From NCBI GenBank assembly GCA_016213735.1, contig JACQZU010000022.1, positions 59,171 through 123,170 on the forward strand: 64,000 bases of DNA, read 5' to 3'. The DNA is from Acidobacteriota bacterium. Lineage in GTDB: Bacteria > Acidobacteriota > Holophagae > Holophagales > Holophagaceae. Shown here piece by piece: positions 1 through 64,000 of this stretch (positions within the stretch are counted from its first letter, which is position 1; every line of letters begins with the position of its first letter). Position numbers and translations under genes: made by a program. Under the pieces are notes generated by a model. That model saw only the letters and a program-made list of their open reading frames with translations. It was not told the DNA's origin and did no database searches.

Positions 1-2
1 TT

Positions 3-401
3 CCCGCCCGGGTGGGGGAGGCCGGCGCCCGCGCGATCCTCCGCCACCGCCTCCCCATGGGGGCAGAGGAGGCGGTGCGCACGGGATTCTACGATGCCCT
101 CCTGCCAGGAGACCCGGCGGGTTTCCACGCGGAACTGGCACGGCGCGCGGAGAAACTGGCCGGGGAAAGCTTCTTTGCTCGGCTGGAGGCCAAGCGGGGG
201 AGGAGGGTCGCGGACGAGGCTAGAAAATCCCTCGCGGCCTACCGTTCGGAAGAGCTGGCCGAGATGCGGCGAAACTTCTTCGGCTTCGATCCCTCCTACC
301 ACGTGGCCCGTGCGCGCTTCGTGCGAAAGGACCCCCCTGCGTGGACGCCGCGCCACCTGGCCCTCCACCGCGAGCTGGGCTGGAGGGTGCCCCAGCCGTG
401 A
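3..401 (+). CDS. 3' fragment of a gene that runs off the window start. The C-terminal region tentatively resembles the crotonase-like C-terminus of the HypX/HoxX hydrogenase maturation factor.
   Basis: Reading frame open from position 3 with no upstream stop; stop at 399-401. C-terminal sequence ...RNFFGFDPSYHVARARFVRK...; the similarity call is from memory only. Confidence 0.35.
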   Translation, partial: PARVGEAGARAILRHRLPMGAEEAVRTGFYDALLPGDPAGFHAELARRAEKLAGESFFARLEAKRGRRVADEARKSLAAYRSEELAEMRRNFFGFDPSYHVARARFVRKDPPAWTPRHLALHRELGWRVPQP

Positions 402-1276
402 ACCCCCTGGACCCGCGCCGCGGAAGCGCCCTCGTGGCCGGGGCGGCCCTGCTCTGGAGTTCCAGCGGCCTTTTCATCAAGGTGCTCTCCCTGGGACCCC
501 TGGCCATCGCCGGGTTCCGGAGCGCCGTGGCCGCCGCCGCGATGGTGCTGGCGCTGCGCCTCCTGGGCAGGCCCGTGAGGCTCCGCCCGGACCTCCTGGG
601 CGCGGGCGCCGCCGCGGCCTACGCCGGCCTGCTGGTGGCCTTCGTCGGGGCCACCAAGCTCACCACCGCCGCGAACGCGATCTTCCTCCAGTTCTCGGCG
701 CCGATCTACCTGGTGCTCCTGGAGCCCCTGGTCCTGAAGACGCCCGTCCGGGCCCGCGACCTCGCCGCCGTGGGGTTCAGCCTCGGAGGCATGGCGCTCT
801 TCTTCCTGGGGCGCTTGGAACGGGGCCACCTGGGCGGAAACCTGCTGGGAATCCTTTCGGGGCTCTTCCTCGCGACCTTCACGCTGCTCCTCAAGGTCAA
901 GCGTGAGCGGGAGCCCGGGTCCGATCCTGTGGGGGCCATCATCCTGGGCAACATCCTGGTGGCGTTGCTCTGCCTGCCCACGGGGCTGCAGGGCCCCATG
1001 CCGGGAGCCCGGGAAGCATTCCTGCTGCTCTACCTGGGCGTCTTTCAGATCGCCGTGGCCTATCTGCTTTTCAACGCCGGCATGCGCCACCTCAGCGCCA
1101 CAGCGGCCCTGGTGGTCGGCACCCTGGAAGCGGTGCTCAATCCGGTCTGGGTGTACTTGGGGACCGGCGAGAAACCCGGCGGATGGGCCCTCCTGGGCGG
1201 AATCGTGGTCCTCCTGTCCGTGGCCTGGTACGCCTTGGCTGCACCGGCCCGGGAGCCCCCCCTCCCAGATTCCTGA
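398..1276 (+). CDS. EamA/DMT-superfamily membrane transporter
   Basis: Ten-TM-like hydrophobic profile and duplicated EamA-type halves (…AGAALLWSSSGLFIKV…, …LFNAGMRHLSATAAALVV…). A GTG start at 398 overlaps the upstream stop (GTGA). Confidence 0.75.
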   Translation: MNPLDPRRGSALVAGAALLWSSSGLFIKVLSLGPLAIAGFRSAVAAAAMVLALRLLGRPVRLRPDLLGAGAAAAYAGLLVAFVGATKLTTAANAIFLQFSAPIYLVLLEPLVLKTPVRARDLAAVGFSLGGMALFFLGRLERGHLGGNLLGILSGLFLATFTLLLKVKREREPGSDPVGAIILGNILVALLCLPTGLQGPMPGAREAFLLLYLGVFQIAVAYLLFNAGMRHLSATAALVVGTLEAVLNPVWVYLGTGEKPGGWALLGGIVVLLSVAWYALAAPAREPPLPDS

Positions 1277-1286
1277 ATGGGGTTCC

Positions 1287-1312
1287 CCTGTGGAATGCGC
1301 GGGATGTGGGGG
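1287..1312 (+). promoter_or_regulatory. second copy of the ccctgtggaatgcg motif plus a downstream TGTGGG, just 3' of the EamA and fis-like genes
   Basis: Exact 14-mer shared with 1668..1681. Confidence 0.3.
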
Positions 1313-1340
1313 CCGGGACCAGCGGTGCCCCGGGGGAGAA

Positions 1341-1565
1341 TCAGCTCGCCGCGCGAACCCCCGGGCGGTTGGCCAGGAAGTCGTCCAGCTTCTTGCTGAG
1401 GGTGTTCCGATGGATGCCCAGGGACCGGGCCGCAGCGCTCTGGTTTCCCTTATGCGCACTGATCACCTCCTCGACGAAGAGGCGCTCGAACTCGCGCTTC
1501 GCCACATCGAAGGGGATGTCGTGGCGGACCATTTCCTTGACCAGGGCCCTCAGACTCTCGCGCAT
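1341..1565 (-). CDS. Fis-family helix-turn-helix DNA-binding protein (74 aa)
   Basis: C-terminal Fis-type HTH: ...KGNQSAAARSLGIHRNTLSKKLDDF...; ATG at 1565. The much longer antisense ORF in the track (1341..3356) is an artefact opposite pyk. Confidence 0.7.
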   Translation of the reverse strand: MRESLRALVKEMVRHDIPFDVAKREFERLFVEEVISAHKGNQSAAARSLGIHRNTLSKKLDDFLANRPGVRAAS

Positions 1566-1656
1566 CACCGCGCACCTCGCACCGAATGGGAAGGACGAAG
1601 GTAGCACTCCCGGCGGAGCTTGCAAAGCCTTCGTGAGACAATGTCCATGCGGGTTT

Positions 1657-1688
1657 CCTGTGGAAATCCCTGTGGAATGCGTGTGGAG
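1657..1688 (+). promoter_or_regulatory. three TGTGGA(A/G) direct repeats at 12- and 11-bp spacing in the fis-like/pyk divergent promoter region
   Basis: cctgTGGAAatccc/TGTGGAAtgcg/TGTGGAGaaacc; the 14-mer ccctgtggaatgcg recurs at 1287..1300. Confidence 0.35.
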
Positions 1689-1703
1689 AAACCCGAGGAG
1701 CGG

Positions 1704-3122
1704 ATGCGCAAGACCAAGCTCGTGATCACCATAGGCCCCTCCCTGGAGGACCCCGACCTGCTCCGGGAAGTCCTCAGGGAAGCTGACGCCGTCCGGCTCA
1801 ACGCCAGCCACGGCGATGCCCCGAGCCGGACCCGGGCGGTGGAACAGGTACGTACCTTGAGCGCCGACCTGGGACGGCTCGTCCCCATCTTCCTGGATCT
1901 CCAGGGACCCAAGTGGCGCGTGGGGGACCTGCCGCGGCCCATCGAATTGCCTGCGGAAAGCATCGGATGCCTTCTTGCGCCGGGGGATCCGTGCCTGCAG
2001 GGAGCCGCATGGGACATCCCCTTGCCCCACCCGGAGATCCTGGCGGGGGCACGGCCCGGCCAGCGCTGGCTCCTGGACGACGGCTCCCTGGAGCTGCAGG
2101 TGACTTCCGCGGGGCCCGGCGGGGTTCGCGCCCGCGTCGTGAGGGGCGGACTCCTGAAGGCCCGGAAGGGGATCCACCCGCTGGGACTGGAGATGGCCGT
2201 GGAGCCGCTGACCGACAAGGACCGAGAGGACGTGGCCTGGGGGGTCCGCTACGGAGTGGAGTTCTTCGCTCAGAGTTTCGTGCGGTCCGCGGCGGACATC
2301 CGGGAACTGCAACGCCTCATCGCCGCGGCAGGGGGGACCCAGCCCATCATCGCGAAGATCGAGCACCCCCAGGCCCTGGAGCGACTGGAAGAGATCCTGG
2401 AGGCCAGCTGGGGGGTGATGGTGGCCCGGGGGGACCTGGGGGTGGAGTTGGGGGTGGAGCGGGTCCCGGCCACCCAGAAACACATCATCCGGTGCGCACG
2501 GAAGGCGCTGAAGCCCGTCATCACCGCCACCCAGATGCTGGAGAGCATGATCGAGAATCCAAGCCCCACCCGGGCCGAGGCCAGCGACGTGGCCAACGCC
2601 ATCTGGGACGGCACCGACGCCGTGATGCTCAGCGCCGAGAGTGCCGCAGGGCAGTACCCCGGGGAGGCCGTGGCCTGGCTGGCCAGAATCGCGGCCGAGG
2701 CTGACCAGCACCCCCAGGCGGTCCGCGGGGACGAACCGGACCTGGTCCAGCATCACACCGGGCGCACCGATGTGTCCGTGGCCTTCGCGGCCAGCCGTTG
2801 CGCCGAGCAGCTGGAGGCCCGCTGGATCGTGGCCTTCACGGAAGGAGGGGGCAGCGCCCGCATGGTCAGCCGGCTCGCGGGACCCACCCGGGTCATCGGT
2901 GCCACCACGGACCTGGGCACGGCCCGGCGCATGGGCCTCCTCCGCGGTGTGGAACCCCTGCTCATCCGGCGCTTCGAGAGCACCGACGAGATGGTGGAAT
3001 CCGTGGAGCGCCTGCTTCAGGAGCGCCACAACCTGGACCGGGGGGACACGGTGGTCATGACCTTCGGCCTCCCCCTGTGGCGCACGGGCACCACCAACTC
3101 CTTGAAGGTGGTGGTGTTCTGA
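1704..3122 (+). CDS. pyk: pyruvate kinase
   Basis: Full-length pyruvate kinase motifs: MRKTKLVITIGPS, ...IIAKIEHPQALE..., ...MVARGDLGVE..., ...MLSAESAAGQYP...; ATG at 1704 chosen over upstream in-frame starts. Confidence 0.9.
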   Translation: MRKTKLVITIGPSLEDPDLLREVLREADAVRLNASHGDAPSRTRAVEQVRTLSADLGRLVPIFLDLQGPKWRVGDLPRPIELPAESIGCLLAPGDPCLQGAAWDIPLPHPEILAGARPGQRWLLDDGSLELQVTSAGPGGVRARVVRGGLLKARKGIHPLGLEMAVEPLTDKDREDVAWGVRYGVEFFAQSFVRSAADIRELQRLIAAAGGTQPIIAKIEHPQALERLEEILEASWGVMVARGDLGVELGVERVPATQKHIIRCARKALKPVITATQMLESMIENPSPTRAEASDVANAIWDGTDAVMLSAESAAGQYPGEAVAWLARIAAEADQHPQAVRGDEPDLVQHHTGRTDVSVAFAASRCAEQLEARWIVAFTEGGGSARMVSRLAGPTRVIGATTDLGTARRMGLLRGVEPLLIRRFESTDEMVESVERLLQERHNLDRGDTVVMTFGLPLWRTGTTNSLKVVVF

Positions 3123-3123
3123 C

Positions 3124-3285
3124 ATGAAGGCCCTCTTCCGCTTCGCCGCCATGAGCGCCACCAGCGCCCTGGGCTGGTGGCTGGGCTCCTTCGTGGGCCT
3201 GATGACCGCGGTGGTCCTGTCGGCCCTCTTCTCGGGCCTGGGCCTCTGGGGGGCCCACTGGATCTCGCGGAACTGGATGGAGTAG
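3124..3285 (+). CDS. small hydrophobic membrane protein (53 aa), hypothetical
   Basis: ATG 1 nt after the pyk stop (TGAcATG); two predicted TM helices (MKALFRFAAMSATSALGWWLGSFVGLMTAVVLSALFSGLGLWGAHWI…). Shorter than the track's length cutoff. Confidence 0.35.
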   Translation: MKALFRFAAMSATSALGWWLGSFVGLMTAVVLSALFSGLGLWGAHWISRNWME

Positions 3286-3344
3286 GCGAGGCATCTCCGT
3301 CGCGGCAGCCCGGAGGGAAGAAATGTCCTTTCACCACGAAAAAC

Positions 3345-3554
3345 ACGAAAGGGCATGAAAGGGATTCATAGGAATCTGCGATCAACGACCCAGGACCCGC
3401 CGCCAAGGCGCCAGGTTTTTCCTCGCCTCGCGCATCGGCAAGGCCGATACCGAGAAGGCGCCAAGAAAGGGAAATCCAATACCCATGCAGTTCTTGGTTT
3501 GCATGGAGTCTTGGCGGTGAGAACCGACTTTCCGAAGGATTGAACGCCCCTTGG
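3345..3554. repeat. copy A of an about 210-bp low-GC noncoding repeat element
   Basis: Aligns with 7784..7989 at about 70% identity, with shared blocks (gccgataccgag, gaacgccccttgg, ccgccaagg…cttgg). Frame-breaking indels argue against protein coding. Confidence 0.6.
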
Positions 3555-3556
3555 AA

Positions 3557-3859
3557 TCACGCCCATCCGGGGTCGCCTTCGGTCCATGCCCGGAGGGCCT
3601 CCGCGAGGCGTTTCAACTGCACGGCCTCGGTGGTGCGGAAACGGCTCACCAGCTTCCACCCCTGGGAGGTGCGCTGGTAGCGGTGAAGCCAAAGGAAGGG
3701 CCCCTCCCAGGGAGCCTCCCCGTCCCGCCGGGTGCGCACCAGGAAGGCGATGGAGGTCCAGGGACCTTCCGCGAGCACCCGGCGGTCCAACTCCTCCAAG
3801 AGTTCGTCATCCTCGGAGGCGAGGCGCAGTTCGTCGAGGTCGTCGGGCAGGGAATTCAT
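3557..3859 (-). CDS. hypothetical protein (100 aa, acidic N-terminus)
   Basis: ORF with genome-typical codon usage, divergent from the lipoprotein gene; no recognisable domain. Confidence 0.4.
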   Translation of the reverse strand: MNSLPDDLDELRLASEDDELLEELDRRVLAEGPWTSIAFLVRTRRDGEAPWEGPFLWLHRYQRTSQGWKLVSRFRTTEAVQLKRLAEALRAWTEGDPGWA

Positions 3860-3959
3860 GGAGGGGTCCGGGCTTCTCCCAGCTTACGGGATTGCCGATT
3901 TCCACGACCCATTCTCCTGGCGTATCGTGTTCCTGCCTGGACCCTCCGGGGAGGACACC

Positions 3960-4769
3960 ATGAGATCCAGAACCCTCCTCTTCGGCCTCTTGGCTCTTCT
4001 GGCGCTGGCCTGCGCCACCCCTGAGACCGTGCACCGACGCAGCAGCCTCGCGGCCTACCTGGGCGGGAAGGCCCAGCCCCCCGGGGAGACTCCCTCCGGG
4101 CCGGCCCGGCTCCAGCTGCCGCTTCGCCTGGGCATCGCCTTCGTTCCCCCCGACCCGACCGAACACCGTGGCGAGATGACCATGAAGAACCTCGAGGGGC
4201 CCTGGAGCCCAGACCGGGAGCAGGACCTTCACCAGCGTGTGACCGCGGTTTTCCAGGCCAAACCCTGGGCCCTCAGCTTCAAGATCATCCCCTCCCTCTA
4301 CCTCAAGAAGGGCGGGGGTTTCGAGGACCTGGAGGGGGTGACGCGGGCCTTCGGCGTGGACGTCATCGCCCTGGTCTCCGTGGACCAGATCCAGTTCAGC
4401 AGCCCCCGCTGGTATTCCTGGACCTACTGGACCCTGGTGGGGGCCTACATGGTCCGGGGGGACCGGAACGACACCACCACCCTGGTGGATGCGGCGGTTT
4501 ATCACGTGCCCTCGCGTACTTTCCTCTTCCGGGCCGGGGCCGTGGGGACGGTGAAAGGCAGCTCCACCTGGGCCCGGAGGGCCGAGGCATTCCGGGAGCA
4601 GTCCAAGGAGAGCGTGGCGGCGGCCATGGCGGACCTGTCTCCGGCCTTGGACAGGGGGGTCGAGGGTTTCAAACAGGAAATCCTGAAGGGCGCCCGGAAG
4701 GACGTGGTGCTGGTGGACAAGGACGGGAATCCACTGGGAAGTCCCGCCTATGACCCCACCAGGCGCTGA
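3960..4769 (+). CDS. lipoprotein, hypothetical
   Basis: Signal peptide with lipobox (MRSRTLLFGLLALLALAC|ATP); start chosen at the internal ATG at 3960 rather than the low-complexity upstream extension. Confidence 0.6.
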   Translation: MRSRTLLFGLLALLALACATPETVHRRSSLAAYLGGKAQPPGETPSGPARLQLPLRLGIAFVPPDPTEHRGEMTMKNLEGPWSPDREQDLHQRVTAVFQAKPWALSFKIIPSLYLKKGGGFEDLEGVTRAFGVDVIALVSVDQIQFSSPRWYSWTYWTLVGAYMVRGDRNDTTTLVDAAVYHVPSRTFLFRAGAVGTVKGSSTWARRAEAFREQSKESVAAAMADLSPALDRGVEGFKQEILKGARKDVVLVDKDGNPLGSPAYDPTRR

Positions 4770-4811
4770 AGTCCCCTGGGTGAAACCTGGAATTCGTGGT
4801 GGATTAGGTAC

Positions 4812-6044
4812 ATGCGCATCGAAGCCATCGCCATCGGGACCGAGCTCCTCACCACGCGGCGGACGGACACCAATTCCGTGTGGCTCGGGGAACGGCTGGC
4901 CGGGCTGGGCCTGGCCTTTCATCGCAAGACCTGCGTCGGGGATGACCCAGACGATCTGAAATCTGTGTTCGCCGAGGCCCTCACGCGCTCCGAGCTCATC
5001 ATCTGCACGGGAGGCCTGGGACCGACCTTCGACGACGTGACCAAGGAACTCTGGGCGGAACATCTGGGCGCGGAGCTCACCGAGCACCCCCAGGTGAAGG
5101 CCGACATCGTGGAATTCTTCGCCCGGCGAGGCCGCACGCCGCCCAGCACGAATTTCAAGCAGGCGCTGGTTCCCGTCGGCGCCGAGGCCCTGCGCAACGC
5201 CGTGGGGTCGGCCCCGGGGATCTGGTGGGAGCCCGCCTCCCACCCGGGCCGCACGGTGGTGATGCTGCCCGGAGTGCCCCGGGAGATGAAGCACCTCTGG
5301 GAATCCGCGGTCGAACCCCGGTTGAAGGCCCGCGGGGACCAGGCCGTGCACACCCTCCGCCTGGTGGTGGGAGGCGTGCCCGAAAGCTTCCTGGACGAGC
5401 GCACGGCATCCCTTCGGCAACGCCACGGCGGACTGGAGTGGACCATCCTCTCCGCCCTCACCCAGGTGGAGCTCCTCGCCCGGGGCCGGGATCCCGAGGC
5501 CCTGGAAGCCGCGCGCCGGGACTTCGCGGCCTTCCTCGGGACGGACCTGGTGTGCACGGGCCCGGAAAACCTGGAGGACACCGTTCTCGCCCTTCTCCAG
5601 GCCCGCCGCCAGAGCCTGGCCGTGGCGGAGAGCATGCCGGGAGGACTGATCTGCTCGCGCCTCGCCGCCATCCCGGGCTGTTCCCGGGTCCTCCGGGGCG
5701 GCGCGGTGGCTTATTCGGCCGCCGCCAAGCGCCTCCTTTGCGAGGTGGATGCCGGCCTGCTGGAGGCCGAGGGCACGGTTTCGGAGGCGGTCACCCTGGC
5801 CCTGGCCCGGGGCCTCCGTTCGCGCCTGGCCACGGACTGGGCGCTGGGGGTGACGGGCAACGCCGGACCGGAGGCCGACCCGGAGGGGAAGGGCGCCCCG
5901 GTGGGGACCTTCTTCGTGGCGGTCTGCGGCCCCGCGGGAGAGTGCGCCGCCCGCTACGCCTTCCCCACGGACCGGGCGGGCGTCCAGCTGCGAAGCGTGG
6001 GCTGGGCCCTGGACTTCCTGCGAAGGAGGATCCTGGGGACCTGA
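4812..6044 (+). CDS. cinA: CinA-family competence/damage-inducible protein (nicotinamide-nucleotide amidase)
   Basis: N-terminal MoCF-biosynthesis-like domain (MRIEAIAIGTELL…ICTGGLGPTFDD) plus C-terminal CinA domain (…AVAESMPGGLICS…GVTGNAGP…). Confidence 0.85.
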   Translation: MRIEAIAIGTELLTTRRTDTNSVWLGERLAGLGLAFHRKTCVGDDPDDLKSVFAEALTRSELIICTGGLGPTFDDVTKELWAEHLGAELTEHPQVKADIVEFFARRGRTPPSTNFKQALVPVGAEALRNAVGSAPGIWWEPASHPGRTVVMLPGVPREMKHLWESAVEPRLKARGDQAVHTLRLVVGGVPESFLDERTASLRQRHGGLEWTILSALTQVELLARGRDPEALEAARRDFAAFLGTDLVCTGPENLEDTVLALLQARRQSLAVAESMPGGLICSRLAAIPGCSRVLRGGAVAYSAAAKRLLCEVDAGLLEAEGTVSEAVTLALARGLRSRLATDWALGVTGNAGPEADPEGKGAPVGTFFVAVCGPAGECAARYAFPTDRAGVQLRSVGWALDFLRRRILGT

Positions 6045-6112
6045 GGGCCGGCCGGAGGCCTCATGGGGTTTGATCCCCGCCGAGGGCCCGAGGTCCCCTC
6101 CTTCCGTCTGCT

Positions 6113-6754
6113 ATGGTGGACGCCATGGCGTCTTCCGACCCCGCGAGGCTGGCCTTCTGGTGCCTGGGAGCCTTCCTGGCGGGGAGCATCCCCTTCGGCC
6201 TGCTGCTGGTGAAGGTGGCTGGAAAGGGGGACGTGCGCCGGCACGGCAGCGGCAACATCGGCGCCACCAATGTGAGCCGCGTGGGTGGAAAGGCCCTGGG
6301 GGTCCTCACCCTGCTGCTCGACATCCTGAAGGGGGGCCTTTCCGTTTGGCTCGCCCGTCGCGCCGGGCTGGATTACAACTTCGTGGCCCTGGTCGGCTTC
6401 CTGGCCGTGGCGGGGCACGTGTTCACCCCCTGGCTCAAGTTCCAGGGCGGCAAGGGCGTGGCCACCGCCCTGGGGGCCGCCTTCGCGCTGGATCCTGTCT
6501 GGATCCTGCCCAGCCTCGGGCTGTTCGCCGTCCTGCTGGCCCTGTTCCGCTTCGTGAGCCTGGGCAGCGTGGCCGGCGCGGCGCTCATGCCCCTGGTGCT
6601 GGTCTTCCGGAAGCCGCCGGGCCCCGTGTGGCCCGGCCTTCTGCTCTGGGCCGCCACCTTCTTCCTCGTCATCGCCAAGCACCACGAAAACATCCGCCGC
6701 CTCCTGAAGGGGGAGGAGAGCCCCCTCTGGGGACGCAAGGAGGCCCGAGGATGA
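6113..6754 (+). CDS. plsY: glycerol-3-phosphate acyltransferase PlsY
   Basis: PlsY motifs GSGNIGATN, …GGKGVAT…, and a multi-TM profile. Confidence 0.85.
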   Translation: MVDAMASSDPARLAFWCLGAFLAGSIPFGLLLVKVAGKGDVRRHGSGNIGATNVSRVGGKALGVLTLLLDILKGGLSVWLARRAGLDYNFVALVGFLAVAGHVFTPWLKFQGGKGVATALGAAFALDPVWILPSLGLFAVLLALFRFVSLGSVAGAALMPLVLVFRKPPGPVWPGLLLWAATFFLVIAKHHENIRRLLKGEESPLWGRKEARG

Positions 6755-7758
6755 CCCGGCTCCCTGACCTGGCGGTCTTCGGCGCAGGCAGCTGGGGCAC
6801 CGCCCTGGCGATCAACTGGGCCCGGGGGGGTGCGCACGTCGTGGTGTGGAGCGCCCTTCCCCAGGAGACCGCGGCCCTGGCAGCCACCAGGCGCCATCCC
6901 CGCTTCACGGACGTGGAGTTGCCCGTCACCCTCCGCCCGGTGCAGGACCCCGCCGAAGCCTTCAAGGCGCCCCTCTGGGTCAGCGCCATGGCCACCCAGG
7001 TGAGCCCCGGGGCCTGGCGGGACCTGCGCCGGCTGGCCCCGGGGCCCCCCGAGGCCCTCATCCACTGCAGCAAGGGCATCCTCCAGGGAAGCCTCCAGAC
7101 CCTCAGCCAGGCCCTCGCCGAGGTTTTTTCGATCCCCGTGGGGGTGCTCAGCGGCCCCACCTTTGCCGACGAAGTGAGCCGGAACCTCCCCTCGGCCATC
7201 CTGCTGGCCCTCCCGGAACCCGTGCCGGATGCCCGGGCCCAGCAACTCCAGGCCCTTCTGGCCACCGAGAGGCTGCGGGTCTACCTCAGCCGCGACGTGG
7301 TGGGCGTGGAACTTTGTGCGGCCCTGAAGAACATCCTGGCCATCGCGGCGGGCCTGGTGGACGGCATGGGCCTGGGCCACAACGCGAGGGCCGCCCTCAT
7401 CACCCGGGGTCTGGCGGAGATGAGCCGCCTGGTCCAGGCCCTGGGCGGACAGGCCAGCACCGTCATGGGCCTGGCGGGGATGGGGGACCTGCTGCTCACC
7501 GCCACCGGGGCCCAGAGCCGGAACCGGGGCTTCGGGGAACTCGTGGGCCGTGGCTACGCGATCAAGGCCGCCCAGGAGGCCCTGGGCGGCCAGGTGGTGG
7601 AAGGCATGTTCACCACGGAGGCTGCCCTGGCCCTGGCGCAGCGGGCGGGGGTGGAACTGCCCATTGCGGCAGAGGTGGGCCGCCTCCTGGCGGGTGCCGA
7701 TCCCCTGGAGGCCGTCACCCGCCTCATGAAGCGCTCCCTCAAGTCCGAGTGGGCCTGA
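6751..7758 (+). CDS. gpsA: NAD(P)H-dependent glycerol-3-phosphate dehydrogenase
   Basis: AVFGAGSWGTALA Rossmann motif and GpsA-type C-terminal domain; ATG overlaps the plsY stop (ATGA). Confidence 0.9.
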   Translation: MTRLPDLAVFGAGSWGTALAINWARGGAHVVVWSALPQETAALAATRRHPRFTDVELPVTLRPVQDPAEAFKAPLWVSAMATQVSPGAWRDLRRLAPGPPEALIHCSKGILQGSLQTLSQALAEVFSIPVGVLSGPTFADEVSRNLPSAILLALPEPVPDARAQQLQALLATERLRVYLSRDVVGVELCAALKNILAIAAGLVDGMGLGHNARAALITRGLAEMSRLVQALGGQASTVMGLAGMGDLLLTATGAQSRNRGFGELVGRGYAIKAAQEALGGQVVEGMFTTEAALALAQRAGVELPIAAEVGRLLAGADPLEAVTRLMKRSLKSEWA

Positions 7759-7783
7759 GGGAGGATCGCCGAACAGGCTTCAC

Positions 7784-7989
7784 CCCGAAGGGCACGAAGC
7801 GTCGAAGGGATTGGTGTTCATAGGGTTTTTCCCACCGCCAAGGATCCAGATTTCATCTTTTCTCGCGCATCCGCAAAGCCGATACCGAGAGGACGCGGAG
7901 AAAAGGGGATCCAAAATTCCTGCACCTCTTGGCGTCCCTGGTGTCCTGGCGGGGAGTCATCCCTTTTCGAGGTGTGGAACGCCCCTTGG
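7784..7989. repeat. copy B of the same about 210-bp noncoding repeat element
   Basis: See copy A. Lies between the convergent gpsA and GGDEF-regulator genes. Confidence 0.6.
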
Positions 7990-8030
7990 TCGAAAAGCCC
8001 ACACAGGGCCTTTGGCTTCGCAGAGCACCC

Positions 8031-9769
8031 CTACACTTTGGCGCAGGCGGCCTTCCGGGCCCGGGCCAGGCGGAGCAGGAGGCGGACGCGGTGGCGCACC
8101 TCCTGCGCCTCCAGGGGTTTGGGAAGGCGGTCCTGGGCCTGGGCTTCCAGCCTGGCCAGGGGGCCTTCCTCGGCCTTGGCGGCGAGGAGCACCACGGGCC
8201 GATCCCCGCAGCCCGGGACCTCCCGCAGGCGCCGCAGGATGTCCCCCGGGTCCCCCAAGGAAGGATCCAGGTCCAGGGACAGCAGTTCGGGCGGCTCCTG
8301 GCCCAGGGAATCGAGGGCCTCTTCCAGGCTGGCCCCGTCCCGGACCCGCATGCCCGCAGGCTGCAGGTGCATCCTGAACTGGGTTCGCACCGCCTGGGAG
8401 GGGGAGAGGAGCAGAATGGATCCCCCTTCCGGGGGCTCGGAAGGCGGAAGGACGCCGAGCTCCAGGAGAAAGCGGATCCGCATGCGGAAGACGGCATCCT
8501 CCTCGAGCTTGCTCAGGTGGTCGTCGGCCCCCACCTGGGCGGCCCGCTCCCGCAGGTTCCGGCTCAAGGAGGTCAGGAGGACGAAGGGAATGCCGCGGCG
8601 TGCCGGATCCTCCTTGAGGCGCTGGCAGAGCGTGAAGCCGTCGATGCCCGGCATGACCACGTCGCTGAGGACCAGCTGGGCCTTGCTGCGCGCGAGGAAG
8701 CTGAGGGCCTCCGGCGCGCTGGGAACGGTTTCGACGCTGGCCTCGAGGAAGGACAGCCGCTCCGCCAGGAGGGCCCGCATGTGCTTGTCGTCCTCCACGA
8801 GGAGGACCAGGGGCCTGCCCGCCACGGGGACTCCTGCCGCCGGCGATCCCGTCCCCGCCTGGGCGATCCGATTGCGACCCGCGCCCTTGGCTTCGTACAG
8901 GCAGCGATCCGCCTCCAGCAAGAGGGACTCGGGATGACCCTCCGCCACCGGGAGGAGGGTGGCGACCCCCAGGCTCATGGACACATGCGCGGCCGTGGGG
9001 GATTTGGCGTGGGGAAGGGCCAAGGCGGCCACCGCTTCCCGGAAGCGCTCCGCCACCTGGACGGCGCCCCGAAGCTCGGTTTCAGGGAGCAGGCAGACGA
9101 ATTCCTCTCCTCCCACACGAGCCACCAGGTCCACGGGCCGTTGCAGGGATTTCTGGAGGGTCTCGGCCACGCGCTTCAGGCAGTTGTCCCCGGCGGCGTG
9201 GCCGTAGGTGTCGTTGAACAGCTTGAAATGGTCGAGATCCATCATGATCAGAGAGAGGGGTTTCTGGTTGCGAACCCCGCGCATCCACTCCTCCCGCAGG
9301 GTCTCGTCGAAGTGCCGGCGGTTGGGAATGCCCGTGAGCGCGTCCCTCACCGAGAGGCCCTTCAGGGCGTCCTGGCGGCGTTTGAGCTCCAGGTGGTTCC
9401 TCACCCGGGCCTTCACCAGAACGGGGTTGATGGGCTTCTGGAGGAAGTCGATGCCCCCCGCGGCGAAGGCACGGCTCTGGTCAGGCTCTTCTCCCAGGCT
9501 GGTGATGAACAGCACCGGGATGTCGGCGGTCCGGGTGCTGGCCTTCAGCCTCGTGCACACTTCATAGCCGTCCATGCCGGGCATCACCACATCCAGGAGG
9601 ATGAGGTCGGGCTCCTGGTCGTGGGCAACTTCCAGGGCCTCGGTCCCCGTGGTGGCGAAGAGCACCTCGTGCTCCTCCACGAGAACCTCGCAAAGGGTGG
9701 TCAGGGTGGTGGGAGAGTCGTCCACCACGAGGATGCGGCCGCGAAGCGAGGGCGCAGCGGGGTCGACGT

Positions 9770-9773
<4 letters not shown>
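8031..9773 (-). CDS. response regulator with diguanylate cyclase output, domain order REC-GGDEF-REC-(degenerate REC)
   Basis: REC (…[10 protein letters not shown]…[14 protein letters not shown]…), an active-site GGEEF preceded by an RxxD I-site (RPVD), and a second REC (…[14 protein letters not shown]…). ATG overlaps the upstream kinase stop (ATGA at 9770-9773). Confidence 0.85.
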
Positions 9774-12753
<2,980 letters not shown>

Positions 12754-12757
<4 letters not shown>

Positions 12758-13191
12758 CTCCCCGCCCCGACTGCGCCGACCTCGACCACGGCTTCCAGGG
12801 CCAGCCGGGCCGCCTTTTCCACCGCCTCGGGGCCCGCCTCCCACTCCAGTCCAATCACCCTGAAGGGCACGGGCGGGTCCACGAGGTGCGGAAGGGAGCG
12901 CAGCAGGTAGGTGAAACCGGTGGCATGCTCGTACCTCCGCGCGACCGCCTCCTGGAGCTGGGGAGGATCCAGGGCCACCACCTCCCCCGGCGCGCCCCAG
13001 CCTGACACCGAGTCCACGAACACCACGCGTTCCGAGGCCTCCACCAGGCCCAGCAGGTCCAGCCCCCGAAGGCCTCCATCCACAAGTTCCACGCCCGTGG
13101 GCAGGGCCTGGCGGCCCAGAAATTCATGCACGGCGCTTCCCGCGGCGTCCTCTTCCGCGAGGGGATTTCCGATGCAGATGATGAGCCGCAT
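12754..13191 (-). CDS. [NiFe]-hydrogenase maturation endopeptidase (HyaD/HoxM/HupD family)
   Basis: [18 protein letters not shown]…VVFVDSV signature of hydrogenase C-terminal-processing proteases; 3 bp after the large-subunit stop. Confidence 0.85.
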
Positions 13192-13194
13192 CCC

Positions 13195-14733
13195 TCAGGT
13201 CCCCAGGCGGAGCCGGCCTGCGGGGCGTCCCCGCCGGAGGCTGTGGACCGTGCAGACCAGGCAGACATCGAAGGAGCGCACCACATAGCCCAGTTCCACC
13301 GGGTCCTCGGGGTCCGCCACCGGAGTTCCCACCAGGGCCTCCTCGATGGGGCCCCGCCGGCCGGCGCTGTCCCGCGGGGAGGCGTTCCAGGCCGTGGGGG
13401 TGATGATCTGGTAGTGGGCGATCTCGCCGCCCTCAATCCGCACCCAGTGCCCAAGGGCTCCGCGGGAAGCGTGGGTCAGGCCGCAGGCCTCTCCCTCGTG
13501 GATCGGGCCCGGGGAACGGTAGTAGCCGAGGGGTCCCCCCGCCTCGGCCAGCCAGGCGTCCATGGCGGGGAGGAGCAGGGAGGGGCGGAGGATCCGGGCC
13601 AGCTGGCGAAGGAAGGCGCTGGGTCCCTCCCGCTTCATCAGGTCGGAGATGAGAGGGTGGCCGGCCAATACCAGCTCCGCCAGGGGGCCGGTCTCCGCAG
13701 GTTGTCCTTCGTAGCGGGGGGCCTTGGCCCAGGAATACTTCCGGCCCTCGTTCCCTGAGGCGTAGGGACGGGTCTCCCCGACGGAGGGATGAAGGCCCCC
13801 CTCGTAGTCCACGTACCAGGAGTGGGCCACGTGTTCGGTGATGCTCCAGGGGTCGAAGCCCCGGACCTCTCCGCCCTGCAGGAAGCCGGGGGGGACCAGG
13901 TAGCCGCTTCCACCCACTCCCCGCACCGCGCTGTCCTCCGGGACCGGGAGGGCCCCGTAGCTGAGAAAGCTCCCGGGCCCCGCCCCCACCTGGTGCAGAC
14001 CCAGGGCCCGGGCGAACGCGATGAAGAATCCCAGGTCACCGGAGGCGTGGGACTCCCGCTCCTCCAGCCAGGCCTGCAGGGCATCCCTGGACCTCACCTC
14101 CGCGAAGCGCTCCAGGGTGCAGCCCAGGATGCGGCGCTCGTACCACGACCTGAACTGCCGCAGGATCAGCCGGCACTGGAGGCGGGAGCGCTGGCTGGGG
14201 GCCGAGACGATGCCGCCGGGCACCATGTAGGAGGCGTGGGGCCACTGGCCCCCCACGATGGCGATGATCTCCAGCAGCCGCTGGGTTTCCCGCATGACCT
14301 CCAGGACGGTTTCGCCCTTGAACGGCTCGTAGCGCCGGACGGCATCGGCGTGGCCCGGCACCTGGCGGTGGGCGGGTCCCGCGAAATCCCCGGCGAAGGT
14401 GAGGAAACTCTGCCGCAGGTCGCTCTGCAGGTGCTCGGTCATCTGGAGGACGTTCCTCAGACGAACCGCGTCCGGCGGGGGAGCGATGCCCGCGATGGCG
14501 TCCAGGGCCAGGGCCGCGGCGGCCAGGTGGCCGGTGCTGCAGATGCCGCAGATCCGGGGCGTGATCACCAGGCCGTCCAGGGCGCCGCGCCCCAGGAGCA
14601 CCTTCTCGATGCCGCGGAACATCGTGCCGGAGCACCAGGCGTCCGTCACCCGGCCCTCCCGGACCTCTGCAGAGATTTCCAGGTCGCCTTCGACACGGTT
14701 GAGTGGGACGTTCAGGGTGAGGGTGGATGACAC
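13195..14733 (-). CDS. [NiFe]-hydrogenase large subunit (512 aa) with a cleavable C-terminal extension
   Basis: N-terminal L1 motif RICGICSTGH and C-terminal FDVCLVCTVH (DPCxxCxxH-type), followed by about 15 extra residues. GTG start with AGGAG 6 nt upstream. Confidence 0.9.
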   Translation of the reverse strand: MSSTLTLNVPLNRVEGDLEISAEVREGRVTDAWCSGTMFRGIEKVLLGRGALDGLVITPRICGICSTGHLAAAALALDAIAGIAPPPDAVRLRNVLQMTEHLQSDLRQSFLTFAGDFAGPAHRQVPGHADAVRRYEPFKGETVLEVMRETQRLLEIIAIVGGQWPHASYMVPGGIVSAPSQRSRLQCRLILRQFRSWYERRILGCTLERFAEVRSRDALQAWLEERESHASGDLGFFIAFARALGLHQVGAGPGSFLSYGALPVPEDSAVRGVGGSGYLVPPGFLQGGEVRGFDPWSITEHVAHSWYVDYEGGLHPSVGETRPYASGNEGRKYSWAKAPRYEGQPAETGPLAELVLAGHPLISDLMKREGPSAFLRQLARILRPSLLLPAMDAWLAEAGGPLGYYRSPGPIHEGEACGLTHASRGALGHWVRIEGGEIAHYQIITPTAWNASPRDSAGRRGPIEEALVGTPVADPEDPVELGYVVRSFDVCLVCTVHSLRRGRPAGRLRLGT

Positions 14734-14761
14734 GGGGGGCTCCTGGCCTCGGGTTCCTGTT

Positions 14762-15700
14762 TCAGATCCGGGTCTTCCGGGCGACGAGGCGCTCCGGCGC
14801 GGCCGCGGCCGCCATGCCCTTGTAGGCCATGTAGTGAGGACGATCCACGCCGTCGGGAAGATCCAGGGGAATCCCGGCGATGTTGCGGGTGCGGAAGAAG
14901 GGATGGGGCGGAGGGAAGTCGGGGCGGGTGCAGCCCACGCAAGGGACCCCCACGCGGGTCTTGCTGCTTCGCCGGTTCCAGAGGAGCTTGTTGCACGGAC
15001 CGTGGGTGAGGGGACCTCGGCAGCCCAGGTGGAAGAAGAGGCAGCCCCGCTGCCCGAAGTCCGCGTCCTCCACCCGGTACTCGTGGTACTCGTTCCGCAG
15101 ACAGCCCTGGTGCACCTGCAGGCCGTAGAAGTCCAGGGGGGCGTTCCACTCGTCCAGATCCGGGGCCGCGCCGGAGAGCAGGGCCGCCAGGGTCCCGGCC
15201 AGGGCTTCGCAGTGGCACGGGCATCCCGGCAGGTTCACCACCGGCAGGCCGGCCCCGGATCGGTAGGCGGTCCCCAGAAAGCCTCCGGGCTCCTCCCGAT
15301 CGAACTGCAGCCCTGTGGCCTCCACCTCCCCTGCGCCGGACACCCCTCCGAAGCTGGCGCAGGTTCCTGCGGCGATGACGAAGCGGGCCCGCCGGGCCAG
15401 GGCCGCCACGATCTCCTTCCGGGGCCGCCGCTCCACCGTGTCGAACATCCCGGTCCCGCCGGGGCCGCGGATCACGGCGCCTTCCACCACCAGCACGTCC
15501 AGGGGGCGGGCGCCGGAGGCCAGGTCTTCGACCAACTGCCGGTGCTCCCGGGCGCTTCCCCGGGACAGGGAGGGGTGCCAGAGGAGTTCGACGCCCAGGA
15601 GTTCCAGGGCCTCCACCAGGCCCGGGGCCTCAAGGTTCAGGAGGGACCAGGTGTCGCCGCCGCAGCCGCCGCCTTGAAGCCAATAGAGGGTCGAGGTCAT
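14762..15700 (-). CDS. [NiFe]-hydrogenase small subunit, cytoplasmic (no Tat signal)
   Basis: Canonical medial and distal cluster cysteines (…GTCASFGG…, …PGCPCHCE…, …HQGCLRNE…, GCLFFHLGCRGPLTHGPCNKLLWN, …GVPCVGCTRPDF…). The N-terminal motif reads GGGCGGD instead of the usual CxGC. Start at ATG 15700 (GGAG 6 nt upstream); an alternative ATG lies at 15712. Confidence 0.85.
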   Translation of the reverse strand: MTSTLYWLQGGGCGGDTWSLLNLEAPGLVEALELLGVELLWHPSLSRGSAREHRQLVEDLASGARPLDVLVVEGAVIRGPGGTGMFDTVERRPRKEIVAALARRARFVIAAGTCASFGGVSGAGEVEATGLQFDREEPGGFLGTAYRSGAGLPVVNLPGCPCHCEALAGTLAALLSGAAPDLDEWNAPLDFYGLQVHQGCLRNEYHEYRVEDADFGQRGCLFFHLGCRGPLTHGPCNKLLWNRRSSKTRVGVPCVGCTRPDFPPPHPFFRTRNIAGIPLDLPDGVDRPHYMAYKGMAAAAAPERLVARKTRI

Positions 15701-15935
15701 GGGCTGCTCCATCCTTGGCCCCCGGGGGGCATCCTGGGACCAAGCGGGCGGACACGGCGGGCTCGAGCCCACCGGGGCCAGGTGATTTTCTGGATGAATG
15801 CTGAAGGTGGACCCGAGGGTCAACTGATGTGCGGGTCCATTGCAGCACGGGGCCCCCTCTTTTGGAAGGTTCCTGGCGTACCATGGGCGGGTTTCCCCGC
15901 CCCGTGGGGTTCCAGGGGTGCCGGAAGGAACCGCC

Positions 15936-16391
15936 ATGGAATTGAGCAGCCCTGCCTTCGCCGACCACGGGCTCCTCCCTGCCGCCTTCACCGGGGACGG
16001 GGCGGACCGCAGCCCCCCCCTGTGCTGGAGGGACGTCCCCCCCGGAACCCAGGCTTTCGCGCTGGTGGTCGAGGATCCCGATGCCCCCGCGGGCCTCTGG
16101 GTGCACTGGGTCCTCTACGATCTGCCCGGGGCCCTTCGGGAGCTTCCGGAGGCACAGCCCCCCCAGGGGACCTTGGCCAGCGGGGCCAGGCAGGGGAGAA
16201 ATTCCCTGGGGCGCCTGGGCTACAACGGCCCCTCGCCGCCCCCCGGGAAGGCCCACCGCTACTTCTTCCGACTCATCGCGCTTGGCGCTCCCACCGGCCT
16301 GCCGGCGGGGGCCACCCGGGCCGAGCTGGTGCGCGCGCTGGAGAATAGGATTCTCGGCGAGGCCCAGTGGGTGGGAACCTACCGGCGCTGA
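15936..16391 (+). CDS. YbhB/YbcL (PEBP, Raf-kinase-inhibitor-like) family protein
   Basis: …DAPAGLWVHWVLYDLP…GYNGPSPPPGKAHRYFFRL… PEBP signature; start at the internal ATG at 15936. Confidence 0.75.
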   Translation: MELSSPAFADHGLLPAAFTGDGADRSPPLCWRDVPPGTQAFALVVEDPDAPAGLWVHWVLYDLPGALRELPEAQPPQGTLASGARQGRNSLGRLGYNGPSPPPGKAHRYFFRLIALGAPTGLPAGATRAELVRALENRILGEAQWVGTYRR

Positions 16392-16413
16392 CCCCTTCAT
16401 TCCGGAGACGACC

Positions 16414-17478
16414 ATGTCCAACCCCTTCCGGTTCCGAATCCATGAACACGGTCCGGCCGGCTCCCCGGTGCGCGAGGACTTCTCCCCTCCCGAACCCAGG
16501 CCGGGCTGGGTGCGCCTCCAGGTGAAGGCCATGGCCCTGAACCACCTGGACCTCTGGACCACCCAGGGCATCCCCGGCGTAAAGCTGCCCATCCCGATCA
16601 CCCCCGGGTCCGACGGGGCAGGCACCATCGAGAGCGTCGGGGAGGGCACGGCCCTTCCACCAGGGCTCGGGGTGGGGGCCAGCGCGCTCATCGCCCCCGG
16701 CGTCTCCTGCGGGGTCTGCCCCGCCTGCCTCCGGGGGGACGACATGCAGTGCCCCGCCTACGGCAACCTGGGGCACGCCCGGGACGGCACGGCGGCCACC
16801 CACGTCCTCGTACCTGCCGCCAATCTCCTCCCCGTGCCCGCCAACTGGACCTATCCCCAGGCCGCCGCCTTCCCCCTGGTCTTCCTCACCGCCTGGGAGA
16901 TGCTGGTGCACAAGGCCCGGGTCCGGGCCGGCGAATGGGTCCTGGTATGGGGCGGGGGCAGCGGCGTGGGCACGGCGGCCCTCCAGCTCTGCCGCTTCCT
17001 GGGCGCCCGGGCCATCGCGGTGGTGGGCACGGAATCCAAGGCCATGAAGTGCTGGGACCTGGGGGCTGAACACGTTCTGGTGCGGGGCGAGATGAAGGAG
17101 CTGCTCTCCAGGGTGCGTGACATCACCGGAAAGCGGGGGGTCGACGTCGTCTTCGAACACACCGGCGCCGCCACCTGGGAGGCCAGCGTGAGCGCCGTGG
17201 CCCGGGGCGGCCGCATCGTGACCTGCGGGGCCACCACGGGCCCCGTGTCGCCCCTGAACCTGCAGGCGCTCTTCGCCAAGCAGATCAGCATCCTGGGGAG
17301 CTACATGGGCCGGCGGGAACACCTCTGGACCCTCCTGGGTCTGCTGCAGCGCAACCCGAGCAATCCGCCCTTCGTCCCCGTGATCGACCGGATCTTCCCC
17401 CTGGAGGAATACCCCGAGGCGCAGCGCCACCTGAAGGCGGGGGATTTCTTCGGGAAGGTGGTGTGCGAGGTGGGCTGA
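16414..17478 (+). CDS. zinc-binding alcohol dehydrogenase / quinone oxidoreductase family (MDR)
   Basis: MDR fold motifs (…VLVWGGGSGVGTAALQL…), GroES-like N-terminus, about 354 aa. Confidence 0.8.
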   Translation: MSNPFRFRIHEHGPAGSPVREDFSPPEPRPGWVRLQVKAMALNHLDLWTTQGIPGVKLPIPITPGSDGAGTIESVGEGTALPPGLGVGASALIAPGVSCGVCPACLRGDDMQCPAYGNLGHARDGTAATHVLVPAANLLPVPANWTYPQAAAFPLVFLTAWEMLVHKARVRAGEWVLVWGGGSGVGTAALQLCRFLGARAIAVVGTESKAMKCWDLGAEHVLVRGEMKELLSRVRDITGKRGVDVVFEHTGAATWEASVSAVARGGRIVTCGATTGPVSPLNLQALFAKQISILGSYMGRREHLWTLLGLLQRNPSNPPFVPVIDRIFPLEEYPEAQRHLKAGDFFGKVVCEVG

Positions 17479-17626
17479 GGCGGGGTTCCACCCCCCCTGT
17501 CCGGGTCCCGGGTTGAAGTAAGCTCGGATCCCAGGTGGTGCCTCCATCGAGAACCGTGGATCCAGGATCGAGCCTTCCTCCCGTTCTGGCCTCCTCCGCA
17601 TCCTGGGCCTCGGCTTCGGCCTGGCC

Positions 17627-18922
17627 GTGGGGGTGGGCGCCACCGTGGGGGGCGAGATCCTGCGCCTCCCGGGTCCGGTGGCCCGGGCCATCCCGGACCG
17701 GGGACTCTTCCTCTCCGCCTGGCTTCTGGGCGGACTCTACGCAGGGCTCTGCGCCCTGAGTTTCGCGGAGCTGGCCACCCGGGTGCCCCGCACCGGGGGC
17801 CTCACGCGCTTCGCCGAGGAGGCGCTGGGCCCCTTCTCCGGCTTCCTCGTGGGCTGGGGCGACTTCCTGGCCAGCGCCTTCACGGTGGCCGCCTACGGCC
17901 TCCTGGTGGGGGAGCTGGCCGCCGGTCTCGGTGTCCCCGGGAGCCCGCGCCTCCTGGCGGCGGGTTCGGTGCTCCTGGTGGTGGCCCTCCAGTGGCCCGG
18001 ACTGCGCCCCGGATCCCTGGTCCAGGACTTGGCCAGCGCCGCCAAGGGGATCCTGCTGATGGGCCTGGCCCTGCTGGGACTCTTCCTGGCGGCCCCCGGG
18101 GAGCACCCCGCCGGGCCCCCCCCGGGGGCGGGCCCGGTGGCCTTCCTGGGGGCCATGCAGCTCGTGATTTTCGCCTACGACAATTTCTATGCGCCGGTCT
18201 ACTTCGGGGAGGAATACCGGAATCCGGGGCGGGCCCTGCCGCGGTCGCTCCTGGGAGGCGTCGCCCTGGTGACCTTGCTCTACCTGACCCTGGCCTGGGG
18301 CCTCTCCCGAGGGTTGAGCCACGGCGAACTTGCCGCGAGCGCCTTTCCCGGGGAGGAACTGGGACGGCGCGTCTTCGGGCCTCCCGGGGCCCGGATCGTG
18401 GCTGGGATCCTCCTGCTGAGCCTCTTCTCGGGGATGCACGCCACCGCCCTCATCGCCAGCCGCATCCTCTTCGCCCTGGGAGCCGAGGGCCTTGCGTGGC
18501 ACCACTCCACGGACGTGAACCGGGGGGGGACCCCCACCACGGGCCTGGCCGCCACGGCGCTCCTGGCCCTCTGTGGTCTCGGGCTGCCCAGCTTCGAGAA
18601 AGCAGTGCAATTCATGAGCCCCTTCGTGCTCCTGAACTATGCCCTCTGCTTCGCATCCCTCCTGGTCCTTCGGCGGAGGGATCCCCACCCTCCCGGGGTG
18701 TTCCTGGCTCCGGGGCAGCCTCTCCTCGTTCTCCTGAGCCTCGGGGGCAGCCTCGTCTTCCTGGCGGGCAGCCTGCTGTCCGAACCCCGCCTTGCCGCAG
18801 GCGCACTGCTTCTGGCGGCCCTGGCGGGACCGGTCTACCTCTCCCTGCGCCGGTGGCGGCGGCTCCCCGGAGCGCCGCAGGGCCCAGGACAGGAAACCGG
18901 AAAGGGGCCTCCCCGGTGGTGA
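17627..18922 (+). CDS. APC-family amino acid permease (start uncertain)
   Basis: 12-TM APC profile. The reading frame stays open upstream to 17522 with conserved-looking N-terminal residues (…RILGLGFGLAVGVGATVGG…) but no ATG/GTG/TTG, so the true start is undetermined. Confidence 0.7.
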   Translation: MGVGATVGGEILRLPGPVARAIPDRGLFLSAWLLGGLYAGLCALSFAELATRVPRTGGLTRFAEEALGPFSGFLVGWGDFLASAFTVAAYGLLVGELAAGLGVPGSPRLLAAGSVLLVVALQWPGLRPGSLVQDLASAAKGILLMGLALLGLFLAAPGEHPAGPPPGAGPVAFLGAMQLVIFAYDNFYAPVYFGEEYRNPGRALPRSLLGGVALVTLLYLTLAWGLSRGLSHGELAASAFPGEELGRRVFGPPGARIVAGILLLSLFSGMHATALIASRILFALGAEGLAWHHSTDVNRGGTPTTGLAATALLALCGLGLPSFEKAVQFMSPFVLLNYALCFASLLVLRRRDPHPPGVFLAPGQPLLVLLSLGGSLVFLAGSLLSEPRLAAGALLLAALAGPVYLSLRRWRRLPGAPQGPGQETGKGPPRW

Positions 18923-19257
18923 TCCTCTTCCTCGTCCCGGCCTTCCTGGCGATGCTGCTGGCCAAGCTGTGGTTCCTGGCCGCCCTGCCCTTGTTCCTGG
19001 GCCTTCGGGCGGTCCTGAGGAACCCCGGAGAAAGGCTTCTCGTTCATCCCCTGGTGCAGCTTGGCCTCGCCTGGCTCCTGATCGCGGCCCCCACCCTCTG
19101 GCCGGGACGGACCCTTCCGCCCCACCCCTGGTTCCCCCGGGTGCCGGCCTACACCTGCCTGGACATGCTGCTCCTCACCGCGGGCTTCGTATGGTTCTTC
19201 ATTTCCTTCCTGAGAATCTGGGGGCACCGTCCCCGAAGGAGTCCCCATGCGCCGTGA
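18916..19257 (+). CDS. small integral membrane protein, hypothetical
   Basis: A GTG start overlaps the permease stop; three hydrophobic helices; the 3' end overlaps the corA start by 11 nt. Confidence 0.4.
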   Translation: MVILFLVPAFLAMLLAKLWFLAALPLFLGLRAVLRNPGERLLVHPLVQLGLAWLLIAAPTLWPGRTLPPHPWFPRVPAYTCLDMLLLTAGFVWFFISFLRIWGHRPRRSPHAP

Positions 19258-20146
19258 CACCGCCCTCGCCGGAGGGATGCAGTGGATCGACATCCAGAAC
19301 CCCTCCCCCGGAGAACTGGACGCCCTGGGGGCCGAGCTTGGCCTGCACGCCACGAGCCTCGGGGATTGCATGCAGCCCGACCACCTCTCCAAATTCGAGC
19401 GCTACGGGGAGGTGACCTTCATCCTGGTGCGGAGCTTCGACCCTGAAGCCCTCACGGGGACCACCTTGCGGACCCTCACCCACAAGGTGGCCATCTTCAT
19501 CCATCCCCGGGGGCTCCTGACGGTGCACCGGGGGACCCAGGCCTGCGTGGAGGCGGCGCTTCGCCGGCAGGAGGGGGGTCAGGGTCCTTCGGACCCCCTG
19601 GGCCTGGCCACCGAGATCGTGGCGGGCTCCCTGGCGAGTTTCGAGGCACCCCTCTCGAGGGCGGAGGCCAGCCTCGACCGCCGGGAGGGGGAGCTCTTCG
19701 AGCGCCGGGGTGGGCTCCCGAGCCTGCGCAGCATCCACGGGACCAAGCGCCGCATCCGGACCCTGAAGCGCAGCCTTTGGCGGACCCTTGCCGCCATCCA
19801 GGGCATGAAGCCCCTCTTCGAGGGGGACCTCCCCCGGTGGCAGGACCTCAAGGAGCACGCGGAGAGGCTCCACGCGATCGCGGAAGAGTTGCTGGAGGAG
19901 GCCTCGGGCCTGATCCACCTGGAGCTCTCGGTCAACGCCCAGCGCACCAACGAGGTGATGCGCGTGCTCACCATCTTCAGCGCCTTCTTCCTGCCCCTCA
20001 CCTTCATCGCGGGGGTGTACGGAATGAACTTCCAGCACATGCCCGAGCTGAAGTGGCCTTGGGGCTACGCCTTCTCCCTGGGACTCATGGGGGCGGTGGT
20101 CCTCAGCATCCTGGCCTGGTTCCGCCGCCGCGGGTGGATGAAGTAG
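19247..20146 (+). CDS. corA: CorA-family magnesium/cobalt transporter
   Basis: C-terminal two-TM domain carrying the YGMNF signature. Confidence 0.85.
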
Positions 20147-20184
20147 GAGCCCCCCAGGGTACAATCCCGGGTTCGGGAGATCCC

Positions 20185-21237
20185 ATGAAAGTCCTCATCC
20201 TCGGTGTCAACGGCTTCATCGGGTCCCACCTGACGGGGCGAATCCTCCGGGACACCGACTGGGAGATCTACGGGCTGGACCTGGGGGCGAACAAGGTGGC
20301 CGAGTTCCTGGCCCACCCCCGCTTCCACTTCGTGGAGGGAGACGTCTCCATCAGCAAGGAGTGGATCGAATACCACGTGAAGAAGTGCGACGTCGTGCTG
20401 CCCCTCGTGGCCATCGCGACGCCGAAGGTCTACGTCACGGATCCGTTGCGGGTCTTCGAGCTGGACTTCGAGGAGAACCTTCGCATCGTCCGCCAGTGCG
20501 TGAAGTACCGGAAGCGCATTGTCTTCCCCAGCACCTCGGAGGTGTACGGAATGTGCACCGACGCGGAGTTCGACGAGGAGAGCAGCCCCCTGATCACGGG
20601 CCCCATCCCCATGAACCGCTGGATCTACAGCACCAGCAAGCAGCTGCTGGACCGCGTCATCTGGGCCTACGGCTTCCAGCAGGGGCTCCGCTTCACCCTC
20701 TTCCGCCCCTTCAACTGGATGGGCCCCAAGCTCGACAGCCTCAACACGGCCAAGGAAGGCAGCAGCCGACTGGTGACCCAGTTCAGCTGGAACCTCTTCA
20801 ACGGCGAGCCCCTGAACCTCGTGGACGGGGGCGAGGCCCGGCGCTGCTTCATCGACGTGGAGGACGCCATGGACGGCCTCATGGCCATCCTTCGCAATGA
20901 AGACGGGAAGGCCGACGGGAGGATCTTCAACATCGGCAACCCTGCCAACGACCTCAGTGTGCGGGAGATCGCGGAGATGATGATCGGGATCTGGAAAGAT
21001 CATCCTTTCCGGAAGGAGCGGGGCATCCCCGAGGGGAGCATGGTGGAGACCAGCAGCGGGGCCTTCTACGGCAAGGGCTACCAGGACGTCCTGCGCCGCA
21101 CCCCCAGCATCCGCCGCATGCGGGAGACCTTCGGCTTCGCCCCGAGGATCGGCATGAAGGAAGCCCTCCGCAAGGCCATCGACTTCTTCGTGGAGGAGCA
21201 CCGCGCCATGGAGAAGGTGGTGGAGACGGAAGGCTGA
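20185..21237 (+). CDS. NAD-dependent UDP-glucuronic acid decarboxylase (ArnA C-terminal-domain-like / UXS-like SDR)
   Basis: Near-colinear with the ArnA decarboxylase domain: [16 protein letters not shown], …HFVEGD…, [19 protein letters not shown], …STSEVYG…, [16 protein letters not shown]. Confidence 0.85.
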
Positions 21238-21426
21238 AGGCCGGCGAACAGCCGCTGAACGCAACAGCCCTCAACGCAAAGGCGCGAAGGCGCAAAGCTG
21301 CAGGGGCCCAGGAGGATGGGGGCGGAAGGTCCTGGGCCGCCCTTCGCGTTGGCGGGGCGGCCCAGGGGTCGGGCGTGACCCTGAAGTGGTCCGCGGAATC
21401 CCCACCTTCCGGATTATGCTGGCCCC

Positions 21427-23109
21427 ATGGATCGCAGGACCCGCCGAACCCTTCTCGCCCTTTGGTTCTTCCTGGGCCTCCTTCCGCTCTTCCTGCGGCC
21501 CCTGTGGGAGCCCGACGAGGCGCGCTACGCGGAGATCCCCCGGGAGATGCTGGCCGCCGGGGATTGGCTCACCCCCCGCCTGAATGGACTCCTCTACTTC
21601 GAGAAGCCTCCCCTCCAGTACTGGCTCTCGGCGATCTCCATGAAGCTCTTCGGCGTCCACGCCTGGGCGGCGCGCCTGCCCCTGGCCCTGGCGTCGGGCC
21701 TCATGCTCTGGGCAGCCTGGCGCCTGGCCCGGCGCCTGGGCGCCCGGGACCCCCGCTGGGCCTCCTTCATGGCCGCCACCGCCCTCCTGGGCTTCGTGGT
21801 GGGCCAGATCCTCACCCTGGACGCGCTCTTCAGCGCCTTCCTTGTTGCGGGCCTGGCGGCCTTCGTCGAGGCCGTGGCGGCCCGGCGGGAGGGAAGCCCC
21901 GCCACCGGCTGGACCCTCGCGGCCTACGCCTGTTTCGCCGGGGCCCTGCTCACCAAGGGCCTCGCCGAACTCATCCTCACCGGGGGCATGTTCGTCCTTT
22001 CCCTGCCCTTCGCCTGGCGGGACGCTCCGCTCCGGCGGGCCCTGCTGAGAACCGCCCTGGATCCCGCGGGATGGGCCCTCTACCTGGCCTTGTCCGTTCC
22101 CTGGTTCATCCTCGTGGAGCGGGCCAACCCGGGCCACGCCCAGTTCTTCTTCATTCACGAGCACTTCACCCGCTTCCTCACCCACCAGCACGCGCGGCAG
22201 GGCTCCAGCAACTGGCTCCTGGACAAGCTCTACTTCGCCGCCGTCCTCGGGGTGGGCCTGCTGCCCTGGCTGTCCGCCGCCGTGGTGGGGATCAAGCGGG
22301 GCTGGGCCTTCGTGAGGCGGGACGCCCGGGCCCTCACCGGAGCCACGGGGAATTTGAACCGGTGGGTGGTGGCGGCGGTCCTCGCCGCCTTCGCATGGCC
22401 TCTGCTCTTCTTCAGCCTTTCGGGATCCAAGCTGCCGCCCTACATCCTTCCCGCCGTGGTGCCCCTCGCCGCCCTGGCCGCGAGCTTCGAGCGGACCGGG
22501 GAGGAGGAGGGCGCCTTCCGCCGTGTGGGATGGGAACTCCTCGTCCTGGGGGTGCTTCTGCTCGCCGGGGCCGTCGTTTCCAGGCGGGAACCCGGCCTGG
22601 ACCTGTTCTGGGCCCTGGCCCCCGGGGCGGCCCTGGGCGCCCTGGGGATCTGGGTGCTGCGTCCCGTGGGCCTGAGCGGGGCCCGGTGGATGGTCCTCCT
22701 GGGCACCGCCCTCTGGATCCTGGCTTTCGGGGTGCACCGCAGCGCCGGCCCCTCGAAGGATGTGAGCCGCCTGGTGCGGATGGCGCCTCCCGGGGCCCAG
22801 TGGATCAGCTTCGGCCAGTACTTCCAGGCGGTCCCCTTCCTCACGGGGGAGCGCTGCGTGGTGGTGGCGGGGACCGGGGAGCTCGCCTTCGGGCGGGCCA
22901 GGCTTTCCCCGAGCGAAGCCGAGCGCTGGCTGCCAGAGTCCCCGGAGGCCCTGCTGCCCACGGCCCGCCGGATGGCCGGCGAACAGCCCCGACGCCCCGT
23001 GATGGTCCTGGCGAAGGACCGGGACTGGGAAGCGGCGGGTCCCGAAACCCGGAGGCCCTTCGTGGAAGTGGCCCGCTGGGGGAACAACCTGTTGCTGGGA
23101 CTGCCCTGA
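21427..23109 (+). CDS. glycosyltransferase family 39 (ArnT/PMT-like undecaprenyl-phosphate-sugar transferase)
   Basis: N-terminal GT39/ArnT motifs (…PLWEPDEARYAEIPREM…YFEKPPLQYW…) and a multi-TM profile. Confidence 0.8.
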   Translation: MDRRTRRTLLALWFFLGLLPLFLRPLWEPDEARYAEIPREMLAAGDWLTPRLNGLLYFEKPPLQYWLSAISMKLFGVHAWAARLPLALASGLMLWAAWRLARRLGARDPRWASFMAATALLGFVVGQILTLDALFSAFLVAGLAAFVEAVAARREGSPATGWTLAAYACFAGALLTKGLAELILTGGMFVLSLPFAWRDAPLRRALLRTALDPAGWALYLALSVPWFILVERANPGHAQFFFIHEHFTRFLTHQHARQGSSNWLLDKLYFAAVLGVGLLPWLSAAVVGIKRGWAFVRRDARALTGATGNLNRWVVAAVLAAFAWPLLFFSLSGSKLPPYILPAVVPLAALAASFERTGEEEGAFRRVGWELLVLGVLLLAGAVVSRREPGLDLFWALAPGAALGALGIWVLRPVGLSGARWMVLLGTALWILAFGVHRSAGPSKDVSRLVRMAPPGAQWISFGQYFQAVPFLTGERCVVVAGTGELAFGRARLSPSEAERWLPESPEALLPTARRMAGEQPRRPVMVLAKDRDWEAAGPETRRPFVEVARWGNNLLLGLP

Positions 23110-23115
23110 ACGCCC

Positions 23116-23571
23116 CTATTTCTTGTAGATCCCCGCGCCGAAGATCAGCCCTTCCCAGAGCTCGATGTAGCTGGTCTTGGGCTCGATCTTGTTGTCCACG
23201 GGATTTCGGTACTTGTAGTCGTGCCAGCCTTTTCCCTTGCTCTTGGCCAGCTGGACCCGCTCCACCACGAATTCCTTTCCGTCGGCGTCCTTGGCCTTGA
23301 TCTGGTTCACTCCCACCTTGGCGGCGCCCTGGCCGTGCGCCAGCACCTTGCCCTCCAGGTCGTAGACGAAGACGTACAATTCGCCCCCGTGCCGGTGGAA
23401 CCGGCCCCCGGACTTGGTGATTTCCTTGAAGGCGGCCTCCTTTCCGCTGGACTTGGCGAAGGCGATGGCCTCCTTCACGAGGGCCTCCACTTCGGCGGGG
23501 GAGGCGTTCTGGGCGGCGAGGCCCAGGCAGACGGCCGGGGCCAGAAGCAGGGTGATAGCGCTGAATTTCAT
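23116..23571 (-). CDS. secreted single-Cache (sCache_2-like) domain protein
   Basis: Signal peptide, then a Cache-type fold sequence (…ELYVFVYDLEGKVLAHG…KGKGWHDYKYRNPV…). Confidence 0.65.
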   Translation of the reverse strand: MKFSAITLLLAPAVCLGLAAQNASPAEVEALVKEAIAFAKSSGKEAAFKEITKSGGRFHRHGGELYVFVYDLEGKVLAHGQGAAKVGVNQIKAKDADGKEFVVERVQLAKSKGKGWHDYKYRNPVDNKIEPKTSYIELWEGLIFGAGIYKK

Positions 23572-23730
23572 GGAGGGCTCCGTGGAGGGGTTCCCTCCCT
23601 TGTCGGCAGACGGGAAAATTCCTGAAATCCGGCCGGATCCGGGAACCCTCCCCTTTTTTTTCCTCCGCCCCGAGAGGAATCCCGAACCCCGGGCACGGCT
23701 CCGCTAGGCTGAAGTCCTACCGGAGGGGGG

Positions 23731-24447
23731 ATGAAGGGCCTGATCCAGCGCATCACCGCAAGGGACCAGCGTCTCGGGGCCTTCAGGCACTACGAGATTC
23801 TCGTCCAGGTGTACGTCGTGGTGCTGCTCATCAGCAACCTGGTTGGGCAGAAGCTCAGCGCCTTCGGGCCCTTCCGGGTGAGCGGGGCCCAGCTGCTCTT
23901 CCCCATCACCTACATCTTCAGCGACATCTTCACCGAGGTGTACGGCTACGCCGGATCCCGCCGGGCCATCTGGATCGCCTTTTTCGCCAATGCCTTGATG
24001 GCGCTCATGGGGGTCTTCATGGTGTGGATCCCGGCGGCACCCGAGTGGCCCGCGGCCAATCAGGAGGCCTTCCGCCTGGTCTTCGGCGCCGTGCCGCGCA
24101 TGATCGTGGCCAGCCTCCTGGCCTTCTGGGCGGGGGAATTCGCCAACAGCTTCGTGATGGCCAAAATGAAAATCTGGACCCAGGGCCGCTGGCTCTGGAC
24201 CCGAACCATCGGAAGCACGGTTGCGGGACAGGCCCTCGACTCGCTCATCGTCACGGCGGTGTTCTTCTGGGGGACGGTTCCCTGGACCACGGTGCTGGTG
24301 GCCGCGGGATCGGGATACCTCTTCAAAGTGGCTTACGAGGCCCTGGCCACGCCCCTGACCTACGGGATCGTGGCCTGGCTCAAGCGCAGCGAAGGAGTGG
24401 ACCTGTACGACGAAGGGACGGACTTCAACCCCTTCCGGAAAGCCTGA
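23731..24447 (+). CDS. queuosine-precursor transporter (YhhQ/Vut family, COG1738)
   Basis: Six-TM protein with YhhQ-family signatures (…LFPITYIFSDIFTEVYGY…). Confidence 0.8.
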   Translation: MKGLIQRITARDQRLGAFRHYEILVQVYVVVLLISNLVGQKLSAFGPFRVSGAQLLFPITYIFSDIFTEVYGYAGSRRAIWIAFFANALMALMGVFMVWIPAAPEWPAANQEAFRLVFGAVPRMIVASLLAFWAGEFANSFVMAKMKIWTQGRWLWTRTIGSTVAGQALDSLIVTAVFFWGTVPWTTVLVAAGSGYLFKVAYEALATPLTYGIVAWLKRSEGVDLYDEGTDFNPFRKA

Positions 24448-24519
24448 GGGGCGGAAGCTCCCAGGGCTCATCGCTCAATCTCCCCAGGCCGAAAAGACCC
24501 AGACAGGAGGCCCCGACCC

Positions 24520-27500
24520 ATGGAACTGAGGCCCACATCCGAGCTGGTGCCTCTCCCCATGGAGGAGGGCCTGTTCGAGACCTTTCCCATGGGCCTCCTG
24601 GTGGTGGACGGATCGGGGCGGGTCCTGCGGGCGAATCCGGCGGGAAAAGGTCTCCTGGGCCCCCTCGAGGGAACCCCCTGGGTCCTCGGGGGCCGGGACC
24701 GACCGATCCTTGCCTCCGACCTCCGTCCCCTCGCCCCCGAAGAGTTCCCCTGGGCCCGAGCCTTGCGGGACGGGAAAGCCCTTCCCGAGGTCCTGCTGGG
24801 CGTCTCCTCCCCGGCCGGCAGGGTCGTCTGGCTGACCCTGAACGCCACTCCCCTGGACCAGGAGCGGGCCCTCCTGGCCTGTCAGGGTGCCTCGGAGCAG
24901 CACCGGTTCCGAGCCCTATCTGCGGCCACCACCGATGGATGCTTGCGGGTGGACCTCGAGGGCCGGCTCCTGGAAGTGAACGAGGCCTATTCCGCCATGT
25001 CGGGGTACACCCGAGAGGAGTTGTTGGGGTTCCGAGTCTCGGACCTGGAGGCCAAGGAAGCCCCCGAAGAGACCCAGGCGCACATCCAGCGGATCGTGGA
25101 GACCGGCTTCGCCCGCTTCCAGACCTGGCATCGCCGCAAGGACGCCTCCATTCTGGAGGTCGAGGTGAGCGCCACCTTCCTCCGGGAAGCGGGCGAATTC
25201 CTCGTCTTCCTGCAGGACATCGGGTACCGGTCGTCCGCGGAGGCCGAATTGCGCCTGCAGGCCTGGGCCCTGGACCAGGCCCTGGACCGGGTCACGGTGA
25301 CGGACCTGGAGGGACGCATCATCTACGTCAACCAGGCCCAGTGCGCCTTCCTGGGTCAGCCCCGGCATTCCCTCCTGGGGCGTTCCGTGGAGGGGTATTC
25401 CCCTGGCCCGGAAGGGGTCGAGGCTCAGCGCAGAATCCTCGAGGGGACCCTGGAACGGGGCGAATGGCGGGGAGAGGTCCAGACCCAGGGCCCGGATGGC
25501 CGGACGAGCCTGGTGGACCTCCGGACCAGCCTCATCCGGGACCCCGAGGGGCGGCCCCTGGCCATGGTGGGGGTGGGCACGGACATCACGGAGCGCCGCA
25601 GGGCGGAGGACGAACTGGCAGGTCGGGAGACCCGCTACCGGCAGCTCGTGGAGTCCACCAAGGCCATCCCATGGGAATTCGACCTGGAGACCCTCCGCTT
25701 CACCTACGTCGCCCCCCAGGCGGAGGCCCTCTTCGGCCATCCCATCGCCGACTGGTACGGGGAAGGCTTCTGGCCCGCCCACATCCACCCCGAGGACCGG
25801 GATTGGGCCGTGAGTTATTGCATGGCCTGCTCTGGGCGCCTGGAGGAGCACGAGTTCGACTACCGCTTCATGACCGCGGAGGGCAAGGCCCTCTGGGTCC
25901 GGGACGTGGTCTCCGTTTTCGCGGAAGGCAACCGGCCCAAGGCCTTGCGGGGGGTGATGATCAACATCACCGACCAGAAACAGGCCGAACTCGCCCTCAT
26001 GGAACATGAGCTCAAGTACCGGACCTTGTTCGAGCGAGTCGGGGACTATGTGCTCGTCGTGGAACCCAGGCCAGGGGGAATGCCCGTCATTGTGGACTTC
26101 AACGAGGCCGCGCTGGCGGCTCACGGCTACACCCGGGAGGAGTTGATGGGGCAGCCCATGACGCTGCTGGACCCGGACCTCACCCCCGGGGTGGTGGCGG
26201 AACGGATGGGGTCCATGGGCGAGGCAGGGCTGCTTCTCGAAGCTTGCCACCGGAGGAAGGACGGTTCCCGCTTCGACGTGGAGGTCCGGCTCAGCCCCTT
26301 CCAACTCGCGGGGCGCACCCTCCTCCTCGGGGTGGAGCGGGACATCACCGACCGGAAGCGGGCCGAGGCGGCCTTGGCGGAAAGCGAGGCGCGATTCCGC
26401 CAGCTCTTCGAGGGTCACGCGGTGCCCATGCTCCTCGTCGAGCCCGAAAGCGGGGCCTTCATGGACGTCAACCCCGCCGCGGAGGTGTTCTACGGGTACA
26501 GCCGGAAGACCTTCCGGACCTTTCACGTCTGGGACGTGAACGTGCTGCCGGAGAAGCGGGTCCGGGAACGGCTCGAGGAATGCCTGGTGCGGAAGGAAAC
26601 CCAGTGGATTTCAGATCATCGCCTGGCGTGCGGGGAGATCCGCACCGTGGAAGTCCATTCCAGCCCCATCCAGGTGGGGGGGCGGAACTTCCTCTTCAGC
26701 ATCATCGTGGACATCTCCAAGCGCGTGGAGGCGCAGGAGGCCCTTCGGACCAGCGAGGCCAAGCTCAGGGAAGCCCAGAACCTGGCCCGCCTTGGCTGGT
26801 GGGAACAGGACCACCGGAGCGGAAAGGTGACCTGGTCCGAAGAGCTCTACCGGGTCCACGGACTGGATCCTCATGGCAGCCCCCCGGACTGGAAGGCCTT
26901 CCAGGAACGGATCCATCCTGATGACCGCCCGCGGATGGTGGAACGCTTCGAGGAACACCTCAAGGGGGGCCGGGCCTTGAGCGGGCACTACCGGATCCAG
27001 CTCCCGGGAGGGGAGGTCCGGCACCTCCGGACCTTCATCCGGACGGAGTTCAGCCCCGAGGGGCAGGCGCTCCGGTCCTTCGGCACGGACCAGGATGTGA
27101 CGGAGCAGGTGCTCGCGGAGGCGGAGCGCCAGAGGACCGTGTCCCTGCTGGAGGCCACCCTCGAGTCCACCGCGGACGGAATCCTGGTGGTGGACCACCA
27201 GGGCCAGGTCCAGGGTTTCAACCACCAGTTCCAGCAGATGTGGCGTCTTCCCCAGGCCCTCCTCGACCGTCACGAGGACGGCGCCCTCCTCTCTTTCGTC
27301 CTGGACCAGGTGGAAGATCCCTCGAGCTTCCTGGAAAAGGTGGAGGGGCTCTACGCTCATCCCGGTGAAGAGTGCTTCGACGTGATTCCCTTCAAGGACG
27401 GGAGGGTTTTCGAGCGGTACTCCTGTCCCCAGCGCCTGGGGGGAGAGATCGTGGGCCGGGTCTGGAGCTTCCGGGACGTGACCCAGGGAAGGCGGGCGGA

Positions 27501-29010
27501 GGAGGAGCGCCGGTCCAGCGAGGAGAAATTCCAGCGGGCCTTCCGCGGGGCACCCCTGATGATGACCCTGACACGCCTGGAGGACGGGACCCTCCTGGAA
27601 GTGAACGACCGTTTCTGCACCTTGTCGGGCTTCTCCAGGGAGGAGTGCCTGGGAAAAACCACGCTGGACCTTGGTTGGATTCACCCCGAGGACCGCCGGC
27701 GCCTGGTTTCCAGCCTGGACCCCGAGGGCCGGGTCCGGAACCTGGAGATGAACCTGCATGCCAAGGACGGCCGCGCCATCCCCAGCCTTTTCTCCGCCGA
27801 GGTGCTGCAGGTGGGTGGCGAGGCGCTGCTCATCTCCATGGCCACGGACATCTCCGAGCGTGTCCTCGCGGAGGAACAGCGGCGGGCCCTCGAGACCCAG
27901 CTCCACCACCTCCAGCGCATGGAGAGCGTGGGGCGCCTGGCTGGAGGCATCGCCCACGACATGAACAACGTCCTGGCGGGGATCATGGCCCTGGCCACGC
28001 TGCTCCAGGGAACGGGGGACCCCGACGCCTCCAAGTGGGCCGACTTGATCCTCGATGCCAGCCTGAGGGGCAGGAACCTGGTGAAAGGCCTGATGGAGTT
28101 CGCCCGGAAGGAAGTGAAGGAAGTCGAGCCGGTGGACCTCAACGAGGTGGTGCGCAAGGAGGCGGAAATCCTGGCGAACACCACACTCCAGCGCGTCCAT
28201 ATCGAGCAGGACCTGGAACCGGACCTTCCCCCGGTCACCGGATCCCTGACGGGTCTCTCCACCGCCCTCATGAACCTCTGCGTCAACGCGGTGGATGCCA
28301 TGCCCGAGGGAGGGAGGCTTGGCCTGCGGACCCGCCGCGCCGGGGATGGACAGGTGAGCCTGGTGGTGGAGGACAGCGGCCTGGGCATGCCGCCCGAGGT
28401 CCTGTCCCGGGCCATGGAACCCTTCTTCACCACGAAACCGGCGGGGAAGGGCACGGGCCTGGGCCTCTCCGTGGTGTTTGGGACGGTGCAGGCTCACGGG
28501 GGAACCCTTGTGATCCATAGCGAACCGGGGAAGGGAACCCGTGTCGAGGTCACCCTTCCGGTCCGGGGAGGTCCCCGCCTGCTCCCATCGAGCGCCACGC
28601 TTCCCGCGCCGGCCTCGGGGGCTTCCCTCAATCTCCTGGTGGTGGACGACGATCCCCTGATCCTCGAGACCACCCCCGCGCTCCTGGAAAGCCTGGGCCA
28701 CCGGGTGGAAGCCGCCAATGGGGGAAGGGCCGCCCTGAGCCTCCTGGAGAAGGGGGGGGAATGGGACGCGGTCCTGTTGGACATGAACATGCCTGGCATG
28801 GACGGCGTCGAGACCCTCCGCCGGTTCAGGGCTCTGGCCCCAAGCCTCCCGGTCCTGGTGGTCAGCGGCTACCTCGAGCGGCGGATCACGGATGAACTTG
28901 AGCGGCTCGGGAGGGTGGGCATCCTTCCTAAACCCTATTCCTGTGAGGAGGTGGAGGCGGCCCTGAAGGTTCTACTGAGCGACCGGGAGGGGCCCCCCCA
29001 TCTGGGATGA
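24520..29010 (+). CDS. giant cytoplasmic multi-PAS/PAC hybrid sensor histidine kinase with C-terminal receiver (1496 aa)
   Basis: About eight PAS/PAC modules, H-box …RLAGGIAHDMNNVL…, HATPase (…FFTTKPAGKGTGLGLSVV…), REC (…LLDMNMPGMDG…). Confidence 0.85.
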   Translation: MELRPTSELVPLPMEEGLFETFPMGLLVVDGSGRVLRANPAGKGLLGPLEGTPWVLGGRDRPILASDLRPLAPEEFPWARALRDGKALPEVLLGVSSPAGRVVWLTLNATPLDQERALLACQGASEQHRFRALSAATTDGCLRVDLEGRLLEVNEAYSAMSGYTREELLGFRVSDLEAKEAPEETQAHIQRIVETGFARFQTWHRRKDASILEVEVSATFLREAGEFLVFLQDIGYRSSAEAELRLQAWALDQALDRVTVTDLEGRIIYVNQAQCAFLGQPRHSLLGRSVEGYSPGPEGVEAQRRILEGTLERGEWRGEVQTQGPDGRTSLVDLRTSLIRDPEGRPLAMVGVGTDITERRRAEDELAGRETRYRQLVESTKAIPWEFDLETLRFTYVAPQAEALFGHPIADWYGEGFWPAHIHPEDRDWAVSYCMACSGRLEEHEFDYRFMTAEGKALWVRDVVSVFAEGNRPKALRGVMINITDQKQAELALMEHELKYRTLFERVGDYVLVVEPRPGGMPVIVDFNEAALAAHGYTREELMGQPMTLLDPDLTPGVVAERMGSMGEAGLLLEACHRRKDGSRFDVEVRLSPFQLAGRTLLLGVERDITDRKRAEAALAESEARFRQLFEGHAVPMLLVEPESGAFMDVNPAAEVFYGYSRKTFRTFHVWDVNVLPEKRVRERLEECLVRKETQWISDHRLACGEIRTVEVHSSPIQVGGRNFLFSIIVDISKRVEAQEALRTSEAKLREAQNLARLGWWEQDHRSGKVTWSEELYRVHGLDPHGSPPDWKAFQERIHPDDRPRMVERFEEHLKGGRALSGHYRIQLPGGEVRHLRTFIRTEFSPEGQALRSFGTDQDVTEQVLAEAERQRTVSLLEATLESTADGILVVDHQGQVQGFNHQFQQMWRLPQALLDRHEDGALLSFVLDQVEDPSSFLEKVEGLYAHPGEECFDVIPFKDGRVFERYSCPQRLGGEIVGRVWSFRDVTQGRRAEEERRSSEEKFQRAFRGAPLMMTLTRLEDGTLLEVNDRFCTLSGFSREECLGKTTLDLGWIHPEDRRRLVSSLDPEGRVRNLEMNLHAKDGRAIPSLFSAEVLQVGGEALLISMATDISERVLAEEQRRALETQLHHLQRMESVGRLAGGIAHDMNNVLAGIMALATLLQGTGDPDASKWADLILDASLRGRNLVKGLMEFARKEVKEVEPVDLNEVVRKEAEILANTTLQRVHIEQDLEPDLPPVTGSLTGLSTALMNLCVNAVDAMPEGGRLGLRTRRAGDGQVSLVVEDSGLGMPPEVLSRAMEPFFTTKPAGKGTGLGLSVVFGTVQAHGGTLVIHSEPGKGTRVEVTLPVRGGPRLLPSSATLPAPASGASLNLLVVDDDPLILETTPALLESLGHRVEAANGGRAALSLLEKGGEWDAVLLDMNMPGMDGVETLRRFRALAPSLPVLVVSGYLERRITDELERLGRVGILPKPYSCEEVEAALKVLLSDREGPPHLG

Positions 29011-29279
29011 CCGGAAGTTCGATATTTTAATGACCCAAAATCATTTATTATTCGGACCCTCCGGGATTTGCCCCCTCCTGGCTGTGGCGGAGCCAGTTTC
29101 CAGCCTTTTCCTCGACCGTATGTCGAGGCGGGGCAATCCCCTCGGGGGTCCCGGGGACCTGGACGGTGGCGGGGGAGGCGGCGCGGTGATCCTCCCCAAA
29201 GGCCTAACCAATCCCCCCAGCCCTCTTCCTCAGGTCGCCCGTTTCCACGGAGGGGACCCAGGGTTCCCGAAATGGATGC

Positions 29280-29645
29280 CTAGGATCCTTTCACGCCTTC
29301 CTTGACGCCCTTGCCGACCTCCTTGGCACCCTCGGCAACCCCCTTTCCAAGGGACTTGGCGCCTTCCTTCACGCCCTTCCCGGCCTCCTTGGCGCCCGAG
29401 GCCACTTCCTTGGCCGTTGCCTTGGCGGCCTTGCCGGTGCGCTTGGCGGCCTGGCCCACCTTCCGGCCTACCTCCCGGGCGGCCTCGCCGACCTTCTGCC
29501 CGGCCTCCCGGACCTGACCTGCGGCTCCCCGGGCATCGTCCCGGATCCGTTCCTTGGGGTCCTCGGCGGCCATGGGCAAGGCGGACAGAAGGAGCAGGGC
29601 GCGGAGAAGCACGAGACACCTCCAGCCCCCAGTGTAGGCCGTCAT
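29280..29645 (-). CDS. secreted Lys/Gly/Ala-rich repeat protein (11-residue amphipathic repeats, CsbD/LEA-like)
   Basis: Signal peptide (…CLVLLRALLLLSALPMAAE), then about eight imperfect KEAGKxVxEGA repeats. The competing GR-rich frame (29230..29694) is rejected. Confidence 0.45.
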   Translation of the reverse strand: MTAYTGGWRCLVLLRALLLLSALPMAAEDPKERIRDDARGAAGQVREAGQKVGEAAREVGRKVGQAAKRTGKAAKATAKEVASGAKEAGKGVKEGAKSLGKGVAEGAKEVGKGVKEGVKGS

Positions 29646-29701
29646 GCCCTCGGGAACAGCCTGGAGCCCTTTTGGCGGAATTCGAAAATCGCAAACCGAA
29701 A

Positions 29702-30094
29702 ATGGCCTACCCTTGCCCCATGACGCCGAATCTCAAGGCCATCCCCCTGATCCTCCTGGGCGTCCTCCTGAACGCCGCCGCGCAGGTTTTCCTCAAGAAG
29801 GGCCTGCAGGCCGCGGGGGGTCTGGCCTGGGAACCGGGGGCCCTGGTCGGGCTGCTGATCCAGCCGGGAATCCTCGGGGGGCTGGCGTGCTACGCGGTGA
29901 GCGTGGTGGTGTGGCTCGGAGCCCTCTCCCTGGCCGAGGTGAACTTCGCCTATCCCTTCCTGGCCCTGGGTTTCCTGGCGAATGCCCTGATGGCCCGCAC
30001 CTTCCTGGGGGAGCAGGTGCCGGGGCTGCGCTGGGTGGCCTTGGCGGTCATCGTGGCGGGAGTGGCCCTCCAGGCCTGGACCGGAAGGCGCTGA
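29702..30094 (+). CDS. small four-TM DMT/SMR-like membrane protein (EamA-like half-transporter; ArnE/ArnF-like architecture)
   Basis: About 130 aa with four hydrophobic helices; alternative ATG at 29720. Confidence 0.55.
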   Translation: MAYPCPMTPNLKAIPLILLGVLLNAAAQVFLKKGLQAAGGLAWEPGALVGLLIQPGILGGLACYAVSVVVWLGALSLAEVNFAYPFLALGFLANALMARTFLGEQVPGLRWVALAVIVAGVALQAWTGRR

Positions 30095-30146
30095 AGGAAA
30101 CCCTCTGGCAAGATGGAGGCATCGGCCTGTGCGCCGGGGGGGATCC

Positions 30147-30755
30147 ATGCGGCAGGACATCATGATCTCGATCGGCCTGGGCCTCGTCGTGGGGCTGACG
30201 GCGGGCTTCTTCCTGGGAAGGAACAGCGAATCCCAGGCGGCCCCCGTCACGGCTGCCGCAACCATGCCCCCGGCCCAGATGCCGCCGCAAATGCCAGGCC
30301 AAGCACCCTCCATGCCGCCCCCGGGCTCGAAGGTGGACGCCCAGGGCAAGATCGCCGTGCTTCTGGAGGCGACCAGCCGCAACCCCAAGGACCCCCGGGC
30401 CTGGTTCGCCCTGGGGAACGAGTACTTCGACACCCATCAGCCCCAATTGGCCATCGAGGCCTACGACAAGGGCCTGGCCATGGAGCCCAACCCCGACGTG
30501 TTGACCGACCAGGGGGTGATGTACCGGGAACTCCACCAGCACGACAAGGCCCTGGCCTGTTTCGAGAAGGCCCAGAAACTCAATCCCCAGCACCTCCAGA
30601 GCCTCTACAACATGGGGGTGGTCTACGGCGACGACCTCAAGAAACCAGACAAGGCCTTCAAGGCCTGGGAGCGGGTCATCTCCCTCGATCCCAACGGGCC
30701 CATGGGTACCGCCGCGCGTCAGGCCATGGAACGCCTGAAGGCCCGGAAGCCCTAA
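30147..30755 (+). CDS. membrane-anchored tetratricopeptide-repeat protein
   Basis: N-terminal TM helix, Pro/Met-rich linker, three TPR-like repeats (…AWFALGNEYF…AIEAYDKGL…). Confidence 0.65.
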   Translation: MRQDIMISIGLGLVVGLTAGFFLGRNSESQAAPVTAAATMPPAQMPPQMPGQAPSMPPPGSKVDAQGKIAVLLEATSRNPKDPRAWFALGNEYFDTHQPQLAIEAYDKGLAMEPNPDVLTDQGVMYRELHQHDKALACFEKAQKLNPQHLQSLYNMGVVYGDDLKKPDKAFKAWERVISLDPNGPMGTAARQAMERLKARKP

Positions 30756-30977
30756 GGTCGCCAGCCGGAACCGTCCCGATCCTCGGGGGCATGGGAGGGC
30801 CCGGGTCCGGGAAGCTGGCCTTCACCCGGGGAAGGGCCGTCTGCACGTTCCCTGCAATGGGGGACGCCTCGGAGGGGGCCGGGCCTTTTTGGAGGTGCGA
30901 CCCGGCCAAGGCCAAGGTCAGGCCCCTGGGTCGAAGCCGGGTGCGCCCGCCGGGGGGCGTCAGGCCCCGGTACCTGA

Positions 30978-33023
30978 TCAGCCTTTGGGCTTCATCATCC
31001 GGCTGCGCAGCTCGTTCCGGATGGCCTCGGCCTGGGGATCGGGGACGGCGGCACCGACTCCGGCCATCTCGCCCACCTTCTGGCTCAGCAGCAGGCCCAG
31101 GAGGCTCTCGATGAGACTTCCGCCTCCCTGGGTGCCCCCGGCCATGTTGATCTTGGGCACCACGTCCACCTGGGATTTCTCGATGGCCTCCGCGAAGCGG
31201 CTCATGACCTGCTGAACCAGCTGGAACTGGGGTCCGCCGTAGGCGCGCACCTGCTCCTCGATGGCCAGGGCCTGGGCGATGCCCACCCGGGCCGCCTGTT
31301 CGGCCTGGGCTTCGGCCATGACCTTGATCCGCTTGGCCTCCCCCTCGCCCATGAGGCGCACCTTCTCCGCCTCGGCCCCCGCCAGGGTCTGGATCTGAGC
31401 CGCCTGCTGCTGGGCCTTGGCGTAGTCCGCCTTGCCCTGGTTGCTCTGGATCTCGATGCTGATGGAGGATTCGGTGAGAAGGGTCTGCTGCTTGGCCTTG
31501 GCCTCGGCCTCGCGAAGCTCCCGCTCCTTCACGGCGGCGCTCTGCTGCCGCTCGTAGGTTTCCACCTGTTCGTTGGCGATCTGACGGCTGCGGAGCTGGA
31601 TGAGGATCTGTTCGATCTGGCCCCCAGGGGCGCCGCTGGTGGGGGTGCCGATGAGCACCTCCTGCAGCTCAAGGTTGTAGAGGGCGAACTTCTCCTTCAT
31701 TTCCTGGCTGCTCTGGGACTGGATGTTGCTGCGGTCCTGGATCAGCTGAATGAGCGTCCGGGTCTGGCCGATGTTCTTGAAATAGGCGCTGACCATCGGG
31801 TCCAGGGTCTGCTCCACGAGCTTCTTGACGTCCCCGAAGCGCTGGATCACCAGGGGGGCCTTCCGGTAATCAATGTGCACCACCACGCTGAGGGGCAGGT
31901 TGGGTTCGAAGGCATCCTTGGTGATGAGGCTCACCTCAGTGAGGTTCTCGTCGAATTTATGGCTCCCCACCTCTCCCCGGGTCCACTTCAGGATGAAATT
32001 CGTGGTGGGGACAATGGACACCTTGCCTGCGTAGGTGTTGAAAGCGTACTTCCCAGGCAGCAGGGCCTCGCTCCAGACGCCCCGCTGGCCCCTGGCCACC
32101 AGCTCACCGTGACGGTATTCCGCGCCGCTGATGTCGGCCCCCTTCTCTCCGGTGTAGCTCACCACGACACCCACCGTGCCCACCTCCACGATGGTCTTGG
32201 GGATCAGTTCCACCGTGGCGAAGAGGCGGTTGATGTAGTAGGTGCCTTCCACGAGCACCTGGTACTGGCGCCCCCGAAGGCCCCCGGCACGCAGGAACTT
32301 GTCCGCATCCTGGAAATTGTTGTGGTAGGTGTCGACGCGGCTTGAATCCTCGCCGACTGTGGGGGCGATGATCTCCCCGCTGTGCAGGCTTGGTCCGTCG
32401 TGGACCGTGACGATGCCCACCGCGTCATCCGTGCCCTTGATGATCACGGGCCGCCACCCTCCGCGCTCGGCGATGATGGCGCTCATCTTCTGGAAGGTCT
32501 CCAGTTCCCCGGGATCCAGGGGCAGGTAGAAGAGGCGGTCCTCGGTGAGCACCACGAACTGGGCGAGGTTGATGGCGTAGATGCCCTCGCGGAGGATCTG
32601 GCGCTGAGGTCCTTTCTGGCCCCCGTTGCGGAGGAAGGCCACCACGTCCTGGAAATCTGCGCCCTTGGCGTTGCTGGCCAGGGCCTGGGTCGGGGGCAGG
32701 TCCTGCCCGTCCCGGGCGAAGACGTACCCGATCTTGCCCTGAGGAATGGTCACCAGGGGCATCTTGTGGATCCGGTACTGGAAGGGCATGAGCAAGTGCC
32801 AGCCGCCCCTGAGGAGTTCGGGCTGGAACCCAGCCTCCTCGTTCATCGCGATGTAGCCCTTGGCCACGGACCCCTTCTTGGGGGCGAAGAGTTTCTCCAC
32901 GATGCCCACGCGGTTGTTGGGGATGTAGCGGAAGGTCTTGGCCAAGAGGATCAGCAGGGCAATCCCCCCGATGAACAGAAGGAAAGCCAGGCCTGGGTGT
33001 TCGAGGAACCAGTTGAAGTCCAT
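30978..33023 (-). CDS. flotillin-family (SPFH/band-7) membrane scaffold protein
   Basis: N-terminal TM segment, SPFH domain, and a long Ala/Glu/Gln-rich coiled-coil (EAQAEQAARVGIAQALAIEEQ…), about 681 aa. Start at ATG 33023. Confidence 0.85.
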   Translation of the reverse strand: MDFNWFLEHPGLAFLLFIGGIALLILLAKTFRYIPNNRVGIVEKLFAPKKGSVAKGYIAMNEEAGFQPELLRGGWHLLMPFQYRIHKMPLVTIPQGKIGYVFARDGQDLPPTQALASNAKGADFQDVVAFLRNGGQKGPQRQILREGIYAINLAQFVVLTEDRLFYLPLDPGELETFQKMSAIIAERGGWRPVIIKGTDDAVGIVTVHDGPSLHSGEIIAPTVGEDSSRVDTYHNNFQDADKFLRAGGLRGRQYQVLVEGTYYINRLFATVELIPKTIVEVGTVGVVVSYTGEKGADISGAEYRHGELVARGQRGVWSEALLPGKYAFNTYAGKVSIVPTTNFILKWTRGEVGSHKFDENLTEVSLITKDAFEPNLPLSVVVHIDYRKAPLVIQRFGDVKKLVEQTLDPMVSAYFKNIGQTRTLIQLIQDRSNIQSQSSQEMKEKFALYNLELQEVLIGTPTSGAPGGQIEQILIQLRSRQIANEQVETYERQQSAAVKERELREAEAKAKQQTLLTESSISIEIQSNQGKADYAKAQQQAAQIQTLAGAEAEKVRLMGEGEAKRIKVMAEAQAEQAARVGIAQALAIEEQVRAYGGPQFQLVQQVMSRFAEAIEKSQVDVVPKINMAGGTQGGGSLIESLLGLLLSQKVGEMAGVGAAVPDPQAEAIRNELRSRMMKPKG

Positions 33024-33208
33024 GGGTGCTCCGGGATGGGACGCGGCAAGTGTACGCCACCGTCGCCTTCGGGGCAGGCCGGAAACGCCGGGCGGAGGGC
33101 CCGGCGGGCCGACCTGCATCCAAAGGGGCCCCACCGGGACTTGCGGAAGGCTTTGCAGAAAAACGGCCTTGGAGGATGATGGGCAGGGGCCCTTGAGGCC
33201 CGTGCCAG

Positions 33209-34303
33209 GTGAACGTGCTTCAGAACCCGACACATTCCACCCGGATCCTCGTGGTTGACGACGAGGCCCTGACCCGGCGAGCCCTCGTCGCCATTTTGCA
33301 CAAGGCCGGGTACGACTGCCTCGAGGCGGAAGGGACGGACGAGGCCTTGTCCCTCCTGGAGAAGATGCCTCCCGAATTGGTGCTGGCCGACATCCAGATG
33401 CCCGGCCGGTCCGGGCTGGACCTGGTGAAGGCCATGGCCGACCGGATCCCGGAGGTTTCCGTGGTGATGGTCACGGGGGTGGACGACGCCAATGTGGCCA
33501 CCGAGTGCCTGGGCCTCGGGGCCTACGGATACGTCATCAAGCCCATCCTGCCCAACGCCATCCTGATCGCCGTGGCCAATGCCCTGCGCCGCCGGATGCT
33601 GGAGATCGAGCACCGGGACCGGGAGGCGATCCTGGCCCGGAAGGTCCGAGAGCAGACCCTGGAACTTCGTGCCTCCAGGGAGGAGATCGCTTGGCGCCTG
33701 CTGGCGGCCAGCGAGCACCGGGACACCGAGACCGGAGCCCACATCCGGCGCATCGGGCTCTACGCCGCCGCCATGGGCCGCCTCCTGGGCTGGGACCCGG
33801 ACCGCATCGAATCACTGCAGGCCGCCGCCCCCATGCACGACATCGGAAAGATCGGGATCCCGGACCGGATCCTCCAGAAGCCAGGTCCCCTGACCGAAGA
33901 CGAATGGCGGGTGATGCGGACCCATGCGGCCACCGGGGCGGCGATCCTGCAGGATTCAGAGGTGCCGTTCATCTCCATGGGGGCCCGCATCGCGGTCTGC
34001 CACCACGAGCGGTGGGATGGTTCAGGCTACCCCGCGGGGCTCCGCAATGAGCAGATTCCCCTGGAGGCAAGGATCACCTGCCTCGTGGACGTGTACGACG
34101 CCTTGAACAACCACCGCTGCTACCACCAGGCCTGGCCCGAGGAAAAGGCCCTGGCCTACATGAAGGGCAAGCGGGGCGAGATCTTCGACCCGGTGCTGGC
34201 GGACCTTTTCTTCACGCACTACGAGACCTTCCAGAACATCCTGCGCACCAATCCCGACGCGCCCATGCCTCCCTTCAAGGCGGCCAGGACGGGCCAGGCC
34301 TGA
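33209..34303 (+). CDS. response regulator with HD-GYP phosphodiesterase domain (RpfG-like)
   Basis: REC (…ILVVDDEALT…LADIQMPGRSG…) plus HD (…HDIGKIGIPD…) and GYP (…HHERWDGSGYP…) motifs. Confidence 0.85.
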   Translation: MNVLQNPTHSTRILVVDDEALTRRALVAILHKAGYDCLEAEGTDEALSLLEKMPPELVLADIQMPGRSGLDLVKAMADRIPEVSVVMVTGVDDANVATECLGLGAYGYVIKPILPNAILIAVANALRRRMLEIEHRDREAILARKVREQTLELRASREEIAWRLLAASEHRDTETGAHIRRIGLYAAAMGRLLGWDPDRIESLQAAAPMHDIGKIGIPDRILQKPGPLTEDEWRVMRTHAATGAAILQDSEVPFISMGARIAVCHHERWDGSGYPAGLRNEQIPLEARITCLVDVYDALNNHRCYHQAWPEEKALAYMKGKRGEIFDPVLADLFFTHYETFQNILRTNPDAPMPPFKAARTGQA

Positions 34304-34380
34304 AGGTCTGGAGGTTTCCGGCCAGGCGCCGGGGTTCGGGGCGGCTCCCAGGACCCCAGGGCGACGATCCTCCAGGCCGC

Positions 34381-35664
34381 TCAGGACCCCCTGGAAGCAC
34401 GGCAGAGTTCGTGCCACTCCCGGTCCAGCTGTTCGCGATGCTGGGGCGCAGCGATGGCGATCATGGCCTTGGCGCGTTCCCGCAAGGTCTTCCCGAAGAG
34501 GTAGGCCACACCGTACTCCGTGACCACGAAATGGACATGGGGGCGCGTGGTCACCACGCCCGCCCCGGGTTTGAGGGTGGTGGTGATGCGGCTCTCCCCG
34601 CGCTTCGTGGTGGAGGGCAGGGCGATGATGGGCTTACCGCCCTTGCTGAGGAAGGCGCCGCGCATGAAGTCCATCTGCCCTCCGACCCCGGAGATGATGC
34701 GGTGGCCGATGCTGTCCGCGCAGACCTGGCCCGTGAGGTCCACCTCCACCGCCGAATTGATCGCGGCCATCTTGGGGTTCCGGGCGATGACGTTGGGCTG
34801 GTTGACGTAGGCGATGTCCAGGAAGACCACGGCCGGGTTGTCGTCGATGAAGTCGTAGAGCTTGCGGGACCCCCCGGTGAAGCCCGCCACCAGCTTTCCC
34901 GGGTGGATGACCTTCTGGGTATTGTCGATGGCCCCGCTCTCGTAGAGGGGAAGCACACCGTCGCTGAACATCTCGGTGTGGATGCCCAGGTGCTTGTGGT
35001 GGGCCAGCGCCGCCAGGACGGCGTCGGGGACCGCCCCGATCCCCATCTGGAGGGTGGCCCCGTCCTCGATGAGCTCCGCGCAGTTGCGGCCGATGGCCCG
35101 CTCAACCTCCGTGAGGGGTTCGGGCCGGTGTTCGGGGATTTCCGCCTCCTCCTCGATGAAGTAGTCCACGCTGCCGAGGTGGACGAATCCGTCCCCGTGC
35201 ACGCGGGGCATGCGGGGATTGATCTGGGCCACCACGATGTCGGCGCTGTCCACCGCGGCCCGGGCCACGTCCACGCTGGTTCCAAGTGTGCAGAAGCCGT
35301 GCCGGTCCGGAGGGCTCAGCTGCACCATGGCCACGCTGAGGTGCCGGGTCTTGGTGCGGAAGAGGCTGGGGATCTCGGAGAGGAAGCAGGGCACATAGTC
35401 CACCCGGTCATGGTCGATGTAAGGGCGAATGTTGGCGCCGGTGAAGAGGTTGGCCACCCGGAAGCTGGCGGCAAACTCGGGCCGGGCGTAGTCGGCGGTT
35501 CCCGCCGTGTGGAGGTGCGTGATCTCGACGTCCCGAAGCTCCGGGGCACGGTCCACCAGGGCCTTCACCAGGGCCAGGGGCGTGGCCACGCCGCCGTGAA
35601 GGAAGACCCGGTGGCCGGACCGGACACAGGCGACCGCTTCGGCGGCACTGACACATTTGGGCAT
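34381..35664 (-). CDS. acetyl-CoA hydrolase/transferase family protein (4-hydroxybutyrate/succinate CoA-transferase-like)
   Basis: Family motifs across the full length (…GIGAVPDAVL…, …GSRKLYDF…, …SGVGGQMDFMRGA…). ATG at 35664 with GGAGG 6 nt upstream; the track start at 35676 is TTG. Confidence 0.85.
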   Translation of the reverse strand: MPKCVSAAEAVACVRSGHRVFLHGGVATPLALVKALVDRAPELRDVEITHLHTAGTADYARPEFAASFRVANLFTGANIRPYIDHDRVDYVPCFLSEIPSLFRTKTRHLSVAMVQLSPPDRHGFCTLGTSVDVARAAVDSADIVVAQINPRMPRVHGDGFVHLGSVDYFIEEEAEIPEHRPEPLTEVERAIGRNCAELIEDGATLQMGIGAVPDAVLAALAHHKHLGIHTEMFSDGVLPLYESGAIDNTQKVIHPGKLVAGFTGGSRKLYDFIDDNPAVVFLDIAYVNQPNVIARNPKMAAINSAVEVDLTGQVCADSIGHRIISGVGGQMDFMRGAFLSKGGKPIIALPSTTKRGESRITTTLKPGAGVVTTRPHVHFVVTEYGVAYLFGKTLRERAKAMIAIAAPQHREQLDREWHELCRASRGS

Positions 35665-35798
35665 GAGAGCCTCCAAAGACCTCCGTCCAGTCTAGGCCCT
35701 ACCCGAAGTCCAAGTGCTGTGGACGCCATGGTTGTGATCCAGGTCAAGGCTCAGGGGCGGGGCCAGGCCCCCCGCCTCCATCCCGCTTCCGGCGACCT

Positions 35799-37292
35799 CT
35801 ACCCCGAGGCCCGGGCCGCCCCGCCGATCACCTCCGCCAGGGCTTCCGCCATTCGACGGCACGCTTCGTTCTGCTCCGCCAGGTCGTGGGCGGCGAAGCC
35901 CAGGCAGATGGCGGGCAGGGGGCGGCGGCTGAATTCGTAGAGGCGTCCCGGGTAGAAGACCACCCCCTTGGCGGCGCAGCGTTCGGTGAAGGCATCCAGG
36001 TTCACTTGGGGCGAGACCCGGACCCACAGGGACAAGCCTTCCTTGGGATCCTCCACTTGAAGGTGGGGATGGAGGTGGAGGAGGATGCGGTCCACCATGC
36101 TCTCCCGGCGGGCGTCGGTGATCTTGCGGATCCGGGAGAGGTGCCGATGGATCTCCCCGTCCCGGAAGAGCTCCTCGATGGTGGCCTCCTGGACGGGGTT
36201 GCCCGGCCAGTCGATGAGCTGGCGCTGCTTGGCCAGGGTCTTGGCCAGGCCCGCGGCTCCTACAATGAAGCCCACCTGCATCCCGGGGGCCAGCATGGGT
36301 TCCAGGGCGCTGTAGTACAGCACCGATCCTCGGCTGTCCTGGCTGGCAAGGGGCAAGGACGGATTGGACTCCCGCTGGAACCCCAGGCTCGGATCACCTT
36401 CCAGGATCCGCGCCCCGGAGGCCTGGACCAGGCCCAGGAGGGCGGAGCGCCGGGCGGTGCTGAGCACCGCGTGGGTGGGGTGCTGGGGGCTGGCGGTGAT
36501 GCAGACGAGCTTGACGGGTTCCCGCGCCATGAGCTCCTGAAGCAGGTCCACCCGAAGCCCCTCCCCATCCACCGGGATGGGGAACAGGCGGGCCCCGGCG
36601 GCCTGGAAGGCCTCGGCCACCCGGAAGTAGCCCGGGTTTTCCACCGCCACCGCATCCCCGGGGGCGAAGAGCACCCTGGACACCAGGTTGAGCGTGCTCA
36701 TGAGGCCGCGCGTCAGCACCAGGTTGCCCGGCTCCACCACCAGCCCCCGAAGTTCCCGCAGGAGGCGGCAGAGTGAGACCCGCAGGTCCAGAAGACCCCG
36801 GGGGTCCCAGGCGGGCTGCAGGATGCGCTGCTGTTGGAGGTTGAGCACCCGCCCGTGGGCCCGGTGGATGGCCGCCGTGGGGGCGAGGCGCACGTCGGGC
36901 AGCTCTGGGATGAGCCTGAAGCCCCCCCGGTCCACGGCCCGGGGCTGGAAGAAGGGTTCGGTGAGGGGGGTGGCGGAGGTCCAGGAACCCGAATCCCCCG
37001 CGGCGATGCTGGCCTCCTCGGAAGGAACGAGCTGGGGAGGGTGCTCCGCCACGAAGCTGCCCCGATCCGGCTCGCAGCGGATCCAGCCTTCCGCCTCCAA
37101 TTCCCGGAAGGCCGCGATGACGGTGTTCCGGTTCACCCGGAAGTGTTCCGCCAGGGCCCGGGAGCCGGGCAGGCAGTCCCCGGGTCGAAGCCGCCCCTTC
37201 CGGATCCCCGCGGCGATTCCGGCCACGAACTGGAGGTAGAGCGGTTCCCGGGCCGAACGGTCCAGGAGGATGTCCAGGGCGGAAGGGTTCAC
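35799..37292 (-). CDS. MocR-family transcriptional regulator (GntR HTH fused to a PLP aminotransferase-like domain)
   Basis: N-terminal wHTH (…PLYLQFVAGIAAGI…LPGSRALAEHFRVNRNTVIAAFRELE…) plus a fold-type-I aminotransferase domain. GTG start assumed at 37292; the longer low-complexity extension is rejected. Confidence 0.7.
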   Translation of the reverse strand: MNPSALDILLDRSAREPLYLQFVAGIAAGIRKGRLRPGDCLPGSRALAEHFRVNRNTVIAAFRELEAEGWIRCEPDRGSFVAEHPPQLVPSEEASIAAGDSGSWTSATPLTEPFFQPRAVDRGGFRLIPELPDVRLAPTAAIHRAHGRVLNLQQQRILQPAWDPRGLLDLRVSLCRLLRELRGLVVEPGNLVLTRGLMSTLNLVSRVLFAPGDAVAVENPGYFRVAEAFQAAGARLFPIPVDGEGLRVDLLQELMAREPVKLVCITASPQHPTHAVLSTARRSALLGLVQASGARILEGDPSLGFQRESNPSLPLASQDSRGSVLYYSALEPMLAPGMQVGFIVGAAGLAKTLAKQRQLIDWPGNPVQEATIEELFRDGEIHRHLSRIRKITDARRESMVDRILLHLHPHLQVEDPKEGLSLWVRVSPQVNLDAFTERCAAKGVVFYPGRLYEFSRRPLPAICLGFAAHDLAEQNEACRRMAEALAEVIGGAARASG

Positions 37293-37467
37293 GGGGCCGG
37301 CCTCCAGAAAAGGATGGCGGATCCTGGTCCGGGAGGAAGGACCGGAGGGGGGTCCTTTTTTCGACCGGATCTGGGACGGGGAGGGGGCCGAACCCAAAGT
37401 CAGGCCCAGCGACAGCCACCGGACCCTGCCCGAGGCAGGACCTTCACCCGAACTCCCAGGAGCGCCC

Positions 37468-37983
37468 ATGCCATCCTCCGCCGAAACACCCGATCTCGAT
37501 CGCAGGACCCTTTGCGCCTGCGGCCTGGCCCTGGCCGCGGGGGTCGCCTGCGGGGGCGGCGGAGGGGGTGGTGGGACCACGACGCCTCCCCCCGGGGGGG
37601 GCTCCACGACGGTGACCACCACCGACACCAAGGCGGGGCTCCTGGCCCAACCCGCCGGCACCGTGAGGGACTACACCAGCAGTTCGTCCCCTTGTCCGAA
37701 CTCGGTCGGTGCCGCCCAGGGGTACTACCTGGCGCGGGACAGCGGGGGCATCTTCGCGATCAGCGCCAGCTGCCTCCATCTGGGGGGCCGGATCACCCCC
37801 AATGCCGGCGGCTTCTCCTGCGGCTGCCACGGCAGCGGCTATGACCTCAACGGGACGGTCACCAAGGGTCCGGCCCCGGTCGGCAGCGTCCTGGCCCACT
37901 ACGAAGTCCGGGAGTCCACCGCTGGAGGGGTCCTTCTCATCGACACCAGCAAGACCGTCTCCGCCAGCACGCGCTTGAACTGA
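37468..37983 (+). CDS. Tat-exported Rieske [2Fe-2S] domain lipoprotein
   Basis: Twin-arginine signal with lipobox (…DRRTLCACGLALAAGVAC), Gly/Thr linker, Rieske boxes CLHLGG and CGCHGS. Confidence 0.7.
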   Translation: MPSSAETPDLDRRTLCACGLALAAGVACGGGGGGGGTTTPPPGGGSTTVTTTDTKAGLLAQPAGTVRDYTSSSSPCPNSVGAAQGYYLARDSGGIFAISASCLHLGGRITPNAGGFSCGCHGSGYDLNGTVTKGPAPVGSVLAHYEVRESTAGGVLLIDTSKTVSASTRLN

Positions 37984-38111
37984 GCGATTCGCGCCGGGGA
38001 GGGGGTCCCCGGATCGCGGGCGGAAGGGGTGGGAGCCCCAGCCCCTTCCGCCGATTGCGGGTTTCCTGGACCCCTCCTGTCCCAGAGAAAAGGAACGGCA
38101 GATTCCTGGGC

Positions 38112-38702
38112 TCAGGTGGCGGAAGGGGGGGAGGCGACCGAACCCAGGTAGAAGTCCAGCATGGCGTCCAGGGAGGCGGGATCCCGGCGCAGGCGGCTCC
38201 TCAGGGCGGCACCCTCCCAGCAATCCACCAGCAGTTCCGCGAGCTGCACGGGCTCACAGGGGGAGCAGATCTCGCCCCGGCTCCTCGCCTCCCCGAGGCA
38301 CAGGGCCAGGCGGGCGGCGATGGCGGCGAAGCACGCCTCGATCTTGCCGCGGAACGCCTCGCTCACGCCCGAAAGCTCCTGGCCGAGCCCTCCCAGGAGG
38401 CATCCCATGTAGCCCTCCTCCCGATAGGCCTCCTTGGTGAGGCTGAAGAAACGCCGCACCCGCGCCAGGGGCGGAAGGGCCGGGTCCCCGAGGCACGCAT
38501 CCAGGCCTGCGTGGACCTGGGCCATGTAGGCGTCCACCACCTGCAGGGCGAAGGCCTCCTTGTCCTTGAAGTGATGGTAGAAGGAGCCCTTGGGAATCCC
38601 CGTGGCGGCCAGGATGGCCTCGATCCCCAGACCGTTGTAGCCGTGCTCCAGGAGCAGGCGGAGGCCGGCCTCGATCAGACGCTGCTTCGTCGAAGGGCTC
38701 AT
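38112..38702 (-). CDS. TetR/AcrR-family transcriptional regulator
   Basis: N-terminal TetR HTH (…LLLEHGYNGLGIEAILAATGIPKGSFYHHF…). Confidence 0.8.
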   Translation of the reverse strand: MSPSTKQRLIEAGLRLLLEHGYNGLGIEAILAATGIPKGSFYHHFKDKEAFALQVVDAYMAQVHAGLDACLGDPALPPLARVRRFFSLTKEAYREEGYMGCLLGGLGQELSGVSEAFRGKIEACFAAIAARLALCLGEARSRGEICSPCEPVQLAELLVDCWEGAALRSRLRRDPASLDAMLDFYLGSVASPPSAT

Positions 38703-38793
38703 CGGGACATTGTCCGCCCCTCGGGGCGGGGCAGGGAAGGCTGTGGGGCCACCGCCCCCCCGCGCCCCGCCCCCCCGGAGCCGGCGGACCGCT

Positions 38794-39180
38794 TCAGGCG
38801 CCCACCTTCTCGATCATGTGCCGGATCACCTGGCCGTGTTCGTGCTGGGGACTGAACATGACGATTTCCGCGTCTTCGTCCACCCGGACGTTGTGGCCCG
38901 GAGGCCAGAAGAACAGATCGTCCGTGCGGACCGTTTCCTGTCGGCCTGCTCCGTCGGTGGTGGTGATCCTTCCGCGGAGGACGAAGCCCCAGTGGGGGCA
39001 CTGGCAGAGGTTCCCCTCCAGCCCGTGGAAGAGCGGGGTGGTGTCCACACCCGCCGCCAGCGTGAAATACTCCCCGCTGATCTTCCCGTACCCGGCTGCG
39101 TCGCCGAAATCCGTCTGCTGGCGGATGACCGCGCCGGGGATTTGCATCCTGACCTGCACCTTCTCCTTGGCAACTCGCAT
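38794..39180 (-). CDS. cupin-domain protein
   Basis: 128 aa with a cupin-fold-like sequence (…GEYFTLAAGVDTT…HWGFVLRGRITT…). Confidence 0.6.
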   Translation of the reverse strand: MRVAKEKVQVRMQIPGAVIRQQTDFGDAAGYGKISGEYFTLAAGVDTTPLFHGLEGNLCQCPHWGFVLRGRITTTDGAGRQETVRTDDLFFWPPGHNVRVDEDAEIVMFSPQHEHGQVIRHMIEKVGA

Positions 39181-39298
39181 GTCGCGCCTCCTGGGTGAAA
39201 TGGGTGATTAGACCGATCAGTCTAATCAGACGATAGGCCCCCACGGCCCCCTGTCAAGGGAGGAGGAGGCCGCCGCTGCCCTGCCTGGAAGCCGGCCC

Positions 39299-40204
39299 TC
39301 AGCCCGCGGCCAGGGCGGCCAGGGCGATGGAGCAGAGCTTGGTGCGGGTGCTGTCCCCGCGGCTGCTGAGGATGCAAGGGACCCGTGCCCCCACCACCAT
39401 GGCCGCGACTTCGGCTCCCGCAAGCTTGGTGCTGGTCTTGTAGAAGACGTTGCCCCCCTCGATGTTGGCGAAGACCAGACCATCGGCGTCCCCCGCCACC
39501 GGTCCTCCCAGGCCCTTGATCCGGGCGGCCTCCGGATCTACGGCGGCGTCCAGGCCCATGGGCCCGTCCACCCAGGCCCCGGGGAACTGCCCCCGATCGG
39601 CCATCTTCGCGATGAGCGCCGCCTCGGTGCTGTGCCGGTACTTGGGCAGCACCTGCTCGCTGGCCGCGACCAGGGCCACCTTGGGCTGGGGAATGCCCAG
39701 GGTGCGGAGGGTCTGGATGACGTAGGCCGTGATGGCCAGCTTCTGCGCCAGGTCCGGTTCGGGGATCACGGCGAGGTCCCCGCACACCAGGAGCTTCGGA
39801 TACCGGGGGTGCTGCACGACGGTCACATGACTCAGGATTCCTCCGGGGTCCACCAGGCCTCGATCCTTGTCCAGGATCGCCCGCATGTAGCGGTCGGTGC
39901 TGAGGGAGCCCTTCATGAGAAGATCCGCCTCCCCGGCGTTCACCAGATCCACGGCCAGGGCGGCGGCGCGGAGCGGATCCGGTTCGTGGTGGATGCGCAG
40001 CGGCCCGAGGTCCAACCCCTCGGACCGGCCCATGTCCCGAATGGCGGGCTCGTCGCCGGTGAGGATCCCATCCACGATCCCCCCGGCCACCGCCTGGAGG
40101 ACCGCCTCCAAGGTGTGGGCGTCCTGGGCCACGGCCGCCGCCAGCCGCTTTCGCGGCCGCCCACGGACCGCCTCCAGGATCTGGTCGAGCTGGGTGATGG
40201 GCAC
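39299..40204 (-). CDS. phosphate acetyl/butyryl-transferase family (Pta/Ptb, about 300 aa)
   Basis: Pta/Ptb signatures (…VVQHPRYPKLLVCGDLAV…, …SSRGDS…). Confidence 0.8.
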   Translation of the reverse strand: MPITQLDQILEAVRGRPRKRLAAAVAQDAHTLEAVLQAVAGGIVDGILTGDEPAIRDMGRSEGLDLGPLRIHHEPDPLRAAALAVDLVNAGEADLLMKGSLSTDRYMRAILDKDRGLVDPGGILSHVTVVQHPRYPKLLVCGDLAVIPEPDLAQKLAITAYVIQTLRTLGIPQPKVALVAASEQVLPKYRHSTEAALIAKMADRGQFPGAWVDGPMGLDAAVDPEAARIKGLGGPVAGDADGLVFANIEGGNVFYKTSTKLAGAEVAAMVVGARVPCILSSRGDSTRTKLCSIALAALAAG

Positions 40205-40338
40205 GGGACCTCCGGGAAGGGGGCTCTGGCGGAGAGCCTAGCATCGCTCGAGGGGGCGGCGTTCCATCCTCGGAGCTGGAAGGATGGGCTCGACCCCCGC
40301 CGTGGGCGGACGGATAATGCCCTCCCCGGGAGACTCCC

Positions 40339-40872
40339 ATGAACCGCTGCCTCGTCCTCCGTCCCCAGCCCGGCGAGTATGCCCCCTACCACGGCAGGTA
40401 CATCGAAAAGGTCCCCGATGGGAACCTCGACGAGATCCTGGAGGCCCAGTGGGAGGAACTGGGCTGCCTCCTGGAGGAACTGGACGACGAGGCGGCGGAG
40501 TTCCGCTACGCCGAGGGCAAGTGGAGCGTGAAGGAACTCCTGGGACACCTGGTGGACGCGGAGCGCATCTTTGCCTACCGCATGCTGTGCGTGGCCCGGG
40601 GGGACCAGACCCCCCTTCCGGGCTTCGACGAGAACGCCTACGTGGCCGCCGCCAACTTCGACGCCAAGCCCCTGGAGACCCTCCTGGAGGAGTACGACCT
40701 GGTGCGGGGCCAGACCCTGGGCCTGCTCCGCGGCATGGGCGAGGAGGAGCTGGCGCGGCGGGGCACGGTGAACGGCAACTCCCTCACCGCCCGGGCCATC
40801 GCCTTCATGCTGGCGGGGCACGAGCTGCACCACCTCGGCGTGCTCAAGGAAAAGTACCTCCCGAGCTTCTGA
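40339..40872 (+). CDS. DinB/YfiT-like (DinB_2) metal-dependent protein
   Basis: DinB_2 four-helix signature (…WSVKELLGHLVDAERIF…HELHHLG…). Confidence 0.7.
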   Translation: MNRCLVLRPQPGEYAPYHGRYIEKVPDGNLDEILEAQWEELGCLLEELDDEAAEFRYAEGKWSVKELLGHLVDAERIFAYRMLCVARGDQTPLPGFDENAYVAAANFDAKPLETLLEEYDLVRGQTLGLLRGMGEEELARRGTVNGNSLTARAIAFMLAGHELHHLGVLKEKYLPSF

Positions 40873-41477
40873 TGGGCCTCTCCCCTTCGACCTCCGGGCC
40901 TGGGGTGAGCCCCGTATCCTCGAAGGCCTGGACCATCCGGCCGGCCGGGCCGGGAGACGAACGCATCCTCGCGAAGCTCGGGCCCGAGACCTTCCAGGAG
41001 GCCTTCGGCGACGCCTTCCCCCGGTCCTTCATCCAGGAGCGCATGGCGCTCGCCTATGCCCCGGATCGCCTGGCCCTGGACCTGGCGGACCTGCGACAGG
41101 CCTGGTTCCTGGCCGAATCAGGCGCGGAGGCCGTGGGCTTCCTCTCCTTGGCGGAGGGGACCCCCCCGGGCTGCGTGGTCGAGCCCGGCCCCCTCGAACT
41201 GTCCCGGCTCTACGTGCGGGGGGCCTGGCAGGGGCGGGGGCCGGCCTTCGCCCTCATGGAGGCGGGCCTGGGAGAGGCCCGGCGGCGACGGGCCGGATCC
41301 CTCTGGCTCCAGGCCTGGGAGCGGAATCCAAGGGCCCTGGCGTTCTACCGGGCCCACGGATTCCGGGAGGCGGGGCGCGTGATCGTGCGATTCGGAGGGG
41401 AGGAACTGCCCCACCTGGTGCTCGTGCGCCGTCTCCCGGGGGGCGCGGGCGTTGACGCGGCGGAGGGGCCTGCCTAG
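40872..41477 (+). CDS. GNAT-family N-acetyltransferase
   Basis: GNAT motif A region (…LYVRGAWQGRGPAFALMEAG…). ATG overlaps the DinB stop (TGATG). Confidence 0.7.
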   Translation: MGLSPSTSGPGVSPVSSKAWTIRPAGPGDERILAKLGPETFQEAFGDAFPRSFIQERMALAYAPDRLALDLADLRQAWFLAESGAEAVGFLSLAEGTPPGCVVEPGPLELSRLYVRGAWQGRGPAFALMEAGLGEARRRRAGSLWLQAWERNPRALAFYRAHGFREAGRVIVRFGGEELPHLVLVRRLPGGAGVDAAEGPA

Positions 41478-41501
41478 GATTGACCCACTCCCGGGACAAC
41501 C

Positions 41502-43826
41502 ATGATTGGAAGGCGCTTGGGCCACGTCCGCCTGGACGCCCAGCTCGGCGCGGGCGGCATGGGCGTGGTCTATCGTGCCCGGGACGAGGTCCTGGATCGG
41601 GATGTGGCGGTCAAGGTGCTTCCGCCCGGCTCCCTGGCGGACGAGGCGGCCCGCCGGCGGTTCCGGCAGGAGGCCCAGGCCCTGGCCAGGCTGAGCCATC
41701 CCAACATCGGCCAGGTATTCGAATTCTCCGGCGAAGGGGAGGTGGACTTCCTCGCCATGGAGCTGATCGAGGGAGAGACCCTGGGGTCCCGCCTGCGCCG
41801 GGGCCCCCTTGAAGGCGCCGAATGGCTCCGGGCTGCGCGGCAGCTCGCCGGAGCGCTGGAGGCCGCCCACGAAGCGGGAATCATCCACCGGGACCTCAAG
41901 CCAGGGAACCTGAGGCTCACCACCCGGGGCGACCTCAAGGTGCTGGATTTCGGCCTGTCCAAGCTCGTGGACCTGGGGGGCTGCGAGGACAGCACCCGCG
42001 CCCTCACCGAGGCCCGGGCGGTCACGGGCACCTTCCCCTACATGGCTCCGGAACAGCTGCGCGCGGAGCCTGTGGATCCCCGGACGGACATCTGGGCCGC
42101 CGGGGTGGTGCTCTTCGAGCTGGCCACCGGACGACGGCCCTTCGACGGAGAGGTCCTGCCGGTCCTCACCGACCAGATCCTCCATTCCAAGCCCCCTTCC
42201 ACCCGGAAGCTCAACCCGGAGCTCCCGGAGGGTGTGGAGCGCGTGGTGGAGCGGTGCCTGGAGAAGGATGCGCAGCGCCGCTTCCAGAATGCCGGCGAGT
42301 TGCGGCGCGCCCTGGAAGACCTGGACAAGGGGCGCGGATCCTCGCCAGGGGGACGCGGGTGGGTCGCCGCCGCAGCGGCCGCCCTCCTGCTTCTGGGTGG
42401 CCTCGCGGCAGGATGGAAACTCCTGGGGCGGCCCGGCCCCGCCCCCATCGCCTCCCTCGCGGTCCTGCCCCTGGCCAACCTCAGTGGGGACGCGGGACAG
42501 GAGTACTTCGTCGACGGGATGACGGACGTGCTGATCACCGAGCTGACGCGCCTGAAGGGACTGAAGGTCATCTCCCGGACCTCCTGCATGCGATTCAAGA
42601 ACTCCAAACAGTCCCTGCCCGAGATCGCCAAGGCCCTCGGCGTCGAGGCGGTGATCGAAGGCACCGTGCACCGCGCCGGCGGACGGGTGCGGGTGAACGC
42701 CCAGCTCATCCGTGCCGCCACCGACGAACACCTTTGGGCCGAGGTCTTCGATCGCCAGGAGGAGGATGTCCTGGCCCTGCACAGCCAGATCGCCCGGGCC
42801 ATCGCCGGGCAGGTGAAGGTGGCGCTGGGCCCGGAGGTGGCCGGTCCCGCGCGACCGGCGCGCAAGGTCAAGCCCGAGGCCTTCGACCTGGTGCTGCAGG
42901 GCCGCCACCTCCTGGAGAACCTGGGGAACCCGAACGACCTGCCGAGGGTGACCCAGCTGTTCGAGAAGGCCGCGGCCCTCGACCCGCAGTCCGTGGAGGC
43001 CCACGCCGGCATCGCCGCCTCCCTCCAGCAGTGGTCCGCGTGGGGCTTCGGCGACTACTGGGAAGTGCATCCGCGGATCGTGAAGGAGGTGGACGCCGCC
43101 CTGGCCCTCGACCCGAACCATTCCTGGGCCCTGTGGGCCAAGGGCCAGCTGAGCCTCGCCATGAATCGGCCTCTGGAATGCTTGGAATTCGAACGCCGCG
43201 CGACGGAGGCGGACCCGAACAACTCCATCGCCCTTGGCACTTACGGGCTAGACCTTCTCAGCCAGGGGGACCCCCGCGGCGAAGATTTGGTGCGTCGCGC
43301 GGTGGAACTGGACCCGCTTGGCCAAGTCCAGCGCTGCAATTACATGACGGCCCTTTACTGCCAGCGCCGCTTTTCCGAGGCCGAGGCCGAGGCGAAGAAG
43401 ATCCTCGACCTCGACCCCCACTGGTTCTTCGCCCTGGACTTCCTGTTCCGGATTCATTTCCGCGAAGGCAAACGCGAGCTTGCCCAGGAGGAATCCCGCA
43501 AGACCTGGAAGGTGGCCTTCGGCGACGCCTTCAATCCGCCCGAGGGCCTGACCTGGGAGGCCTACGACCGCTGGCTGGAGCAGTTCCTGCTCAAGCAGTC
43601 CAAGACCTTCGTCCCGGTCTGGCTGGCGGACCTCTACGCCCGCCGCGGGGACAAGCGGAAGGCCCTCGATTACCTGGAACAGGCGGCCAAGGCGAACAAA
43701 GTGAACGCCCTCATGCCGCTCAACTACCCGGAATGGGACCTCCTGCGGGACGAGCCCCGCTTCCATTCCCTGGTCGAAAAGCAGGGCCTATCGCCCACCA
43801 CCTTCTGCAGGGCCCCCGGGAAGTAG
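41502..43826 (+). CDS. serine/threonine protein kinase with transmembrane segment and TPR repeats
   Basis: Hanks-type kinase motifs (GAGGMGVVY, VAVK, HRDLKPGN, DFGLSK, …PYMAPE…), then a TM helix and periplasmic/TPR-like C-terminal region. Confidence 0.85.
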   Translation: MIGRRLGHVRLDAQLGAGGMGVVYRARDEVLDRDVAVKVLPPGSLADEAARRRFRQEAQALARLSHPNIGQVFEFSGEGEVDFLAMELIEGETLGSRLRRGPLEGAEWLRAARQLAGALEAAHEAGIIHRDLKPGNLRLTTRGDLKVLDFGLSKLVDLGGCEDSTRALTEARAVTGTFPYMAPEQLRAEPVDPRTDIWAAGVVLFELATGRRPFDGEVLPVLTDQILHSKPPSTRKLNPELPEGVERVVERCLEKDAQRRFQNAGELRRALEDLDKGRGSSPGGRGWVAAAAAALLLLGGLAAGWKLLGRPGPAPIASLAVLPLANLSGDAGQEYFVDGMTDVLITELTRLKGLKVISRTSCMRFKNSKQSLPEIAKALGVEAVIEGTVHRAGGRVRVNAQLIRAATDEHLWAEVFDRQEEDVLALHSQIARAIAGQVKVALGPEVAGPARPARKVKPEAFDLVLQGRHLLENLGNPNDLPRVTQLFEKAAALDPQSVEAHAGIAASLQQWSAWGFGDYWEVHPRIVKEVDAALALDPNHSWALWAKGQLSLAMNRPLECLEFERRATEADPNNSIALGTYGLDLLSQGDPRGEDLVRRAVELDPLGQVQRCNYMTALYCQRRFSEAEAEAKKILDLDPHWFFALDFLFRIHFREGKRELAQEESRKTWKVAFGDAFNPPEGLTWEAYDRWLEQFLLKQSKTFVPVWLADLYARRGDKRKALDYLEQAAKANKVNALMPLNYPEWDLLRDEPRFHSLVEKQGLSPTTFCRAPGK

Positions 43827-43869
43827 GGGCGCCCTTCCCAGGGGGGCGGGCCGCGTCCAGGATGGGGGC

Positions 43870-44577
43870 ATGAACCTGGTCCTGCTCTTTCCCGAGGACT
43901 TCGTCGCCGAGGCCCGGGTGCGCCTCCAGGGCCGGCGGTGGGCCCACGTGCGCCAGGTTCACCGGGTCGGGGTGGGGGACGCCCTCCGGGTGGGCCTCCT
44001 GGGCGGGGCCATGGGGATCGGGAAGGTCAGGGCCCTGGACGCAGAGGCACTCGAGATGGAAGTCGTCCTCGATCAGCCACCGCCCCCCAAGCTGCCCCTG
44101 AGTCTGGTGCTGGCCCTGCCGCGCCCGAAGGTGCTGAACCGGGTGCTGGCCTCCGCCACAAGCCTGGGCGTCGCCCGGATGGCCCTGGTCAACGCCTGGA
44201 AGGTGGAGAGGGCCTACTGGGGAAGCCCCAAGCTGGAGCCGGACAACCTGCGCCGCCAGCTCCTCCTCGGCCTGGAACAGTCCCGGGACACGGTCATGCC
44301 GGAATTGAGCATCGGGAGGCTCTTCAGGCCCTTCGTGGAAGAGAGGCTGGATGCCTGGGCGGGTCCCGGCACCCGCCTCCTGGCCCATCCAGGCGCGGCG
44401 GAGACCTGTCCGGTGGGCCTCCCGGGCGGAGGTGTGGTGGCCATCGGGCCGGAGGGCGGCTGGATCGATGAGGAACGGGAAAGCCTTCGCCGGGCCGGTT
44501 TCCGCGAGGTGGACCTGGGCCCGCGGATCCTGAGGGTGGAAACCGCCCTCGCCGCCCTGGTGGGACGACTTTGTTGA
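43870..44577 (+). CDS. rsmE: 16S rRNA (uracil1498-N3)-methyltransferase
   Basis: PUA-like N-terminal domain plus SPOUT C-terminal domain (…VVAIGPEGGW…RILRVETA…). Confidence 0.8.
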   Translation: MNLVLLFPEDFVAEARVRLQGRRWAHVRQVHRVGVGDALRVGLLGGAMGIGKVRALDAEALEMEVVLDQPPPPKLPLSLVLALPRPKVLNRVLASATSLGVARMALVNAWKVERAYWGSPKLEPDNLRRQLLLGLEQSRDTVMPELSIGRLFRPFVEERLDAWAGPGTRLLAHPGAAETCPVGLPGGGVVAIGPEGGWIDEERESLRRAGFREVDLGPRILRVETALAALVGRLC

Positions 44578-44662
44578 AGGCCGCAGGGTCATATTCCTGT
44601 GGACCCCTGGGTCCTCGGCGTGTTTGATAGAAAAATCCGGCAGGTCCGGACTCGCGGGAGCC

Positions 44663-46624
44663 ATGAGGATTGTGAACCTGACCACCCACGAAAACCCTCC
44701 TACGCCGGAGGATGGCTTGGCTCCTGACCTGGGGCCCATTCCGCCGGAGTTCGCCGGAGCCCCGGAGGTGGAGAAGGAGGATTCATCGGCGGCCGTCGAG
44801 GGTCGGGGCGACTCCGTGCTGGTGCTGGAGATCACGGGGCGGGGCCTTCCGGTCATTGCCGACTTGAACGAGGCGGCGGCCCGGGCCCACGGATATGCGC
44901 GATCCGAGCTGCTGGGACAGCCCATCACGGTCATCGATCCAGACATGACCCCCGAGCTGGGGGCGGAACGGTCCCGCTGGCTGGGGGAACACCCGGGCCG
45001 CCCCATGCATGTCCGGCACCGGCGGAAGGACGGTTCCTTTTTCGAGGTGGAGGTCCTCGCCCACCAGGTTGAATTCGGGGGGCGGGTGTTCTCGGTGGCC
45101 CTGGAACGGGACACCACCGAGCGGATGCGGGAAGAGAACGCCATCCGGCTGCGGGAGCAGCGTTTCCGCGAGGCCCAGACCCTGGCCAGGCTGGGCCACT
45201 GGGAGTACCACCACAAGGACGGCTGGACCTTCTGGTCGGAGGAATTGCACCGGATCCACGAACACGATCCCCGGCGACCGCCGCCATCCTACGAGGCCTT
45301 CCTCTCCATCGTCCACCCGGAGGACCGGAGGAGCGTCCAGGAGGCCTATGACAGCCACCTCGCCAGCGGATCCCCCTACGCCATTGAGTACCGCCTGATC
45401 CTCCCTTCGGGGAAGGTCCGGCACATCCGGAGCCACTGCCGCACGGAGTTCGAGGGTCCCGCGATGCCGCTCCGGACCTTCGGGACCGACCAGGACATCA
45501 CCGAACGCAAGGAGGAGGCAGAGGCCCGGCGGGCGCTCGAGCAGCAGCTGCAGCACCTGCAACGTCTCGAGGTGGTGGGCCGCCTGGCAGGGGGGGTCGC
45601 CCACGACATGAACAATGTGCTGGCTGCGATCCTCGCCATGGCCACCCAGTTGCACCAGGCCGGGGGAGCGGCCCGGGGGAAGGCGGAGCTCATCCTGAAG
45701 GCGTGCCTCCGGGGCCGGAACCTGGTGAAGGGCCTCCTGGACTTCTCCAGGAAAGCGCCGGAGCGGCAGGAGATCCTGGACCTGCACGAGATCCTGACGG
45801 ACGAGGCGGAGCTGCTCTCGGGCACCACCCTTGGACGCATCCAGATCGTCCTGGACCTGCAAGCAGAACCCTCCCTGATCCTTGGGGACGCGAACGCCGT
45901 CGCCAATGCGCTGATGAACCTCGGGGTCAATGCGGTGGACGCGATGCCTGGGGGCGGGGAACTCGCCCTGCGAACCCGCAGCGGGGCCGGAGGGATGATC
46001 GAGATCCTTGTCGAAGACTCGGGACAGGGGATGCCGCCGGAGGTGCTGGACCGGGCCATCGAGCCCTTCTTCACGACCAAGCCGAGCGGAAAGGGAACCG
46101 GGCTGGGGCTTTCGGCGGTCTTTGGGACGGCCCGGGCCCACGGCGGGAACCTCGAGATCCAGAGTGAGGTGGGCCGCGGAACGCGCGTCATTTTGCGCCT
46201 CCCCGCCATTTCGGAGGTCGAACCGTCCCGTGCGGGGAATTCCATCGAGCCGGGGGGCCGACCTGCCCGGGCCTGGCGGATCCTCCTCGTGGATGATGAC
46301 GATCTGATCCGCGAGACCGCGCCGGCCATGCTGGCCTCGGCGGGGCACTGGGTGCAGGCCGCCGCCAGCGGCCGGCAGGCGCTGGCGCTCCTGGAGGCCG
46401 GCCTGGAGGTGGATGCCGTGGTGCTGGACCTGAACATGCCCGGGATGGATGGCGGGGAGGCCCTTGGGGCCATCCGTGCCTTGCGCCCGGGGCTGCCCGT
46501 CCTCATGGCCAGCGGGTACCTGGGGCACGAAAACCTGGACCCGTTCCTCTCCCTGGGCAAGGTCCAGGTGCTGGCCAAACCTTACTCCCTGGATGAATTC
46601 CACCGGACCCTGGAACGGCTCTGA
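44663..46624 (+). CDS. PAS/PAC hybrid sensor histidine kinase with C-terminal receiver (paralog of the 24520..29010 kinase)
   Basis: Two PAS/PAC modules, H-box …RLAGGVAHDMNNVL…, HATPase, REC. ATG at 44663 (GGGAG upstream); the track start at 44624 is TTG. Confidence 0.85.
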   Translation: MRIVNLTTHENPPTPEDGLAPDLGPIPPEFAGAPEVEKEDSSAAVEGRGDSVLVLEITGRGLPVIADLNEAAARAHGYARSELLGQPITVIDPDMTPELGAERSRWLGEHPGRPMHVRHRRKDGSFFEVEVLAHQVEFGGRVFSVALERDTTERMREENAIRLREQRFREAQTLARLGHWEYHHKDGWTFWSEELHRIHEHDPRRPPPSYEAFLSIVHPEDRRSVQEAYDSHLASGSPYAIEYRLILPSGKVRHIRSHCRTEFEGPAMPLRTFGTDQDITERKEEAEARRALEQQLQHLQRLEVVGRLAGGVAHDMNNVLAAILAMATQLHQAGGAARGKAELILKACLRGRNLVKGLLDFSRKAPERQEILDLHEILTDEAELLSGTTLGRIQIVLDLQAEPSLILGDANAVANALMNLGVNAVDAMPGGGELALRTRSGAGGMIEILVEDSGQGMPPEVLDRAIEPFFTTKPSGKGTGLGLSAVFGTARAHGGNLEIQSEVGRGTRVILRLPAISEVEPSRAGNSIEPGGRPARAWRILLVDDDDLIRETAPAMLASAGHWVQAAASGRQALALLEAGLEVDAVVLDLNMPGMDGGEALGAIRALRPGLPVLMASGYLGHENLDPFLSLGKVQVLAKPYSLDEFHRTLERL

Positions 46625-46724
46625 GCCGGGTCTGCCGGCCCCGGACCCGTCACGGCTCGCCCCAGGCCTGCCTGGGCGCGCTCCATTGGAGCTATGCTGG
46701 CCCCTGGATCTTTCGGAGACCGTC

Positions 46725-49700
46725 ATGCCGCGCCGCGCCGCCTGCATCGTCCTCTTTCTTGCCGGATGCACCCTCGTGGCGCAGGAACGGCTGCCCCGGT
46801 TCGTGAGCACCCCCGATGTCCGGGGGGAGCAGGTGCTCTTCACCTGGGAGGACGATCTCTGGGTGGGATCCCTCCAGGGGGGCAGCGCCCACCGGTTGAC
46901 GACGCATCCGGGGACCGAGAACAACGGCCGCTTCAGCCCCGACGGAAAGTGGATCGCCTTCAACGCGCGGTACGACGGCCAGCAGGAGGTGTACCTGATG
47001 CCCTCGGCGGGGGGCACGCCCAGGCGCCTCACCTGGTCCGGCGCCGCCACGGTCCTGGGGTGGACCCCCGACGGGAAGAAGGTCCTCTACCGCAGCTTCC
47101 AGGACTTCGACGTCCGGCCCGTCTCCCGCATCTATTCCGTGGACCTGGAGGGCCACGAGCCCGAGCCCCTGCCCTTGCGGAAGGCCACGGAAGGCGCCTA
47201 TTCCCCCGACGGGGCCCGATTCGCCTTCAGCACCCGCGGCGACGCGGAGTACTACTGGAAACGCTACAAGGGCGGCCAGGCCCCGGACCTCTGGATCGGG
47301 GACTTCCAGGCCGGGCGCTTCGAGAAGCTGAGCACCTTCGAGGGGAAGAACGGCCATCCCATGTGGGCCGGCGGCAAGGTGCTCTTCACCTCGGACCGCT
47401 CCCCCAGCGGCCTCACCGACCTCTACGCCCTGGACCCCGCCACGAAGGCGGTGGAGCCCCTCACCCAGGTGCAGCAGTTCGACGTCCAGTGGCCCGCCAC
47501 GGACGGCCGCACGGTGGTCTTCGTGCACGGGGGCTGGCTGCAGGCGCTGGACCTGGCCACCCGGCAGATCCGCCGGGTGGAACTGAAGGTGGTCTCGGAC
47601 GCCTGGAAGGTTGCCCCCCGGACCGTGAACCCGAAGGACTGGATCCAGTCCTTCGCCCTGGCCAAGGACGCCCTGGCCCTGGAAGCCCGCGGGGATGTCT
47701 TCCTGCTGCCCGTCGACGCGGCGAAGCCCGCCCCGAACCTCACCCGGACCCCCGGCACCCGCGAGCGCATGCCACGCCTCTCCCCCGACGGGAAGAAGGT
47801 GGCCTACTGGAGCGACGCCAGCGGTGACTACGACCTGTACGTGAAGCCGGCCGAAGGGGGGCCCGCGGAGCGGATCCCCACGGGACTGAAGACCACGGTC
47901 TACCACCTGGAATGGAGTCCCGACGGCTCCAAGATCCTGTTCGGGGACAAGGGCTTCGCGATCCGCGTCATGGACCTGGCCACGAAAAAGCTCAGCACCC
48001 TGGCCGAGTGGCACGACCTGAAGAACGACGAATTCACCTGGGAGATCAGCGACTATGCCTGGTCCCCCGATTCCCGGTGGGTGGCCTACACCGTGGTGGA
48101 GCCCAGCCGGAACGGGCGCATCTGGATCCAGGAGCTGGCCACCGGGAAGAAGGTGGCCGTCACCAGCGGCTTTTTCGACAGCCTGAACCCCTGCTTCGAC
48201 CTGGATGGGAGCAGCCTCTATTTCCTCAGCTACTCCAACTTCGAGACACGGATCGACCCCAGCGAGGCCAACCACATCCAGCACGCCCCCGTCCAGATCA
48301 TGCGGGTGCAGTTGAAGGCCGGGGACGAAACGGGACCCTTCCGGATCGACGCGGAAGGCCTGCAGGAGCGCACGGCCCCCCTGCCGGTGAAGCCTGGCAA
48401 CCACTTCCACCTGAAGGCGGGGAAGGGGGTGGTGGCCTGGGCCGGAATCGAAGGCTGGGACGAGGACGTGCTGGAGGAATTCTGGGCCCCCCGGGGCCAG
48501 GACAAATGGAAGCTGCACTTCTACGACCGGGCAACCAAGAAGGAATCCGTCCTGAACGACACCGTCAGCGACTGGTCCTTCGATCCCGAGGGGAAGAAAC
48601 TGGCTCTCCGCAAGGGCGGGGTCTTCCACGTGGGGGAGGTCGCCTCCCTGACCGCTTCCAAGGCCCTGCCCGAGAAGGTGGACCTGGAGCGCCTCAGCCT
48701 GCGGGTGGAGCCCCGCTCGGAGTGGGCCCAGATCTTCGAGGACTGCTGGCGCTGGTACCGGGACTTCTTCTACGACGCCGGCATGCACGGCCAGGACTGG
48801 AAGGCCATCCACGACAAATTCGCCGCCTGGCTGCCGGAGCTCAATTCCCGGGCCGAGCTCAACTGGCTCCTGTCCCAGATGGTCGGGGAACTCTGCGTCA
48901 GCCACACCTATGTCAGCGGCGGGGACTTCGCCCCTCAGCTCCCGCTCCCGACCCCGGTCTTCACCGGGCGCCTGGGGGCGGACCTGGTCCCTGGGAACGG
49001 CCATTTCCGATTCGCCAGGGTCTTCGGTCCCACGCCCTACAAGCCTGACCTCAAGGCCCCCCTGGCCGATCCGGCCCCCAAGGTGAAGGAGGGGGACTAC
49101 CTCCTGGCCATCGACGGGCAGCCCGTGGCCCCTCCGGAGAGCCTGGCCTCTCGCCTCCAGGTGGTGAAGGGGCAGAAGCTCAAGCTCACGGTGAACGGGA
49201 AGCCCTCCATGGAAGGGGCCCGAACTGTCGAGGTCGAGCCCCTCCAGACCGATTCCACCCTGCGCTACGAGCGCTGGGTGGCCGACAACATCGCCAAGGT
49301 GGAGAAGGCCAGCGGCGGCCAGCTGGGCTACCTCCACCTCACCGCCATGGGCGTGGCCAACATCGGACAGTTCGACAAGTACTGGCGGGCCTTCCGCTAC
49401 CGGAAGGGCCTGGTGGTGGACGTGCGGGGGAACGGCGGCGGCTGGACCGAGTACTTCATGATCGACAAGCTGGAGCAGAAACAGGTGGGCTTCAATGTCC
49501 TTCGCGGGATGGGCCCCTTCCGATACCCCGGCAGCGCCTCCGACGGCCGCTTCGTGTTCCTCTCCAACGAGCAGAACGGCAGCGACGGGGAGGCCTTCCT
49601 GGCCCACGCGAGGGCCCTGAAGCTGGGCACCATCGTGGGCGTCCCCAGCTGGGGCGGCCTGGTGGGCATCATCAACACCCAGCGGACCGTGGACGGCGGC

Positions 49701-49919
49701 CGGGTGGAACAGAGCAACAACGCCTTCTTCGGAAGGGAGGGCCGGTGGTGGGTGGAGAACCATGGCGCCGACCCCGACCTCCTCGTGGAGAACGATCCCG
49801 CCAGCCTCCTGGCCGGTCAGGACCGCCAGCTGGAGGTCGGCGTGGCCACCCTGCTCAAGGAGCTCAAGGAGAAACCCACCGAGGCCTTCCCACCGGTTCC
49901 GGCCTACCCCAAGCGCTGA
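46725..49919 (+). CDS. tricorn-protease-like S41-family peptidase with N-terminal beta-propeller domains
   Basis: Signal peptide; repeated WD/Tol-like propeller repeats (…SPDGKWIAF…, …SPDGKKVAY…, …SPDGSKILF…); C-terminal PDZ/S41 catalytic region; about 1064 aa. Confidence 0.8.
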   Translation: MPRRAACIVLFLAGCTLVAQERLPRFVSTPDVRGEQVLFTWEDDLWVGSLQGGSAHRLTTHPGTENNGRFSPDGKWIAFNARYDGQQEVYLMPSAGGTPRRLTWSGAATVLGWTPDGKKVLYRSFQDFDVRPVSRIYSVDLEGHEPEPLPLRKATEGAYSPDGARFAFSTRGDAEYYWKRYKGGQAPDLWIGDFQAGRFEKLSTFEGKNGHPMWAGGKVLFTSDRSPSGLTDLYALDPATKAVEPLTQVQQFDVQWPATDGRTVVFVHGGWLQALDLATRQIRRVELKVVSDAWKVAPRTVNPKDWIQSFALAKDALALEARGDVFLLPVDAAKPAPNLTRTPGTRERMPRLSPDGKKVAYWSDASGDYDLYVKPAEGGPAERIPTGLKTTVYHLEWSPDGSKILFGDKGFAIRVMDLATKKLSTLAEWHDLKNDEFTWEISDYAWSPDSRWVAYTVVEPSRNGRIWIQELATGKKVAVTSGFFDSLNPCFDLDGSSLYFLSYSNFETRIDPSEANHIQHAPVQIMRVQLKAGDETGPFRIDAEGLQERTAPLPVKPGNHFHLKAGKGVVAWAGIEGWDEDVLEEFWAPRGQDKWKLHFYDRATKKESVLNDTVSDWSFDPEGKKLALRKGGVFHVGEVASLTASKALPEKVDLERLSLRVEPRSEWAQIFEDCWRWYRDFFYDAGMHGQDWKAIHDKFAAWLPELNSRAELNWLLSQMVGELCVSHTYVSGGDFAPQLPLPTPVFTGRLGADLVPGNGHFRFARVFGPTPYKPDLKAPLADPAPKVKEGDYLLAIDGQPVAPPESLASRLQVVKGQKLKLTVNGKPSMEGARTVEVEPLQTDSTLRYERWVADNIAKVEKASGGQLGYLHLTAMGVANIGQFDKYWRAFRYRKGLVVDVRGNGGGWTEYFMIDKLEQKQVGFNVLRGMGPFRYPGSASDGRFVFLSNEQNGSDGEAFLAHARALKLGTIVGVPSWGGLVGIINTQRTVDGGRVEQSNNAFFGREGRWWVENHGADPDLLVENDPASLLAGQDRQLEVGVATLLKELKEKPTEAFPPVPAYPKR

Positions 49920-49935
49920 GGCCCCCAGGCCTCAG
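49916..49935. terminator. bidirectional stem-loop spanning the convergent stop codons of the tricorn-protease-like gene and ilvA
   Basis: CTGAGGCC-CCCA-GGCCTCAG (8-bp stem); no U-tract on either strand. Confidence 0.25.
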
Positions 49936-51440
49936 CCCAGGAACAGTTCGTAGGCGCTGTTGCGTCCCTCGTCGGCGTAGCGGTAGCCCAGCCCCTCGAG
50001 GAAGGCCCGGAAGGCCGCGCCCTCCTCGGGGGGCACCTGGATCCCCGCGAGGACGCGGCCGTAGTCGGCCCCGTGGTTCCGGTAGTGGAAGAGGGAGATG
50101 TTCCAGCCCCGGCTCATGTGGTCCAGGAAGCGGAGCAGGGCGCCGGGTCGCTCCGGGAACTCGAAGCGCAGCACCCGCTCGTGGGCGAGTCCCGGGGCGT
50201 GGCCTCCCACCATGTGCCGCACGTGGAGCTTGGCCATCTCGTTTCCGCTGAAGTCCCTGGGCCGCAGGCCGGCGGTCTCCAGCCGCCCGAGGAGGTCTTG
50301 GAATTCCCGGCGGTCCGCCACCTGGAGGCCCACGAAGATGTGGGCCTGCGCGGGGTCGGCGTATCGGTAGTTGAACTCCGTGATGGAGCGGGCTCCGATG
50401 AGCTCGCAGAAGGCGCGGAAGCTGCCGGGCCGCTCGGGGATGGTCACCGCGAAGACCGCCTCCCGCTGCTCGCCCAGCTCCGCGCGCTCCGCCACGAAGC
50501 GGAGGCGGTCGAAATTGACGTTGGCGCCGGAGAGGATGGCCACCTGGTTCCCTTCCAGGCCGCCGCCCGCGGCCCGGCGCTTGAGGCCCGCCACGGCCAG
50601 GGCCCCCGCGGGCTCCAGGATGGAGCGGGTCTGCTCGAAGACGTCCTTGATGGCCGCGCACATTTCGTCCGTGCCCACCTGGATGGTCTCGTCCACGAAG
50701 CGGCGGCAGAGGTCGAAGGTGAGCTTGCCCACCTGTTTCACGGCCACGCCGTCCGCGAAGAGCCCCACCTGGGGGAGGCGCACCCTCCGCCCCGCCAGCA
50801 GGGAGCGGTGCATGGCGTCCGAGTCCTCGGGTTCCACCCCCACGACGCGCACCTCGGGCCTGAGGCGCTTGAGGTAGGCCGCGACCCCGGCGATGAGGCC
50901 GCCCCCCCCCACGGGCACGAACACCGTTCCCAGCCCCCGGGGCATCTGGCGGAGCAGTTCCATGCCGATGGTGCCCTGGCCGGCGATCACGTCCAGGTCG
51001 TCGTAGGGGTGGATGTAGGTGTGGCCCTTCTCCTCCCGCAGCTCCTGGGAACGGGCGAAGGCCTCGTCGAAGGTATCCCCGTGGAGCTGGACCTCCGCCC
51101 CGTAGGCCCGTACCGCCTCCACCTTGATGGCCGGGGTGGTCACGGGCATGACGATGACCGCCCGGCAGCCGAGCTTGCGGGCCGCCAGGGCCACCCCCTG
51201 GGCGTGGTTGCCGGCGGAGGCGGCCACGACCCCCCGTTCCCGCTGGGCGGCGGTCAGGCCCGCCATCTTGTTGTAGGCCCCCCGAAGCTTGAAGGAGAAG
51301 ACGGGCTGCAGATCCTCCCGCTTGAACCAGACGCTGCAGCCCAGGCGTCCGCTGAGCAGGGGGGCCGCCTCCAGGGGGGACTCGATGGCCACGTCGTAGA
51401 CCTGGGCGGTGAGGATGCGCTCGAGGAGGTCGCGGCTCAT
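49932..51440 (-). CDS. ilvA: threonine ammonia-lyase, biosynthetic (with C-terminal ACT-like regulatory domains)
   Basis: PLP site …FKLRGA… and the tandem regulatory domains typical of long-form IlvA (502 aa). Confidence 0.9.
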   Translation of the reverse strand: MSRDLLERILTAQVYDVAIESPLEAAPLLSGRLGCSVWFKREDLQPVFSFKLRGAYNKMAGLTAAQRERGVVAASAGNHAQGVALAARKLGCRAVIVMPVTTPAIKVEAVRAYGAEVQLHGDTFDEAFARSQELREEKGHTYIHPYDDLDVIAGQGTIGMELLRQMPRGLGTVFVPVGGGGLIAGVAAYLKRLRPEVRVVGVEPEDSDAMHRSLLAGRRVRLPQVGLFADGVAVKQVGKLTFDLCRRFVDETIQVGTDEMCAAIKDVFEQTRSILEPAGALAVAGLKRRAAGGGLEGNQVAILSGANVNFDRLRFVAERAELGEQREAVFAVTIPERPGSFRAFCELIGARSITEFNYRYADPAQAHIFVGLQVADRREFQDLLGRLETAGLRPRDFSGNEMAKLHVRHMVGGHAPGLAHERVLRFEFPERPGALLRFLDHMSRGWNISLFHYRNHGADYGRVLAGIQVPPEEGAAFRAFLEGLGYRYADEGRNSAYELFLG

Positions 51441-51450
51441 GGGGACTCCT

Positions 51451-51481
51451 GGAAACGAAAACCCCCCGCCGGAGCGGGGGG
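51451..51481 (-). terminator. intrinsic-terminator-like hairpin plus U-tract in the ilvA leader, just 5' of the ilvA RBS; possible attenuator
   Basis: On the minus-strand RNA: CCCCCCGC-UCCG-GCGGGGGG (8-bp GC stem, 4-nt loop), then UUUUCGUUUCC, then AGGAG, then AUG(ilvA). Confidence 0.5.
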
Positions 51482-51620
51482 TGTCACGGGGTTCGGACCC
51501 TTCAGGCCCTGGCCCGCGCCCCCCCGGAGGGGCTGATGATCCCCTGGATGGGAGGGTGGGAGGAACGGGGCATGGGCCACGCTAGCACCCGTCCCCGGAG
51601 CCCGCAAGCGGGCGCACCCC

Positions 51621-52472
51621 TCAATCCAGCGCCACCAGGACCAGGCGGTCGTTGACCCAGCGGGCCCGGAACAGGCCGCCCTGAGGAAGGGACACCTGCC
51701 CCTCCCAGGCATGGCGGAAGGGCCCCCGCTGGCTTCGGGAGCTGCGGCCCGACACCCTGCCGGGGTCTTCCGGAAGGGCCTGGAGGGCCATCCTTCGCTG
51801 CTCCAGGATCCGCCGGAAGGCCTCGGGGTCCGAGGGCACCGTCTGAAACTCCCCGGACCCCTGCCGGAGCCGCTCCAGGCCACCGGGGTCCGCGAGGGTT
51901 CGGGCTGCCTCGGAGAAGCGGCGCCAGGCGGCCGAATCCCGCGCCGCCCGGATGGCCGCCACCTGGGTTTTCGCCAGGGATCGCAGCTCCTCGGGGTCCC
52001 GGGCGAGGATCAGGCGGACGAGGCCTTCCCCCCGGGCCTGCCCGAAGGGCCCGCCGTGGTCCACCACCGCGTCCAGCCAGGTGCCCCCGGGCGCCTTCAC
52101 CCGCACCCAGAGGCGCCAGGGCGAGGCCTGGACCCGGTAGTCCGGGCCTTCCCTGGGCGCCTGGGGCGGCGGCCGGAAGCCCTCCCTGAGCTCCCGGACC
52201 CGAGCCAGGAAAGCCTCCTCGCTGCCGTAGGCCTCCGCCAGGGCCGGATTGGCCCGGTAGAGCTGGCGGGCCCGGTCCTCGGTGCGGAGGCGCGTGGCGA
52301 GGTCCTGCACCAGGACCCAGGACGCCCCGTGCATGTTCCGCATGGAGAAGACCAGTCCCGCCCCGAAGAGCAGGACCGCCAGGGCCAGGACCCCCGCCCC
52401 AAGGACCAGGGGCCCCCACCAGGCCCGGGCGGGGCGCTGGGGGGTGTAGGTGTCCCAGGAAGAATCGCTCAC
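51621..52472 (-). CDS. membrane-anchored hypothetical protein
   Basis: N-terminal TM helix, then a soluble domain with no recognisable family; a GTG start overlaps the upstream stop (GTGA). Confidence 0.5.
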   Translation of the reverse strand: MSDSSWDTYTPQRPARAWWGPLVLGAGVLALAVLLFGAGLVFSMRNMHGASWVLVQDLATRLRTEDRARQLYRANPALAEAYGSEEAFLARVRELREGFRPPPQAPREGPDYRVQASPWRLWVRVKAPGGTWLDAVVDHGGPFGQARGEGLVRLILARDPEELRSLAKTQVAAIRAARDSAAWRRFSEAARTLADPGGLERLRQGSGEFQTVPSDPEAFRRILEQRRMALQALPEDPGRVSGRSSRSQRGPFRHAWEGQVSLPQGGLFRARWVNDRLVLVALD

Positions 52473-53626
52473 GGGGCCCCGAAATCCAGGACGTAGGCAT
52501 CGTCCCGCAGGACGGGCACCGCGATCCCCCCGGCGTCCAGGAGGTCCAGGGCCCGCACCCTCACCGCGGGCATGATCTCAGGCACGTAGACCCGGTCGAT
52601 GTGGATGACGGCGTCGGGGCTCGAGAACTGGGCGGGGCCCACGGTACCCCCGAAGTGGTCGCTGCGGCCGAAGGCGATGTGGAGGCCCAGCTTCTCGTCC
52701 AGCAGCACGGAGCCGATGGGCTTGATGCCGAAGGCCGCCAGCACCCCCAGGCCCAGTTCCGCCAGGTTGGCGTAGGCGGGCTCGCCCCGGATGAGGGCGG
52801 CCTCCCGGGAGGACTCGGGGCCCTCGGAGAGCACCGCCACCGCCCGGTTGCCTTCGATGCGGTAGCGCACCACCTCGGGGCCGAACTGCACGGGCAGCTC
52901 GCCGGCGCTGCGGCTGGGATCCCCCGGCCGCTCCCCCTCGTAGGGCACGAGGTAGGCCTCCCCGGAGGGCAGGTTTCCGGCCACACCGTTCCTGGGCAGC
53001 AGGCCCCCCGAGGCGTGGGCCGTGCGCCCGCGGAGGTCCAGGTGCAGCTCGCAGGTTCCTCCGGGGTGGGCGAAGCGGAGGTGGGCCCCCTCGGCGTGGT
53101 CCAGCAGGGTCTTCAGGCGCTCCACCCTGCGGTTGATCTCCGTGTAGTCCAGGCGCAGGGCGGGGATCATCTCCGGGCCGAAGCCCGGCATGGTGGCGGC
53201 CCGGAAAGGGTGGCTCCGGGCGGCGATCTTCAGCGGGGCCGTGGCGGAAAAATGGGTGGGGGCGATCAGCATGCTGTGGGCGGCGTAGATGTCCGGGAAG
53301 GGGACCGAGGCGGCCGGATCCAGCGCCTCCGCCGCGGCCGGGAGGGGGCCGCCCCCGTGGATCCAGGCCCGCTCCGGGAGCTCGCCGTTGTTGCTGTGGG
53401 CGTTCCGGTACAACACGAGGCGTACCGCGTAGCCGGGGCCCGTCCGGCCGGCGAGGAGGGCGCACCAGTCCGCCGCCATGGCCCGTCGCTGGGCCCAGCC
53501 GGGGGTGTCGGCCACCTGTGCGTCCGGGAGGTCCACCAGGATGGCCAGGCCCCGGTCCGCGGGGCCCGGCTGGAAGACCCGGGCCACCAGTGCCTCCAGT
53601 TCGGCGCCGCTCAGGGCTTCGGCCAT
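52469..53626 (-). CDS. aminopeptidase-like protein (M29/aminopeptidase-T-like, tentative)
   Basis: About 385 aa; …GNLPSGEAY…, …LHIAFG… and C-terminal His/Asp motifs reminiscent of M29 peptidases. Confidence 0.45.
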   Translation of the reverse strand: MAEALSGAELEALVARVFQPGPADRGLAILVDLPDAQVADTPGWAQRRAMAADWCALLAGRTGPGYAVRLVLYRNAHSNNGELPERAWIHGGGPLPAAAEALDPAASVPFPDIYAAHSMLIAPTHFSATAPLKIAARSHPFRAATMPGFGPEMIPALRLDYTEINRRVERLKTLLDHAEGAHLRFAHPGGTCELHLDLRGRTAHASGGLLPRNGVAGNLPSGEAYLVPYEGERPGDPSRSAGELPVQFGPEVVRYRIEGNRAVAVLSEGPESSREAALIRGEPAYANLAELGLGVLAAFGIKPIGSVLLDEKLGLHIAFGRSDHFGGTVGPAQFSSPDAVIHIDRVYVPEIMPAVRVRALDLLDAGGIAVPVLRDDAYVLDFGAP

Positions 53627-53712
53627 GGTCCACCTCCGGGGCGAGGATGCACCGGCTCCCGGCGCCTGTCGAGGGTTCGCCGACACGACCATACTGGGAG
53701 GGGGAGGGTCCC

Positions 53713-54759
53713 ATGGCGGAGAAGAGCATGGCGGGAAGCCTGGAACGGCGGGACCTGTTCAAATTCGGCGCCGCGGCGGCGGCCGGGCTGTTGGCGGAGC
53801 GGCTGTCGGCGGCCGAACCGGCGGCGCAGGCGGCGCCCCTGCCATGGAACCAGGCCACCGCGCGGGCCATGCCCACCCGCAACCTGGGCCGCACGGGGCA
53901 CCTGGTGGGGCTCTTCAGCCTCGGCGGGCAGGCGGCCCTCGAAAAACCCCAGAACGAGGCGGTGGCCCTTCCCATCCTGGAACGGGCCCTGGACCTGGGC
54001 GTGAACTACATCGACACCTCCGCCCGCTACGGCGGCGAGGCGCGCTGGAGCGAGCAGTACATCGGCCAGGTCATGAAACGGCGGCGGGCCGAGGCCTACC
54101 TGGCCACCAAGACCCACGACCGCAGCCGGGACGGCTCCCTGAAGCTGCTGGAGAAGTCCCTGGAGCTCCTGCAGACGGACCGCGTGGACCTCTGGCAGCT
54201 CCACGCCATGAGCACCCTGGAGGACGTGGAGAAGGTCTTCGCCAAGGGCGGGGCCATCGAGGCCTTCCTTAGGGCCCGGGAGCAGAAGCTCGTGCGTCAC
54301 CTGGGGCTCTCCGGGCACACGGACCCCGAGGTGCTGGCGGAAGCCATCCGGCGCTTCCCCTTCGACTGCGTGCTCATGGCCATCAACGCCGCGGACCCCT
54401 TCCACCTGAGCTTCAGAAAGCTCCTGGACCTGGCGGTGGAGAAGCGCATGGGCATCATCGGGATGAAGATCCCCGCCCGGGGACGCCTCCTCTCCAGCTG
54501 GACCCCCCCGCCGCCGGAGCAGCAGCGGGGCGCCACCAAGGTCACCCGGGGCGGGGCCCTCACGATCCAGGAGGCCCTGGGCTACGTGCTCACGCTGCCC
54601 GTCTCCACCGTCATCCTCGGCGTGGACACCCTCGCCCAGCTGGAGGAGGACGTGGCCATCGCCCGGGCCTTCACGCCCTTCAGCCCCGAGCAGATGGCCG
54701 CGCTGGAGAAGCGGGCGGAACCCGTGGCCCGCCAGTCCCTCTGGTTCCGCCGCTGGTAG
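53713..54759 (+). CDS. Tat-exported aldo/keto reductase family oxidoreductase
   Basis: Twin-arginine signal (RRDLFKFGAAAAAG) and AKR fold (…LGVNYIDTSARYG…, …LGLSGH…). Confidence 0.8.
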   Translation: MAEKSMAGSLERRDLFKFGAAAAAGLLAERLSAAEPAAQAAPLPWNQATARAMPTRNLGRTGHLVGLFSLGGQAALEKPQNEAVALPILERALDLGVNYIDTSARYGGEARWSEQYIGQVMKRRRAEAYLATKTHDRSRDGSLKLLEKSLELLQTDRVDLWQLHAMSTLEDVEKVFAKGGAIEAFLRAREQKLVRHLGLSGHTDPEVLAEAIRRFPFDCVLMAINAADPFHLSFRKLLDLAVEKRMGIIGMKIPARGRLLSSWTPPPPEQQRGATKVTRGGALTIQEALGYVLTLPVSTVILGVDTLAQLEEDVAIARAFTPFSPEQMAALEKRAEPVARQSLWFRRW

Positions 54760-54816
54760 GACGCCCAACGCGGGAAGGGCCGGCGCAGGCCGGCCCTCCA
54801 GGCGTCCCGGTGGGCC

Positions 54817-55623
54817 TCACTCCACCGTGATGCTGCCGTTCACGGTGCTCAGGGCAATCTTCTGGTCGCCCCCGGGGAAGGTGGCCTCCATGTGCCGTTT
54901 GGAAACCTCCACCTGCTCGGCGCCCTTGGCCTTGAAGCTCATGGATCCGTTCACCGTCGAGGCCCTGAGGCGGCCCTTGAGCCCCTCGGTCTGAAGCTTC
55001 ACCGACCCGTTCACCGTGGAGGCCTCGATGCCCCGGCCGCCACCCTCGAGGCCCCGGCCCTGGATGCTGCCATTCACGGTGTTCAGGTGCAGGGCGCCCT
55101 TCACCTGCTCGAGGTTGATGGCGCCGTTCACCGTGCTCGCCTTCAGCCCCTCCCCCAGCTCGGAGGCGCGGATGCCGCCGTTCACCGTCTTACAGGCGGC
55201 GTCGCCCGAAACCCCCGCCAGGGTGATCTCCCCGTTCACGGTTTCCAGGGTGGCGAAGACCTTGCGGGGCACCTTCAGCTCCATCTTGCACTCGGGTCCC
55301 CGGTAACCGAACCAGCCGTTGGACTTGGGGTACTCCCCCCGGATCTCCAGCCCCTTGGGGCCGCTGTCCAGGATCACCTTCACCTGCTCATCCTTGGAGC
55401 TGGGCTTGAACTCGCCCTTGAAGACGACCTCCTCCCGGTCCCAGCCCTCCACCCGGATGAAGCCGTTCACGTTCTTGACCTTCAGCGTGGAGCCACTGGC
55501 CAGGGCCAGGGTGCGGGTCTCGGTGACCGTCTCCGCCTGGGCGGGATGGATCACCACCGGGTCCCCGGCGGCGAGGGGCGCGAGGACGAGCACAAAAGCC
55601 GCGAGGCGGCGGGGCAGGGACAT
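54817..55623 (-). CDS. secreted DUF4097-like putative adhesin with repeated TVNG beta-strand motif
   Basis: Signal peptide, then at least seven periodic '…STVNGSI…' repeats. Confidence 0.6.
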
Positions 55624-55758
55624 GGCTTCCTCCTTGTCAGAGAACGGTTCGCGGTCGGCTACGAGGGAAGCCGTAGGGGGTTTAGGCGAGCGGGGGGCTC
55701 CTCGGGAGGCCCGTATCATGGGACGGGTCAAGGGGAGGCGGCCATCGCAAAGCGGCCA

Positions 55759-56457
55759 TGGAAAAGGAGGATCCTGAGGATCGCCCTGTGGTCGGCGGGG
55801 GCCTTCCTGGCCCTGGGCGTGCTGCCGGTGGCCTGTTTCCGCTTCGTCCCGGTGCCCACCTCCTCCCTGATCCTGGAGCGGCGGGTGGAGGCCTGGTCCG
55901 CGGGGAAGCCCTGGAAGCCGCAGAAGGCCTGGGTGCCCCTGGAGCAGATCGCCCCGGCCATGGGGCTGGCCGTGATGGCGGCGGAGGACCAGAACTTCGC
56001 GGAACACGCCGGCTTCGACTGGGGGGCCATCGAGCAGGCCATGGCCCACAACGAGGTCAGCCGGCGGAAGCGGGGCGCCTCCACCATCTCCCAGCAGACC
56101 GCCAAGAACCTCTTCCTCTGGCCTTCGAGGTCCTGGGTGCGCAAGGGCTTCGAGGCCTGGTTCACCCTGCTCCTGGAGGCGGGCTGGCCCAAGCGCCGCA
56201 TCCTGGAGGTGTACCTGAACGTCGTGGAGTTCGGCGACGGCGTCTTCGGGGTGGAGGCCGCCTCCCGGGCCTTCTTCCGCAAGCCCGCCAAGGCCCTGCG
56301 CCCCGAGGAGGCTGCCCTCCTGGCCGCCGTGCTGCCCAACCCCCGCCGCTTCCGCGCCGACCGCCCCAGCCCCTACATCCTGGGCCGGCGGGACTGGATC
56401 CTGAACCAGATGCGCCTCATGGGCGGCGAGCAGGTGGTGCGGGACCTGGGGAAGTGA
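55759..56457 (+). CDS. mtgA: monofunctional biosynthetic peptidoglycan transglycosylase (start codon anomalous)
   Basis: GT51 motifs (…[15 protein letters not shown]…, [16 protein letters not shown], …[19 protein letters not shown]…). The conserved frame has no start codon; the nearest ATG (55758-55760) is displaced by +1. Confidence 0.7.
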
Positions 56458-56520
56458 GGCCCGGACCGGCAGGGACCGTCCCGGTGGTGGATTTCCTCCT
56501 CTTTTCCTGGGCCCCCCGTC

Positions 56521-57693
56521 TCAGCCCCGCTCCGCGGCGATGCGGCGCAGGGCCGCGTGCAGGGCTTCCAGGTCCGACTCGGTGTTGTAGGCCTGCACGC
56601 TGACGCGCACGAAGACCCGGCCCCGGTGGCGGGTGACCGGCACCTCGATGCAGAAGCGCTCGAAGAGGGCGCGCCGCAGGTCTTCCGGGTCCGCCGCGGG
56701 GAAGGGCAGGCAGGCCATCTGGGCGAAGTCCCCGTCCTCCGCGATGGGCTCGACGCCGTGCTCGGCGCAATGCCGGGCCAGCGCCTCCACGGCCAGGCGG
56801 TGGCACTGGGCCCGCAGCGCGGGCCAAGCGTGGCGCCGCTGGAATTCGATGGCCGCGGGGACCGCCAGGAAGGCCGAGAGGTCCCGGGTGCCCTGCCACT
56901 GGAGGCGCCGCTCCAGGACACTCTCACCGGTGTAGGACTCGAATCCCCTGTGGCCGCCGGAGGCCGCGCTGTAGCCCCAGCTCACCACCGGCGCGTGGAG
57001 CTTTTCGTGGTGCTCGGCCCGCGCGTGGAGGAAGCCCGCGCCCTTCGGGGCGCAGAGCCACTTGTGGCCATTGCCGGTGTAGAAGTCCGCGCCCAGGGCG
57101 TCCAGGTCCAGGTCGAGCTGCCCCGGAGCGTGGGCGCCGTCCACCAGGCTGAGGATTCCCCCCTCCCGGGCCCGGCGGCACAGGCCCTCCAGGGGGAAGA
57201 CGAGACCCGTGGTGGAGGTGAGGTGGCTGACGAAGATGAGCCGGGTCCGCGGTGTCACCCCCGCCCAGAGGCGATCCAGGAATTCCGCCGGGCGGAAGGG
57301 CAGGGGGATCTCCACCCTGCGGACTACGGCCCCGCGCCGCTCGGCCACCCAATCCCAGGTGTTGTCGCAGGCGCCGTACTCGTGGTCCGTGGTGAGGACC
57401 TCGTCCCCGGGGGTGAATTCCAGCGAGCGGGCCACGATGTTGACGCCGGTGGTGGCGTTGGGGACGAAGACCAGGTCGGATCCCTTCGCCCCCAGGTGGG
57501 CAGCGAGCAGCCCCCGGGCCTCCCGCAGCAGGGAGGCGGAGCGCCGGGCCAGGAAGTCCACGGGGTTCCGTTCCATCTCCAACTGCAGGCTGCGCTGCGC
57601 CTCCAGCACCTCCCGCGGGCAGGCGCCGAAGGAACCGTGGTTCAGGAAGACGGTCCCGGGGTCCAGGAGGAAGTGCTCGCGCATGGCAACCAT
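56521..57693 (-). CDS. class V aminotransferase (isopenicillin-N-epimerase / cysteine-desulfurase-like PLP enzyme)
   Basis: …TTDHEYGA…, …VDGAHAPGQLDLDL…, and …GNGHKWLCAPKGAGFL… (the PLP-lysine region). Confidence 0.8.
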   Translation of the reverse strand: MVAMREHFLLDPGTVFLNHGSFGACPREVLEAQRSLQLEMERNPVDFLARRSASLLREARGLLAAHLGAKGSDLVFVPNATTGVNIVARSLEFTPGDEVLTTDHEYGACDNTWDWVAERRGAVVRRVEIPLPFRPAEFLDRLWAGVTPRTRLIFVSHLTSTTGLVFPLEGLCRRAREGGILSLVDGAHAPGQLDLDLDALGADFYTGNGHKWLCAPKGAGFLHARAEHHEKLHAPVVSWGYSAASGGHRGFESYTGESVLERRLQWQGTRDLSAFLAVPAAIEFQRRHAWPALRAQCHRLAVEALARHCAEHGVEPIAEDGDFAQMACLPFPAADPEDLRRALFERFCIEVPVTRHRGRVFVRVSVQAYNTESDLEALHAALRRIAAERG

Positions 57694-57769
57694 GCTCGCA
57701 GGGGTGGACGCTGCGGAACACCGCGACCCGGGCAGCTTCCCGAAGCCGCCCTTTGCCCCCACGGAGCCT

Positions 57770-58141
57770 TCACCCCCAGCCCAGCTCCTCCAGGCGCTCC
57801 TCCCCGATTCCGAAATGGTGCGCCAGCTCGTGCACCACGGTGATCGCCACTTCCCGGCGCAGATCCTCCGGATCCGGGAAGTCCTCCTGCAAGGGGCCCC
57901 GGAAGATGTGGATCCGTCCGGGAAGCTCCCCGGGGAGGGTGCCCCCCTCCGTCAAGGGGTGGCCAAGGAACACTCCGTAGAGGCTCTCACCGACCGGGAC
58001 CTCCATTTCTTCCAGCAGGGCCGGGTCGGGCCAGTCTTCCACCAGGACTTCCACGTTCTCCAGGTAGGGCTGGAAACCTGCCGGGATGAGCCCCAGGGCC
58101 TCCTGGACCAAGTCTTGGAAGGAGTCGCGAGGCAGGGACAC
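57770..58141 (-). CDS. putative zinc metallopeptidase-family protein (HExxH)
   Basis: 123 aa with a …VVHELAHHFG… motif. Confidence 0.55.
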   Translation of the reverse strand: MSLPRDSFQDLVQEALGLIPAGFQPYLENVEVLVEDWPDPALLEEMEVPVGESLYGVFLGHPLTEGGTLPGELPGRIHIFRGPLQEDFPDPEDLRREVAITVVHELAHHFGIGEERLEELGWG

Positions 58142-58193
58142 GGTGGCTCCGAAGGGGCCCCCGGTGGGGGGCGGGGCGGACCGCGGGCCCCGC

Positions 58194-58205
58194 TTGAATT
58201 TTCAA
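58194..58205. promoter_or_regulatory. palindromic site TTGAA-TT-TTCAA upstream of the Ig-like/TlpA lipoprotein operon
   Basis: Perfect 5-bp arms. Additional TTGAA half-sites lie downstream, inside a locally AT-rich 140-bp promoter region. Confidence 0.3.
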
Positions 58206-58281
58206 TGAAAGCCCTTGAAAAGACCTCAGGGTGAAGATAAACAGGATGGACCTATCACAAATCACTATGGGAGGCATCCAG

Positions 58282-59835
58282 ATGCTCGGTATTTTCTCCA
58301 GCTCCGTACGAAGGGCAGGACCTTTCACCCTCCTATCCATCGCAGCGTCCCTGGGATTGGCCGTGGCCCTCGCCTGCAGCGGCGGCGGCGGGGGCGGCGG
58401 CGGCAACGGGCCCGCCAACTCCGCGCCGACCTGGACCGCCCAGCCCACGAGCCAGAACGCCCTGCGGGGCTCCACGGTGACCTTTTCCGCCGGGGCCACC
58501 GGCACCCCCAACCCCACCCTCCAGTGGCGCAAGGGCGGCGTGAACCTGAGTGGACAGACCAACGGCAGCCTCGCCCTCCCCAGCGTCACGGTGAATGACG
58601 AGGGGAGCTACGACGTGGTGGCCAGCAACGCCGCAGGCAGCATCACCTCCTCGGCCGCCACCCTGACCGTCGAGTGGGCGCCGGTCTTCAGCTCCCAGCC
58701 GGCCCACCAGGCCGTGTCGGCCCCGGCGCCGGCCACCTTCACGGTCGGCATCGACGCCAAGCCCAGCGCCTCCTTCCAGTGGCAGTCCAGCACCAACGGC
58801 AGCACCTGGTTCGACATCAGCGGAGCCACCCAGGCCAGCTTCACCACCGGCGCCACCAGCGGCACCATGCACGGAACCCAGTACCGCTGCCTCGCCAGCA
58901 ACAGCCGCGGCACCACCCCCAGCAGCCCCGCCACCCTGAGCGTGAACGTGCCCAACCACACGCTCACCGTCACCCTGGGGGCCGGGACCACTGGCACGCC
59001 CAACGCCAGCAACAGCTACCCTGCCGGCACGGTCGTGAACTACAGCTACACCGCCCAGGCGGGCTATTCGAACCTCGTGGTCCGGCTGGACGGCACCCCG
59101 GTCCCGGCGGCGGGCACCGTCACCATGAACGGGCCCCACACCCTCACGACCAGCGCCACCCTCAACGGGTACACCGTCACCTTCGTGGCCGGCGCGGGAG
59201 GCACAATCACCGGGAACGCATCCCAGACGGTGGCCCCGGGCGGGAACTGCACGGCCGTGACCGCGGTCCCCAATTCGGGTTTCAGCTTCACCAACTGGAC
59301 CGGGGCCGGCTTCACCACCTCCACGAGCAACCCCCTCACCGTCAACAACGTCACCCAGAACCTGACCATCACCGCGAACTTCAGCTCCGCACCGCCCGTG
59401 GGCGTCAACGTGGGCAACACGGCCCTCGACTTCAGCGGCACCAACTGGGACGGCGCCACGGTGAGCCTCAGCTCCCTGCGGGGGAAGGTGGTCCTCTTCG
59501 ACTTCTCCGGGGTCTGGTGTTACTGGTGCAAGGTGGAGGCGCCCCACCTCCAGGCAAAATACGTGGAATTGAAGGCCAAGGGCCTGGAGGTCATCACGGT
59601 CCTGAGCCAGAACGCCAGCGGGGGCGTGTCCAACCAGACGGACTGCGTCAACTGGAAGAACACCTACGGCCTGACCTTCTTCGTGATCACCGACCCTGCC
59701 CGGATCTACACCAACTACGGGATCACGGGCTGGCCCACGAACTTCATCGTGGACCGCAACGGCGTCATCAAATACAAGATCATCGGGGCGGACGAACCGG
59801 CCATCGATGCCGCCCTGGCGGCCCTCCTGCCCTGA
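58282..59835 (+). CDS. lipoprotein fusing Ig-like (I-set) domains, a Listeria-Bacteroides-type repeat and a C-terminal TlpA-like thioredoxin domain
   Basis: Lipobox (…LGLAVALAC|SGGGG), two I-set-like domains (…GSYDVVASNAAGSITSSAATLTV…), a repeat (…YTVTFVAGAGGTITGN…GFSFTNWTG…), and a thioredoxin fold with WCYWC active site. Confidence 0.7.
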   Translation: MLGIFSSSVRRAGPFTLLSIAASLGLAVALACSGGGGGGGGNGPANSAPTWTAQPTSQNALRGSTVTFSAGATGTPNPTLQWRKGGVNLSGQTNGSLALPSVTVNDEGSYDVVASNAAGSITSSAATLTVEWAPVFSSQPAHQAVSAPAPATFTVGIDAKPSASFQWQSSTNGSTWFDISGATQASFTTGATSGTMHGTQYRCLASNSRGTTPSSPATLSVNVPNHTLTVTLGAGTTGTPNASNSYPAGTVVNYSYTAQAGYSNLVVRLDGTPVPAAGTVTMNGPHTLTTSATLNGYTVTFVAGAGGTITGNASQTVAPGGNCTAVTAVPNSGFSFTNWTGAGFTTSTSNPLTVNNVTQNLTITANFSSAPPVGVNVGNTALDFSGTNWDGATVSLSSLRGKVVLFDFSGVWCYWCKVEAPHLQAKYVELKAKGLEVITVLSQNASGGVSNQTDCVNWKNTYGLTFFVITDPARIYTNYGITGWPTNFIVDRNGVIKYKIIGADEPAIDAALAALLP

Positions 59836-59908
59836 CCGGGGGACCCCATCCTGAACGGGCCGGCGCCACACCGCCGGCCCGCGGCCCCTCGCCATACGGA
59901 GACACCCC

Positions 59909-60388
59909 ATGCCTCGACGAATCCTGACCCTGCTCCTGGGCGCCCTCCTGGCGCTGCCCGCCCTGGGGGGCCCCGCCCCGGACTTCTCCCTCCGGCGGAC
60001 GGACGGCAGCGTCTTCCGCCTGAAGGACCACCTGGGCAAGCAGGTCATCCTGGTGGACTTCTGGGCCACCTGGTGCGGGCCCTGCACCAAGCTCCTGAAG
60101 AAGCTGCAGGAGATGAAGGACAAGTACCCGGACGTCCTCGTGGTGGCCATCTCCATCGACGACGCGGGCTCCCAGGCCAAGGTGGCCCAGTACATCCAGG
60201 GGCGGGGCTACACCTTCACGGTCCTGCTCGATCCGGACACTGCGGTGTGCAAGATGTTCAATCCCCAGGCTGGCATCCCCTTCACCTTCATCGTGGACAA
60301 GAAGGGAGAGGTGGCCTACACCCACACGGGCTACCTGCCGGGCCAGGAGAAGGAACTGGCCGAGAAGCTCGAGGCCCTCCGGAAATGA
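59909..60388 (+). CDS. TlpA-family periplasmic thiol:disulfide oxidoreductase
   Basis: Signal peptide and a thioredoxin fold with WCGPC active site. Confidence 0.8.
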   Translation: MPRRILTLLLGALLALPALGGPAPDFSLRRTDGSVFRLKDHLGKQVILVDFWATWCGPCTKLLKKLQEMKDKYPDVLVVAISIDDAGSQAKVAQYIQGRGYTFTVLLDPDTAVCKMFNPQAGIPFTFIVDKKGEVAYTHTGYLPGQEKELAEKLEALRK

Positions 60389-61887
60389 AGCCCCGAGCCG
60401 CCCTCCTCCTCGCGGCCTGTGCCGCCCTTCCGGCCCAGCAGCCCGGTGCCTGGACTTGGTTCCTCACCAACGATTCCTTGTACCAGAAGAACGACCTGGC
60501 CAAGCGCGAGGTCCCCGCCGGGGAGATCCCGCCACTGGCGGGGGAGAAGAAGCCGGATCAGTTCCAGGAATCCCTCGCCTTCTTCGGGACCTACCGTTTC
60601 GAGGCCGGGGGAGATCTCGCGCTGGGGGCCACCCTGCGGGGGGTCAACTTCTACAAGCAGGATCCCAACGCCACCCTCCGGAGCCCCGAGACCAGCCTCT
60701 ACCGCTGGTCGGCCAAGTACCGGCGGGAGGGCTGGAGCGTGCAGGCGGGCGACTTCCACGCCCTCCTGGGCCAGGGCTTCGTGCTCTCGGTGCTCCAGAA
60801 CGACACCCTTCTCCGGGAACGCACCATCCGCGGGGCCGAGGCCCGTTGGCAGGGCTCCTGGCTGGACCTGAGGGCCCTGGGCGGCAGTGTGAGCACCGAA
60901 GTGCGCAGCGAAGGGAAGATGCAGAAGTGGGATGTGACGGCCGCGGAGGCTGTGGTGGAGGTGCTCCGGGGGCACCGTCTGGGGGTGCGGGCCAGCCAGG
61001 TGAAGGACGCCGAGGCGCCCCTCTTCGTGCCCCTGGTGGGGCGGAGGCTCACGGATTCCTTCAGCCTCTCGGGCGCCGAAGTCCTGCCCGGGCTCAGTTA
61101 CTACGGGGAATACGGCCGCCTGCTCTACCGGGACGAACGGGACCGGCAGCTGCGGCGGCCTGCCGGGAACGCCGCCTACGGCAACCTCACCTATCGCAGC
61201 CAGGGCCTGCTCCTCCTGGCGGAGCACAAGAAGTACGAGAACTTTGACAACGGGATGAACAACCTGCCCCTGGCCGATCGGGAGGAGGAGGTGAACGACC
61301 TCCTCCACTCGGAGGGCACCCGCCTCTTCGCCCAGTATCATGTGGCCCGGCCGGACCTCACCTTCTTCGGAAGCGCGGGGCGCTACGTCGAGGGCCCCTA
61401 CATACCCGGGCGGGGCCGCCGCGCCGGGACCAGCGTCTACGGCGGCTTCAGCGCGGAGGACCTCTGGGACGCGGTGAGCGCCTCCTACAGCTACGGCCTG
61501 CGTTTCGTGGGCTACGCGGTCAAAAAATCGATGGCCAACCTCACCACCCGCTTCCAGCAAGACTGGAGCCTGGAGCTGAGCTTCCGGGACAAGCGCTCCT
61601 CCCAGTTCGGGACCTCCTTCCACGAGCAGGACCTGAACACTCAGCTGGCCAAGGCCTCCTGGGGCGCCCTTTGGGTCCTCCGCCAGCACTCCCGGGACCC
61701 CATCGAACTGCTGGGAGGGGGCCGGAATTTCTACAGCGCAGGGGTGCGGGCCAACCTCCGGAACGGCGCCTACGTGGAGCTTTCCGGGGGCCGGCTGCGG
61801 GGCGGGGAGGTCTGTTCCGGTGGCCAGTGCGTGACGCTGCCGCCTTTCAAAGGCTTCAAGGTCGCGGCCCATTTCCAGCTCCGTTGA
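60385..61887 (+). CDS. secreted protein, possible outer-membrane beta-barrel; hypothetical
   Basis: Signal peptide (MKPRAALLLAACAALPAQQ); alternating amphipathic strands through about 480 aa; ATG overlaps the TlpA stop (ATGA). Confidence 0.5.
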   Translation: MKPRAALLLAACAALPAQQPGAWTWFLTNDSLYQKNDLAKREVPAGEIPPLAGEKKPDQFQESLAFFGTYRFEAGGDLALGATLRGVNFYKQDPNATLRSPETSLYRWSAKYRREGWSVQAGDFHALLGQGFVLSVLQNDTLLRERTIRGAEARWQGSWLDLRALGGSVSTEVRSEGKMQKWDVTAAEAVVEVLRGHRLGVRASQVKDAEAPLFVPLVGRRLTDSFSLSGAEVLPGLSYYGEYGRLLYRDERDRQLRRPAGNAAYGNLTYRSQGLLLLAEHKKYENFDNGMNNLPLADREEEVNDLLHSEGTRLFAQYHVARPDLTFFGSAGRYVEGPYIPGRGRRAGTSVYGGFSAEDLWDAVSASYSYGLRFVGYAVKKSMANLTTRFQQDWSLELSFRDKRSSQFGTSFHEQDLNTQLAKASWGALWVLRQHSRDPIELLGGGRNFYSAGVRANLRNGAYVELSGGRLRGGEVCSGGQCVTLPPFKGFKVAAHFQLR

Positions 61888-62019
61888 TGGGCTCAGGAGC
61901 CGAGTCCGGCTTCGCCCCGGGCGGGTCCTCCTCCTAGACTGGAGACCCCTTTCAGGACGGAGGAGCCCCTGCCGGGACAGCCCTGCCACGCTTCGAGACC
62001 GGGCGCCCTTGCCCTGGCC

Positions 62020-63090
62020 ATGGCCCTGGCCGCGCTGCTGGCCACCGCCCTGCCGGCCCAGGAGCGGGGCCCCTTTCCCCCGGAACCCTTCAACGGCCTC
62101 CAGCTCCAGTACCAGGTGAGGGGGGTCCGGATCACGGATTCCGGGGAGGAGGGGGGAGACACCCAGCTCCGGCATCTCAAGGGCTACCTTCAGGCAAATG
62201 AAGCGTTGAGGGTTTCCGGCACCGCCACCGGACGGCCCCCGGCCTGCCACGAGGAGGGCCAGGAATTCTTCCTCACCCTGGAAGCGGAAGTGTGGGTGGA
62301 CGGGGAAAAACGGCGTGTGGAACTGCCCCTCCCGCGGCTCTGCGCCCAGGCCGCGTCCTCCTACCCCTTCGAGCTGTCCCTTCCCGTCCCGGCCGGGGCC
62401 CGGGCGGGGGGCCTGCGCGTCCTCGCCACCTGGGTGAACCCCAAGTTCGGGGACCGGGCCGTGGCCCTGGAAGGAAGCTTTGCAGGGCCGGGAGGGCGAC
62501 CCCTGGAGGGGAAACCCGGAGGACCACTGGTGGGAACCACGGCCCCCTCGCCCTCCCGCAAAGCCGCTCCCCCGGCGGCCCCGAAGGCGTCGGCCTCCGC
62601 CGTCCAACCCGGGAAGGCCACCGCCGTTCCCTCCCAGCCGGGCCGGTCCTGGCCCCTGGCCTGGATCCTCGGAGGGGCCGGGGGTCTGGTCCTGGGACTC
62701 GTCCTCATCCTGCGCCGCCCCCACCGGAGAAGGGGGCTGGCCCCCCAGACCCTGCCCCTTCTGCCCCCCACCACCGGACGGGTCCCCAGCGCCGAAACCC
62801 ATCTGCTGGAAGCCTGGTTTCCGGGTGGCCGGGTGCTGCACTTCGTCCTGGGCCCCGAACAGGACCTGGGGCGCGCCAAGGGCAGCGCCATCCGCCTGGA
62901 CGATCCCTCCGTCAGCGCCCGCCACGCTTCTCTAAGGGAGTTGCCCGAGGGGTTCTTGCTGGAGGACCTGGGCAGCACCAACGGCACCTGGGTGGGGGGC
63001 ATCCGGCTCAACGCTCCCTGCCTCCTGCGGGGGGAGGAGTCCTGGAGCGTGGGGGACGTGGGCCTGGCCTTCCGTCCGAAGAAGCTGTGA
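62020..63090 (+). CDS. membrane-spanning FHA-domain protein
   Basis: N-terminal extracytoplasmic region, Pro/Ala linker, one TM helix (…WILGGAGGLVLGLVLIL…), and a C-terminal FHA domain (…SVSARHASL…LEDLGSTNGTWVGG…). Confidence 0.7.
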   Translation: MALAALLATALPAQERGPFPPEPFNGLQLQYQVRGVRITDSGEEGGDTQLRHLKGYLQANEALRVSGTATGRPPACHEEGQEFFLTLEAEVWVDGEKRRVELPLPRLCAQAASSYPFELSLPVPAGARAGGLRVLATWVNPKFGDRAVALEGSFAGPGGRPLEGKPGGPLVGTTAPSPSRKAAPPAAPKASASAVQPGKATAVPSQPGRSWPLAWILGGAGGLVLGLVLILRRPHRRRGLAPQTLPLLPPTTGRVPSAETHLLEAWFPGGRVLHFVLGPEQDLGRAKGSAIRLDDPSVSARHASLRELPEGFLLEDLGSTNGTWVGGIRLNAPCLLRGEESWSVGDVGLAFRPKKL

Positions 63091-63191
63091 ATGTTCCTCC
63101 TTGAAAGGCAAGTGACAGGAAAAGCGGGTGGATCCCGCTTCTTCTGGACCTGGAGGCCTCCTAGGATGGAGAGGTTCCCAGGAGACACCCC

Positions 63192-64000
63192 ATGAAGACG
63201 CCCGTCCGCGTTGCCGTCACCGGAGCCGCCGGCCAGATCGGCTACAGCCTTCTCTTCCGCATCGCCAGCGGCGCCATGCTCGGCGCGGACCAGCCGGTGA
63301 TCCTCCAGCTCCTCGAGATCACGCCCGCCCTCAAGGCCCTCAATGGCGTGGTGATGGAGCTGAACGACTGCGCCTTCCCCACCCTGGCGGGCGTCACCAC
63401 CAGCGACGATCCCATGGTGGCCTTCGCCGACGCGGACTACGCCCTGCTCGTGGGCGCCCTGCCGCGCAAGGCCGGCATGGAGCGCAGCGACCTGCTGAGC
63501 GCCAACGGCGGCATCTTCAAGCCCCAGGGCCACGCCCTGTCCGAGGTGGCCAGCCGCAACGTGAAGGCCCTGGTGGTGGGCAACCCCGCCAACACCAACG
63601 CCCTCATCGCCATCGCCCACGCCCCCAAGCTGAACCCCGGCCAGATCCACGCCATGACCCGGCTGGACCACAACCGCGCCATGTCCCAGCTGGCCGCACG
63701 CACCGGCAAGCCCGTGGCCGCCATCAAGAAGATGACCATCTGGGGCAACCACAGCGTCACCCAGTTCCCGGACCTCTACCACTGCACGGTTGACGGGAAG
63801 AATGCCTACGAGGCCGTGAACGACCACGAGTGGTACGACAAGACCTTCATTCCCACGGTGGCCAAGCGGGGCGCCGCGATCATCGAAGCCCGGGGCCTCT
63901 CCAGCGCCGCCAGCGCCGCCAGCGCCGCCATCGACCACATGCGCGACTGGACCTACGGCACCCCCGACGGCGACTGGATCTCCATGGCCATCTGCAGCGA
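63192..64000 (+). CDS. mdh: malate dehydrogenase (5' part; gene continues past the window end)
   Basis: [22 protein letters not shown]… NAD-binding N-terminus and …IWGNHS… motif. No stop before position 64000, so it is absent from the ORF track. Confidence 0.85.

Follow-up and report, generated by a model that had tools for sequence, protein, structure and literature searches.

A diverged pair of structured intergenic repeats in Holophagaceae DNA as candidate MITE-like elements

What are the two similar, low-GC segments that lie 4.4 kb apart, both on the + strand, in the 64-kb window (the whole stretch of Holophagaceae DNA analysed here)? An earlier note had described them as a two-copy family of ~210-bp non-coding elements in convergent intergenic regions. 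The similarity itself is borne out: MAFFT aligned 3320-3580 with 7765-8010 from end to end, and blastn joined the cores of copy A (~3323-3583) and copy B (~7765-8015) in a single ungapped 159-nt block (3396-3554 vs 7831-7989, 73-74% identity, E 1e-22). Judged from this alignment together with a third locus described below (E 9.6e-14), the similarity is homology and not chance. The nhmmer envelope of copy A spans 3323-3580, and homology extends on the right to ~3583/~8015, so the units are ~250-260 nt long rather than 210. The conserved core does not need the +1 and +2 indels previously invoked either: it is indel-free, and the indels of the MAFFT alignment (7, 3 and 17 nt) are confined to the left part. 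The conserved blocks quoted earlier are exact and restricted to these two places, with GCCGATACCGAGA at 3443 and 7878, the 13-mer GAACGCCCCTTGG at 3542 and 7977, and no further exact site of either in 64 kb. A 29-nt motif, CTCGCG.A.C.GC...G.CGAT.CCGAGA, likewise has two sites in the window, one in each copy, with 0 expected by chance. The low GC content stands, although the values are 0.56 for copy A and 0.57 for copy B against 69% for the window and not ~50% against 70%; across A, B and the Geothrix-like copies described below, the elements range from 50-57% in host genomes of 63-69%. Searches by blastn, motif and profile found no third copy within the window, and no further copies were found elsewhere in ~230 kb of contigs from relatives; copy number looks low. 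The description as a two-copy family thus holds for the window and fails beyond it, where a third locus occurs in Geothrix-like metagenome contigs.

Both copies do sit between convergent gene ends. All cores of the family fold as a three-way junction in which a closing stem of inverted repeats (P1) encloses two internal hairpins (P2 and P3), and in A and B this core is flanked by a left and a right module. The parts and neighbours of the two copies are given here with the basis of each call in brackets.

3124..3285, + strand: 53-aa ORF downstream of pyk, left neighbour of copy A (gene call on an identical Logan contig and in relatives)
3323..3583, + strand: copy A, whole unit of ~260 nt with left module, three-way-junction core and right module (extent of A/B homology; ends approximate)
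3323..3372, + strand: copy A left module (repeat search; A/B alignment)
3323-3332 / 3347-3356, + strand: copy A left-module hairpin ATGTCCTTTC/GAAAGGGCAT (repeat search)
3344-3364, + strand: copy A tandem ~10-nt units CACGAAAGGGC, CATGAAAGGGA (repeat search)
3365-3372, + strand: copy A conserved TTCATAGG in the left module (A/B alignment)
3398..3519, + strand: copy A core, P1 enclosing P2 and P3 (RNAfold; inverted repeat)
3398-3409 / 3508-3519, + strand: copy A stem P1, CGCCGCCAAGGC pairing with GTCTTGGCGGTG (inverted repeat)
3427..3455, + strand: copy A hairpin P2, CTCGCGCATCGGCAAGGCCGATACCGAGA (the family's most conserved block; common to the Geothrix copies)
3520..3583, + strand: copy A right module, containing the exact 13-mer GAACGCCCCTTGG at 3542-3554 (A/B alignment)
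3557..3859, - strand: 100-aa hypothetical ORF, right neighbour of copy A (homologues of 89-90 aa in relatives)
~6751..7758, + strand: gpsA, left neighbour of copy B (Pfam PF01210/PF07479; 100% match to a 335-aa NCBI MAG protein)
7765..8015, + strand: copy B, whole unit of ~250 nt (A/B homology; ends approximate)
7777..7825, + strand: copy B left module with CGAAGGG-type units (fold; A/B alignment)
7777-7781 / 7796-7800, + strand: copy B left hairpin GCTTC/GAAGC (fold)
7815-7822, + strand: copy B TTCATAGG (A/B alignment)
7835..7952, + strand: copy B core (inverted repeats; RNAfold)
7835-7849 / 7938-7952, + strand: copy B stem P1, CCGCCAAGGATCCAG pairing with CTGGTGTCCTGGCGG (inverted repeat)
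7862..7890, + strand: copy B hairpin P2, CTCGCGCATCCGCAAAGCCGATACCGAGA (motif search; alignment)
7891-7901 / 7927-7937, + strand: copy B stem P3, GGACGCGGAGA pairing with TCTTGGCGTCC (inverted repeat)
7963..8009, + strand: copy B right module (repeat search)
7963-7970 / 7990-7997, + strand: copy B right hairpin CTTTTCGA/TCGAAAAG, with GAACGCCCCTTGG (7977-7989) in its loop (inverted repeat)
7997-8009, + strand: copy B small GC hairpin GCCCACACAGGGC, after the right hairpin (sequence)
8031..9773, - strand: GGDEF-domain response regulator, right neighbour of copy B (Pfam)

Filled and empty sites among relatives were observed both at the copy A site and at the Geothrix locus. Between the 53-aa ORF and the minus-strand ORF lie 271 nt here, 6 nt in relative L005 and 30 nt in L009/L010; in L008 this gap is occupied by a different 1.26-kb insert. 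The minus-strand 100-aa ORF takes its last ~8 codons and its stop (3557-3559) from the final ~25 nt of copy A, and its C-terminus reads ...AEALRAW-TEGDPGWA* here vs ...AEALRSWNL* in L009; the arrival of copy A would have rewritten these codons. No counterpart of copy B was found in the relatives examined, and in L008 its gap is filled by a thioesterase gene that has left no remnant here. Neither TA flanks nor a duplicated target nor outer inverted repeats could be recognised around A or B themselves. A 10-bp direct repeat, GCCCGGAGGG, brackets copy A and is not significant, as 22 of 158 control windows equal its length.

The third locus preserves its junctions. A metagenome scan revealed, among the matches listed, this further member of the family in Geothrix-like contigs, where it matches a model built from A and B only. 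The Geothrix-like relative is ~140 nt long and lies between co-directional genes for a lyase and an aldehyde dehydrogenase, ~35 nt upstream of the ribosome-binding site of the downstream gene. The locus is filled in L358, L360, L362-368, L377 and L378-381 and empty in L361 and L375/376. The empty site reads CATCCTA|GACCC (CATC-CTAG-ACCC) with CTAG intact, and the filled site reads CATCCTA[CAAAGGATTCACCAC...GTGGTGGATCCGTTAGTTA]GACCC. Filled alleles have the form C-TA-[..]-TA-G in L358/L360 and C-TA-[..]-TA-A in L377, and the right TA is mutated in L362. Given a TA on either side of the insert and an intact CTAG in the empty alleles, the target is CTAG. The terminal inverted repeats of the Geothrix copies match at 16/19 positions in L358 and ~17/24 in L377, and it is at this locus alone that TA flanks and terminal inverted repeats, the signature of IS630/Tc1-mariner elements, occur together. 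Duplication of TA and a preference for CTAG are described for the IS630 family (PMC2170065; Tenzen & Ohtsubo 1991, by its title as cited there). A 2-bp TA flank by itself is weak evidence, being expected 1 time in 16 by chance.

The Geothrix copies also show how the inserted sequence has evolved. Identity between the elements of L358 and L362 is 0.69-0.80, against 0.71-0.77 at fourfold sites of the flanking genes, and L358 and L360 differ by 5 changes in 138 nt at 98.3% fourfold identity, one of which breaks stem P3. Orthologous copies therefore diverge at or above about the synonymous rate, in near-neutral drift. In a single-gene tree the empty alleles are nested among the filled ones, a pattern that needs precise loss or allele replacement and is unusual for classic cut-and-paste excision.

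How do A and B relate to this shorter relative? Their stem P1 is homologous to the Geothrix terminal repeats but lies inside the A/B unit, whose outer modules are not inverted repeats. Since A and B share ~65 nt on the left and ~60 nt on the right beyond the Geothrix-matching part, they represent a larger unit or a nested composite. At the positions that match the Geothrix TA flanks, both carry identical non-TA bases (by eye), which suggests a common composite ancestor.

On balance, we regard A and B as probably decayed, non-autonomous MITE-like elements, that is, old and diverged copies placed by insertion. The earlier note had listed a REP/MITE-like mobile remnant among its options, and it is this one that the empty sites in relatives and the TA flanks and terminal inverted repeats of the third locus favour. 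With units of 140-260 nt, the elements are short and non-coding in the manner of MITEs. The family is a new repeat family of an ordinary kind. A and B would have inserted into permissive gaps between gene ends in Holophagaceae, as a longer variant with extra left and right modules, and the Geothrix relative would have been moved in trans by an IS630/Tc1-mariner-type transposase. No transposase gene or autonomous partner was found beside any copy. Propagating lineages may have been under selection, for instance via recognition by the transposase, after which inserted copies would drift near-neutrally. Today A and B probably do nothing essential, and at most they may provide stable hairpins at the 3' ends of convergent transcripts.

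The fold raises another reading, in which A and B give rise to small structured RNAs of one family, or to cis-acting RNAs, from the + strand, with P2 or the three-way junction as the functional part (e.g. a protein- or RNA-binding site) and mobility secondary. All five cores are far more stable than their shuffles, with z of -4.0 in A (3396-3522, -58.8 kcal/mol by RNAfold), -4.2 in B (7831-7957, -55.4 kcal/mol), -6.6 in L358, -5.3 in L360 and -3.6 in L362. The same P1/P2/P3 layout is kept across A/B and the Geothrix copies despite different P1 and P3 sequences, and hardly any change is seen in the P2 hairpin, CTCGCG..GCCGATACCGAGA, where A and B agree at 27/29 positions, compared with 73% overall. 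Pairing is kept in 87% of cells vs ~34% in slid controls, and five pairs are changed on both sides, a count reached by 20 of 500 shuffles; these statistics come from five sequences, three of them orthologous, and the inverted repeats of a transposon would yield the same. P3 is one pair longer in L362 than in L358 through a compensated insertion, and two positions of the left-hairpin stem are changed on both sides between A (CCTTTC/GAAAGG) and B (GCTTC/GAAGC; by eye). Against this reading, the RNAalifold covariation term is unfavourable (+2.6), and the counts of G-U and A-C in stems (~6 vs 3, by eye) single out neither strand. Neither a sigma-70-like promoter nor an intrinsic terminator was found within or beside A or B. 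Rfam release 15 gave no match in the whole window at gathering thresholds, and in the two element regions, at E up to 10, chance-level matches alone (E 2.9 and 8.1). Further, synteny is not conserved, as close relatives lack the element at all three loci, and divergence between orthologues equals or exceeds the synonymous rate, with a stem-breaking change tolerated. Of the small-RNA option in the earlier note, the conserved, stable fold thus remains, while the missing promoter, terminator, Rfam match and synteny and the near-neutral drift speak against it, and we consider a dedicated RNA family unlikely.

A shared 3'-end module, comprising bidirectional terminators or mRNA-stabilising 3' structures akin to REP/BIME and ERIC, may appear attractive in that A and B lie exactly between convergent stop codons, form stable hairpins on both strands and have no other terminator-like site in their two gaps. 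However, no T run follows any of these hairpins on either strand, and a terminator scan of 3000-8300 on both strands found none inside 3286-3556 or 7759-8030, which leaves the bidirectional terminator proposed in the earlier note unsupported. The Geothrix copy lies between co-directional genes rather than at a convergent junction, and relatives do without the element at the same junctions, so such a role seems doubtful for the family.

There is a slim chance that the core with its near-invariant P2 is a functional RNA that travels with the element. It could serve some undescribed RNA-assisted mobile system of Acidobacteriota as an orphan RNA of guide type or protein-recruiting type, or it could be a mobile regulatory RNA module that hosts retain near gene ends. 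In keeping with this reading, the fold is conserved over two genera with different stems, P2 is conserved above neutral between A and B, and no known RNA family matches.

Local segmental duplication by recombination, involving neither a mobile element nor a function, would account for two copies in the same orientation 4.4 kb apart, for shared sequence that exceeds the Geothrix-matching part, and for the identical bases at the TA-flank positions. We judge it improbable: nothing beyond the ~250-nt unit is duplicated, and a homologous element stands at an unrelated locus in a different genus, where its junctions are transposon-like. At 27% divergence between the copies, any duplication event would be old, and with unrelated flanking genes this does not fit the recent local duplication of flanking coding sequence that the earlier note had named as a refutation of its own reading.

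Least probable are small protein-coding genes or pseudogene fragments, for although one frame is open through the 159-nt core in both copies with 30 of 53 residues identical, that frame lacks a start codon, the five copies have no ORF or frame in common, the 62-aa ORF has no Pfam match, a profile of the frame matched none of 1.84 billion representative proteins, and gene callers predicted nothing over the elements on any contig examined. Because the A/B mismatches show no preference for any codon phase (12/16/15), the core is, on this substitution pattern, non-coding, in agreement with the earlier note.

Mobile elements and repeats are almost undescribed in Acidobacteriota, particularly in Holophagaceae, and in the full-text literature on Geothrix no work on miniature inverted-repeat elements was found by title or abstract. 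A defined repeat family would reduce spurious ORF and small-RNA calls in Holophagaceae MAGs, mark recent genome change such as an insertion that alters the C-terminus of a neighbouring protein, and could lead to an active IS and its target rules. Were the conserved hairpin a functional RNA, the family would be of more interest; the present evidence points to an ordinary element in an under-studied lineage.

Set among known systems, A, B and their Geothrix relative resemble the PATEs of IS200/IS605 and orphan transposon guide RNAs (omega RNA, IS110 bridge RNA) in being small, structured and putatively mobile non-coding units with a conserved internal hairpin that could be a protein-recognition site; such systems can also excise without a scar, and seamless empty sites are seen at the Geothrix locus. 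However, the ends of IS200/IS605 elements are not inverted repeats, whereas the element ends here pair; no tnpA, tnpB or IS110 gene was found adjoining any copy, and no Rfam model of the omega RNA or bridge RNA type matched. REP/BIME and ERIC sequences are likewise imperfect intergenic palindromes, often between convergent genes and patchy among strains; they are transcribed together with the genes beside them and can influence the 3' ends of mRNAs. REPs are 20-40 nt long, occur in hundreds of copies and are accompanied by a RAYT transposase, none of which is seen here, where the units measure 140-260 nt and number two in 64 kb. ERIC is an enterobacterial repeat whose sequence is unrelated. 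The remaining comparison is with bacterial MITEs derived from IS630/Tc1-mariner, such as the Correia elements of Neisseria and RUP of Streptococcus pneumoniae. Unlike those, the family has no sequence similarity to known elements that we could find and very few copies seen, A and B carry extra modules but neither TA flanks nor outer inverted repeats that can be recognised, and in place of a simple foldback the interior forms a three-way junction that includes a strongly conserved hairpin. Like them, it consists of non-coding units of 100-250 nt, AT-richer than the host, which are intergenic at gene ends, have filled and empty alleles among relatives and, at the Geothrix locus, bear terminal inverted repeats that fold into a stem, with TA on both sides and CTAG as the target. 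For the putative mobility of the family, this TA/CTAG junction favours a DDE-type over a RAYT-type mechanism.

Copies A and B, two noncoding hairpin-forming repeats in the window, are homologous. Reading the sequence and aligning 3320-3580 with 7765-8010 bore out the earlier note's claim of two related plus-strand segments, which share an ungapped 159-nt block (3396-3554 versus 7831-7989) at 73-74% identity (blastn, E = 1e-22). Leftward of this block the similarity is weaker and gapped (indels of 7, 3 and 17 nt), and rightward it continues about 30 nt past the end first given, so the units measure about 250-260 nt (A ~3323-3583, B ~7765-8015) instead of the ~210 bp proposed. The 13-mers quoted in that note are exact and unique to the A and B sites, and a degenerate 29-nt motif of the central hairpin matches only these sites in the window (0 expected). 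GC content is indeed low (0.56 in A and 0.57 in B versus 0.69 for the window), though not as low as the ~50% reported. No third copy was detected in the 64-kb window by blastn, by nhmmer with two-, three- and four-sequence models or with the degenerate P2 motif, and none of the window's other low-GC islands is related to the element; the two-copy description holds within the window but not beyond it, where a related element lies at a third locus. In passing, we also observed a low-GC intergenic stretch at 39200-39240 with a 7-bp inverted repeat (ATTAGAC-N6-GTCTAAT) that looks like an operator, and at 29010-29060 a strikingly AT-rich segment, CGATATTTTAATGACCCAAAATCATTTATTATTCGG, amid 69% GC, perhaps a promoter or regulatory region.

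Genes around copies A and B, in order (from Pfam and from gene calls made on a Logan contig of identical sequence)
pyk, first in order
3124-3285, plus strand, 53-aa ORF, left of copy A
3557-3859, minus strand, 100-aa ORF, right of copy A
269-aa ORF, cinA and plsY, in that order, between the 100-aa ORF and gpsA
~6751-7758, plus strand, gpsA, left of copy B
8031-9773, minus strand, GGDEF response regulator gene, right of copy B
hybrid histidine kinase gene, after the GGDEF response regulator gene

This order confirms the convergent setting, as A and B each occupy the space between two converging stop codons. The window GpsA is identical to MBI4913407.1 (NCBI 'MAG: Acidobacteria bacterium'); its next relatives share 81% identity, and named Geothrix and Holophagaceae proteins about 65-70%. 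At the copy A site the two stop codons are 271 nt apart in the window, 6 nt apart in the related contig L005 and 30 nt apart in the related contigs L009/L010, while in a further relative, L008, this space is taken up by an unrelated insert of 1.26 kb that carries two PF05635 genes. The window 100-aa ORF ends in ...AEALRAW-TEGDPGWA (stop) and its L009 homologue in ...AEALRSWNL (stop), so the final ~8 codons of the former, together with its stop, are supplied by copy A. Downstream of gpsA, relatives carry a thioesterase gene (L008) or an alcohol dehydrogenase gene (L005, L009); in L008 the thioesterase gene occupies the gpsA-GGDEF gap, and a search for traces of it in the window found none. A perfect 10-bp direct repeat, GCCCGGAGGG, surrounds copy A (3308-3317 and 3588-3597) and was rejected as a target duplication because a repeat of that length is present in 14% of control windows (22 of 158). 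PF05635 is the '23S rRNA intervening sequence protein' family of four-helix-bundle proteins. In the L008 insert (270-1530; ENA ERZ27284379) its two genes are divergently oriented and each is bracketed by long hexamer arrays (CCACGG/CACGGC); the insert has the look of a mobile cassette in its own right, or of an insertion hot spot.

A metagenome scan gave one true match among the 120 matches listed, the Geothrix-like contig L358, which was picked out by nhmmer with the A/B model (E = 9.6e-14). A genome-collection scan with the pattern GCATCNGCAANGCCGATACCGAG, which is too narrow for the Geothrix variants and would let them escape, returned three chance matches in unrelated MAGs; since there was no self-match, the source genome is absent from that collection. 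Two scans of IMG/VR yielded chance matches only, and a distant blastn search of PLSDB plasmids found no similarity to the element. With no match in Rfam or PLSDB, and with a full-text literature search yielding nothing that, by title and abstract, deals with repeats, this looks like a repeat family of a familiar kind that has not been described before.

The L358 element is oriented against its neighbors, two genes that share one direction: the 3' end of a gene for a beta-eliminating lyase and the 5' end of one for an aldehyde dehydrogenase (ALDH), the latter with many Geothrix homologs at 80-91% identity. Other Geothrix-like metagenome contigs cover the same locus with or without the element.

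Alleles of the lyase/ALDH locus, with ALDH identity
L360, L378-381: element present, 99%, two haplotypes
L362-L368: element present in a diverged form, 89%
L377: element present, gap expanded to 241 nt, 87%
L361: element absent, gap 31-33 nt, 91%
L375/L376: element absent, gap 31-33 nt, 89%

In the empty site CATCCTA directly abuts GACCCAGGCC, and the filled site of L358 reads CATCCTA[CAAAGGATTCACCAC ... GTGGTGGATCCGTTAGTTA]GACCCAGGCC with sharp edges, so the insert sits inside CTAG with TA on either side. L377 has the same TA-flanked CTAG arrangement, and L362 carries a mutation in the right TA. The ends of the element are inverted repeats (16/19 in L358, ~17/24 in L377). In a neighbor-joining tree of the dehydrogenase gene, the two empty alleles are nested among filled ones; the simplest history is that the element inserted long ago and was later lost seamlessly or swapped for an empty allele, of which this single-gene tree with its short internal branches is only indicative. 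A suspected IS within L364 proved to be merely an assembly difference. Downstream of the ALDH gene, L375 has a 334-nt GC-rich gap (3303-3638) where relatives have ~10-30 nt; it contains several long palindromes, for instance GGGCAACGCC...GGCGTTGCCC, and may be another inserted element.

All copies share a part of ~120-140 nt that is predicted to fold into two inner hairpins (P2 and P3) enclosed by a closing stem, P1. In the Geothrix element the inverted repeats correspond to P1. The 3' strand of P2 (CTCGCG.A.C.GC-loop-G.CGAT.CCGAGA) shows no change among A, B and L358, and P3 varies in sequence and length. Against dinucleotide shuffles, fold z-scores were -4.0 for A, -4.2 for B, -6.6 for L358, -5.3 for L360 and -3.6 for L362, and in the alignment of these five sequences 87% of cells are paired versus ~34% with slid partners. 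Five pairs changed on both sides (equalled in 20 of 500 shuffles) and the RNAalifold covariation term was unfavorable (+2.6); these statistics are not proof of RNA function, since three of the five sequences are orthologous and transposon inverted repeats are expected anyway.

A and B have additional modules. The left one combines a hairpin with two or three ~10-nt units in tandem (CAYGAAAGGG) and with the conserved TTCATAGG; the right one has a hairpin with the loop GAACGCCCCTTGG followed by a small GC hairpin. As candidate outer inverted repeats of A and B, these modules scored at shuffle level, and they are not inverted copies of one another. By eye, an 8-nt copy-specific direct repeat flanks the core (GGGATTCA/AGGATTGA in A, GGTGTTCA/GGTGTGGA in B) and could have been left by a nested insertion, although with two positions only we place no weight on it. 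In the Geothrix copies, P3 stems are made up of similar short units (CACGAAG for L358; CACAAAG/CTTTGTG, three times over, for L377), which suggests growth by slippage. Elsewhere in L377 (4400-4550), between convergent aldehyde dehydrogenase and short-chain dehydrogenase genes, there is a long hairpin in which CACAGAG-type units, four in tandem, pair with their complements. With its upstream A run and downstream T run it is bidirectional-terminator-like, and its unit-repeat build resembles these P3 stems. A hairpin upstream of pyk in the window (1590-1650; GGACGAAGG...CCTTCGTGAG) contains the CACGAAG-like heptamer seen repeatedly in the family, perhaps by chance.

On balance, we consider it somewhat more likely than not that these repeats form a small Holophagaceae family of MITE-like, non-autonomous elements. 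The data show homology, noncoding nature, polymorphism of the insertion type, the TA/CTAG junction, inverted repeats, a conserved fold and nearly neutral drift. A and B would be old, longer and decayed relatives of the Geothrix member, with ends that cannot be fixed; we infer this history, the transposase class and the lack of present-day function. Several points tell against the MITE-like reading: neither A nor B has its own target duplication or outer repeats, few copies are seen (two in the 64-kb window), no partner IS was found beside any copy, and the seamless empty sites are unexpected under cut-and-paste excision.

A structured sRNA or cis-RNA is the best supported of the rivals, though unlikely. 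P2 is conserved at 27 of 29 positions between A and B versus 73% overall, which fits a constraint on propagating lineages and would also fit an RNA role. However, Rfam 15, searched over the whole window at gathering thresholds, gave no match to a known family, its permissive E-value mode, run on the A and B regions, gave only chance-level matches (E = 2.9 and 8.1), and a consensus scan of 3000-8300 found no sigma-70-like promoter. Moreover, between L358 and L362 the element is 0.69 identical with gaps and 0.80 without, against fourfold-site identities of 0.77 and 0.71 in the flanking genes; between L358 and L360 the values are 0.964 (5 changes in 138 nt) and 0.983, and one of the five changes disrupts a P3 pair, so inserted copies drift at about the neutral rate. 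That the conserved hairpin is a functional, mobile RNA seems very doubtful. A 3'-end hairpin or terminator module, also raised in the earlier note, comes second and is decidedly improbable, as a consensus scan found no hairpin with a T run inside A or B. A local segmental duplication as the origin of the two copies, third among the rivals, has a smaller chance still. Coding sequence can be dismissed almost entirely, given that mismatches in the ungapped A/B block fall 12/16/15 by codon phase, in keeping with the noncoding nature already proposed, that the only frame open in both A and B lacks a start codon, that no frame or ORF is shared across the five copies, that the 62-aa ORF over copy A has no Pfam match, that a profile of the A/B ORF frame found 0 matches (and no further copies) among 1.84 billion representative proteins, and that none of the copies was assigned a gene by gene callers.

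The MITE-like reading can be set beside known transposons. IS630-family elements insert at TA and duplicate it, and IS630 itself favors CTAG (PMC2170065 and the title of Tenzen & Ohtsubo 1991, cited there). Compared with IS630/Tc1-mariner elements, the Geothrix member of the family has this TA/CTAG signature.
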